Source of the DNA: Mobula hypostoma
Taxonomy: Eukaryota
DNA: 64,000 nt
Assembly (NCBI RefSeq): GCF_963921235.1
Contig: NC_086108.1
Location: 20,026,001-20,090,000, forward strand
Direction: 5' to 3'
Within the stretch, counting starts at the first letter, position 1; every line of letters starts with the position of its first letter. Made by a program: the position numbers and the translations under genes. The notes under the pieces were generated by a model. It searched no databases. It worked only from the letters and a program-made list of their open reading frames with translations, and had not been told where the DNA came from. Shown piece by piece: positions 1 to 64,000 of this stretch.

Positions 1-3000
1 TGAGGACGAGCAAGTGAGGTAGGGCTGGGTAAGTTCCTTTAAAAGGAGAACTGTCTGCAGTGGTATTTTATTTGAAGCAAGGAAGGCGGCGAGTCTGTAG
101 TGTATTGGGTAGGTCATGACAGCTGAGATCTGCCCCGTAGTTTGTTCCTCCTGCAGCATGTGGGAAATCAGGGATACTTCCAGTGTCCCTGACGACAATG
201 TGTGCAGAAAATGTGTCCAGCTGCAGCTTCTGGCAGACTGCATTGAACAGCTGGAGCTGCAATTGGATTCATACTGGAGCATCCGCGATGCTGAGAAAGT
301 TGTGAATAGCACGTTCAGTGAGTTGGCCACACCGCAGGTAAAGGCTACCCAGGCAGAAAGGAAATGGGTGGCCACTAGACAGCATAGCAGTAGGCAGGTA
401 GTGCAGGAGTCCCCTGAGGTCATCTCCCTCCTAAACAGATATACTGTTTTGGAAACTGTTGGGGGAGATGTCTCATCAGGGGAAGGCAGCAGCAACCGAG
501 TTCATGGCACCATGGGTGGCTCTGCAGCACAGGAGGGAAGGAAAAGGAGTGGGAGAGCTATAGTGATAGGGGATTCGATTGTAAGGGGAATAGATAGGTG
601 TTTCTGCGGCCACAAACGAGACTCCAGGAGGGTATGTTGCCTCCCTGGTGCAAGGGTCAAGGATGTCTCTGAGCGGCTGCAGGACATTCTGGAGTGGGAG
701 GGTGAACAGCCAGTGGTCGTGGTGCACCTAGGTACCAATGATATAGGTAAAAAATGGGATGAGGTCCTACAAGGTGAGTTTAGGGAGTTAGGAGATAAAC
801 TAAAAAGTAGGACCACAAAGGTAATAATCTCTGGATTACTACCAGTGCCACGTGCTAGTCAGAGTAGAAATAGGAGGATATTTCAGATGAATATGTGGCT
901 TTAAATATGGTGCAAGGGGGAGGGATTCAAATTTCTGGGGCATTGGAACCAGTTCTGGAGGAGGTGGGACCGGTACAAACAGGACAGTCTGCACCTGGGC
1001 TGGACTGGAACCAATGTCCTAGGGGGAGCGTTTGCTACTGTTGCTCAGGAGGATTTAAACTAATGTGGCAGGGGGATGGGAACAAGTGCAGAGAGACAGA
1101 GGGGTGTAAAATGAGGGTAGAAGCAAAAAGTAGTAAGGTGAAAAGTAAAAGTGGCAGGCTTGCAAATCCAGGGCAAAAATCAAAAAGGGCCACTTTTCAA
1201 CATAATTGTATAAGGGCTAAGAGTGTTGTAAAAGCAAGCCTGAAGGCTTTGTGTGTCAATGCAAGGAGCATTTGTAACAAGGTGGATGAATTGAATGTGC
1301 AGATAGTTATTAATGAATATGATATAGTTGGGATCACAGAGACATGGCTCCAGGGTGACCAAGGATGGGAGCTCAACATTCAGGGATATTCAATATTCAG
1401 GAGGGATAGACTTGAAAGTAAAGGAGGTGGGGTGGCATTGCTGGTTACAGAGGAGATTAACGCAATAGAAAGGAAGGACATTAGCCGGGAGGATGTGGAA
1501 TCGATATGGGTAGAGCTGCATAACACTAAGGGGCAGAAAACGCTGGTGGGAGTTGTGTACAGGCCACCTAACAGTAGTAGTGAGGTTGGGAATGGCATTA
1601 AACAGGAAATTAGAAATGCATGCAATAAAGGAACAGCAGTTAAAATGGGTGACTTCAATCTACATATAGATTGGGTGAACCAAATTGGTAAGGGTGCTGA
1701 GGAAGAGGATTTCTTGGAATGTATGCGGGATAGTTTTCTGAACCAACATGTTGAAGAACCAACTAGAGAACAGGCCATTATGGACTGGGTATTGAGCAAT
1801 GAGGAAGGGTTAGTTAGCAATCTTGTCGTGCGAGGCCCCTTGGGTAAGAGTGACCATAATATGGTGCAATTATTCATTAAGATGGAGAGTGATATAGTTA
1901 ATTCAGAAACAAAGGTTCTGAACTTAAAGAAGAGTAACTTTGAAGGTATGAGATGTGAATTAGCTAAGATAGACTGGCAAATGATACTTAAAGGGGTGAC
2001 GGTGGATATGCAATATACATTTAAAGATCGCATGGATGAACTACAACAATTGTTCATCCCAGTTTGGCAAAAGAATAAACCAGGGAAGGTAGTGCACCCA
2101 TGGCTGACAAGGGAAATTAGAGATAGTATCAATTCCAAAGAAGAAACATACAAATTAGCCAGAAAAAGCGGCACACCTGAGGACTGGGAGAAATTCAGAG
2201 TCCAGCAGAGGAGGTCAAAGGGCTTAATTAGGAAAGGGAAAAAAGATTATGAGAGAAAGCTATCAGGGAACATAAAAACTGACTGTAAAAGCTTTTATAG
2301 ATATGTGAAAAGAAAAAGATTGATTAAGACAAATGTAGGTCCCTTACAGTCAGTAACAGGTGAATTGATCATGGGGAACAAGGACATGGCAGACCAATTG
2401 AATAACTACTTTGGTTCTGTCTTCACTAAGGAGGACATAAATAATCATCTGGAAATAGTAGGGGACCAAGAGTCTAGTGAGATGGAGGAACCGAGGGAAA
2501 TACATGTTAGTAGGGAAGTGGTGTTAGGTAAATTGAAGGCAGCTAAATTCCCAGGGCCAGATGGTCTGCATCCCAGAGTGCTTAAGGAAATAGCCCAAGA
2601 AATAGTGGATGCATTACTGATAATTTTTCAAAACTCTTTAGATTCTGATTTAGTTCCTGAGGATTGGAGGGTGGCTAATGTAACCCTGCTTTTTAAAAAA
2701 GGAGGGCGAGAGAAACTGAGGAATTATAGACCGGTAAGCCTGACATCGGTGGTGGGGAAAATGCTAGAGTCAGTTATCAAAGATGTGACAACAGCACATT
2801 TGGAAAGTGGTGAAATCATCGGATAAAGTCAGCATGGATTTGTGAAAGGAAAATCATATCTGACAAATCTCATAGAATTTTTTGAGGATGTAACTAGTAG
2901 AGTGGATAGGGGAGAATCAGTGGATATGGTACATTTGGAATTTCAAAACGCTTTTGACAAGGTTCCACAAAGGAGATTAGTGTGCAAACTTAAAGCACAC

Positions 3001-3373
3001 GGTATTGGGGGTATGGTATTGATGTGAGTAGAGAACTGGTTGGCAGACAGGAAGCAAAGAGTAGGAATAAACGGGACCTTTTCAGAATGGCAGGCAGTGA
3101 CTAGTTGGGTACCGCAAGGCTCAGTGCTGGGACCCCAGTTGTTTACAATATATATTAGTGACTTAGACGAGGGAATTAAATGCAGTATCTCTAAGTTTGC
3201 AGATGACACGAAGCTGGGTGGCAGTGTTAGCTGTGAGGAGGATCTAAGAGGATGCAGGGTGACTTGGATAGGTTGGGTGAGTGGGCAAATTCATGGCAGA
3301 TGCAATTTAATGTGGATAAATGTGAGGTTATCCACTTTGGTGGCAAGAACAGGAAAACAGATTATTATCTGAA
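1..3373 (+). mobile_element. CR1 LINE lacking its 3' end: ORF1 (zinc finger + SGNH esterase) and ORF2 (APE endonuclease + RT, disrupted)
   Basis: ORF 116-904 has CSSCSMW, GDSIVRG and HLGTND. ORF 895-2826 has NARS, GITETW, VYRPP, GDFN, SDHN and PGPDG. Downstream frames have VPQGSVLGP and KFADD. Confidence 0.93.
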
Positions 3374-5868
3374 TTGATCTATCACGCCCCTATGGCTGCG
3401 GTTATAACTAATAATCAAAAATCTCCCTATTTTAGATTATATAGGGGTACTCGGCAGGGATATCCTCTTAGCCCTTTATTATTTAACTTGGCTTTAGAAC
3501 CCCTTGCTATTACTCTTAGAGATTCTAATACTGTTCAGGGTATTAAGAGAGGGGACAAATACACAAGGTTTCATTATATGCAGATGACCTGTTAGTTTAT
3601 ATTTCAGATCCTAGGAAGTCTCTTCCTTCTATGTTACCTATATTTTCTGAATTCAGTAGTTTTTCTGGGTATAAGTTAAATTTACATAAAAGTGAGTTAT
3701 TTCCTATTAATAATTACTCGCATTCAAATTATCAAGTACCTCTTAGTGTTGCTAAAAATTACTTCACCTATCTTGGTATTAAAATTTAAAAGACCTCTAT
3801 AAATATAATTTTTTTTCCATTAATTGAATACACCAAACAAAAGCTTTCTAAATGGTCACCTATGACATTAACATTTATAGGTCGAATTAATGCTATTAAA
3901 ATGATAGTTTTACCAAAATTCATCTACATTTCAGGCAGTTCCTTCCTTTGTTCCTAAAACGTTCTTTGACAGAATAGATTCTATAATCTTATCTTATATT
4001 TGGAACAATTAGAATCCTAGATTGAGTAAACCCTCATTGCAGAAATTAAAAAAGGATGGTGGTATGGATTTGCCAAATCTTAGAATGTATTACTGGGCAA
4101 TTAACATCCGATATATTACTTTTTGGATTCACTATTCAGATATACATGAATGTCCCTCATGGTTAGATTTGGAGGAAAACTCAGTAAAGGGGTTCTCTTT
4201 GGCCTCTTTACTGGGAGCTCCCCTTCCCTTTTTGTTTTCTAAGATTAGTAGACAAGATTTTAATCCCATTATTAAACATATATTAAGAATTTGGTTTCAA
4301 TTTCGTAGAATTTTTTGAGTTGAATAATTTTATTCTTTCTAGTAATATCCATCTCAATTTTTTTTAAACCATCAATTTTGGATAAGGCCTTTTTAATTTG
4401 GAAAACCAAGAGAATAATAACTTTTTCAGATTTATTTTTAGGGGATTGTTTAATGTCTTTTTCTCAGTTAGTGGATAAATATAATTTATCTAATGTACAC
4501 TTTTTTAGATATTTACAAGTTAGGAATTTTTTACGTGGTTTGCTGCCAAATTACCCTTCTGTTTATCCACCTAACATGCCCGATGCTGTCTTTCAGTTTA
4601 AACCATTTCAAAAAGGGTTGATAGCTATAATCTATAAACGGTTATTGAATTCACGAATAATATCTAATGATAAAATTGAACGTGCTTGGGAATCGGAATT
4701 TCAAAATTATTTTTCAGATAATCAATGGAGTAAAATTTTTCATTTGGTTAATAACTCATCTATTTGTGCTCGTTATTCCTTGATACAGTTCAAGGTAGTG
4801 CATCAGGCCCATATGTCAAAGGATAAACTAGCGCGTATTTTTTCCAATATTAATCCTATTTGTGACAGATGTAATATTTAGGTGGCCACTTCAACTCATA
4901 TGTTTTAGAAACATAGAAAATAGGTGCAGGAGTAGCCCATTCGGCCCTTCGAGCCTGCACCGCCATTCAGTATGATCATGGCTGATCATCCAACTCAGAA
5001 CCCTGTACCAGCCTTCCCTCCATACCCCCGATCCCTTTAGCCACAAGGGCCATATCTAACTCTCTCTTAAATATAGCCAATGAACTGGCCTCAACTGTTT
5101 CCTGTGGCAGACAATTCCACAGATTCACCACTCTCTGTGTGAAGAAGTTTTTCCTAATCTCGGTCTTGTATAAAGCTAGATAACTTTTGGAGAGATGTTT
5201 TTAAAATGCTATCAAAAGTCTTGGATCTGGATTTACAAGCTAATTTACTTACAGCAATTTTTGGGATTATTCCATCGGAAGCAGGAAATATTCCTGTTTC
5301 CGCTCAACGTATGATAGCCTTCTTGACTTTATTGGCTAGGAGAGCCATTTTATTGAAGTGGAAAGATTCTAATCCACCTTCTGTCTTTTTTTGGCTTTCC
5401 TCCATTATGTCCTGTTTAAGTTTAGAGAAAATAAGAAGTCGGACATTTGATACATCCTTTAAATTTGAGCAAATATGGCGACCTATTATTTTATATTTTC
5501 ATTTGATTTGATTCATTATTCTTCCAATTATTTCATTTTTTCAAAGTTTTAGGTTTGATCAGAAAGTCTTTTCTTTTTTCTTGGTTGTATCTCTGAATGG
5601 ACTGCTCAGTCCCCTTTTTTTGAGTGCAGTGGGTTTTTTTTTTCTTTATTTTAAATTTAAAGTTTTTTTCCCCTTTCTTTATGAATTGATAAGAGGAGAA
5701 TTAGCTATCCTTTTTTATTAATATATTGCATATTTGCTTATTACTATGTATGATTATAATATCTATTTTATCTTTTGCTTATATTGTTGCTGATATACAT
5801 TTGAGGTAATTCTCCCCTTGTCTATATATATTTTCTCTAAATCAATAAAAAGGTTAATAAAAATTAAA
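3374..5868 (+). mobile_element. 5'-truncated L1-clade LINE (RT C-terminal half, Cys-rich region, 3'UTR, A-rich tail)
   Basis: RGTRQGYPLSPLLF, YADD, GG..LPN...YYWA and CDRC...THMF motifs; T-rich 3'UTR, AATAAA and A-rich end. Confidence 0.9.
4907..5164 (-). mobile_element. CR1 3'-end fragment inserted into the L1
   Basis: Reverse complement of a CR1 3'UTR with a (TTTCTATG)n-type tail. It interrupts the L1 THMF|WSC coding sequence. Confidence 0.85.
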
Positions 5869-5883
5869 GGTTATTCTACTTAC

Positions 5884-6042
5884 TACTGGCCATTCTGGTC
5901 TCGAAATCCTCCGTCTAGCTGGGGTCTGACGAAATGGCGTATGCTTGTGTACTGTCCTCAGAACTACTGGAGGAGAATCTGTTTGAGGAAAACACACACC
6001 CATGTGCGCCATTCCAGCCTTGAAAGGTGTCAGGTGTTCCAT
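5884..6042 (-). CDS. CENPL: CENPL first coding exon (exon 5884-6049 including 7 nt of 5'UTR); gene continues left of the window
   Basis: Minus-strand ttcAG|GTTTGAT-ATG acceptor and GTA|GTAAGT phase-0 donor. The peptide MEHLTPFKAG...VHKHTPFRQTPARRRISRPEWPV resembles the recalled human CENP-L N-terminus (VRKQSSFILTPPRRKIPQ). CENPL is head-to-head with DARS2 in human. Confidence 0.8.
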
Positions 6043-6453
6043 ATCAAACCTGAATAGGGGAATAAGCGAGTAAAAGAAATTAAATATTTTGTAGCAATAA
6101 AAATAAAGCCAGTGATGGAAAGTACAGCTGCATTGGTCCAATCAATTCATAACATTTGTCTGTTCCCACCCAAGTCCAGCACAGCGTTTTTTCCCCTTGT
6201 TATTAATGGGTAATGGGTATACCTGCAATATCTGTTCAGAATACAATGTTAAATGTCACACAATGAGATTTTAAAAAGCAAAGAAAAAAAGCACAGATAC
6301 TAGAAATCTAAAACAAAACAGAAAATTTCAGAACTACTCAGCAGGTCTTTGACCCAAAACACTAATCATTTTGTTTTCCAAAGATGTACCTGATCTGCAG
6401 AACATCTCCAGCATTTCTGCTTTTAAATTCAAGCTTAAATGTATTATCATGGG

Positions 6454-7698
6454 CAGGGGTCCCCAACCTTTTTTGTACTGCAGACCGGTTTATTATTGAC
6501 AATATTCTTGCAGACCAGCCGGCCGGTGGGGGGTAGGGTTGCCAACAGACAAGAGTAGCAGTCAAATACGTTGTGTTTACCCCGAGAAAGACTACCATGA
6601 CCATGAAGCCTTGCACAGGCACCTGTGTGCACATGTGTGTACGCACCGATTTTTTTTCTACAAATCGTTTTTGGTGATTCTGTTCAGTGAAACTACACAG
6701 TACATACATTATTTCTACTTTATATAGGCTGTGTATTTATCATATCATTCCTGCTTTTACTATATGTTAGTGTTATTTTAGGTTTTATATGTTATTTGGT
6801 ATGATTTGGTAGGTTATTTTTTGGGTCTGGGAATGCTCAAAAATTTTTCCCATATAAATGAATGGTAGTTGCTTCTTCGCTTGACGCCATTTCGGCACGA
6901 AAAGTTTCATAGGAACGCTCTACCTTAGCGGGGGAAATACAGGACAAGGGCGGTCCCGTATGGGACAAACCAATTTAGCCCAATATACGGGATGTCCCGG
7001 CTAATACGGGACAGTTTGCAACCCTGGGGGGGGGGCGGGCGGGCGGTGTTAATCACTACCGGAATATAGGTGATTTCGGTAATATAGGTGATTTTCCTCG
7101 CATGAATATAGTGATAAGTCACTTATAAGTCAATAGCATCATAACATTTTAAGTAACGTTTTGGATATTAAACACACAGCGCATTTTTCCTCGTATGAAC
7201 ACATAAAATCATTGCAACACACCAATATCGCTGAATCAGTGGGAGCCCTGGGCTTGTTTCCCTGCAACAAGATGGTCCCATCGAGGGGTGATGGGAGACA
7301 GCGATACTCAAAGGCGGTTCCTTATGTCCAGTCTATTCCGCAACTTAGTTCTCGTTGCATTCATTGCAGAAAACCCCGCTTCGTAGAGATATGTTGAAAT
7401 GGAAGCAACATTTTCAGTGCTTTCGTGGCTATCTCAGGATATTTAGCCTCAACTTTGATCCAGAATGCTGGCGGAGATGTTATGTCAAACATACTTTTCA
7501 GCTCGCCGTCATTTGCAAGCTCGAGGAGTTGATCTTCTTCCCTCGCGGTCATGAATGATGCGTGCGTAATGACCTCGGGTGCGTTCAACTTCAACAGTGG
7601 GCGAGACAGGGAATGAGGAAAGGTGCAGCTGACTCATCTCGCCAAATCATATCGTTTCCTCGTGGCCCAGTAGCACATGCTTTGGTTGGGGACCACTG
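6454..7698 (-). mobile_element. Non-autonomous hAT (Charlie/Buster-like) DNA transposon
   Basis: TIRs CAGGGGTCCCCAACC and CAGTGGTCCCCAACC; perfect 8-bp TSD ATCATGGG (6446-6453 and 7699-7706); remnant hAT dimerisation domain FWIKVEAKYPEIATKALKMLLPF on the minus strand. Confidence 0.92.
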
Positions 7699-8224
7699 AT
7701 CATGGGTATAAACAGCATGAAAGTTTGCTTTATTCAGCAGCAGCACATTACAAGCAATAATTACATAAACTTAAATCAAACAATTATACACAACTTACAC
7801 TGCACAAGTAACAAAAAAAATGACATTAGTGCAAGTATAGTTTGATGTAAAATTTAGGGGTTTTCCAAGAACCACAGTGGGAAGCAACTATTATTGAACC
7901 CCTAGGTGTGGGTCATCAGGCTCATGTACACCCAGAAATGAGAAGGCGGCACGGCTCAGGTGGTGAGATCCTGGATGATAGATTTCAGTTTACTTCCAAT
8001 TTCAAAATAAAGCTCAGAAATAAATACATCAATATTTACAAAACTGTAAACTGTTCCAACCCTTCCTGTTGGATAGGTACACAAGGTTTGTGGGCCGGAT
8101 GAAGTCAAGCGGGATTTAGAGTAAAAAGGCATTTTGGTCAGCGTGAATGAGTTAAGGTGAAGCGCCTGTTTCCATACTTCACAAATCTATCAATATCAAT
8201 ATTAAATACACACACTTCTTTCAA

Positions 8225-9799
8225 CTGCTTCATTTATTCATAGATGAATATCTGCTTATCTTCCATAGAATAGTATGCTTCCCTCTTGCATAGCCTTCCA
8301 TTTTTCTTTCAATGTGCCTATCTAAGAGTCCATTAAATGTCCCTAATGTATCTGCTGTTACCACCATCCTTAGCAGAGCGTTCTATGCACCCACCACTGT
8401 GTGTAAAAAATAAACCCCATTTCTGACATCCTCCCCATACTTTCCTCTAAAACACCTTAAAATTATGCCGCCTTGCATTAGCCATTTCCACCCTGGGAAA
8501 GTCTCTGGTTGTTCACTATCTATGCCTCTTATCTTGTTCACTTCTTATCAAAGTTCAAAGTAAATTTATTGTCAAAGTATATATCACCATATACAACCTT
8601 GAAATTCATTTTCTTGTAGACGTACTCAATAATCAATGAAAGACTATCTAAAGTGGGCATTCAACCAGTGTGCAAGACAACAAACTGTGCAAATACGAAA
8701 AGAAAGAAATAATAATAAACAAGCAATAAATATCTAAAACATGAGATGAAGAGTCCTTGAAAGTGAGTCCACAGATTATGGGAACATTTCAATGATGGGG
8801 AAGTGAAGTTATCCCCTTTGGTTCAAGAGCCTGATGGTTGAGGGATAGTACTCCTGAACCTAGTGGTGTAAATTCTGGGGCTCTTGTACCTTTTTCCTGG
8901 TGGCAGCAGGAAGAAGAGAGCATGAGCTGGGTGCTTGGGGGGGGGGGGGTCTCTGATGATGGATGCTGCTTTCCTGTAATAGTGCTTCATGTAGATATGC
9001 TCAGTGGTGGAGAGGGCTTTACCCATGATGGACTGAGCTGTATTCGCTACTTTTTGGAGGATTTTTCATTCAAGGACATTGGTGTTTCCAGACCCAAGCT
9101 GTGATGCAGTCAGTCAATATAGTCTCCACTACACATCTATAGAAGTTAGATATCATGCTTACCCCTCATCCTCCTCTGCCCCAAAGAGAAAAACCCAAAC
9201 TCACTCAACCTTTTCTCACAAGGCAACATTGTGATAAATCTCCCCAGCATCTTTTCTAAAACTTCTACATTCTTCCATTGAAGCTATTGAAATTAAGCAC
9301 AATCCTCAAAGTGTGGTAGAACCTGAATTTTACAGAGCTGCAACGTTACCTCGTAGCTCTTGAACCCAATCCCCCGACTAATGAAGGCCAACACATCATA
9401 CTCTTTCTTAACAGCTCTATCAACTTCTATGACAATTTTGAGGGATCTATGGATATTAAGCCCAAGATCCCTCTGTTCCACCCTACTGCAAAAAAATCCT
9501 GCACTCTGTCTCAAGTATGATCTTCCAAAGTGCATTGCTTCACACTTTTCTGGGTTGAACTCCATCTCCCATTTCTCAGCCCAGTTCTGCATCTTATCAA
9601 TGTCCCATTGCAAACTATGACAACCTTATACACTATCCACAACATCACCAATCTTCAGGTTATCTGAGAACTTACTAACCCACCTTTCCACTTCCTCATC
9701 CAAGTCACCTATAAATTACAAAAAAATCACAAAAAGCAGGGATCCAAGACAAATCCCTGTGGAACATCACTGGTCACCAACCTCCAGGTAATATACGCT
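8225..9799 (-). mobile_element. Degenerate CR1 3' region interrupted by a Rex1-like LINE 3' fragment (~8550-9140)
   Basis: CR1 RT C-terminal motifs WQMEFNPEKCE and PHFE. The insert begins with the reverse complement of a ...ACTTTGAACTT tail. Confidence 0.7.
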
Positions 9800-11259
9800 T
9801 GTGATGAAATCCTAAGGATTATTCATTATGGACTCTGCCTTTAAAAAGAGAGAGAAAGCTGTACAGCACAAACAGCTTGTTGCAGAGAGAGATAGGGGCC
9901 AAGACTGCTTACAGTTTGTTTGGGATTTATGCAAGGACACTGCCAGTTTCTGAGTTCCTACAGAGAGAGAGGGGAGGAGCTACATGATGGACAGCTGGTG
10001 TTTGGCACAACAGTATTTAAACCAGCGTAGTTGCTTGTTTCGCAGGACACGCAGACGCACTAAGGTGTGGCGAAACTACCACTACACTTGCAGGTGCCCA
10101 CGAGTGTGGGACTGAGGATCGATTAAGAGGAAATTATTATTAGTGCATGAAAGAGCAACCCTGTGGAATCTACAGTGTGTCTAACTCTTGCCTGGGTTGG
10201 TAGATTATCACTTGAAGACGGCGCTCTTAAGTTGGTCAAATCTGGCTAACTTGGAAGTTTCGGGGGACAACGGGAAGAATCGACGGCATCGGCTTACGTG
10301 GACAACAAATCATCTCTCTCTCTCTCCTCAGTTCTACTCAACTCAATAACATGAACTGAACTGACTTCGTTTACCCACCATCATAGGACTGTATCACTTA
10401 CCACCCAAGTTGAAGTTGTTTGCATTTTATATTTCCACACCTATATATGCATAAACTTTGCTAACCTGTTTGATTTATCTGGTTATATATTACTGTATTG
10501 CGTAGTTTAGATTATTAGATTATGAGGACACTCAGTCCTTGTTTATTGTCATTTAGAAATGCATGCATTAAAAAATGATACAATCTTCCTCCAGAAAGAT
10601 ATCACAGAAACACAGGACAAACCAAGACTAAAATTGACAAAACCACATAATTATAACATATAGTTACAACAGTGCAAAGCAATACCGTAATTTGATAAAG
10701 AGCAGACAATGGGCACAGTAAAAAAAAGTCTCAAGTCCCAATAGCCCCATCATCTCACGCAGACGGTAGAAGGGAGAAACTCTCCCTGCCATTAACCTCC
10801 AAGCACCGCAAACTTGCCAATGCATTGGAAGCACCCGACCGCAGCCGACTCTGAGTCCGTCCGAAAACTTCGAGCCTCCGACCAGCCCTCTGACACCGAG
10901 CACCATCTCTGCCGAGCGCTTCGATCCCACCCCGGCCGCAAAGCAATAAGCAAAGCTGAGGACTCGGGGTCTTCCCCTCCGGAGATTCTGGATCACACAG
11001 TAGCAGCGAAGCAGGCATTTCAGAAATTTCACTAGATGTTCCTCCGTGCTCTCATGTCTGTCTCCATTAAATCGGGACTGTGCACGGCACCCTACTTGAC
11101 AGATAACAGATATTACCACCGGAGTGGCCGCTGCAAGCTGCGTCGCGCCACCATCTTCTCCTCCCGCCGTTTATTAGTTACTAATAAAAATAGTGTTAGT
11201 AAACAGCAAAACCAGACTCCAGGTGTGTTCCATTTCTGCTGGTTACCAGGTACATAACA
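9800..11259 (+). mobile_element. Solo LTR (TG...CA) inserted in CR1 and itself interrupted at 10506-11168
   Basis: Starts TGTGATG, ends TAACA, AATAAA near the end. 4-bp TSD CGCT (9796-9799 and 11260-11263); the CR1 host sequence rejoins across it. Confidence 0.85.
10506..11168 (-). mobile_element. ~660-bp non-autonomous retroelement, copy 1
   Basis: Minus strand starts GGCGGGAGGAGAAGATGGTGGCG and ends in AATAAA plus a TAATC-like tail. Homologous to 18820-19047 + 24926-25396. Confidence 0.75.
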
Positions 11260-11263
11260 CGCT

Positions 11264-14200
11264 CCATTTACTACCACCCTCTGCCTTTAGTGGACAAGCC
11301 ACAGAATCCATGCAGCCAGCTTTCCTTGGATCCCATATCTCCTGGCTTTCTGTATGAGTCTATACTGGGGAACCTAGTCAAATACCTTACTAAAATCTAT
11401 ATACACCACATCCACTGGTCTATCTTCAATCTGTTTTGTCACCGACTCAAAGAATTCAATCACGCTCGTGAGGCACAACCTGCATCCCACAAAGCTATGC
11501 CGACTGTCCCTAATCAGACTATACTTTTTCAAGTGCTCGTAAATGCCATCTCTAAGCATCTCTTAATTGCCATCATTGCAGAAGAAGCAAAGCTGCTCCA
11601 GAGGCAGAGGATGTTGGGTGAGGAAGGGAAACAAGGGTTTAGACCCGGCAACATTCTTTTTGCTTTTCTCTGTACTTTCAACCTTATTTACATCTTTCCT
11701 GTAGGTAGGTCACCAAAACTGCACACAATATTCCAAATTAGGCTTCATTAACATCTTATACAACTTCAACATGACATCCCATCTCCTGAACTCAATACAA
11801 TGATTTATTAAGGTTAATCTGCCAAATGCTTTCTTTATGCCTATCTACCTGTCTTCCTCGCTGTCCACTACACCCCTAATCTTGGTGTCATCTGCAAGTT
11901 GCTGACCCAGTTAACAACATTGATATAGATGACAGACAACCACGGGCCCATCACAAATCCCTGCGGCACTCCACTAGTCACAGGCCTCCAGTCAGACAGG
12001 CACCATCTACTATCATTCTCTGACTTCTCCCACAAAGCCATTGTTGAATTCAATTTATTACATCTTGAATGCCAAACGACTGAATCTTCTTGACCAATCC
12101 TCCCATGATGGACATTCTCAAATCCTTGCTAAAGTCCATGTAGACACCATCCACTGCCTTGCCTTCATCTTGGCAACTTCCTCAAAAAACTCTATAACAT
12201 TGGTTAGACACAACCTACCATGCACAATGCTATGCTGACTATATCCCTAATCAATCCATGTCTATCCAAATACTCATATAGCTGGTCCCATAGAGCACCT
12301 TCCAATAATTTACTGATGTCAGGCTCACTGGCCTATAACTTCCTGATTCATATTTGGAGTCATTCATAAACAGAGGATCAAAATTAGCTATCCTCCAATC
12401 CTCTGCTACCTCACCCATCGCTAAGGATTTAAGTATCCCTGGCCTCAGCAATTTCTGCACTAGCTTCACACGGGGTCCAAGGGAACACCTTGTTGGTCCC
12501 TGGGGATTTATTCACCCTAATTTGCCTTAAGATGATAAACACCTTCTCCTCTGTAATCTGTATGGGGTCTGTGAAATTGATGCTGCTTTGCCTCATTTCT
12601 ATAGACTGTGTCCATCTCGTGAGTAAATACAGATGTAAAAAAATTCATTTGTGATTTCCCCCATCTCTTTTGGCTCTGCATATGGATTACCATAATGACC
12701 TTCCAGAGACCCTTGCAATCCTTTCAACATATCTGTAGAATTCCTTAGGATCTTCCTTCACCTTGTCCTCTCTGGCAACCTCATGCCTTCTTTTAGTCCA
12801 ACCGATTTCTTTCTTAAGTGTTCCCTTGCATTTCTTATAGCACCTCATTCGTTCCTACTTGTCCATACCTGCTATGCACCTCCTTTTTTAAACCAGGACC
12901 TCAATATCACTTGAAAACCAAGGTTCCCAAAACCTGTTATCTTCACCTTTTATTCCAACAGGCACATGCAAGCTTTACGCTCTCAAAATTTCACTTTTGC
13001 AGACTTCCCATTTACCAAGTACATCTTTGCCAAAACACCCTGTCCCAATCTACACTTGCCAGATCCTTTCTGATACCATCAAAATTGGCCTTTTTCCAAT
13101 TATGAACCCACAGACCAGACCTATCTTTTCCTATATTTACTTTGAAACTAATGGCATTATGATCACTAGATGGAAAGTGTTCCCCTACACAAATTTCTGT
13201 CACCTGCCCAGTCTCATTCCCAAACAGTAGATCAAGTATCACACAATCTCTCATTTGGACTTCTTAATCTTATTAAGGAAAATTTCCTGAACAAATTGAC
13301 AAACTCTATCCTACCAAGCAACACACATAAAAGTTGCTGGTGAACACAGCAGGCCAGGAAGCGTCTCTAGGAAAAGGTACAGTCGACATTTCGGGCCGAG
13401 ATCCTTCGTCAGGATTAACTGAAAGAAGAGCTAGTAAGAGATTTGAAAGTGGGAGGGGGAGATCCGAAATGATAGGAGAAGACAGGAGGGGGAGGGATGG
13501 AGCCAAGAGCTGGATAGTTGATTGGCAAAAGGGGTATGAGAGGATCTTGGGACAGGAGGCCTAGGGAGAAGAAAAGGGGGGGGGAACCAGAGGATGGGCA
13601 AGGGGTATAGTGAGAGGGACAGAGGGAGAAAAAGGAGAGAGAGAAAAAGAATGTGTATATAAATAAATAACGGATGGGGTACGAGGGGGAGGTGGGGCAT
13701 TAGCAGAAGTTTACCAAGACCTTTTACGGTATGGGAGTCCAAGTCAATATGTAGAAAGCTAAAAATCGCCTACTCTAACCTTATTTTTCTTGCAGCAGTC
13801 TGCGATCTCTGTACAAATTTTCATTCTCATGCCCAGAACCTCCCGTCAGTTCCCCTAACTCATGAATCCCTATCACCACAGCTTTCCTTTCTTCCCACCT
13901 TCCCTTTAAAGTTACAGAGCCAGACTCAGTGCCAAAGACCTGACTGATGTGATTTTCCTCTGCTAGGCCTTTCCCCACCCACAACAACAGCATCCAAAGT
14001 GGTATACGTGTTGTGGATGGGATAGCCACAGAGGTACTCTGCACTGGTTGTTTAACCCCTTTCCCCTTCCTGTCACCCAGCTTCCTGTGACCATCACTCT
14101 ATCACTCCCTCAGCCACCTGAATGATCTGGAGTTCATCACTTCGGGCTTCAACTTCTTAACGCGCAGTGTGCATATTATCCCTGTGACTGTTCAGATTTC

Positions 14201-14700
14201 CCTCAAGTGTTCTGGTTTCCTCAGGACAGTAGGCTGATTGGCTATTATAAATCTCACAGCAGTTAGATACACTTCTTGCAGGTGTAGTCAATAAAGATAC
14301 TGGAGGTCTCCCAGCCTTCCTACATCCTGGAAGTGGCACATTCAACTATCCTGCCTGGCATCCTTACTGTTCTAACTGAGCAAATATAAACAATGAAAAC
14401 AATAAAACTCTGTGTGTGGGCGGGGGGGGGGTGGGGTGGAAGAAGAATCTATCTATAGGTTTTTCACCTTCTCTCACTCGCCTCTCCTTACTGGTCTCAA
14501 AGAGCTAAAGCCTCAAAATACCACTCTAACACTATCCACTCCAACAAAGCTGCTCCGCTTGCCCCTGCCTTAACTTAATTTATTCTTGCCAATTAATCTC
14601 AAATTGACCACTGTTCAGTCGCTGCCTTTTTTACTCAATTGGCGAACCTGAGTAAAGCTGCATCTTCTCAGGTTTCAGATCGCTGATTGGGCGCTGCTCA
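11264..14700 (-). mobile_element. Degenerate CR1 fragments (RT, endonuclease and ORF1 remnants)
   Basis: DFSKVFD, SGVPQG, YRPVSLTS and SSDHN motifs; ORF1-like KAVVIG segment near 13870. Confidence 0.75.
13317..13712 (-). mobile_element. Penelope-like element terminal (pLTR) fragment
   Basis: Reverse complement of 59090-59490, the 3' end of the RT/GIY-YIG element. Contains a hammerhead-like motif. Confidence 0.85.
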
Positions 14701-15344
14701 AAACAGTAAGCCTTTTCAAAAATAACCAAGTTCGAGATACAATCAAAAAACAGGAATTAACTTTTCCATTCCTAGACATTTTGGACAATTCAATTCCATT
14801 TACCATTACAACTTGCTTTAGCGCAAAGTATTCTTTAAAAGTTCTGCAGGATTACTTTTAACAGGAATAATAATTCATCAAGGGATAGTGAACTGAGGCA
14901 ACGAGAGAATTTAACATTGCCTCGTTAATTGAAAACGGGATTTTTTTTGTCAACAATTTGCTGGGAGGAATTCAGCAGTTCGAATAATATTTGTGGGGGG
15001 AAGTCAATTGTTGACGTTTGAGTTAGAGATCTAGTTTATTTAACTGATTTTGAGATATGGGAAATCTTAAAGTGCTTGAGATAAACAGCAAGTCAGGAGT
15101 CGAAGAGACAGGCAGAAAAGGGGCCTCGGACTCAAAGCGCAAACTGTTCCTCCCTTCAGTGATGCTGACTTTTGCGCATCTGTGGTACTTTCTGCTTTTA
15201 CCTCGGGGAGACGTTACGATCACCCTGAAGCTCGAACCCTCAGAGTTCCCATCCGGAGAGGGATAGAAGAGTGTTGGTTTTGCTTTGACCAGATCAACAG
15301 AAGACTCTCATCTTAATCGGGCTCAGGGTGGAGACAAAGCTCAC

Positions 15345-15550
15345 CGTCCACTAGGCCTACAATGCAACTCGAGGTGAAACTGCCTCAGGCCTCTCCCCAC
15401 GGCCACAACCTCAGCCGATAGCTCCCGACCCGGGCTAAATCGGTTTAAACCTGCTTCCCGTCCTGCACTGCGCTGCTTGCCAACAGACTGAAGCAATCGC
15501 CGGCCGATTACACGACAAACACATAGCTTTGGATCGATTCGATTAATCAT
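15345..15550 (-). other. CENPL: Putative CENPL first (5') exon; upstream boundary unknown
   Basis: Minus-strand donor CG|GTGAGC at 15345/15344 within the CpG-rich region, oriented away from DARS2. Confidence 0.5.
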
Positions 15551-15650
15551 GCCTGTTGCCAGAGGCGGGGAAAAGAGAGTCAGTGGAACTGGTCAAGGGG
15601 CAAAGGTTGTTCCGAGTGTGACGAGTTGTAGGTTGCGGAGTGAGGCCAAA

Positions 15651-15831
15651 ATGTACCGTCGTAGTGGGCTCCTGGTGTGGGAAATAATGAGGACGGCAGT
15701 AGGTCATGTCCCGGGTTGTCCTGCTGGCCTGAGAGCAGCTTGTACCGCGGAGGGTAAGGACGCCCACAGCCGCCCTGCATTTGCTCCGTGTGAGGCCCAG
15801 GCCGTCCATCGCCGCGCCGCGTTTAGCCCAG
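15651..15831 (+). CDS. DARS2: DARS2 coding exon 1 (putative mitochondrial presequence); 3' boundary is either 15753 or 15831
   Basis: ATG at 15651 gives MYRRSGLLVWEIMRTAVG..., an Arg-containing N-terminus in a CpG-rich region. Donors GG|GTAAGG (after 15753) and AG|GTGAGG (after 15831) are both phase 1, matching the exon 2 acceptor phase. Confidence 0.75.
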
Positions 15832-16137
15832 GTGAGGCTCTCGTCGTAGTAATGAGCCCGTGCATTTAATGACTTCTCGTCCTAACGACTTGCTGGCAGT
15901 TTATGCTAGACTCCAGAAAAGCAACGTGTTTCAAGCAAGTTCTTGAGGGCAATGTTGCCATCAGAAAGAGAAGGTACAGGAGCCTCAGACCCACACCACC
16001 AGGTTCAGGAGTAGTTATCCCTCACTCATTGCGCTCTTGAACTAGAGGGGATAACATCATTCAACTTCACTTGCTGAACTGTTCCCCACGACCTGTGGAT
16101 TCATTTTCATGGACTCTTCAGCTCATATTCCTGATAT

Positions 16138-17120
16138 CACTGGACAACAAATTTTTTCAAAATTGTTGCTTCCTCAGAATTTTTTTGTTTATGATAGACT
16201 GCTTGAAGATGAACACATAATTTCAGACTACTTGTATCACACAGGAATTTGGAGAAACAACAAATTAACTTTTGTTGAACATAATGTGTTTAATTGCATA
16301 ATGGTGCTGATGCTTTGCAATAGTTCAACTAAGTTAAAAATATTCTGTTAATGATTTTCATTTGTACTCAGTATCTGAGGCTTCTTGCTTAAGTGTCCAA
16401 CGATAATTTGCCAGGATTGATGGATTCCAGTTGCCCTGGTATCTTTTCTCAATGACCGCAATGTCCTGATGAAACCTTTCACCATGCTCATCACTAATAG
16501 CACCAAGATTTGTAGGGAAGAAGTGTAAATGGGAATGCAGAAAGTGAATCTTTAGTGATGTTGCGTTTCAAGGCTTTATATGCTTGAAGCATGCTTTCAA
16601 CCAGCTGCATGTAGTTTGGTGCTCTGTAGATGCCGAAAAAAATTTCAGCAACTTCCTTGAATGGCTTCCATGTGATTTTCTCCGGACTCACTAGAAATTC
16701 TTCAAATTGCCTGTCATTGATGACCTGTTTGATTGTGGACCAACAAAAACGCTTTCCTTAATCTTGGCATCAGTTATTCTGGTCTCTGTGTCTATTTGAG
16801 ACAGCATCTGTCTCAAATATTAAAATCCTTCATAGAAATTTTTGTGCCATCCTTACAGTCCTGAACCCAATAATTATTACTAAAACCTGTCCTGCCATGC
16901 AGCAGCCGTGCCGCCGAAGCATGCCTGGACAAGATAGGAAACTTTCTGGCTTACATTGTAGGCAACATATTAATTGACTTGAATTATGAATTGAAATAAT
17001 AAACATAAGTTTATTTTAAAAAATGATACATGATAGGGAAATTTCATGCTGATTTTCATGATCAGTAACCCAAAATTCATAAGATACACCTAAAGGTATT
17101 CAGGAAGCAAAATCTTTGTA
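16138..17120 (-). mobile_element. Internally deleted Chapaev (CMC-Chapaev3-like) DNA transposon
   Basis: CACTGGACAACAAA terminus. Minus-strand frameshifted transposase remnants (FVGPQ, YRAPNYMQLV, SDEHGERFHQDI...RYQGNWNPS) match recalled Chapaev transposases. Confidence 0.7.
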
Positions 17121-17797
17121 AAATCTTTGTATTTACTGCTTATTAATTATCATTAGTTTTCTTTTGTATTTGCACACTAGTTGTCTGCCCTGTTGGGTGC
17201 GGTCTTTCATTGATTGTCTTGTGGTTATTGGATTTATTGAGTATGCCCACAAGAAAATTAATGTCAGGGTTGTACGGTGACATATGTGTACTTTGATAAC
17301 AAATTTTTTTTGAAGTTTCAACACCTCATGTTCGGAAACGATGGAAAATCCAAGTGTAACTGACTCCATACAGCAGCATGGTTAGAAGGTCTACTAGTTC
17401 ATGCACTGAGAATGTGTTCATTTCTGACATCCAGTGCTGTGTGGATATTATCCCTGTGACTGTTCAGATTTCCCTCAAGTTTTCTGGTTTCCTCAGGACA
17501 GTAGGCTGATTGGCTATTATAAATCGCACAGTAGTAATGGTTGGTAGAATCTGGGGAGGGTGGGAGCGAGGGGAGTTGATGGGAATGGATGTGATTGAAG
17601 TGGGGAGAGAATATATCACAGGGAAATGATAGTGAAGGAATGAGATTTCTCTGAGCTCAGCACAATGTATAAGAATATGAAATCTCTCCTCAACCAGAAA
17701 CCAGCCTGATGAGTCATTAGTGCACTTCGATAGCAAGTATATTTTGTAAATAAGAAAATCAAAATTCTACACCATTGTTCAGTCTTCACCAAGGCCC

Positions 17798-20700
17798 TAC
17801 ATAATTGTGACAGTGGGAAAGTGTGTATGAAACCAGAAGAAATAGCAGAGGTACTTAATGAATACTTCAGTATTCACTATGGGAAAGGATCTTGGTGATT
17901 GTAGGGATGACTTGCAGTGGACTGAAAAGCTTGAGCATGTAGATATTAAGAAAGAGGATGTGCTTGAACTTTTGGAAAGCAACAAGTTGGATAAATCGCC
18001 AGGACCGGATGAGATGTACCCTAGGCTACTGTGGGAGGCGAGGGAGGAGATTGCTGAGCCTCTGGCAATGATCTTTGCATCATCAATGGGGACGGGAGAG
18101 GTTCTGGAGGTTGGAGGGTTGCGGATGTTTTTCCTTTATTCGAGAAAGGGGGTAGAGATAGCCCAGGAAATTATAGACCAGTGAGTCTTACTTCAGTGGT
18201 TAGTAAGTTGGTGGCGAAGATCCTGAGAGGCAGGATTTATGAACATTTGGAGAGGTATAATATGATTAGGAATAGTCAGCATAGCTTTGTCAAGGGCAGG
18301 TCGTGCCTTACGAGCCTGATTGAATTTTTTGAGGATGTGACTAAACGCATTGATGAAGGAAGAGCAGTAGATGTAGTGTATATGGATTTCAGCAAGGCTT
18401 TTGATTAGGTACCCCATGCAAGGCTTGTTGAGAAAGTAAGGAGACATGGGATCAAAGGGGAAATTGCTTTGTTTATCCAGAACTGGCTTGCCCACAGAAG
18501 GCAGAGTGGTTGTAGTCGGGCCGTATTCTGCATGGAGGTCGGTGACCAGTGGTGTGCCTCAGAGATCCGTTCTGGGACCCTTAATCCTTGTGATTTTTAT
18601 AAATGACCTAGATGAGGAAGTGGAGGGATGGGTTAGTAAGTTTGCTGATGACACAAAGGTTGGAGGTGTTGTGGATAATGTGGAGGGCTGTCAGGGGTTA
18701 CAGCGGGACATTGACAGGATGCCAAACTGGGTTGAGAAGTGGCAGATGGAGTTCAACCCAGATAAGTGTGAAGTGGTTCATTTTGGTAGATCAAATATGA
18801 TGGCAGAATATAGCATTAATTAGATTAGATTAGATTGAGGACACTCAGTCCTCGTGTATTGTCATTTAGAAATGCATGCATTAAAAAAATGATACAACGT
18901 TCCTCCAGAATGATATCACAAGAAAACACAGGACAAACCAAGACTAAAACTGACAAAACCACATAATTATAACACATAGTTACAACAGCGCAAAGCAATA
19001 CCATAATTTGATAAAGAGCAGACCATGGGCATGGTAAAAAAAAAGTCTCTTTCTTTCTTTTTAAATCTTTTTATTAATTTTCCAAAATAACTATTGATAC
19101 AGAGAGATTGAAATAATCTTATCGTTGATAAGCATGTGCAAAAAAGATTTCAAATAATAAGTATAATAGACTTCCAAACTCTTAATGTAATTAATCATAG
19201 AGAAAAAAGAAATAAAAAGAAAAAAAATACAAAGAAAAACCCCCAAAAAAAGATAGCAAACAGAACAAAACAAGGCTAGACCAATATCTTAAATCAAACA
19301 CTTTCAGTAATGTCGTCAACTCCGCTCCTCTATTCATATATTTTAAGTTAATAAGGATTTGGAAAGGTCAAATTACATCATATGAAAATGTTGAATAAAT
19401 GGTTTCCAAGTCTCTTCAAATTTAACCAAAGGATCTAAAATGTCACTTCTGATTTTTTTCTAAATTTAAACATAACATAGTTTGGGAAAACCCTTGAAAT
19501 GTAGTAGGAGGACTGGTCTCCTTCCAGTTCAATAAAATTGATCTTCTGGCCATTAACATAACAAATGCAATCATCTGACAGGCTGAAGAGGATAAATATC
19601 TATGTTCTACCACTGGCAAACCAAAAACTTTCGTAATAGGATGGGGTTGTAAATCAAAACACAAAACTGTTGAGATAATATCAAAAATATCTTTCCAGAA
19701 TTTTTCCAAAAGAGGACAGGACCAAAACGTATGAGTTAAAGAAGCCACCTCAGAGTGACATCTGTCACAAATAGGGTTTATACAGGAATAAAAATGGGTT
19801 AATTTGTCTTTAGACATATGGGCCCTATGCACTACTTTAAATTGTATTAGCGTATGTTTAGCACATATAGAGGAAGAACTAACTAAATGAAAAACTTGAT
19901 CCCATTTCTCTATAGGTAGGCAAAGTTGAAGTTCCCTTTACCATTCATTTTTAATTTTATCAGATGTCCCTTGCTGTAATTTCATAAATAAATAGATGCT
20001 AGTAATCCCTTCTGAAAGGGATTTAAACCTAAATTGTTATCGGTGATAATCAGTAGGGTATGAGATTGGGAAGGTAGGCAGCGAGGTACTTAAAAAGTTT
20101 CTTATTTGTAAATATCTAAAAAAAAATGGGATCTGGACAAATTAAATTTATTAGATAACTTCAAAAGATATGAAGCAGTTATCCAGAAATAAGTCATGAA
20201 AACATACCTTTCGTTTTCCATATCAAACAGGCTTGATCCACAACCGAGGTTTGAAAAAAAAATTAGATATAATAGGGCTTGATAATATAAATTTGTTCAA
20301 ACTAAAAAATTTATGAAATTGAAACCATATTTGTAATGTATGTTTAATTATTGGATTAATCATTTGTTTATTCAATTTAGATAATACAAAGGGAAGTGAA
20401 GTTCCTAAAATGGAAGCCAAAGAGAACCCTTGTGCAGAGTAGCCTTCAAGGTTTACCCAATGTGGACTTGGAATTATATTCCAATCTTGTGTCCAAAATA
20501 TTAAATATCAAATATTAATTGCCCAATAATAGAATCTTAGATTAGGCAATGCTAAACCACCATCTTTCTTGGACTTCTGTAAATATTTTTTACTTAACCT
20601 GGGATTTTTGTTCTGCCATATATAAGAGGAAATTTTAGAATCGATAGTATCAAAAAAAGATTGAGGAATAAAAATTGGTATTGCTTGAAATAGATATAAA

Positions 20701-23700
20701 AATTTAGGTAAAATAATCATTTTTAATAGCATTAATTCAGCCAATCAGTGATAGAGACAATAGGGACCACTTAGTAATCAGTTGTTTAACCTGACTAAAT
20801 AACGGTAAAAGGTTGAACTTGAATAAATCCTTATGTCTCTTAGTAATTTTAACTTCCAAATAAGTAAAATAGTAATCACTCTGAATGGAGAACATCCATA
20901 AATGGGAACCTGCATATTTAATGGAAAAAGTTCACTCTTACCTAGATTCAAATTATAACCAGAAAAACTACTGAACTGAGCAAGCAGAGATAATACTGCT
21001 GGAATAGATTTCCCCGGGTTAGAAATATATAGTAGTAAATCATCTGCATATAGTGATAATTTATGTGTCTCATTTCCACGAGTAATGCCAAATATATTAG
21101 GAGAGTTACGAATAGCAATAGCTAGCGGTTCCAAGGCAATGTCGAATAGTAGTGGACTAAGAGGGCAACCCTGCCTAGTACCATGGAATAGATGAAAGAG
21201 GGGAGATCTTTGAGTATTAGTAAATACCGAAGCCAAAGGAGTAAGATATATCAATTTAATCCAAGATATAAATAGCGGACTAAAATTAAATTTCTCAAGC
21301 GTATTAAACAAATATGTCCATTTGACTCTGTGAAAGGCTTTCTCAGCGTCCAATGAAATGACACATTCTGGAGTTCTGGGTGAAGGAGTATAAACAATAT
21401 TCATTAATCTAATATTAAAGAAAGAGTAACGATTTTTAATAAATCCAGTCCAATCAGCAGAAATAATTTGAGGCAATGCATTCTCCAAACTCATTGCCAA
21501 TATTTTAGAAAAAATCTTAGGATCCACATTCAACAAAGATATAAGCCTATAAGATGCACATTCAGTAGGATCCTCATCTTTTTTAAGAATTAGGGAAATA
21601 GAAGCTCGATAAAAAGATTGTGGTAATTTACCTATAGATACTGCATCCCTAAAAGTTCTACATAGCCAAGGAGTCAGTGTAGTAGAGAAAGATGTAAAAA
21701 AATCTACTGTATACCCGTCTGGGCCAGATGCTTTACCTGAGTTCATCGAAGAAATAGCATTTTTTATTTCTCCTACCGCTATAGGTACATCTAGTTTCAA
21801 ATGTTCATTAGATGATAATTTTGGAATATTCAATTTCTTTAAGAATTCATGCATTATAGTGGAGTCATCAGGAAATTCTGATTGATATAGGGAGGTATAA
21901 AATTCTTGAAAAGATTTATTTATCTCATCATGGTCAACCGTCAGAGTACCATCTTTTTTACGAATCTTAACAATCTGTCGCTTAATCGAAGCCGATTCCA
22001 ATTGATTAGCCAATAGTTTCCCAGTTCTATCACCATGTATATAGTATTGACTCTTAGTTTTAATTAATTGGCTTTCAATCGAAGATGATAGTAATAGACT
22101 ATGTTCCATTTGAAGTTCAACTCTCTCTTTGTAAAGCTCCTGATTAGGCTATAGAATATTTCTTGTCAATTTCTTTAATCTTGTCAACCAGTTTAAGTAT
22201 TTCATTATTAGTTTGCTTTTCTAATCCAGCAGTATATGAAATAATTTGTCCATGAATGTATGCTTTAAAAGTGTCCCATAGTGTCCCGTGGGAAATACTC
22301 TCCGTAAAATTCGTTGTAAAGAAAAAATTAATCTGTTCTTCAATAAATTTAACAAAATCTGAATCCTGAAGCAAAGTGGTATTAAATGGCCATTGTCCAG
22401 AACTAGAAGATGTATCCCTTGACTTAATAGATAGTTTCAATGGCACATGATCGGAAACAGCAATGGAATCATATTTGCAATCAATAACAAATGGAATTAA
22501 TTGAGAATCAATAAGAAAATTATTCTTGAATAGTGATGATATACATGTGAAAAAAATGAGAACTCTTTCTCGTTAGGATGCAAGATCCTCCAAATTTCTG
22601 AGATTCCACAGTCAGTCATAAAAGAGTTAATAAGAGTAGCTGATTTATTCGGGAGTACTTGATTGGACATCGATCTATCCATCAAAGGATTTAAACAACA
22701 GTTAAAATCTCCGCCTAAAATCAACATATAATCATTTAAATTAGGAAGAGATGTAAAAAGATTCTTAAAAAATTCGGGACAATCAACATTTGGGGCGTAA
22801 ACATTAAGCATAACAACTTTTTTGTTAAATAACAAACCAGTAATTAACAAAAATCTACCATTCGGGTCTGAAACCGTCTCATGATGCAAAAATGAAATTG
22901 ACGGATCTATAAAAATAGAAAGACCTTTTACTTTGGCCTGTGAATTCGAGTGGTACTGTTAATCCTTCCAGAACCTATAAAAACGCTGATTATCCTCTTT
23001 TTGGACATGAGTTTCTTGTGATAATGTGAGCATTCATCCTATGGAATACTTAAAAAAAATTTTCTTCCGTTTAATCGGGTGGTTTAAACCATTTGTATTC
23101 CAAGAAACCAAATTAATAATCTTATCCATAGTACTGAACTCGAGCATAAGGTATGTGAAGGGTTAACCAGAGTACAAACTCATGACCCCGGAAGAGGGAA
23201 GAAGGTCCAAAGAGGAACCGCAAGTCACGGCATTTCGGACATTTTGGTAGTTTCAGGTCAGCCCGTTTAAAAAGAAAAACTAAATTGAAAATAGGAACAA
23301 AAATGCCACCCCTCTCCCGCAAAAAAACAGAAAAAAGCCAGAAAGTGGCCAATGCTAAATCTACAGCAAAATCTAACCCCATCTTTCCAGAAGGCAACCC
23401 AAAAGAAATATGTTTATCATAAGAAACACCACCCATAGTCAAAAAAGTGAAAAAAAGTTAGTATAAATGTAAGGAAAAGATTACAACAATTACAAGCATA
23501 AAATAGATACTTCTTACTTATATTTAAAAAAGAGACCAGGTGCCAATTCATATTATTAGTTTTTCGTATATAAATGATCGGAAGTGACTCAAGAAGAAGA
23601 GAGAATTCTAGGAAGAAGAAAGAAGCAATCCACCATCTTAAAATATAATACTTCTCCAGTAACATTACGAAAAAATGGAAAACAAACGTTAAAACTGTAA

Positions 23701-26107
23701 CTAAATTGCTCTCAAAAGGAAAAAATATTAAAAGTGAGATATACAAAATCACTAAAAAAAAAGCGTATTATCATTTAAGAATGTAAAAAGTACCTACACT
23801 ACAAAATCAAGGCAAGAACCCTCAGAATATAAAATTCTAATTCTATAAGGTAAATATTAACTTTTTTTTTAAAAAAAGGAAATGAAAATCAGATCAAAGA
23901 AAAGAAAAAAAAACAATGCATTAATTAGTCCTCAGCAGAGGAAGACAAATTGTCGAGAAAACTTTGAACTTCGGTCAGAGTTTTGAACAAACGACAAGAT
24001 TTGTCCGGCATAACAACTCTCAAACAGGCTGGGAACAACAACGCTATTTTATAGCCCTGACGATAAAATTCTGACATCTGTGGTTTAAAAGCCACCCGTT
24101 CTTTCAATAATTCTTGGCTGAACTCCTCAACATTTCGAAATTTAAAACTTTGAAATTCAAAGCCTTTCTGTCGAGCAGCTCGATTCACTTGTTCCTTAAC
24201 ATGAACATAGTGAAACCGAATAATGACTGGCCTCAGTCTGGCTTGTTTCGCCGGTTTAACATGTAAAGAACGATGTGCATGGTCTAACAACGGGGGTTCC
24301 TCCAAAATATCTGAATCAAACACATCCACTAACAATTTAGAAAAGTATTTAGCAGGATCTCCCGTCTCAACATCTTCAGGAAAACCGATTATTCGCAGAT
24401 TCTGTCGTTGAGAGCGATTTTCAAGATCAATAATCTTGGCTTTATAACGCTCCAACTGCTGAGTTGCCAAAGTTAAATTTTTTTCAAGAGCTTCAATTTT
24501 TCGATCCCTTTTGCGGCCATCTTCATCCAGTTCCAAGATTCTAATTTGTTGTTGATCGATTTCACGTCTGAACGATTTAATATCATCTTGAGTCGTCTTC
24601 ACCACTCCTTCAATTACGGTGCGTCTTTGATTAATTGTAGTCTCTAGAAGTTTCTTCATTATTTCAAGAGTTAGTGGAGCCTCCTTCGATGCTTCAGGAT
24701 CATCATCTTTTTTTCCGTTCCCACTGGAGCCCTTTCCGTTTTTAACTTCTCGTCCTCTGGTATGCATTTTCAGTAAGTAAAAATCAAATTTCAAAGATAT
24801 ATTTGTAGTATAATTCCTTTAGTGTAAGTATAGGTAAAGTAAATAAGAGTGGTTACATGTAAAAAAGATAAAGAGAATGGAGCAACGTCAAAGTACAGCT
24901 CACTCCATGAGTGCCCCCCCGCCGGAAAAAAAAAGTCCAAAGTCCCAATAGCCTCCTCATCTCACGCAGGTGGCAGAAGGGAGAATCCCTCCCTACCATG
25001 AACCCCCAAGCGCCGCAAACTTGCTGATGCAGCACCATTGGAAGACCCGACCGCAGTGGTCTCTGAGTCCGTCCGAAAACTTTGAGCCTCCGACCAGCCC
25101 CTCCGACACAGCTTCTCCGAGCACCATTGTCTGCCAAGCGCTTCGACCCTGCCCCAGCTGCCAAGCAACAAGCAAAGCCGAGGACTCGGGGCCTTCCCCT
25201 CGGGAGATTCTGGACCACACAGTAGCAGCAGCAGCGAAGCAGGCATTTCAGAAGTTTCACTAGATGCTCCTCTGTGCTCTCATGTACGTCTCCATCAAAT
25301 CAGGATTGTGCACAGCACCCTACTTGACAAATAACAGACATCACCACCGGAGTGGCCACTGTGAGCTGCATCGCGCCGCCATCTTCTCCTCCCGCCTCTT
25401 GGGAGTGTGGAGGATCAGAGGGATCTTGGGGTCCGAGTCCATAGGACGCTCAAAGCAGCTGCGCAGGTTGACTCTGGTTAAGAAGGCATACGGTGCATTG
25501 GCCTTCATCAATCTTGGGATTGAGTTTAAGAGCGTAGTGTTGCAGGTATATAGGACCCTGGTCAGACCCCACTTGGAGTACTGTGCTCAGTTCTGGTCGC
25601 CTCACTACAGGAAGGATGTGGAAGCCATAGAAAGGGTGCAGAGGAGATTTACAAGGATGTTGCCTGGATTGGGGAGCATGCCTTATGAAAACAGGTTGAG
25701 TGAAGTCGGCCTTTTCTCCTTTGAGCGACGGAGGATGAGAGGTGACTTGATAGAGATATATAAGATGATGAGAGGCATTGATCGTGTGGATAGTCAGAGG
25801 CTTTTTCCCAGGGCTGAAATGGTTGCCACAAGAGGACACAGGTTTAAGGTGCTGGAGAGCACTTACGGAGGAGATGTCAGGGGTAAGTTTTTTACACAGA
25901 GAGTGGTGAGTGGTTGCTGGCAACGGTGGCGGAGGCGAATACGATAGGGTCTTTTAAGAGCCTTTTGGATAGGTACATGGAGTTTAGAAAAATAGAGGGC
26001 TATGGATAAGCCTAGTACTTTCTAAAGCAGGGACATGTTCGGTACAACTTTGTAGGCTGAAAGGCCTGTATTGTGCTGTAGGTTTTCTATGTTTCTGTGT
26101 TTCTATA
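17798..26107 (+). mobile_element. 5'-truncated CR1 (17798-18820 and 25397-26107) hosting nested insertions
   Basis: DKSPGPD, YMDFSKAFD, KFADD and VRPHLEYC motifs; TTTCTATG-type tail at about 26085-26107. Confidence 0.9.
19048..24925 (-). mobile_element. Near full-length L1 (~5.9 kb): open ORF1 (24767-23925), long spacer, disrupted ORF2
   Basis: ORF1 has LENRSQRQNLRIIGFPE and RPVIIRF. ORF2 has SWNTNG, NVYAPN, GGDFN, GPDG, RQGCPLSP, YADD and CDRC. TSD AAAAAAAAAGTC at 19036-19047 and 24926-24937. Confidence 0.93.
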
Positions 26108-28379
26108 ATTGCAGAAAGATATCATTACTCTTGTATCAAATCCTTATGCAGTAAAGGGCAGCCTATTACTTGCCTTCCCATTTGCCCACTGCTACATCAT
26201 GTTAACTTTCAGTGGCATATGCACATTTCCTTTTGACCATCAACATTTCCCAATCACTCATCACTTAAAAAGTATTTAGTACTCCTGTATTTTCTGCTGA
26301 ATTGTTCACCTTCAGATTTTTCCAGATGTGTTCCATTCAGCACAGTGTTGCCCATTTCTCTAGCCTCTTTGATAGATTGATAGTTTGATAGATTTTGCAC
26401 ATCAGGGAACCAAGTCTTATGAGGATTTTGCTGGAAGGTGATACTACAGTAGAAGTACGGCCATGATTTTGATGGAGGAACAGGCAAAAAGAGCTGCATA
26501 GCCTAATCCTCATTCTTATTTTTATGTTGTAACGGGAGATCGAACACGGTTCAGTTTCACTGGTCAAAGTCAAAAATCAAAGAAAATTTATAACAAAGTT
26601 TGTTCAAGTTACTGTATATGGCCTTGCGACTCATTTTCTTGCAGGTATTTACAGGAAAATAAAGAAATACAATTGAATTCAGATTTGGGAACAGCTTCTT
26701 TCCAACTGTGATAAGACTACTGAATGGATCCTGACCTGGATCTGGGCCGTACCCTCCAAATATCCAGACCTGCCTCTTGGTTTTTTTTGCACTACCTTAC
26801 TTTCCATTTTTCTATTTTCTATTTATGATTTATAATTTAAATTTTAAATATTTACTATCGATTTGTAATCCAGGGAGCCAGAAGCGCAGAATCAAATATC
26901 GCTGTGATGATTGTATGTTCTAGTATCAATTGTTTGGCGACAATAAAGTATAAAGTATAAACCATATATAAACTATCACTGACAAACAACCAATGTGCAA
27001 AAGACAAATTTTGCAAATAAAAATTAAATAATACTGAGAACAGGAATTGTTATTGTCAAAAGTGAGTTTGTAGGTTGTGGAATCAGTTTAGAGTTGTGAG
27101 TGAAGTTATCCACGCCAGTTACAGCCATGATGCCTGATTTTTGTAGATAACGAAGCCTGAGCTTGTCTGTGTTGGACCTAAAACTCCTGTACGTTCTGCC
27201 TGATGGTAGTAGTGAGAAGGAGGAATGACCTGGATGGTGGGATCCTTGATGATGGATGCTGCTTTCTTGTGGTAGCACTCGGTGTCAGTGTGCTCAATGG
27301 TAGAAATAGCCTGTCAAACTGAGAAAGCAGGGAGTCTGCAGGACTTGGATCAGGATAATGGACAGATAAGTGGCAGATGGAATATAGTGTAGGGAAGTGT
27401 ATGGTCATGCATCTTGGGTGAAAGAATAAAGGTGTGGACTATTTTCTAAACGGAGAAAATTCAGAAATCAGAGGTGAAAATGGACTTGAGAGTCCTCATG
27501 CAGGATTCCTAAAGGTTAACTTGCTGTTTGCATTCATTGTAAGAAGATAGAATATAAAAGCATGATGTAATGCTGAGGCTTTATAAGGCATTGGTCAGAC
27601 TGCACTAGGAGTATTTTGAGCAGTTTTGGGCCCCTTATTTAAGAAAGGACGTGCTGGCATTGGAGAAGGTCCAGAGGAGGTTCATAAGAATGATCCTGGG
27701 AATGAAAGTGTTAATGTATGAGAAGTGTTTGAAGGCTCTGGGACTACCCCCGCTGGAATTTGGAAGAATGTGCGGGGAGGGAGAAATCTGATTGGAACCT
27801 ATCGAGTATTGAACGACCTAGACAGAATTGACATTGAGAGGTTGTATTGAGAAGTCTAGGCCCAGAGGACACAGCTCATAATACAAGGATATCACTTTAA
27901 ATCAGAGAAAAAGAGGAATTTCTTTAGTCACAGGGTGGTGAATATATGGAATTCATCGTCACAGAGGAGGCCAAACCTGGGGTATATTTAAAGCAGAAGT
28001 TGTTAGGTTCTTGATTCGTAAGGGCATTAAAGCTTACGGGGTAAGGCAGGAGAATGTGGTCAAGAGAGAGAATACACCATCCATGATGTCATGGTGGAGC
28101 AGACATGATGGGCTGAATGCCTAATTCTGCTCCCATGACTTAAGGACCTATTGATCCCTGCTCTTTGCTTTTTTTTAAACCTATTAACCAACTTAATACA
28201 CTCGATTTCAGGGCCATCATGTCAACTCTAACAAAGTGGGTTTCTCACTGACTGCAAAACCTATGAGCATTGAGTGGAATCCATATATTCTTCAGCTTCA
28301 GAAAACTTTTGTTGCTTTTTTCCCCACAAAAAAGGTTTGGTGTGATAAATAATGAAATTCCTGTTTTCTTCTACTGTAG

Positions 28380-28479
28380 ACCTGAACAGTTTTGTTTCTC
28401 GGACTCATACTTGTGGAGAGCTTTGTGCTGCTCATATTGGTCAGGAGGTTAGACTCTGTGGCTGGATTCAGTATCAAAG
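28380..28479 (+). CDS. DARS2: DARS2 exon 2
   Basis: ctgtAG acceptor and GTatgt donor, 100 nt. Encodes (D)[32 protein letters not shown](R), the AspRS N-terminal RTHTCGEL...V.LCGW motif. Confidence 0.96.
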
Positions 28480-29150
28480 GTATGTACTAAGTATTTGTTC
28501 CTTTGCTGATTTGTAGATTAGCTTTATTTGGCAAGTGTGTTGTTTGTACACTTACATCAAGTAACATTCGAGAACGTCGGGGGCAGAAGTGAGTATAGTT
28601 GCTATTAGTAAGGACAGGTACTTGGGAAGCTGAAAGGTTTGAAGGTAGATAAGTCCCCAGGGTTCTGAAGGAGGTAGCAGACAGGAGGCAAAGAGAGGAA
28701 ATAAGGGTGGCCTGGTTGGATGCCGATGACTAGTGGTGTTCTGCAGGGGTCAGTATTGGGGCCACTTCTTTTTACATTATGTGTCAATGATTTGGATAAC
28801 GGAATGGACTTTGTGGCCAAGTTTGTGGATGATACAAAGATAGATAGAAGGGCAGGTACTATTGAGGAGGTAGGGGATTTGCAAAAGAACTTGGACAGAC
28901 TAGGAGAATGGGTAAAGAAGTGGCAGGTGGAATTACAGTGTAGGGAAGTGTATGGTCATGCACTTTGGTAGAAGGAATAAAGGTGACTATTTCTAAACAG
29001 GGAGCAAATTCAGAAATCAGAGGTGCAAAGAGACTTGGAAAATCTAGTGCAGGATCCCTTAAAGGTTGGCTTGCAGAATGAGTCGGTAGTAAGGAAGGCA
29101 AATGCAGTGTTAGTATTTAGAGAGAACTAGAATATAAAAGCAGGGATGTA

Positions 29151-29740
29151 CACTCAGTGTCCACTTTATTAGGTACATCTGTGTTCCTGCTTGTTAATGC
29201 AAATATCTAATCAGCCAATCGTGTGGCAGCAACTCAATACATAAAGGCATGCAGACCTAGTCAAAAGGTTCAGACCAGACATCAGAAAGGGGAAGAAATG
29301 TGATCTAAGTGACTTTGAACATGGAATGATTGTTGGTGGTTTAAATACGTCAGAAATTACTGATTAATGGGAATTTCATCAACAACAGTCTCAAAGCAAA
29401 ACAACATCCACTGAGCAGCAGTTCTGTGGGCAAAAGCACCTTGTTAATGAGAGAGGTCAGAGGAGAATGGCCAGACCGGTTCAAGCTGGCAGTAACTCAA
29501 ATAACAACATGTTACAGCAGTGGTGTGCAGAACAGTATCTCTGAACGCTCAACACGTTGAACCTTGAAGTAGATGGGTTACATGTTCTGTATGTTCATGG
29601 TCTTCTGCTGCTGCTTCATGGTTCGATGTGTTGTGCATTCAGAGGTGCTCTTCTGCACACCACTGTTGGAATGTGTGGTTATTTCAGTCACTGTTGCCTT
29701 CCTATCAGCTTGATCCAGTATACCCTGTACCTAATAAAAT
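29151..29740 (+). mobile_element. Tc1/mariner-derived non-autonomous element
   Basis: Follows TA and starts CACTCAGTGTCCACTTTATTAGGTACA; the complementary TACCTAATAAA lies at the other end. A related end lies at about 30480-30547. Confidence 0.65.
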
Positions 29741-32700
29741 AGTAATTGTAAAGGCTTTATAAGGTATTGATCAGACCACACCGAGTATTATGAGCAGTTT
29801 TGGGCTCCTTATCTCAGACTGTGTGTGCTACCTTTGGAGAGGGTCCAGAGGAGGTTCACAAGAATGATCCAAGGAATCATTCGTAGGTTAACATATGAGG
29901 AGCATTTGGTGACTCGCTGGAGTTTAGAAGAATGAGAGGGGCTCTCATTGAAACCTATTGAATATTGAAAGGCCTTGATAGAGTGGACGTGGAGAGGATA
30001 TTTCCAATAGTGGGTGAATCTAGGTCCTGAGGGCACAGCTTCAGAATAGAGGCGAACGTATTCAGAAGAATAGAGATGAGGAAGAATTTCTTTAGCCATA
30101 AGGTGGTGAATCTGCATTCATTGTGTATATATAAAGTGGAGGTTGATAAGTTCTTGATTAGTAATGGCATCAAAGGTTACAGAGAGAAGGCAGAAGAATG
30201 GCATTGAGAGGAATAGTAAATCATTCATGATTGAATGGCAGAGCAGACTTGATGGGCCACATGGCCTAATTCTGTTCCTCTGTCTTATGGTCTTCCCTTT
30301 CAATGTAGAAACACTGACAAGGATTGTTCCTGAACTCTGAATTTTATATACTATTGTTTAAACAGATTTAACAAGAATAATAAAACACAGTAAAGTCAGT
30401 GGTTTGGAGGCAGGTATAATGAACATGTTCAACTCTGAAATTCCATTCAGCATGTAGTTTCTGACATGTGACTATCTGAGTTACTGTCACCTTTCTGTCA
30501 GCTTGAACCAGTATACCCCATACCTAATAAAATGGCCGCTGACTGTATGGTTAAGGCAATACAATGCAAGCAGATAGCAGCAATATAGTTTCATAATTGA
30601 GGGCTGATCTTTTAAACTTGAAAATTGCCGTGGAAACTACTGCAGTAAACAGCCTGCATAAAGCCATTAAAATGAATAACCAACAGTACGAATCCTAGAA
30701 AGAACCAATAGACATGGCAGAATAAATCATCCAGAAGATAAGGCTTGCAGCTGGAAATACCAGGGAGGCCTCTTAGTCTTTGAAAACATGGTTGCAGGGG
30801 AGGGTATCGGGTAAGACTGAAGACCAAGGCAATCCTTTGTTGGCACGCTTCTGGATTATGTGTAGTCATTAGAAAACAAGATTGAGGATCTCAGAGCATG
30901 ACTATTGGTAGGGTACAAGGGGCTGCTGTGTACAGTACTCTATTTCACAGACATGTGAAATTAACCCAACTCAACTGACATGGTGTCTAGTTCATTGATC
31001 GACCGCATGGCCCAGATAGCAGCGTCAGGTAAGGGAAAAGGTGGCTGTGTCTTAATGATAAACTCATCGTGGTACACAGACACAGTGGTTTTGTTCCATT
31101 CCTGCTCCCCCTGCCTGGAACATCTTGCACTGAAGTGCTGACTCTTCTACCTGCTGCGGAGTTTTCTCCTGTTCTCCTGACTGCATTCTACATCTTACCT
31201 CAGGCAGACATCAAGCTCGCACTTGAGAAGCTTGACGTTGTAATCAACAAGAGTAAAGTGGCATACCTTGTCACCCGTTACATCGTGGCAGGTGACTTGT
31301 ATCAGTTTAGCTTAAGTAAGTGTCTGCCTAATCACAATCAACATTATCTGAAACACTAGAAGACCGAACACATTCGACCACTGTGATACCACCATTAAGT
31401 ACGCCTTGGTAAATCCAACTACCATGCTCTGCGGCTTCTGTTGGTGTACAGACAGAGATTGAAGAATGCAACACTGATGAAGAGCTGGGTGGCAGAGGCA
31501 GAGAAGTGAATTTGGGATTGTTTAGAGTTAGAAGATTGGATCATGTTCAAGGATTCATTAAAAGACCTAAGTGAATATGCCACAGTTATCATCAATTTCA
31601 TATGGAAATACATGAACAAATGTGTACCCACAAAAAACGTTCCTTGCCTTCCCCAACCAGAAGCCCCTGAATGAACCAGATTTGTAATTTGTTGAGGGCT
31701 AGATCTGTGGCATTTAGTGCTGGCAGTCAAGAATCATAGAAGTCCAGGTGCAACCTCTGGATGGCCATTGAGAGTGCAAAGAAGCAATTTCAGACTAAAC
31801 TGGAATTACAGATGGATGCTCAGCAGCTAGAGCAGGACTTGCGCAATGTTACATCCTACAAGGTGAGATTGGTTAGAGTAAGTGGCTACTGTCCAATCCG
31901 TTCTGAATGAGCTCAATGCCTTTTATGTATTCTTTGAAAGGAAGAACTACTTTTCTCAAAGAAATGCCACACATACATTTCTGGATGACCCGATACTTTC
32001 AGTCTCTGAGGCCAGCAACTGCGCTTTCTTCAAGTGAATAAATCTACAAAGGGCTTTTGGTCCTGATGGTGTATCTGGCTGAATACCAATGATCTGCGTG
32101 GACCATCCAGCTGAGTATTTTTGGAAATATTTCAGTCTCTCACTTCTGCACTGTTAAGTTCTGATCTGCTTCAAAAGGCATCTATTGTACGGGGTCCAAG
32201 AAGAGCACGATGACCTGCCTCAATGACTACTGTCTGGTAGCCCTTACATTAATCATAATGAAGTGCTTCAGAATGCTGGTATTGGGCATATCCAACTCCT
32301 GCCTCAGAGAGCACCTAGATAAGTTTCAGTTTGCCTACTGCCAGAACAGTGAAACAGCGGATACTCAGCCTATAATTACCCTTTTGGAGTTGAGCTTTGC
32401 CTGTACAACCTGGCATTTTTTGCAGGGTGAACTGAAATCTCAAAGGTGCAGGACAGTTGTGGCCGAATTGAGAGTGGAGAAGGAGCTGATGTTTGGCCAT
32501 TGCTGGAGCGAACTTGGATGCAACATGAAATGGCAGAACCATGGTGAGGCATGGTCGAAACATGGCCTGGTTCTGAGACTGGGAAAAGGCCAGTTATTTC
32601 ATGAAGGATCCCACCCACCCTGCTCATGGACTGTTTGTCCACTTTCATTAAGGGGAGATGCTACGTAGGGGACACCGGGACCATCAGACTCAAAAACAGT

Positions 32701-34762
32701 TACTTTTCCAAAGCAGTGAGGCAAATCAACACCTCCATCCGTTAACTCACCCCACAACAGCACAACTTTACCATTTCTTGTCAGTCATCTTCTATCTAGA
32801 CACTCTTGTACCTCCTGTCATTTTATGTATGATCAATTCATGTATATAAGCTATCTTATTTATTTGTATTTATGCTATTTTTTATATATAATTTTTATTG
32901 AGTTTTCAAAGTGATACATGAGAAAAAAAAATCTACCCTCCCCCCTCCCCTTAACCCTCCCCCCCCGATATATACTCCTACCTAAAAAGAAAAGAAAAAA
33001 AAAGGAACCACCTGAATATTGGAAGGTTTGCACATGCTCCATGGGATAAAAATAAATTTAATATATATTTGTTACTTTCCCCCAAGGAACCAAGATCTTC
33101 ATCATCGGAGCTATAAATAAGGGCTCCAAATATTCAAAAACGTTACATATTTATCTCTTAAAATCTAAAACATTACTTAGCTTCTCAACTGTCATAGTTC
33201 CCTGGGGAATCTCTTTGAACTTCACCATGTTGCTATGTGTTTCCCTCCCAATCATCCAGGCAAAAAGAAAAAAGAAAAAAAAATAGATAAGATACAAAAA
33301 AGGAAAAAAACAAAATACCCCCCCACTAATGTTGTGAATGAAAAGATACACAACACTACCCCCCTCCATTGTGTGGGTCGTGGCTATTGCCACGCTTGCA
33401 CACATGAATAACGTAGCGACTGGTCAGTGTTTCTTCCAGCTCCCCAGTAACAAAAAATTATATATACATAGAAAAAAATTAATGTTATTATTCCCAGCTA
33501 ATGTTCCTCAAATTTTAACCTTTCTTCCCCTCCCTCATATAATTAATAATATATTTATATATTCAACCGCCTAAAAATTCAACAGGCCTAATCCTTGATC
33601 CAGTCTTCATCTTCAATCCATCTCGCTCCCCTAAGTTTGGTCTTGTATCTGGTGAATATTCAAAGAATCTCACACAAACTCCTCTGCTTTCCGGTAATCG
33701 TCAAAAAATCTTTTTTCTCCACCAGGCAAAAAAATCTTCAAGGTTGCAGGATAACGCAATATAACTTGATAACGGTGATCCCATAGGGCTTTTTTCACTG
33801 GATTAAACTTCTTTAAAAGTTCATAACTTATGTCAGGGTAGAAAAAAATTTTCTTCCCTTCTATCATCAGTGGCCCTTTTCTCTTCTTGGCAGTTTGGGC
33901 ACCCGCCTGTAGAATCCTTTCTTTGTCTTGAAATCTTAAGAATTTTATTAAAATTGATCTTGGATATTGGTCATCTTGTGGTTTTGGTCTTAGAGCTCTA
34001 TGTACCCGCTCAATTTCAATTGATCGGTCTTCCTCTTTCATTTGCAAGGTTTTCGGGATCCATCTTTGAAAAAATTCTATTGGATTATCTTCCTCTATAC
34101 CTCCTTTAAGACCAACAATTTTAATGTTATTACGTCTACTAAAATTTTCCAACACGTCCACTTTCTCCAAGAGTCGATTTCTTTCCGTGTTCCAGACAAG
34201 CACATTATTTTCTGTTTTTTCCACTCTATCGTTAATATGCTCCATTGTTCTTTCCATCTTCTGAAGTTTCTTATCCATTTTATCCTGTCTTTTCATAGCT
34301 TTATCATAGCACATCTTCACGTCTCTAAGCTCTGTTCTTAATTTTCTTAGTTCAGCCGTTAATTGCAATAGAGCCTCTCTTATATCTCTGTCGTCTCCTT
34401 TACTTCCAGTCTCTTCCAGTTCTTCCTCCTCTTCTTCATCTGTATTCTCTGCGATATCCAATTCTGACTCTGAGTCACTTTCAGTTGCAGTGGCCGTCGG
34501 CTCTTGTAGTTTAAATTGTGTCGATTTGCGCATGCGTACTTCCGGCATCTTCTTCTGAGAGACCGCTACCGCCGCCATTGCTCCCTGTTCTTCTATGCCA
34601 GAGATAAAATGCGTCTCCTCTGAAGGAGATCCAACCTGAATCCGAGGCTCCATCGCTGCAGTAGGCCTTTTTTTCTTCCCATCTCGTGGCGACTTCACAA
34701 CAACAGACTTCTTCTGTTGAGGTTTACGAGGCATATCGTAGAGTAGTCTTACGAAGTTTATA

Positions 34763-35519
34763 GAACACACATAAAAGTTGCTGGTGAACGCAGCAGGCCA
34801 GGCAGCATCTCTAGAAAGAGGTGCAGTCGACGTTTCAGGCCGAGACCCTTTGTCAGGACTAACTGAAGGAAGAGTGAGTAAGAGATTTGAATGTGGGAGG
34901 GGGAGGGGGAGATTCAAAATGATAGGAGAAGACAGGAGGGGGAGGGATGGAGCCAAGAACTGGACAGGTGATAGGCAAAAGGGATACGAGAGGATCATGG
35001 GACAGGAGGTCCAGGAAGAAAGACAAGGGGGTGGGGGGCGACCCAGAGGATGGGCAAGGGGTATATTCAGAGGGACAGAGGGAGAAAAAGGAGAGTGAGA
35101 GAAAGAATGTGTGTATAAAAATAAGTAACAGACGGGGTACGAGGGGGAGGTGGGGCATCAGCGGAAGTTAGAGAAGTCGATGTTCATGCCATCAGGTTGG
35201 AGGCTACCCAGGCGGAATATAAGGTGTTGTTCCGGCGGACCTCCTGTCCCATGATCCTCTCGTATCCCTTTTGCCTATCACCTGTTCAGCTCTTGGCTCC
35301 ATCCCTCCCCCTCCTGTCTTCTCCTATCATTTTGAATCTCCCCCTCCCCTTCCAACTTTCAAATCCCTTACTCACTCTTCCTTCAGTTAGTCCTGACGAA
35401 GGGTCTCGGCCTGAAACGTCGACTGCACCTCTTCCTAGAGATGCTACCTGGCCTGCTGCGTTCACCAGCAACTTTTATGTGTGTTGCTTGAATTTCCAGC
35501 ATCTGCAGAATTCCTGTTG
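34763..35519. mobile_element. Penelope pLTR fold-back insertion
   Basis: Arms 34764-35012 and 35237-35485 are reverse complements. Flanked by a 15-bp direct repeat CTTACGAAGTTTATA (34748-34762 and 35520-35534). Confidence 0.88.
35389..35424 (+). ncRNA. Minimal type I hammerhead ribozyme motif (Penelope-associated)
   Basis: AGTC-CTGACGA-AGGGTCTCGGCCT-GAAA-C-GTC-GACT: stem I AGTC/GACT, CUGANGA and GAAA cores, GUC cleavage triplet (predicted cut after 35420). Confidence 0.75.
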
Positions 35520-35869
35520 CTTACGAAGTTTATAAGTAGTTTTCGGAAAGTATTTATTAACTTTACTTTGTTTAAACGGTACTTTGCTGATTTTTTACGG
35601 GAGAGCTGGATTTACACGTCTCAATCCCACGTCATCACGTGACGCCCCCCATTTATGCTATTTTTATTATTGTCTTTACCTTATTGTGTTTTTTTGTGCT
35701 GCATTGGATCAGGAGCAACAATTATTTTGTTCCCCTTTACTCTTGTGTACCAGAAATGACATCTTGAATTGATTTTGAATAATAGGCATTATTTTTACTA
35801 ACCACTGAGATAACATCCTCTTGCTTGATTTACACTTCATCCCCTTGTTTCCTCAGATTAGGTTTAGAA

Positions 35870-35948
35870 CAGGGTTCTCAACCTGCAATCCACAGACCCT
35901 CAGCTCAATGGTATTGGTCCATGGAATACAAAAAATTGGGAACCCCTG
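35870..35948. mobile_element. Short hAT-type MITE
   Basis: Imperfect TIRs CAGGGTTCTCAACCT and AAATTGGGAACCCCTG; degenerate 8-bp flanks GTTTAGAA and ATCTAGAA. Confidence 0.55.
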
Positions 35949-37029
35949 ATCTAGAACCTCATTCTTAATAGAAATATTAATTCAGCTGTGTGCAAATTTC
36001 TTAAATAGTGTGTAATGCTTTGGTTCATTTTTTTTTACTGTTAGGATGCTGCTGCAAGCTGCTTGTTTGAGTTACTGTTGAAGATAAGAGATAGGAGAAT
36101 CGTGTGCCATCCAATTAGGATGGCCAGATTAAAGGGAGGTTTCTCTGGGGAGGGACACTAAGGTTGGGCTTGGGGCTTTTTGGTTCGAGGGATGAAGGAA
36201 GAAGACATCGGAGAGAAGAGGTCGTAGGACTCGACCCGGAGCGGGGCCATGATTTGACGAAGCCTAGGGTGAGATCGAAGGAGGATTGGCAATGGGGAAA
36301 CTGAGAGCTCCAACTTGTGCACATTAGACTGTTTCATTAAAATGGGCTTTTTAAAAAATTCTTTCTTTACTAACCCTTAGTCAAATTAAGAATTATAAAG
36401 CTTAATCTTTTAATTGTATGCGGTGTACTGTCTGATATTTCATGGTACTTATTTGTAACAGGGTAATGAATCATGCAGCATCCAGACAAACGGGGTTTTG
36501 GGATGGGCTTGCGCCTCAATCTCACAAGTTTGGCTGGGGTCAGAGATTGTCTTCCCTAGACTTGCGCAGCCGACCAAACCAGAGTGTTTCAAGTGTATAA
36601 TCCTTTCATGCTACGGTGATCTCTGTTAATGTTGGGGAAGTTTGAAATCCCTTACTACTACAACATTGCTGCTCTTGCATCTTTGATTTGTGAAGGTATT
36701 GTGAAATGATAGCTGTTCTGGTTGTGTTGCATCATTTTTTTTCCTGGTTCCTAGGTTTTGCTTAAATTTAAATAGATACCATAAGTAGTGTTTCTCTGTG
36801 GTCTCACAAGTGCTCTGAGTTGATGGGTACAAACACTGCTGTGTTTTTAAGTACAGATACCAGCTAGTCAAGTTGCCATATGGAATACAAAATTGAAATA
36901 GATCACCCCCAGTTTCTAGGTGTCTTGACTGAGAAAAGAATTGCAGGACCCTTGTGATAGAAGGAATTGTGCATTGTAATTGAATGCCTTATCACCTGCT
37001 GTCATTAACTGTTTCTTGTGTTTGTTCAG

Positions 37030-37096
37030 ACAGGGCCTCTTTATAATCCTAAGAGATTTTGATGGATTAACTCAAGTTGTTATACCACAGGAGGAG
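37030..37096 (+). CDS. DARS2: DARS2 exon 3
   Basis: ttcAG acceptor and GTacgt donor, 67 nt. Encodes (R)QGLFIILRDFDGLTQVVIPQEE, the anticodon-binding OB-fold F..LRD..G..Q motif. Confidence 0.96.
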
Positions 37097-37264
37097 GTAC
37101 GTAGATTTGGAGTTCAGCAAATTTTATGATTGTAATCACCACACCATCAGAATTATCTTCATTATAAATTTGAAGCAAATGAATTAGATCTTAAGGACAT
37201 ATTCTCAGCTGTATTTGTACTTTTAGAAAGATGGTAAAATTTTGATAATTCAAGTTATTAAGAA

Positions 37265-37495
37265 TACCTGGGCACCAAGGTAACACGGCATTGAGTTTGG
37301 AGTTCACTTCTGTAAGGAGTTTGTACATCCTCTCTGTGACCTCGTGGGTTTCCTCTGGGTGCTCTGGTTTCAAGTTCACAGTGCAAAGATGTACTAATGA
37401 TTAGGTTAGTTGGTCAATGTAAATTGTCCTGTGATTAGGCTAGTATTAAATAGGTGGGTTGCTGCGCAGCGTGGTTTGTTGGCCAGAAGGCTCAA
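37265..37495 (+). mobile_element. V-SINE-like SINE
   Basis: Core GTGGGTTTCCTCTGGGTGCTCTGGTTTC...TAAATTGTCC resembles the recalled V-SINE central domain. Confidence 0.6.
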
Positions 37496-37504
37496 CATTA
37501 TTAT

Positions 37505-38625
37505 CGGAATAATAAGATCTGCAGGTGCTGGAAATCCACAGCAACACACACAAAATGCCGAGACCCTTCTGCAGGACTGGAAAGGAAGGGGAAAGAAGCC
37601 CAAAAAAAGGTGGGGGAAAGGGAAGGGGTATGTCTAAAAGGAGATGGGTGAAGTCAGGTGAGAAGGATAGGAAAAGGCCTGGAGAGGAAAGAATCTGATG
37701 GGAGAGGAGAGTGGACCATAGGATAGAGAGAAGGAGAGGACCTGGGGTGGGGGTGGGCAGAGGTTGAATCGGCGCTGAGAGGCAGCTGAGAAGACTTAAG
37801 AGGCCTGAATGGGGAATCAAAGAAGAAAAGAAGGGGAGGGAATTTTTTTTTACTGGAAGAAGAACTCCATATTCATGCCACCGATTTGGAGGCTACCCAG
37901 ACCGAATATAAGGTGTCGCTCATCTACCCTGTGTATGGTCTCGTTGTGGCACAAGAGGAGCTCATGGACTGACATGACGGAATGGGAATTGGAATTAAAA
38001 TGCTTGGGTACTGGGAGATTATGCTTTTGGTAGATGGAGCAGAGGTGCTCATGAATTGGTCTCCCAATTTATGTAGCTCTCACCAGCTATGGTTGCACTA
38101 GGAGCACTGTACGTAATAGATGACCCAAGCAGGTTCAGTGTTGCCTCACCCGATATGACTGTTAGGGCCCTGAACAGAGGTGAGGGAGGAGGTGGATGGA
38201 CAACTATAGCACTTTGGCCAAATGCAGGATAAGTGTCAAGAGGGAGATTAGTGGGGAGGGACAAGTGGACGAGGGAATCATGGAGGAAGTGATCCCTGTG
38301 GAAAACAGAGAGAAGGGGGAGATAAAGGTACGTTTGGTGGTTGGATCCCTTTAGAGATGGCAGAAGTTGTGGAGAATAATGTGTTAGATGCGGAGGCTCA
38401 TATGGTGGTTGATATGATGTGAGCGTGGATGTCTGGGAAATAGAGGAGATGCGGGTGAAGGCATCGTCAATGGTGGGGGAAGGGAAACCCCGTTCTTTGA
38501 AGGAGGAGGATACTTCTATGTCCTGGAAAGGAAAGATGCACCCTGGGTGCGGATGTGACACAGACAAAGAAACTGAGAAAAGGAAATAGCATTTTTACAG
38601 GAGACTGGGTGGGAGGAGGCGTAGT
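37505..38625 (-). mobile_element. Older Penelope-like element fragment
   Basis: Minus-strand FKERGFPS motif and homology to the C-terminal region of the 58-59 kb Penelope element. Another related fragment lies at about 42205-42985. Confidence 0.75.
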
Positions 38626-38644
38626 TAAGATAGAGGAGCAGAAT

Positions 38645-41600
38645 TAAGCCATAGGACTATTGAACTTGCTCTGCCATTTCATCATGGCTGTTCCATTTTC
38701 CCTCTCTGTCCCAATCTCCTGTCTTCTCGCCGTATCCCTTCATGTCATGACTAATCAAGAATCTACCAACCTCTGCCTTAAATATACATAAACACTTGTC
38801 CTCCACAGCTGCCTGTGGCAATGAATTCCACAGCTTCAGTGCTCTCTGAATAAAGAAATTCCTCCTTTTCATTCTAAAACAACTCTCCTCTATTCAAAGT
38901 TTGAAGTACATTTATCATCAAAGAATGTATAGATTATACAACCTTGAAATTTGTTTCCTCATAAGTAGCCTTAAAGCAAGAAACCTGAAATAACACAATT
39001 TATAAAATAAAAATGGAAGTCCAACACCCGATACGCAAGAGAAAAAAAACGCAAATCATACGAACAATTGAAGCGAACTGCAACAATCTGAACCAAGAAT
39101 TGAGTCCTCAGAGCTGACCCCAAAGCCTTGTTTATCAGTTCATTATATTAGTGGGCATGGAACACAACAGCCAGGGCTGTCTTCATAGCCTCAGTGTCAT
39201 AGAGAGAGAGGAGTGACCATTGTGGAGAACGAACAAAATCAGCTCTCACCCGGGATCCCAGTACTCAGTCTTTTCAGTCTATCTGGGCCAGTGTTTAAAT
39301 TGACCAAACATTGGAACAGCGAGAGGCTCCGGTGCCCTGAAGAAAGGAGAGAACATCATGGAGGGCGAGCGAAATCGGCTCTCACCTCTGATCTGGGTTG
39401 GTGTTTAAATTGTCTAAACAGCATATGGACCCTGGCACTGCTGCTGCGAAAGGCTCCAGGCCTACACCACGCTGCCCATCAGCTCGCTTCAGATCCAGAT
39501 TTTGTTGCCCAGCCCAAAGCTGCTGTCAAGCTCTTCATTTCAGCTCACTGCCCAGAGCAATTTAACCTCGTACACAGGCCAGTTGTACAGGTACCAACTC
39601 TCCTCTGCCCAAGCCCCAGCTTCTCCTTTCGGCACCCAGAGTAATCCAACCTCACTCCTGGGCCAGCTGTATGTGCACTGGAACTCTTTATCTGCGATGA
39701 TTCTGCAACACACCTTCGCAGCTCATCCCCTGAACTCGCCTCGCCATCGCTCACTGTTTGCAGCCATAATTTAACACGATTTATCTCGGAGAAGGTACTT
39801 TTAGTGATGTTTTTAGTCAGATTTCTTAGCTGTTTGATTACCAAATAAGCTGTTGCACATATTACATAGTGCTATCTTAGCCAGAAGAGTCCTCTGGTCA
39901 GACTCTCCCACCACAGGAAACATTCTCTCTACAACCACTCTAATCAAGGCTTTTCATCATTTGATAGCTTTCAATTAGGTCACCCCTCATTCGTCTGAAT
40001 TCCAGTGAGTACAGGGCCAGAGCCATCAAACATATGACAAGCCTTTCCATCCCAGAATCATTTTTGTGAACTTCATTTGAACTCTCTCCAACGTCAGCAC
40101 ATACTTTCTTAGATAAGTGGCCCAAAGCCACTCATAGTACTCCAAGTGAGGCCTCACCAGTGCTTTATAAGGCCTCAGTATTACATTCTTGCTTTCACAT
40201 TCCAGTCCTCTTGAAATGAATACTAATAATGCACTTACCTTCCTCACCACCAACTCAATCTGCAAATTAACCTTTAGGGAATCCTTCACAAGGGCTCCCA
40301 AGTCCCTTTGCACTTCAGATTTCTGAATTTTCTCTCTGTTTAGGAAATAGTCTACCCTTTTACTTCTACCAATGTTCATGTCCATACTCTTCCCAACACT
40401 GTATTCCATCTGCCACTTCTTTTCCCGTTCTTTTAATCTCTCTCTACTCTCTACCTCTACTTCCTCTCTACTTCCTCAAAGGTACCTGCATCTCCACCTA
40501 CCTTTGTATAGTCTGCATACTTTGCAGCAAAGCCATCAATTCTGTCATCCAAGTCATGGACATATAATGTAAAAATAATCAGTCCCAACGCAGACCCCTG
40601 TGGAACACCACTAATCAATGGCAGCCAACCAGAAAAGGCTTCCTTCGTTCCCACTCTTTGCCTCCTGCTAATCAGCCACTGCTTTATCCATGCTAGAATC
40701 TTTGCTGTAATACGATGGACTCATAGCTTGTTAAGCAGCCTCGTGTGGCACCTTGTCAAAGGTCTTATGAAAGTCCAAGCCACCAATTCTCCTTTGTCTA
40801 TCCTGCTTGTTATTTCTTCAAAGAATTCCAACAGAGTAGTCAGGCAAAGTTTTCCCTTAAGGAAACTATGCTGGCTACAGCCTATTTTATCATGTGCCTC
40901 CAAGTACCCCGAAACTGTATCCTTAACAATCAACTCCAATATCTTCACAAACACTAAGGTCAGTCTAACTGACCTAAAATTTCCTTTCTTTTGCCTCTCT
41001 CCCTTCTTGAAGAATGGAATGACATTTGCAATTTTTTTCGGTCTTCCAGAACCATTCCAGAATCTAGCAATTCTTGGATGATCATTACTAATGCCTTCAC
41101 AATCTCTTCAGCCACCTCTTGAGAACCCTTGGGTGTACACCATTTGGTGCAGGTGACTTATCTACCTTCAGACTTACAGTTTCCCAAAAAGCCTTCTCCC
41201 TAGTAATAGCAACTTCACTCACTTCTGCCTGCTGACACTCTCAAACGTCCGGCATATTGCTAGCGTCTTCCACAGTGATGATTTATGCAATATAATTATT
41301 CAGTTTGTCGATCTGCCTCTCTACCAGAGGACTTTAGGTTCAGACCCAGGGAATAATTGTCAAACACAGTTTACTTAAAATTGCATACTGTTTATTAGCA
41401 AGATTGCGTCGCTCAGTATAACTACGGAGTCCCCGCACACAGAACCTGGGAAAATCTGCAACCCAAGTAAGCCCTGAGTACTGTCTGGGGTTGCTTGTTA
41501 AACATTTGTTATCGCATACATACTCTGATTGTTGCTAGGCATCTTGATACGGGTTACACAGAGCAGCAACAAGCACTTCTTTGTTCATTAGTTATCTTTG

Positions 41601-42205
41601 CAACATTATTAGCCAAGCTGCAAGTAAACCAGTTAGGTTTCAGCCTTTTTAATTCTGCATATAATTCCTCAAGTTCATCTGCTATTTCCTTATCCTCCAT
41701 TACTACCTCTCCAGCATCATTTTCAGGCGGTCCAGTATTCACTCTGGCCTGAAGAAACTTTTGGTATCCTCTTTAATATTATTGCCTAGCTTACTTTCAT
41801 ATCTACCTTTTCCTTCTTAATCACTTTTTTAGTTGCCGCTGTCAGTTTTTAATAGCTTCCCAGTCCTCTAACTTCCCAATAATTTTTGCTGTATTATATA
41901 CCTTTCTTTGGCTTTTATGTTGGTTTTGACTTCTCTTGTTAGCTATGGATGTGTCATCCTGCCTTTAGAATACTTCCTTCTTGGGATGTATATATCCTGC
42001 ACCTTCTGAATTGCTTCCAGAAATTCCAGTCATTGCTGGTCTGCTGTCATCCCCGCCAGTATCCTTTCCCAATCAATTTTGGCCAACTCCTTTCTCATGT
42101 CTCTGTAGTTCCCTTTACTCTACTGTAATACTGATACATCTGACTTTAGCTTCTCCTCAAATTTCACTGTGAATTCTATCATATCGTGATCACTTACCCC
42201 AAGGG
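38645..42205 (-). mobile_element. CR1 fragment interrupted by a ~1-kb non-autonomous element (~38895-39888)
   Basis: VRPHLEY, SGVPQGS, KYADY and CLTTLLEFFEE motifs. The insert has a LINE-like tail and a CTTCTGGCTAAGATAGC 5' end on the minus strand. Confidence 0.75.
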
Positions 42206-45200
42206 TTATTTTACAAGATAACCGTGGGAATTGGTAGGTGTATAAAAGACAACAGTCAGTAGTTTGTTTCCACAGCTGGAGACAAAGAGATCAAGAAAGT
42301 GGAGGGAGGTGTCAGAAGTGACTTGAGGGCAGGGTGGAAGTTGGAGGCAAAGTTGTAATAGCTCAGCATAGATGTATAAAGCAGCACCAGTGCAGTGGCC
42401 AGTGTAGCAGCAGAAGAGTTGGGGAGCATTACCGGGAAAGGGTTCGTACATGGAAGTTCTGCATGGCCAGCGAAAAAGCTAGCATAGCCCAGTGTGTGCC
42501 ATGGCTACCCCTTGAGTCTGGAGAAAGTGGGATGAGGAAAATAGCTGAGGGTGAGGACCAGTTCTGCGAGACAGAGGAGGGTGGTGGTGGAGGGAAACTG
42601 GCTGGTTCTTTTTTTGAGAAAGAAGCGGAGAGCTCTAAGGCCTTCCTGATGGGGGATAGAAGTGTGTAGGGAATGGACATCCATGGTGAAAATGAGGCAG
42701 TCTGGGCCAGGGAATTGTAAGTTATTGAGGAGATAGAGAGCATGAGAAGTGTCACAGATGTAGGTGAAAAGGGACTGAATTATGGAGGATAGAATGGGGT
42801 TGAGGTATGAGAATATGGGTTTAGTGGGGCAGGAGCAGGCAGAGACAATAGCCTACCTGGATAGTCGTGATTGTGGATCTTGGGTAGGGGGTAGGAGGTT
42901 GTAGTGAGCTGTGGAGGGTAAGGGAACTATGAGTTTGATGGCAGTAGATGGGAGTTCTCCAGAGTTGGAGGTCAGCAATTTTTGGGTAGGAGATAAATGA
43001 AGTGTTTTAATATTACTTGTCCTACTTGGGTGACAGTCAGAGGGGAGGAAGCAAAGGTGAGTAGACAGGTAGTGCAGAGCACCCTTGTAGCTATTTCCCT
43101 GAATAATAAGTATACCACCCTGGATACTCCTGGCAGGGACAACTGACCAGGGGTGAGCCACGGTGGCAGGGCCTCTGGCACTGAGTCTGACCCTGTGGTG
43201 CAGAAGGGTGGGTTGGAGAAGAGGAGAGCTGTCGTCATTGGGGACTCTATAGTCAGGGGAGCAGACAGGCGGTTTTGTGGACGTGAGAAGGACACCCGCA
43301 TGGTTTGTTGCCTCCTGGGTGCCAGGGTCCGGGATGTCTGTGACCGGGTGCACGACATCCTGGTACAAGAGGGAAAGCAACCAGAAGTCATGATACATGT
43401 TGGTACCAACAACAAAGGCAGGAAGAGGGATGAGGTCCTGAAGTGTGAGCTTCAGGAACGAGGCAGAAGGCTAAAGAACAGGACCTCAAGGGTGGGGTTC
43501 TCAGGATTGCTGCCAGTGCTACGTGACAGTGATGGTAAGAATTGGAGGAGATAGCAGTTGAATGCGTGGCTGAGGAGTTGGTGCAGGGGGCAGGGTTTTA
43601 GATTTTTGGATCATTGGAATCTCTCCTGGGGAAGGTGGGACCTGTACAGATTGGATGGGTTGCACCTGAACTTGAGGGGAAGCAGTATCCTTGCAGGTTG
43701 GTTCGCTAGCATGGTTCGGGAGGGTTTAAACTAATTTGCAAGGGGGATGGGACCCGGAGTGATAGAGCAGTGGAAGAAGTGCATGCAGTAAAGTCAGATC
43801 TAACATATAAAGAGGCTTTGAGGAAAGAGAAGCAGAATAAAGGGTGTAAAGGTAGTAAGGCAGAAGGGCTGGAGTGTGTGTACTTCAATGCAAGAAGCAT
43901 CAGGAACAAAGGTGATGAACTGAGAGCTTGGATACATACATGGAATTATGATGTAGTGGCCATTACAGAGACTTGGCTGGCACCAGGCAGGAATGGATTC
44001 TCAATATTCCTAGATTTCAGTGCTTTAAAAGGGATAGAGAGGAGGGCGAAAGGGGAGGAGGGGTGGCATTACTGGTCAGGGATACTATTACAGCTACAGA
44101 AAGGGTGGGTAATATAGCAGGATCCTCTTTTGAGTCAGTATGGGTGGAAGTCAGGAACTGGAAGGGAGCAGTTACTCTGTTGGGAGTATTCTATAGGCCC
44201 CCTGGTAGCAGCAGAGATACCGAGGAGCAGATTGGGAGGCAGATTTTGGGAAGGTACAAAAATAACAGGGTTGTTATCATGGGTGACTTTAACCTCCCTA
44301 AAATTGATTGGCACCTGATTAGTTCTAATGGTTTAGAAGGGGCAGAGTTTGTTAAGTGTGTCCAGTACGGATTCCTGTCACAGTATGTTGACAGGTGGAC
44401 TAGGGGTAATGCCATACTAGGTCTAGTATTAGGTAACAAACCGGGTCAGGTCACAGATCTCTCAGTGGGTGAGCATCTGGGGACAGTGACCACCGCTCTC
44501 TGGCCTTTAGCATTATCATGGAAAAGGATAGAATCAGAGAGGACAGGAAAATTTTTAATTGGGGAAGGGCAAGTTATGAGGTTATGAGGCTATAAGGCTA
44601 GAACTTGCGGGTGTGAATTGGGATGATGTTTTTGCAGGGAAATGTGCTATGGACATGTGGTCGATGTTTAGGGATCTCTTGCGGGATGTTAAGGATAAAT
44701 TTGTCCCGGTGAGGAAGATAAAGAATCGTAGGGTGAAGTAACCATGGGTGACAAGTGAGGTGGAAAATCTAGTCAGGTGGAAGAAGGCAGCATACATGAG
44801 GTTTAGGAAGCAAGGATCAGATGGGTCTATTGAGGAATATAGGGTAGCAAGAAAGGAACTTAAGAAGGGGCTGAGGAGAGCAAGAAGGGGGCATGAGAAG
44901 GCCTTGGTGAGTAGGGTAAAGGAAAACCTCAAAGCATTCTTCAATTATGTGAAGAACAAAAGGATGACAGGAGTGAAGGTAGGACCGATTAGCGATAAAG
45001 GTAGGAAGATGTGCCTGGAGGCTGTGGAAGTGAGTATCCTTAATGAATACTTCTCTTCGGTATTCACCAATGAGAGGGAACTTGATGATGGTGAGGACAA
45101 TATGAGTGAGGTTGATGTTCTGGAGCATGTTGATATTAAGGGAGACGAGATTTTGGAGTTGTTAAAATACATTAAGACGGATATGTCCCCAGGTCCTGAC

Positions 45201-45619
45201 GGAGTATTCCCCAGGCTGCACCATGAGGTGAGGGAAGAGATTGCTGAGCCTCTGGCTAAGATCTTTATGTCCTCGTTATCCATGGGAATAGTACCGGAGG
45301 ACTGGAAGGAGGCAAATGTTGTCCCCTTGTTCAAAAAAAGGTAGTAGGGATAGTCTGGGTAATTATAGACCAGTGAGCCTTATGTCTGTGGTGGTAAAGC
45401 TGTTGGAAAAGATTCTTAGAGATAGGATCTATGGGCATTTAGAGTATCATGGTCTGATCAGGGACAGTCAGCATGGCTTTGTGAAGGGCAGATCGTGTCT
45501 AACAAGCCTGATAGAGTTCTTTGAGGAGGTGACCAGGCATATAGATGAGGGTAGTGCAGTGGATGTGATCTACATGGGATTTTAGTAAGGCATTTGACAA
45601 GGTTCCACATGGTAGGCTT

Positions 45620-46690
45620 TCTTTCTTTCTTTTTCTTTTTCAATCTTTTTATTAATTTCATAAAATATAAACATAAGATAGCAATAATACAAATAGTTGG
45701 AGATACATTGTTGTACTTAAAATGAGTAATTATAAGACCAAATAGTATAAGTTGACAAAACTCCCATTTGTGTAGGATAACAATGAATGATACAGGACAA
45801 AAAAAAACTGGAGAAAAATCATGAAAAAGAAAAAAAAATAGAAAAAAAAAACCTCACCCCCAAAAAAACTAAACTAAACAGAATTAGTCAACTAAACTAA
45901 AAGACTTGGGCAATCCTAACAACGTAAAAATGGAAGAGAAGAAAAGCTTAGTGTCAACGACTCCATTCCTCTCAACCAACAGTACAGAGAAATAAGTTTG
46001 GAAATGGTCAAATTACATCATATGAAAATGCTGAATGAATGGCCTCCAGGTTTTTTCAAATTTAATGGCAGGGTCATAAACCACACTTCTAATTTTTTCC
46101 AAATTCAAACACAACATAGTTTATGAAAACCAGTGAAATACAGTAGGAGGGTTAATCTCTTTCCAATTCAGCAAAATGGATCTTCTAGCAATTTAAAGTA
46201 AGAAATGCAATCATCCGGCGTGCTGAAGAGGTTATATAATTTGAGTCTATCATTGGTAATCCAAAAATAGCAGTAATTGGATGAGGTTGTAAGTCTGTAT
46301 TCAAAACCGCCGGAATAATATCAAAAATATCTTTCCAATATTTTTCCAACAAAGGACATGACCAAAACATGTGAGTTAAAGAGGCTATCTCGAAATGACA
46401 TCTATCACATATTGGATTAATATAAGAATAATAACGAGATAGTTTATCTTCGGACATGTGAGCCCTGTGCACTACTTTAAACTGTATCAACACATGTAGG
46501 AATCAGCACATATAGAGGATGAATTAACCAATTGAAGAATTTTTTCCCATTTTTCAATCAGTATAATAATCTTAAGTTCTCTTTCCCAATCAGCTTTAAT
46601 TTTATTGGAAACATCAGGACATAAATTCATAATTATATTATAAATAATTGCTACAACACTTTACTGAGAGAGATTTAGATCTAAAATTTG
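45620..46690 (-). mobile_element. 5'-truncated L1 with a 10-bp TSD
   Basis: QFKVVHRAH...CDRCHFE..LTHMFWSC motif; TSD TGGTAGGCTT at 45610-45619 and 46691-46700. Confidence 0.9.
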
Positions 46691-47113
46691 TGGTAGGCTT
46701 ATTCAGAAGGTCAGAAGGCATGGGATCCAGGGAAATTTGGCCAGGTGGATCCAGAATTGGCTTGCCTGCAGAAAGCAGAGGGTTGTGGTGGAGGGAGTAC
46801 ATTCGGATTGGAAGGTTGTAACTAGTGGTGTCCTACAAGGATTGGTTCTGGGACCTCTACTTTTTGTGATTTTTATTAACGACCTGGATGAAGGGTGGGT
46901 TGGCAAGTTTGCAGACGACACAAAGGTTGGTGGTGTTGTGGATAGCGTAGAGGATTGTCGAAGATCGCAGAGAGAATTTGATAGGATGCAGAAGTGGCAG
47001 ATGGAGTTCAACCCGGAGCAGTGTGAGGTGGTACATTTTGGAAGGACAAACTCCAAGGCAGAGTACAAAGTAAATGGCAGGATACTTGGTAGTGTGGAGG
47101 AGCAGAGCGATCT

Positions 47114-50100
47114 CGGAGAAGGAAGTCTGAGAATCGGAGTGGGAGTGCAGACGAAGCCATTTTTGAATTTTTCATTTTTTTTTCATTGGCATTCAGAGAG
47201 GCAGGACTGCGCAGGCATGTGACGTCGGGCAGTAAAGCTCGGAAGATTTAAAAGGAACAGAGCCTTAAACAGCGGGCAGCGGAGTTTGCGGGCGGCAGAG
47301 TGAGCCGGGAGCAGAGTGAAGGCTTAAGGGCTTTGGCTCAACGGGCTTAGGTGGAAATGGGCGAGGTGAAGAGGGTTTGGTATTCATTTTTTGTTGTTAC
47401 TTGAGGAGAGGGGGAAGTATGAGTGTGAGGGCAGCATGTTGTTCTCGGTGCCGGATGTGGGAGGCTGTGGAGTCTTCCAGCCTCCCGGACGTCCACCTCT
47501 GTGCCAGGTGCGTCGAGATGCAGCTCCTAAGAGACCACATTAGGAAACTGGGGAGCTGCAGCTCGATGACCTTCGTCTGGTCAGGGAGAGTGAGGAGTTG
47601 ATAGAGAGGAGTTACAGGCAGGTGGTCACACCAGGGCCACGGGAGGCAGACAAGTGGGTCACTGTTAGGAAGAGGAAGGGGAAGAGTCAGGTAATAGAGA
47701 GTACCCCAGTGGCTGTGCCCCTTGACAATAGGTACTCCTGTTTGAGAACTGTTGGGGGGGACAGCTTACCTGGGGGAAGCAACAATGGCCGTGCCTCTGG
47801 CACAGAGTCTGGCCCTGTAACTCAGAAGGGTAGGGAAAGGAAGAGGAAGGCAGTAGTAATAGGGGACTCGATAGTAAGGGGGTCAGATAGGCGATTCTGT
47901 GGACGCAGTCCGGAGACCCAGATGGTAGTTTGCCTCCCTGGTGCCAGGGTCTGGGATATTTCTGATCACGTCCAAGATATCCTGAAGTGGGAGGGAGAGG
48001 AGCCAGAGGTCGTGGTACATATAGGTACCAATGACATAGTTAGGAAAAGGGGAGAGGTCCTGAAAGGAGAATCTCGGGAGTTAGGAAGGGAGTTGAGAAA
48101 AAGGACCGCAAAGGTAGTAATCTCAGGATTACTGCCTGTGTAACGCGACAGTGAGAGTAAGAATGCAATGAGGTGGAGGATAAATGTGTGGCTGAGAGAT
48201 TGGAGCAGAGGCAGGGACTCAAGTTTTTGGATAATTGGGACCTCTTTTGGCGCAGGTGTGACCTGTACAAAAAGGACAGGTTAGACTTGAATCCTAGGGG
48301 GACCAATATCCTGGCGGGGAGATTTGTGCAGGCTACTGAGGTGACTAGAATGGTTGGGGGGGTGGGAATCAAACTAAAGAGACTAGGAGAGAGGAGGTTA
48401 GTTCACAAATAGAGAAAGCTAGTAGACAGTGTGTGAGGGAGGATAGGCAGGGGACAGAGATCAGGAGCACTCAGACCAAAGATGTAGGGGACAAGGAAGA
48501 AAAAATAACAAAGTTGTTTGCTCCATTAAGGATAAAGAGAGAGTAAGAGGTGGAGAGTTTCTTTAATGCATCTATTTTAATGCTAGGAGCATTGTAAGAA
48601 AGGTGGATGAGCTTAGAGCATGGATTGATACCTGGAAATATGACGTTGTAGCTGTTAGTGAAACTAGGTTGCAGGAGGGGTGTGATTGGCAACTAAATAT
48701 TCTAGGATTTTGTTGCTTCAGGTGTGGTAGAATAGGAGGAGCAATAGGGGGAGGTGTTGCATTGCTTGTCAGAGAAAATATAACAGCGGTCCTCTGGCAG
48801 GATAGACTAGTGGACTCGTCCAGGGAGGCTATTTGGGTGGAATTGAGGAATAGGAAAGGTGTAGTGACGCTTATAGACCACCTAATGGGGACCGAGAACT
48901 GGAGGAGCAAATTTGTAAGGAGATAGCAGATATTTGTAGGAAGCACAAGGTTGTGATTGTGGGAGATTTTAATTTTCCACACTTTAATAGACTGGGAAGC
49001 CCATTCTGTTAAAGGGCTGGATGGTTTGGAGTTTGTCAAATGTGTGCAAGATAGTTTTTTGCAGCAATACATAGAGGTACCAACTAGAGAAGGGGCAGTG
49101 TTGGATCTCCTGTTAGGGAATGAGATAGGGCAGGTGACGGAGGTATGTGTTGGGGAGCACTTCCGGTCCAGTGAACACAATACCATTAGTTTCAGTATAA
49201 TTATGGAGAAGGATGGGACTGGACCCAGGGTTGAGATTTTTGATTGGAGAAAGGCTAACTTTGAGGAGACGCGAAAGGATTTAGAAGGAGTGGATTGGGA
49301 CAATTTGTTTTATGGGAAGAATGTAATAGAGAAATGGAGGTCATTTAAAGGTGAAATTTTGAGGGTACAGGATCTTTATGTTCCTGTTAGGTTGAAAGGA
49401 AAGGTTAAAAGTTTGAGAGAGCCATGGCTTTCAAGGGATATAGGAAACTTGGTTTGGAAAAAGAGAGGGATTTACAATAAATATAGGCAGCTTGGAGTTA
49501 ATGAGGTGCTCGAGGAATATAAAGAATGTAAAAAGAATCTTAAGAAAGAAATTAGAAAAGCTAAAAGGAGATACAAGGCAGCTTTAGCAAGTAAGGTGAA
49601 AGTAAATCCAAAGGGTTTCTACCATTATGTTAATAGCAAAAGGATAGTGAAGGATATAATTGGTCCCTTAGAGAATCAGAGTGGACGGCTATGTGCGGAG
49701 CCAAAAGAGATGGGGGAGATTTTGAACAATTTCTTTTCTTCGGTATTCACTAAGGAGAAGGATATTGAATTGTGTAAGGTAAAGGAAACAAGAAGGGTAG
49801 TTATGGAAAGTATGACGATTAAAGAAGAGGAAGTACTGGCGGTTTTAAGGAATATAAAAGTGGATAAGTCTCCGGGTCCGGACAAGATATTCCCTCGGAT
49901 CTTGAGGGAAGTTAGTGTGGAAATAGCAGGGGCACTGACAGAAATATTTCAAATGTCGTTAGAAACGGGGATGGTGCCGGAGGATTGACGTATTGCTCAT
50001 GTGGTTCCATTGTTTAAAAAGGGTTCTAAGCGTAAACCTAGCAATTATCGGCCTGTGAGTTTGACGTCAGTGGTGGGTAAATTGATGGAAAGTATTCTCT

Positions 50101-51897
50101 GAGATGGTATATATAATTATCTGGATAGACAGGGTCTGATTAGGAACAGTCAACATGGATTTGTGCGTGGAAGGTCATGTTTGACAAATTTTATTGAATT
50201 TTTTCATGAGGTTACTAGGAAAGTTGACGAGGGTAAAGCGGTGGATGTTGTCTATATGGACTTCAGTAAGGCCTTTGACAAGGTTCCACACGGAAGTTTA
50301 GTTAGGAAGGTTCAATCGTTAGGCATTAATATCGAAGTAGTAAAATGGATTCAGCAGTGGCTGGATGGGAGACGCCAGAGAGTAGTGGTCGATAACTGTG
50401 TGTCAGATTGGAGGACAATGTGTAGCGGTGTGCCTCAGAGATCTGTACTGGGTCCAATGTTGTTTGTCATATATATTAATGATCTGGATGATGGGATGGT
50501 AAATTGGATTAGTAAGTATGCAGATGATACTAAGATAGCTTGCAGAGAGCTTGTGGTGGCCAGTGCTATCATGTTTGCTGTTGTGTGCTGGGGCAGCAGG
50601 CTGAGGGTAGCAGACACCAACAGAATCAACAAACTCATTCTTAAGGCCAGTGATGCTGTGGGGATGGAACTGGACTCTCTGACGGTGGTATCTGAAAAGA
50701 GGATGCTGTCCCAAGTTGCATGCCATCTTGGACAATGTCTCCCATCCACTACATAATGTACTGGTTGGGCACAGGAGTACATTCAGCCAGAGACTCATTC
50801 CACCGAAATGCAACACAGAGCGTCATAGGAAGTCATTCCTGCCTGTGGCCATCAAACTTTACAACTCCTCCCTTGGAGGGTCAGACACCCTGACCCAATA
50901 GGCTGGTCCTGGACTTATTTCCTGGCATAATTTACATATTACTATTTAACTATTTATGGTGGTATTACTATTTATTATTTATGGTGCAACTGTAACGAAA
51001 ACCAATTTCCCCCGGGAGCAATAAAGTATGACTATGACTATGAGATTTAGGCCAGTTGGAAGAGTGGGCTGAAAGATGGTGGATGGAGATTAATGTTGAA
51101 AAATGTGAGGTGCTACATTTTGGTGGGACTGATCAAAATAGGACATACATGGTAAATGGTAGGGCATTGAAGAATGCAGTAGAACAGAGGGATCTAGGAA
51201 TAATGGTGCATAGTTCCCTGAAGGTGGAATCTCATGTGGATAGGGTGGTGAAGAAAGCTTTTGGCATGCTGGCCTTTATTAATCAGAGCATTGAGTATAG
51301 GAGTGGGGATGTAATGTTGAAATTGTATAAGACATTGTAAAGGCCAAATTTGGAGTATTTTGTACAGTTCTGGTCACCGAATTATAGGAAAGATGTCAAC
51401 AAAATTGAAAGAGTACAGAGGAGGTTTGTTAAAATGTTGCCTGGGTTTCATCTCCTAAATTACAGAGAAAGCTTGAAAAGGTTAGGTCTTTATTCTTTGT
51501 AGCATAGAAGGTTGAGAGGGGACTTGATAGAGGTGTTTAAAATTGAGAGGGATTGATAGAGTTGATGTGGATAGGCTTTTTCCATTGAGAGTGGGGGAGA
51601 TTCCAACAAGAGGACATGAGTTGAGAGTTAAAGGGCAAAAGTTTAGGGGTAACATGAGGGGGGAACTTCTTTACTCAGAGAGTGGTGGCTGTGTGGAATG
51701 AGCTTCCAGCAGAAGTGGTTGAGGCAGGTTCAATGTTGTCGTTTCAAGTTAAATTGGATAGATATATGGACAGGAAGGGAATGGAGGGTTATGGACTGAG
51801 TGCAGGTCGGTGGGACTAGGTGAGAGTAGGAGTTCGGCACGAACTAGAAAGGCCGAGATGGCCTGTTTCCGTGCTGTAATTCTTATATGGTTATATG
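47114..51897 (+). mobile_element. Full-length but disrupted CR1, with a Rex1-like 3' fragment inserted at ~50538-51042
   Basis: 5'UTR, ORF1 (CSRCRMWE, GDSIVRG, HIGTND), ORF2 APE/RT motifs and a (TTATATGG)n tail. GATCT is repeated at both junctions. The insert ends in AATAAA plus (GACTAT)n. Confidence 0.92.
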
Positions 51898-52915
51898 GAT
51901 CTGGGGGTACCTGCCCACAGATCCCTGAAAGTTGCCTTACAGGTAGATACGGTAGTTAAGAAAGCTTATGGGGTGTTAGCTTTCATAAGTCGAGGGATAG
52001 AGTTTAAGAGTCGTGAGGTAATGATGCAGCTCTATAAACCTCCGGTTAGGCCACACTTGGAGTACTGTTTCCAGCTCTGGTCACCTCACTATAGGAAGGA
52101 TGTGGAAGCGTTGGAAAGGGTACAGAGGAGATTTACCAGGATGCTGCCTGGTTTAGAGAGTATGCATTATGATCAGAGGTTAAGGGAGCTAGGGCTTTAC
52201 TCTCTGGAGAGAAGGAGGATGAGAGGAGACATGATAGAGGTATACAAGATATTAAGAGGAATAGATAGAGTGGATAACCAGTGCCTCTTCCCCAGGGCAC
52301 CACTGCTCAATACAAGAGGACATGGCTTTAAGGTAAGGGGTGGGAAGTTCAAGGGGGATATTAGACGAAGGTTTTTTACTCAGAGAGTGGTTGGTGCATG
52401 GAATGCACTGCCTGAGTCAGTGGTGGAGGCAGATACACTAGTGAAGTTTAAGAGACCACTAGACAGGTATATGGAGGAATTTAAAGTGGGGGGTTATATG
52501 GGAGGCAGGATTTAAGGGTCGGCACAACATTGTGGGCTGAAGGGCCTGTACTGTGCTGTACTATTTTATGTTCTATGTACTTTGTGGAATTCCTCGATTA
52601 AAGGCTTCACACTATCGGATACATAAAATAAAAAATCTCTCCATGTTCGCAAGTGGCTGTGGCCTAAGAGTTTTCTTTGGTGCTACTTATTGTCCAGTAC
52701 CCAGAGCCTTCCATTCAATGGCATACTGGATGTTAGTTTTGTTAAGACCTCCTGTTGACTGTCAGCACAGTTCACGTATATAGTAAGTGATTGAGATTCC
52801 TACACCATAACCAGTCATCTTCTGTATCACTCATTTTTACCAAGATTGTTTTTCTTTATTGTCCCTGAATAGCTGCACTATCACATTTGAACTTGATTAA
52901 TTCCTCTCTTCACAG

Positions 52916-53017
52916 TCCACTGAACACTTGAAGAAGATGCTTTGCGACCTTCCTCTTGAATCTGTAATAGCTGTCACTGGAACAGTGATTCCCAGGCCAC
53001 CAGGACAAGCTAATCTG
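52916..53017 (+). CDS. DARS2: DARS2 exon 4
   Basis: cacAG acceptor and GTcagt donor, 102 nt. Encodes STEHLKKMLCDLPLESVIAVTGTVIPRPPGQANL. Confidence 0.96.
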
Positions 53018-53159
53018 GTCAGTATGATTTGTGAATCTCCTGTATCCCAAAAAGATATGTTGGATTTATTGTTTCTCTTAGTATTAATTCCTTTACAAAC
53101 TGAATTAACAGTTTAGCTTTCTTATCACCAATGCATTTTGGAAACAACTCCTGTTGACT

Positions 53160-53998
53160 GATGAAGTTAAAATGGAACTTTTTGGCCGCAAAATGTATCA
53201 GGCTTGTTTAGATGTTCCTTTAAACCTTTTGAATAGAACTTTTTGTCCGCAATGAGCAAAGGTATGTTTGGAGAAAAAAGGGTGCAGAATTTCATGAAAA
53301 GAACCCCTCTCCAACTGTTAAGCACAGGGGTAGATCGATCATGCTTTGGGCTTGTGCTGCAGCCAGTGGCACGGGGAACATTTACTGGCAGAGGGAAGAA
53401 TGAATTCAATTAAATACCAGCAAATTCTGGAAGCGAACATCACACCGTCTGTAAAAAAGCCGAAGATGAAAAGAGGATGGCTTCTACAACAGGGTAATGA
53501 ACCTAAATACACCTCAAATTCCACAATGGACTACCTCAAGAGGCGCAAGCTGAAGATTTTGCCATGGCTCTCACAGTCCCCTGACCGAAACATCATCAAG
53601 AATCTGTGGATAGACTTCAAAAGAGCAGTGCATGCAAGACAGCCCAAGAATCTCACAGAACTAGAAGTCTTTTGCAAGGAAGTGTGGGTGAAAATCCCCC
53701 AAACAAGAATTGAAAGACTCTTAGCTGGCTACAAAAGTGTTTACAAGCTGTGATACAAGCTGGGGGTGTTACTAAGTATTGCCATGCAGGGTGCCCAAAC
53801 GTTTGTGTTGGGCTCTTTTCTTTTTTTTGTTATATTGAACCTATAAAAGATGGAAATAAAGAAGTTTTCTTGCTTAAAATATTAAAGAAATGTGTCATCT
53901 AAATGTGCCTTTTGGAAATCAGTTCATCTTTTACTTGCTTAGCTATTCACAGTAACAGAAATTTTGTCCGGGGGTGCCCAAACTTTTGCATACCACTG
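53160..53998 (+). mobile_element. Tc1-family transposon 3' portion
   Basis: Degenerate DDE segment LQQGNEPKY...WLSQSPDRNIIKNLW; repeated GGGTGCCCAAAC within the terminal region; ends CACTG followed by TA. Confidence 0.85.
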
Positions 53999-56061
53999 TA
54001 AACCCCTCTGGTTATCATTTTGAAAACAACAAAAGACATGCTAAATTATTAGCTGAATGTCAAACTGATAAGAGTGTGATGCAGTGCAAAATCTGTTTAT
54101 CTCGTTTTAATATTTTTGCACTTTGGTTTGAGCTTCTTTACATGTAGGGTATATTTCCCAAGTTTCTATTGATAGTTCGTTGGATTATTTGCTAGGTTGT
54201 GCCAAAGAAATACAGTTTTTCTCTCCCTCTCTTTGGTTTCTGCAAATTATTTCTACATCTAAGTCATTTTATGATGGGGTGTAGACAATATGTTATTTAG
54301 TTTATAGTGTATTCTAAACTATGTATACTGATCAAATCTTATTGGTTTTTGCATTATGTTGTAGAAATGCAATGGCATTATTAGCATTGCTTTGTTAGAA
54401 CCATTTGAAGAGAAATCTATGTGACTAAGTAATCCATTAAAAAATCTTGCACGTGCATCTAATGGTGTAAATCCTGTTATTGATTGGGTATCAGTAAACT
54501 GTGTGATTGCATTTTAGACCCTGAAACTAATGAATAATTATTGAAAAATCCTCTGTTTCATTAAGTTGGTTTAGGGAAGCAAATCTCCCATCTTTGCAAT
54601 AGTACTCTAAAATCACTGCTATTCTGAGACAAGGATGTAAGAAATAGAAATGAATGTTAGCTATATGCCTGATCTTATCTTGGTCTCAAACCGCACTTTT
54701 CATGCCTGGTCCCATTAATCCCCAATTTACCTATAGACCAAAAATATACCTATTTCAGTATTGAATATATATTATTCAGTGTCCACAACTTTTAAGTGTG
54801 GAGAAATCCCAAGGTACACAACACCCTCATCTCCATTTTAAATGGTACCCCTTATCCAAAACTACTTGCTTTAATTAAAGTTTCCCACAAGGGAAAACAT
54901 CCTGTCAGCATCTACCTTGGATAGGCCCTTCATAATCTTATGTTTTATTAACATTATCTTGTATTGTGGATAGCCACAGCCTACTTAAGCCTTCCTCGTA
55001 GGACATCCTTTCTTACCAGGAGTCAACCTATTGAATCTTCTCCGAACTACTTCCTTCAGACTAAGTTGTGTACTTTGGATATGGTCTTAGCAATGGCCTC
55101 TACGATTATAATGACTTCTAATTCTGTGAAAATCAAAACTAATCAATAATTTCACTTTTATATTCCAGTCCTTTGAAATAAAGGTCAATCTTCAATTTGC
55201 ATGTTTGTGTTAGCATTATGTGTTTCATATGAAAGCAAACCATTCAGTTCAAAAAAAAAGAGATGAAAATATCTGAATTACCAATAACTTTAATAAGACC
55301 ATAAGATATAGGTTTATAAGCCATCTGGTCTATCGAGTCTACTCTGCCATTTCATCATGGCTGATCCGCTTATCCTTGCAGCCCCAATCTCCTGCCTTCT
55401 CCCCATATCCCTTCATGTCCTGACTAATCAAGAATCTGTTAACCTCCGCTTTAAATATCCCTAACGCAATAACTTCCATATTCTGTGAATTAATTTAAAA
55501 AATCATTCTTAGGCTGTTTAGAGATTTGAAATGTAATTGTAGCTTCCCAATAATGATGGTGCTGATAGGTTAGCCGTTTGCATCCCAGTGCATTAGTCTA
55601 TGCAGCAGTGATTCATCTGTAATCATGAAGGCTTGAGGCTGTGTCTCTGAGTTGAAGGTTATTTGACTAGGGTGAATCTTTAATGTATTGTTTTCTTACA
55701 TAGTATGATATACAGTAGTTCTTTGATTCATATTACTATTTATTAAAAAAAAGGAGTCATGTTGATTGATTACATATGAATCACTTCAGCATTGGGTTGC
55801 AAACTGCCAAAGTATGAGCACCATCATTATTGGGAAGCTACAATTACATTTCAAATCTCCAAACAGCCTAAGAGTGATTTTTTTTTCTTTTGCACAGAGA
55901 TATGTGTCAGGGTGGGTTATTTGCTTCATATTTATTCAAGAATACTTTAATCTCTGGACACTTGGAATTAGTGCTTTTCTTTTTCACTGGTGAATTTTGT
56001 TGGTAATATAACTTCAGAAAGATTCCTTACCTTACTTAACCAGTTGTCTTTTGGGCTTCAG

Positions 56062-56157
56062 GAGATGTCGACAGGTAAAATTGAAGTGAGGCTGCAGCAT
56101 GCTGAGCTACTAAACAGATGCAGAAAGTTACCCTTTGAAACCAAGGAGCTTGCAAAG
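56062..56157 (+). CDS. DARS2: DARS2 exon 5
   Basis: ttcAG acceptor and GTaaat donor, 96 nt. Encodes EMSTGKIEVRLQHAELLNRCRKLPFETKELAK. Confidence 0.96.
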
Positions 56158-57198
56158 GTAAATTCTGGAACGAAGATACGATGTCAACAACATGTTGACA
56201 TAATACCTTCTGGTTTTTTTTTTCACTTATCACTTGCTTCCCTAATGACTGAACCCTTCCTTTCAGATTTGTCTAAGTACTTTGGCAGACACTACCCAAG
56301 GGACAAACAGCTCTAGCAACACACCAGGACACCATTATCACAATGAGTAATCACAGTTTCAAATCCCTGTTGTTAGTGGTAGAACTGTTTGAAATCCCAT
56401 TACTGTGTTCTCAATTTCTTTCTTTCTTGCTCACTTGATTCATGGACCCATAGGTAACTTACCCAGTTTTATGAGTCTTGCCAGAGTGCAAAAAAAAAGC
56501 TACAGATGCTGGAAATCTGAAATAAAGACAGACGATGCAGGAAGCCCATGGCAGGTCAAGCAGCTTCTGTGGAAAGAGAAACAGGGTTAATGCTTCAGGT
56601 CCAAAATCCTTCATCAGATCTGCATCTGCATCAATGAAGAGCTATCCGACCCAAGCCCTCAGACTGAAGTTTGTACTTTGATGGCAAATCAAGTGCTCTT
56701 CTGAGAACTTTCTAAATGTCTTTTCCATCTCGTCACACAAACTTTTTTTAAATCACTTGCCCTTTGAATAATGAATGGTCATGACTACTTCACTTATCTT
56801 CATCCTCCTGGCTAGTTCCCAAAAATGATACTCCAGTAATTTTCAGGCCAACTATGGCAAGTCCATCTACTACCCAACTAAGCTGCACTAACTCGGCTCA
56901 GAACAGTGGTTAGTACTTAACATAATGGCTCGATGGCATACCATGTTGAGCTTTTGAGAGTAGCTCAGCATAAGAGTTTGACTGCTTGAGCCTCACAAGA
57001 TGATGTGAATTAAGCTGTCAAAGACGTGATGATTACAGAGGGAATTGGATTTGCACTATCTCTCCCCAATCAAAAGAACTAGCAATGTCATAATCTGAAA
57101 TTCACTGCCGGTTCAGAAGGCGAAAGAAGATTCAGTATAATTTTCAAAAAATGGTGCAAGACTACATTTTAGAATTCCAAATTTCCAATTTTCTTCAG

Positions 57199-57322
57199 AA
57201 GTCAGAAGTATTACGTATGCAACACCGGTACTTGGACCTGAGAAGTTCCCAGATGCAGTACAACTTGCGACTACGTTCCCAGATGGTCATGAGAATGCGG
57301 GAGTATCTCTGTAATTTACATG
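57199..57322 (+). CDS. DARS2: DARS2 exon 6
   Basis: ttcAG acceptor and GTgaga donor, 124 nt. Encodes [41 protein letters not shown](G), including the AspRS RYLDLR motif. Confidence 0.97.
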
Positions 57323-57549
57323 GTGAGAAACAGTGATATGATTTCACATCTCTCATTCCATTTGATTCTTTTTCATTTAATAACTATATTCCTTAGTAGC
57401 ATGTGTTAGTGTAGTCGAGGGGAGCACATTTTACCTATGGATTGTTGAGGGGTGCTAGGCCTCCTTTAGATGAGGTGCCACCCAGCTGTTTAGAAGACTC
57501 TTTACTCATATTTGAAATGTTTTGCATGTTAAATACTTCCAAATCTAAT

Positions 57550-60500
57550 ATAAACATATAACCATTACAGCACGGAAACAGGCCATCTCGGCCCTTCTGG
57601 TCTGTGCCGAACTCTTACTCTCACCTAGTCCTACCGAACAGCACTCAGCCCATAACTCTCCATTCCTTTCCTGTCCATATAGCTGTCCAATTTAACTTTA
57701 AACAACAACATCGAACCTGCCTCAACCACTTTTGTTGGAAGCTCATTCCACACAGCTACCACTCTCTGAGTAAAGAAGCTCCCCCTCATGTTACCCCTAA
57801 ACTTTTGCCCTTTAACTCTCAACTCATGTCCTCTTGTTTGAATCTACCCCACTCTCAATGGAAAAAGCCTATCCACGTCAACTTTATCTATCCCTCTCAT
57901 AATTTTAAATAGCTCGTGTAGCTATGGGCACCCGTATGGGTCCTAGCTATGCCTGCTTTTTTGTTGGCTTTGTGGAACAATCTATGTTCCAAACCTATTC
58001 TGGTATCTGTCTCCCACTTTTCCTTCGCTACATCGACGACTGCATTGGCGCTGCTTCCTGCACGCATGCTGAGCTCGTTGACTTCATTAGCTTTGCCTCC
58101 AACTTTCACCCTGCCCTCAAGTTTACCTGGTCCATTTCCGACACCTCCCTCCCCTTTCTAGATCATTCTGTCTCTATCTCTGGAGACAGCTTATCTACTG
58201 ATGTCTACTATAAGCCTACTGACTCTCACAGCTATCTGGACTATTCCTCTTCTCACCCTGTCTATTGCAAATATGCCATCCCCTGCTCGCAATTCCTCCG
58301 TCTCCGCCGCATCTGCTCTCAGGATGAGGCTTTTCATTCCAGGACGAGGGATATGTCCTTCTTTTTCAGAGAAAGGGGCTTCCCTTCCTCCACCATCAAC
58401 TCTGCTGTCAAATGCGTCGTCCCCATTTCACGCACATCTGCTCTCACTCCATCCTCCCGTCACCCCACTAGGAATAGGGTTCCCCTCGTCTTCACCTACC
58501 ACTCCACCAGCCTCCGGGTCCAACATATAATTCTCCGTAACTTCCGCCACCTCCAATGGGATCCCACCACTAAGCACATCTTTCCCTCCCCCGCCCACCC
58601 CCGCTTTCTGCAGGGATCGCTCCCTATGCGACTCCCTTGTCCATTCGTTCCCCCATCCCTCCCCACCGATCTCCCTCCTGGCACTTATCCTTGTAAGCGG
58701 AACAAGTGCTACACATGCCCTTACACTTCCTCCCTTACCACCATTCAGGGCCCCAGACAGTCCTTCCAGGTGAGGCGACACTTCACCTGTGAGTCGGCTG
58801 GGGTGATATACTGCGTCTGATGCTCGGATGTGGCCTTCTATATATTGGCGAGACCCGACGCAGACTGGGAGATCGTTTCGCTGAACACCTACGCTCTGTC
58901 CGCCAGAGAAAGCAGGATCTCCCCGTGGCCACACATTTCAATTCCAAGTCCTATTCCCATTCTGATATGTCTATCCATGGCCTCCTCTACTGTAAAGATG
59001 AAGCCACACTCAGGTTGGAGGAACATCACCTTATATTCCGTCTGGGTAGCCTCCAACCTGATGACATGAACATTGACTTCTCAAACTTTCGCTAATGCCC
59101 CACCTCCCCCTCGTACCTCATCGGTTATTTATTTATTTATATATACACATTCTTTTTCTCTCTCTCCGTTTTCTCCCTCTGTCCCTCTCACTATACCCCT
59201 TGCCCATCCTCTGGGTTTTCTCCCTTCCCCCTTTTCTTTCTCCCTGGGCCTCCTGTCCCATGATCCTGTCATATCCCTTTTGCCAATCAACTGTCCAGCT
59301 CTTGGCTCCATCGCTCCCCCTCCTGTCTTCTCCTATCATTTTGGATCTCCCGCTCCCCCTTCCACTTTCAAATCTCTTACTAGCTCTTCTTTCAGTTAGT
59401 CCTGACGAAGGGTCTCGGCCCGAAATGTCGACTGTACCTCTTCCTAGAGATGCTGCCTAGCCTGCTGCGTTCACCAGCAACTTTGATGTGTATTACCTCT
59501 ATTAAGTCCCCCCTCAACCTTCTACGTTCCAAAGAATAAAGACACAACTTGTTCAACCTTTCTCTGTAATTTAGGAGATGAAACCCAGGTAACATTCTAG
59601 TAAACCTTCCCTGTACTCTCTCTATTTTGTTGACATCTTTCTGATAATTCGGTAACTGAAACTGTACACAATACTCAAATTTGGCCTCACCAATGCCTTG
59701 TACAATTTCAGCATTACATCCCAACTCCCATACTCAATGGTCTGATTAATAAAGGGGAGCATGCCAAAAGCTTTCTTCACCACCCTATCCACATGAGATT
59801 CCACCTTCAGGGAACTATGCACCATTATTCCTAGATCCCCCTGTTCTACTGCATTCTTCAATGCCCTACCATTTACCATGTATGTCCTATTTTGATTAGG
59901 CCTACCAAAATGTAGCACCTCACGTTTATCAGCATTAAACTCCATCTGCCATCTTTCAGCCTACTCTTCTAACTGGCCTAAATCTCTCTGCAAGCTTTGA
60001 AAACCTACTTCATTATCCACAACTCCACCAATCTTAGTATAATCTGCATACTTACTAATCTAATTTATCACCCCATCATCCAGATCATTAATGTATATGA
60101 CAAATAACATTGGACCCAGTACAGAGGCACACCACTAGTCACCGGTCTCCAATCTGACAAACAGTTATCCACCACCACTCTCTGGCGTCTCCCATCCAGC
60201 CACTGCTGAATCTATTTTACTACTTCAATATTAATACCTAACGCTTGAACCTTCCTAACCAACCTTCCATGTGGAACCTTGTCAAAGGCATTACTGAAGT
60301 CCATATAGACAACATCCACCGCTTTACCCTCGTCAACATTCCTAGTAACCTCTTCAAAAAATTCAATAAGATTTGTCAAACAGACCTTCCACACACAAAT
60401 CCATGTTGACTGTTCCTAATCAGACCCCGTCCATCCAGATAATTATACATACCATCTCTATGAATACCTTCCATCAATTTACCCACCACTGACGTCAAAC

Positions 60501-63290
60501 TCACAGGCTGATAGTTGCTAGGTTTACTCTTAGAACCCTTTTTAAATGATGGAGCAACATGAGCAATATGCCAATCCCCATTTCTAATGACATTTGAAAT
60601 ATTTCTGTCAGTGCCCCTGCTATTTCCACACTAACTTCCCTCAAGGTCCTTGGGAATATCCTGTCAGGACCCGGAGACTTATCCACTTTTATATTCCTTA
60701 AAACCTCCATTACTACTACTACTTTAATCATCATAGTTTCCATAACTTCCCTACCTGTTTCCCTTATCTTACACAATTCAATATCCTTCTCCTTAGTGAA
60801 TACCGAAGAAAAGAAATTGTTCAGAATCTCCCCCATCTCTTTTGGCTCCACATATAGCTGTCCACTCTGATTCTCTAAGGGACCAATCTTATCCCTCACT
60901 ATCCTTTTGCTATTCATATAACGGTAGAAACCCTTGGGATTTATTTTCACCTTACTTGCCAAAGCAACCTCATATCTTCTTTTAGCTTTTCTAATTTCTT
61001 TCTTAAGATTCTTTTTACATTCTCTATATTCCACGAGCATCTCATTTACTCCATGCTGTCTATATTTATTGTAAATCTCTCTGTTTTTCCAAACCAAGTT
61101 TCCAATATCCCTTGAAAACCATGGCTCTCTCAAACTTTTAACCTTTCCTTTCAACCTAACAGGAACATAAAGATTCTGTACTCTCAAAATTTCACCTTTA
61201 AATGACCTCTGTTTCTCTATTACATCCTTCCCATAAAACAAATTGACCCAATCCACTCCTTCTAAATCCTTTCGCATCTCCTCAAAGTTAGCCTTTCTCC
61301 AATCAAGAATCTCAACCCTGTGTCCAGACCTACTCCATAATTATATTGAAATGAATAGTATTATGATCACTGGACCTGAAGTGCTCCCCAACACAAACCT
61401 CCGTCACCTGATCTATCTCATTCCCTAACAGGAGATCCAACACTGCCCCTTCTCTAGTTGGTACCTCTATGTATTGCTGCAAAAAACTATCTTGCACACA
61501 TTTTATAGACTCCAAACCATCCAGCCCTTTTACAGAATGGGCTTCCCAGTCTATGTGTGGAAAATTAAAATCTCCCACAATCACAACCTTGTGCTTACTG
61601 CAAATATCTGCTACCTCCTTACAAATTTGCTCCTCCAATTCTCACTCCGCATTTGGTGGTCTATAATACACCCCCATAAGAGTTGCTACACCTTTCCCAT
61701 TCCTCAATTCCACCCAAATAGCCTCCCTAGACGAGCCCTCTTATCTATCCTGCCAGAGCACCGCTGTAATATTTTCTCTGACAAACAATGCAACACCTCC
61801 CCCTCTTGTCCCTCCGATTCTATCACTCCTGAAGCAATTAAATCCAGGAATATTTAGTTGCCAATCACACCCCTCCTGTAACCATGTTTCACTAGTAGCT
61901 ACCACATCATACTTCCAGGTATCAATCCATGCTTTAAGCTCATCCACCTTTCTTATAATGCTCGTAGCATTAAAATAAATGCATTTAAGAAATTTTCCAC
62001 CTCTTACTCTCTGTTTATCACTAACTGTGCAAATAACTTTACTATTTTCTTTTTCTTCCTTCTTCCCTACATTTGTTCCTACACTCTGGTTCCCCTCCCC
62101 CCTCGTATCTAGTTTAAATCTACCAGAGCGCCTCTCGCAAACCTACCTGCAAGAATATTTGTCCCCCTGCAGTTCAGATGTAGACCGTCCGGCCGGAACA
62201 GGTCCCACCTTCACTGGAAAACTGCCGAATTATCTATAAATCTAAAGCCCTCCCTCCTGCACCATGGCTTCAGCCACGTGTTGATCTGCGCTATCTTACT
62301 ATTTCTAAACCCGCCTGCACATGGCACTGGCAGCAATTCTGAGATTGCTATCCTGGAGGTCCTGTCCTTTAACTTGGTGCCTAACTCCCTAAACTCACCT
62401 TTCAGGACCTCCACACTCTTCCTACCCACATCATTGGTCCCTACCTGGACCACGACATCCGGCTGCTCACCCTCCCTCTTGAGAATACCAAGAACTCGAT
62501 CCGAGATATCACGGACCTTGGCACCAGGGAGACAACAGACCATCTGGGATTCTCGATCTCTTCCACAGCACCTCTTATCTGTCCCCCTAACTATTGAATC
62601 CCCTATCACTATTGCTCTCCTCTTTTCCCTCCTTCCCTTCTGAATTGAGGGCCCCATCTCGGTGCCAGAGATGCAACCACTGCAACTTGTCCTTGGTAGG
62701 TCGTCCCCATCAACAGTATCCAAAACAATGTACTTATTATTGGTGGGAACGGCCACAGGGGTGCTCTGCTCATTCTGTCTCTTCTCCTTCCCTCTCCTGA
62801 CAGTCACCCAGCTACCTGTCTCCTGACCCTTGGGGGTGACTATCTCCCTGTAACTCCTCTCTATTTCTGCCTCTGCCTCCCGAATGATCCAAAGTTCATC
62901 CAGCTCCAGCTCCAGTTCCCTAACTCGGTTTGTCAGGAGCTGCAGCTGGATGCACCTTTCGCAGGTGTAGTTATCAGGGACGATTGTGCTCGCCCTGACT
63001 TCCCACATCCTGCAAACGGAGCATTCAATTGCCCTAACTGCCTCCATTACCTACTGCCAAGGTAGTTTGATTTATTAAAGGAACTTACCCAACCTTACCT
63101 CACTTGGAGTGAAGCTCTTCCTCAGCCTCTGCTCGCCGAAGCCTCAGGAGCCAAAGCCTTTCTACTCTGTCTTTCTTTACTAAGTTGCCCGCTCCATTAA
63201 TCTGCTTTCTTTTAAATACTCCCGCTGCCTCATGGTCCGACTTACACGCGCTTGCTCAGTCGTGCCCCGTTCAACTGCCGAAGAAAATGA
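57550..63290 (-). mobile_element. Full-length but disrupted CR1 interrupted by a Penelope element
   Basis: ORF1 62211-63047 (CSVCRMWE, GDSIVRG, VGTND), ORF2 fragments and a TTATATG-type tail at about 57550-57563. Confidence 0.92.
57912..59492 (+). mobile_element. 5'-truncated Penelope-like element (RT + GIY-YIG endonuclease + pLTR)
   Basis: RT motifs MGTRMGPSYA, RYIDD and VYYKPTD; zinc-binding C..C..C segment; VIYCV...CGLLYIGET.R.L..RF.EH GIY-YIG domain; hammerhead-like motif at 59398-59433. Confidence 0.93.
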
Positions 63291-63595
63291 CTGACTTCCA
63301 CAAACTGCTCTTTATTTCTAATTTATCTTTTTTTCTGTCTGTTGTTACCTTTGCATTGATTACTTTGCAGAAGTTCTCAGAGAGCATGAGGGCATTGTTA
63401 GCTCTGATAATTCAATCTTCTTGTTATAAAATGCCTCGGTTGTATTTTCTCTACTGTAATACTTCCATCAATTCATTTCTTTTGGCAGTATTACAGATTT
63501 GGTAAATTTGATAGAAGGCATGAAACATGCGAAATTGTGGTAAATGCAAGTAAATTAATGCAATACTTTGCTGCTTACCCATGTTTTGTTTTCAG

Positions 63596-63642
63596 GTTTT
63601 GTAGACGTTGAGACACCAACATTATTTAAGAGAACACCTGGA
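63596..63642 (+). CDS. DARS2: DARS2 exon 7 (gene continues beyond the window)
   Basis: ttcAG acceptor and GTaagt donor, 47 nt. Encodes (G)FVDVETPTLFKRTPG, class II aaRS motif 1. Confidence 0.96.
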
Positions 63643-64000
63643 GTAAGTACGCCAAATATTTCTGCTCTTCCCAACTGCATTTTCTTTTCTACCTCTTATA
63701 GGTGAAAGAGGTGGAAAAGAAACCGTAGCTTAAAAAGTTTCCATTCAAAAACATGCCATTCTCAATGGTGGTTAGATTTTTCTTCTCCCAACCCAATACC
63801 ATTCTATCTTAGTTCACAAAATATACTTTTGAGAAACCTTGGATCAGTTCTCCTTGGACTTTTTGCCCTTGCCCATTCTGTTTTAAATAATTCAGATCAA
63901 TTATGGGGCCTTAACTGGTGAACTCTGCATAGATCTGACACCTCCCTACATGTCTGAGTACATTACCTCACCACATGATGAGCTGGAGCAGAACTATTGT

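What the first reader, a model, noticed from the sequence alone, without database searches (positions are those of the whole stretch)
34763..35519. Intact-core hammerhead ribozyme in the DARS2 pre-mRNA, embedded in a fold-back with its own antisense copy
Seen: a Penelope terminus inserted as a ~250-bp inverted repeat with a ~225-nt loop. The right arm holds CTGACGA...GAAAC-GTC with stem I AGTC/GACT on the DARS2 sense strand, in intron 2 about 1.6 kb upstream of exon 3. The left arm (34825-34860) is its reverse complement, with a core change CTGACAA on its own strand. Known: Penelope-like elements carry minimal hammerheads that lack a stem III loop and are thought to need dimerisation to cleave. 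Inference: in the DARS2 transcript the long hairpin could sequester the ribozyme, acting as a built-in silencer that makes the insertion tolerable in an essential gene. The hairpin could also be an ADAR or Dicer substrate.
Basis: partly seen in the sequence, partly recalled or inferred. Interest (0 to 1): 0.7.

Follow-up and report, generated by a model that had tools for sequence, protein, structure and literature searches.

The report
Ordinary Penelope hairpin in DARS2 intron
This 757-base hairpin in an intron of the DARS2 gene is one ordinary, decayed insertion of a very abundant Penelope-type jumping gene; its predicted ribozyme is one of tens of thousands of identical copies, and the hairpin is likely a by-product of how the element inserts, not a silencer kept to protect the gene.

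Summary
34763-35519 is one insertion with a 15-bp target-site duplication, absent from 19 of 19 paralogues of the LINE-1 copy it landed in. It lies between DARS2 exons at 28380-28479 and 37030-37096. It is two head-to-head 3' ends of a Neptune-type Penelope-like element (PLE). The right arm carries a minimal hammerhead predicted to be fully paired with the left arm.

The silencer idea is not supported. The genome holds 45,569 exact copies of this 32-base motif, and 41 of 100 consecutive copies lie in such fold-backs. In 1.27 Mb of 19 genes, unshielded copies are not depleted on the sense strand (11 sense, 5 antisense; 7 sense fully intact). A local hairpin is predicted to disrupt the motif without the left arm, and published PLE minimal hammerheads are inactive as monomers. 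Against my reading, all 3 exact sense copies in DARS2 are shielded.

Side result: in 54 of 54 fold-backs exactly one arm has the 34-nt tail, and partner arms share variants. This points to priming from both cut target ends. The scan has noted this mechanism before on other DNA, in this genome and in others.

The parts
34763..35519 (.). Whole head-to-head insertion of a Neptune-type Penelope-like element (757 bp)
   Evidence: TSD either side; absent from 19 of 19 LINE-1 paralogues; both halves map to the 3' end of a long copy, L198
34748..34762 (.). Left copy of the 15-bp target-site duplication
   Evidence: family D12; present once in the paralogues
35520..35534 (.). Right copy of the 15-bp target-site duplication
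   Evidence: family D12, 100% identical
34764..35233 (-). Long arm: 5'-truncated copy (L198 2604-3069), no tail; holds the last codons of the RT-GIY-YIG ORF (stop 35158-35160), the 3' region and the hammerhead
35013..35236 (-). Hairpin loop: the part of the long arm with no partner, plus the junction near 35234-35235
34825..34860 (-). Hammerhead copy of the long arm with G8-to-A core change (CpG transition)
35236..35519 (+). Short arm: inverted 5'-truncated copy (from L198 2819), with tail
35389..35424 (+). Minimal type I hammerhead motif; predicted cut between 35420 and 35421; predicted G.U at 10.1-11.1; palindromic ACGT in place of stem-loop III
35374..35404 (+). Predicted local hairpin that pairs the upstream pyrimidine tract with CUGA and GAAGGG and competes with the hammerhead fold
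   Evidence: stem I probability falls from 0.92-1.0 (35385-35428) to 0.07 (35370-35440) and 0.00 (35340-35470)
35486..35519 (+). 34-nt PLE tail, on this arm only
33670..35650 (-). Host LINE-1 copy: ORF1 33670-34734 and 5' UTR (34735-34762 and 35520-35650), interrupted by the insertion
   Evidence: LINE-1 ORF1p match E 3e-8; paralogue alignments
28380..28479 (+). DARS2 exon upstream (exon 2 by recalled human numbering)
   Evidence: 4AH6 residues 6-36, E 1e-10; AG/GT borders seen
37030..37096 (+). DARS2 exon downstream (exon 3 by recalled human numbering)
   Evidence: 4AH6 residues 38-59, E 7e-5; AG/GT borders seen

Best explanation
This is a single, decayed, 5'-truncated head-to-head insertion of an abundant Neptune-type Penelope-like element into an older LINE-1 inside a DARS2 intron; the hairpin likely arose during integration, and its predicted hammerhead is likely an inert passenger that the gene tolerates with or without the antisense arm. 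Shown: one event with a 15-bp duplication; two 3' ends of one family, one tailed and one not; the same layout at many loci; unshielded intact copies inside genes. Inferred: the element's protein cut both target strands about 14-15 bp apart; each cut end primed a cDNA, one from each of the two start sites that bound the tail, on the same RNA or the same source element; the two cDNAs stopped early and were joined. Predicted: in a DARS2 transcript the antisense arm is made first, so the ribozyme arm is paired as it emerges; but the motif lacks stem III, has a G.U at 10.1-11.1 and misfolds locally, so it would hardly cut anyway. Not tested: cleavage itself.
For: Empty site in 19 of 19 paralogues. 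45,569 exact 32-mer copies, 0 for the reversed control; 73,774 with a relaxed intact-core pattern. 41 of 100 consecutive exact copies have an antisense partner within 1.4 kb, against 7 of 14 sense and 4 of 5 antisense copies in genes (sense vs sample p 0.57). Of 57 copies found by their flank in 19 gene spans (1.27 Mb), 50 retain the motif: 34 shielded within 6 kb, 11 sense and 5 antisense unshielded (p 0.21); 7 of the 11 are fully intact. Four of those unshielded sense copies have their own TSD within 24 nt of the 5' junction, so they are primary insertions. Core positions are about as variable as the rest (non-CpG mismatch 2.9% vs 3.7%, 48 copies). This locus is of ordinary age: 11 of 465 and 7 of 287 differences from the family majority, median 3.2%. 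One tail in 33 of 33 and 21 of 21 further fold-backs. TSD 12-18 bp in 33 of 33; 0 of 150 mismatched controls reach 12. Partner arms share non-CpG variants at 1.7% vs 0.56% of sites, 0 of 500 re-pairings as high. Print: a Schistosoma min-HHR is inactive as a monomer and weak as a dimer; the Anolis PLE hammerhead cuts only with the PLE protein, is not needed for insertion in vitro, no RNA-seq ends at its site, two RT start sites bound the tail and both strands are extended.
Against: All 3 exact sense copies in DARS2 are in fold-backs (about 0.07 at a 41% base rate, my arithmetic). The fourth sense copy with intact pairing (59398) has an antisense copy 5 kb downstream. The control genes are myosins and ion channels, many probably tissue-limited, and n is small, so weak selection in ubiquitously expressed genes is not excluded. 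The gene status of the contig C1 sample is unknown. Shared variants between arms could also come from gene conversion. Folding energies ignore proteins and tertiary contacts. Neptune assignment rests on one linker motif, not a tree.
Confidence: 0.87

Rival explanations
1. One reading: the hammerhead can cut pre-mRNA, and only copies masked by their own antisense arm are tolerated in essential, broadly expressed genes such as DARS2.
For: Complete predicted pairing. Head-to-head geometry puts the antisense arm first on either strand (32 of 34 shielded copies are head-to-head). 3 of 3 exact sense copies in DARS2 are shielded.
Against: 7 fully intact unshielded sense copies against 2 antisense in 19 genes. 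Shielding is no commoner for sense genic copies than in the unselected sample (7 of 14 vs 41 of 100). Predicted local misfolding without the left arm. Monomer inactivity and protein dependence in print.
Confidence: 0.07
2. The fold-back formed by snap-back self-priming or copying of an antisense template (the self-priming reading in PMC3846280), or by later rearrangement, not by priming at both cut ends.
For: Self-priming is the published reading of head-to-head PLE junctions. In 23 of 54 fold-backs both arms stop within 20 nt of each other.
Against: A snap-back copy of a first cDNA cannot hold sequence the first cDNA lacks, yet in 21 of 54 fold-backs, this one included, the tail-less arm reaches further 5' while the other has the tail. 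Intact TSDs in 33 of 33 argue for one event. An antisense-template version is not excluded.
Confidence: 0.15
3. The hairpin has been recruited as a regulatory double-stranded RNA (ADAR or Dicer substrate) affecting DARS2 splicing or level.
For: A 249-bp, 96% duplex in a pre-mRNA is a plausible ADAR substrate (established knowledge of inverted Alu pairs, recalled).
Against: No sign of constraint: the arms have drifted like average copies, and two more fold-backs with exact motifs on both arms lie in the same gene. Editing would be incidental, as for most inverted repeats.
Confidence: 0.04

Closest known systems
Minimal hammerheads (min-HHR) of metazoan PLEs (Cervera and de la Pena 2014, PMC4209133)
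   Same: Type I topology, short stem I, unpaired base 5' of stem II, palindromic 15.2-16.2, no loop 3, mostly in truncated copies, including pairs on opposite strands 100-700 bp apart.
   Different: Predicted G.U instead of G-C at 10.1-11.1 (the T form is 84 of the first 100 exact copies listed). The copy number (45,569 exact) exceeds the 4,000 and 9,000 reported there for coelacanth and Xenopus, though the counting methods differ.
Insertion units of endonuclease-bearing PLEs with an inverted 5'-truncated copy, TSD and one-sided 30-40-bp tail (Pen2a_Av, PMC3846280; PMC8557442 Fig. 2)
   Same: Head-to-head arms, TSD, tail on one end.
   Different: The passages read call the tail optional or 'often' one-sided; here it is on exactly one arm in 54 of 54. 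TSDs here are 12-18 bp as called with one mismatch allowed, against 8-10 bp in the rotifer examples.
PAc, the Poseidon element of Anolis (Frangieh et al. 2024, PMC11167929)
   Same: Hammerhead in the terminal repeat; tail bounded by two preferred 3' ends (about 3065-3079 and 3100-3108 in L198).
   Different: This family has the CX4CxxC linker of Neptune/Nematis; nothing was assayed here.
Conserved intronic ribozymes of host genes (e.g. the CPEB3 intronic ribozyme; search listing only)
   Same: A predicted self-cleaving motif on the sense strand of an intron.
   Different: Not a single conserved locus: one of tens of thousands of repeat copies, drifting at the family's usual rate.

Membership tests
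PLE minimal hammerhead (min-HHR) | Core CUGANGA, GAAA, UH | tested here: met
   35393-35399, 35413-35416, 35419-35420
PLE minimal hammerhead (min-HHR) | Stem I of 4-5 bp, stem II, unpaired base between 9 and 10.1 | tested here: met
   Isolated 44-mer folds stem I (p 0.92-1.0) and a 4-bp stem II with A35400 outside it
PLE minimal hammerhead (min-HHR) | Palindromic 15.2-16.2, no loop 3 | tested here: met
   ACGT at 35416-35419
PLE minimal hammerhead (min-HHR) | Highly conserved G10.1-C11.1 pair (typical, not part of the search descriptor) | tested here: not met
   G35401.U35412 wobble; a family-wide variant
PLE minimal hammerhead (min-HHR) | Self-cleavage as a dimer or with protein | not testable with these tools
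   Dimeric hammerhead fold -11.1 kcal/mol vs -31.7 for the misfolded dimer MFE; no assay
Rfam hammerhead families | Covariance-model score at the gathering threshold | tested here: not met
   No hammerhead family among 8 hits over 30000-40000 or the 1 hit over 35350-35470 at E up to 10
Endonuclease-bearing PLE | Single ORF with RT and C-terminal GIY-YIG domain in the parent element | tested here: met
   878-aa frame in L198: RVT_1 E 3.6e-5, GIY-YIG E 5.8e-4, both under Pfam's curated cut-offs; the insertion is 93-94% identical to its 3' end
Endonuclease-bearing PLE | 5' truncation, inverted partner, TSD, tail | tested here: met
Neptune clade | CX2-5CxxC linker before the GIY-YIG motif (shared with Nematis) | tested here: met
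   CX4CxxC in L198 against the definition in PMC8557442
Neptune clade | Placement in an RT tree | not tested
   No reference PLE proteins were fetched
Non-LTR retrozyme | Tandem, co-oriented hammerhead units | tested here: not met
   The two motifs are inverted; no direct repeat of the arm inside the insertion
Host-recruited intronic ribozyme | Locus-specific conservation across species | tested here: inconclusive
   No relatives of G000 are held; contigs could not show the junction in a second organism

The most novel reading that the evidence does not exclude
These fold-backs record twin priming by a dimeric Penelope protein on one RNA: the two ends of a staggered cut of about 14-15 bp are each extended, always one from each of the two start sites that bound the tail, and the two cDNAs are joined head to head. 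The by-product is that about two in five copies of the hammerhead are born masked, on either strand, by their own antisense arm.
Probability: 0.6. Interest if true: 0.5.

Novelty: new member of a known kind. Interest (0 to 1): 0.17.

Why it matters
The locus itself matters little: it is one of tens of thousands. It is a useful negative for the idea that transposon ribozymes in introns must be masked to be tolerated. The family is of more use than the locus: the strict one-tail rule, fixed-length TSD and shared arm variants give a testable model for second-strand handling in PLE integration, which PMC11167929 leaves as unvalidated steps. That lead is not specific to this finding and the scan has recorded it many times.

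Tried and rejected
Rfam scans found no hammerhead. The run search listed no RNA holder on record. Laying contigs of four runs on 33600-37300 was swamped by paralogues: no editing, RNA ends or polymorphism can be read from it, and the empty-site joint 34747-35520 is explained by LINE-1 paralogues. Laying four runs on the inversion junction listed no bridging record, which proves nothing; sharing of the insertion with a second organism stays open. Pfam did not identify the LINE-1 ORF1 or the 303-aa RT fragment at 57909; the PDB search identified ORF1. Rejected: hitch-hiking in an L1 subfamily (0 of 19 paralogues carry it); run-off at the ribozyme cut as the usual 5' end (4 of 54 genic ends at L198 2998-3010 against 23 at 2950-2990); a retrozyme reading (no tandem units); simple snap-back on the first cDNA (21 of 54 cases incompatible). 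Rows dropped before counts: 7 of 57 flank-found copies lacked the motif; 2 duplicate loci; fold-backs with an arm under 45 nt or under 87% identity were not counted, and the 56 remaining ends include some of these. Luense et al. 2017 is not held; seen only as a reference title. Searches with no hit: Penelope + stingray, Penelope + Neptune + shark + cartilaginous. No supplements were read; they may hold chondrichthyan counts or junction models.

Full report
Observation. The sequence at 34763-35519 is as described. Arms 34764-35012 and 35237-35485 are 96.4% complementary over 249 nt with a 224-nt loop, and the RNA folds at -568 kcal/mol, z -39. The + strand has a minimal type I hammerhead at 35389-35424 with a predicted cut at 35420/35421, and the left arm has the same motif on - with G8 changed to A. 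The flanking exons 28380-28479 and 37030-37096 match consecutive stretches of human mitochondrial aspartyl-tRNA synthetase, and five more exons follow on + to 44 kb past the window. Exon numbering is recalled from the human gene. Rfam has no matching hammerhead model. The repeat families look like those of a cartilaginous fish; this is recalled and comes from no call.

Anatomy. A 15-bp duplication bounds the element. The target is the 5' UTR of an antisense LINE-1 copy, 13 nt upstream of its ORF1 start (ORF1p match E 3e-8). All 19 paralogues examined, the best-scoring of 666 candidates, have the 15-mer once and no insertion. Mapped on a long family member (L198; 878-aa frame with RT, a CX4CxxC linker and GIY-YIG), the minus-strand arm covers 2604-3069 without the tail and the plus-strand arm starts at 2819 and carries the 34-nt tail. 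The loop is only the extra length of the long arm and contains the last codons of the ORF. The linker places the family with Neptune or Nematis (PMC8557442); no tree was built.

How common. The exact 32-base motif occurs 45,569 times in the 3.48-Gb assembly, the reversed control 0 times; a relaxed intact-core pattern occurs 73,774 times. Of the first 100 exact copies on contig C1, 41 have an antisense partner covering the motif within 1.4 kb. The DARS2 span alone holds 10 flank-defined copies of the young family, 5 on each strand. An intact core is unremarkable at this age: the arms differ from the family majority at 11 of 465 and 7 of 287 positions, against a median of 3.2%, and core positions vary about as much as the others.

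Test of the silencer idea. If the motif cut pre-mRNA and only masked copies were tolerated, unshielded intact copies should be rare on the sense strand of genes. I took 19 gene spans of known strand (12 myosin, 6 ion-channel, DARS2; 1,266,486 bases) and found copies by their 3' flank, not by the motif. Of 57, 50 retain the motif; 34 have a partner within 6 kb; the 16 unshielded are 11 sense and 5 antisense (p 0.21), and 7 of 11 sense against 2 of 5 antisense are fully intact. Four of the unshielded sense copies have their own TSD close to the 5' junction. With exact copies only, 7 of 14 sense copies are shielded against 41 of 100 in the C1 sample (p 0.57). The predicted deficit is absent and the trend is the other way. 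Against this: all 3 exact sense copies in DARS2 are shielded, the sample is small, and the control genes are not known to be essential or broadly expressed.

Is there anything to silence? In the full insertion every motif position pairs with the left arm, so the masking is real as a prediction. But without the left arm, adding 15 nt of upstream sequence drops stem I probability from above 0.9 to 0.07, and to 0.00 with 49 nt, because a local hairpin at 35374-35404 takes the core. The dimeric hammerhead fold (-11.1 kcal/mol) is far above the dimer's minimum (-31.7). Pair 10.1-11.1 is G.U, as in 84 of the first 100 exact copies. In print, a Schistosoma min-HHR gave no cleavage as a monomer and little as a dimer or trimer; the Anolis PLE hammerhead cuts only with the PLE protein present, is dispensable for insertion in vitro, and no RNA-seq reads end at its site.

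How the hairpin arises. In 33 of 33 fold-backs exactly one arm has the tail (17 left, 16 right), although 63 of 122 ends are tailed overall; all have a TSD of 12-18 bp, and 0 of 150 mismatched flank pairs reach 12. A second set of loci gave 21 of 21. Partner arms share non-CpG variants three times as often as unrelated arms and differ half as much, beyond all 500 re-pairings; gene conversion could contribute. In 21 of 54 the tail-less arm extends further 5', as here, which a snap-back copy of the first cDNA cannot give. With the in vitro results that the protein extends both strands and uses two start sites around the tail, the simplest inference is priming at both cut ends and joining of the two cDNAs. 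The published reading is self-priming on an antisense template (PMC3846280). Two searches (3 and 7 papers, listings only, apart from PMC11167929) showed no paper whose title or abstract proposes twin priming for PLEs; the library lacks most subscription papers.

Known or new. Min-HHRs in PLE termini, dual motifs on opposite strands 100-700 bp apart, inverted truncated partners, TSDs and one-sided tails are all in print. In Xenopus about 42-44% of related hammerhead units overlap introns, with a modest depletion after normalising (preprint). Earlier notes of this scan reached the two-ended priming model repeatedly; I looked them up, and they are not independent support.

Papers seen: PMC4209133, parts 1-2 of 4 (results, discussion); PMC11167929, passages and the second half of the main text; PMC3846280, PMC8557442 and PMC6765202, passages; bioRxiv 10.64898/2026.07.22.740005, abstract and most of the results; all others as search listings. 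No supplements.

Verdict. Real, ordinary, and explained by the element's biology. Interest 0.17; new member of a known kind. The silencer reading keeps about 7%.

Noticed in passing
window 59246-59494 (+), motif 59398-59433; element about 57900-59500: A longer copy of the same family on the DARS2 sense strand with an RT fragment (57909-58820) and a motif with intact pairing (U.G at 15.2-16.2); no adjacent inverted arm, nearest antisense copy 5 kb downstream.
   Followed up: partly
G000:C50, about 20,114,500-20,114,800 and 20,132,770-20,133,745 (L036, L038): Two more fold-backs in DARS2 with exact motifs on both arms, and a fourth with a 1.65-kb arm near 20,093,470-20,095,260; the last of the exact pairs ends about 170 nt upstream of the last exon match found.
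   Followed up: partly
L198 coordinates 2950-2990 (window equivalent about 35365-35405): 5' ends of insertions pile up at the front edge of the hammerhead (23 of 54 genic ends; 2 in the 50 nt before; 4 at the cut site). Could mark an RNA start or the local hairpin.
   Followed up: partly
window 35412; genome-wide: The majority form among exact copies carries U at hammerhead position 11.1 (84 of 100 listed), so the family seems to have amplified with a weakened 10.1-11.1 pair.
   Followed up: partly
window 33670-35157 (-): A stop-free frame of 495 codons runs from the PLE 3' region through the left arm into LINE-1 ORF1; probably incidental.
   Followed up: no
window 37518-37578 (-) and 37861-37921 (+): Pieces of an older, diverged Penelope family with a broken core, about 420 nt downstream of the exon at 37030-37096, apparently also head to head.
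   Followed up: no
window 13315-13559 (-): Another copy of the young family upstream of the DARS2 exons found, 89% identical to the arm, stem I damaged.
   Followed up: no
L201 3211-3409 and two myosin-gene loci: Three fold-backs join L198 position 3002-3005 to 2972-2973, i.e. through the stem I complementarity of the hammerhead; microhomology is the simpler reading, not cleavage.
   Followed up: no
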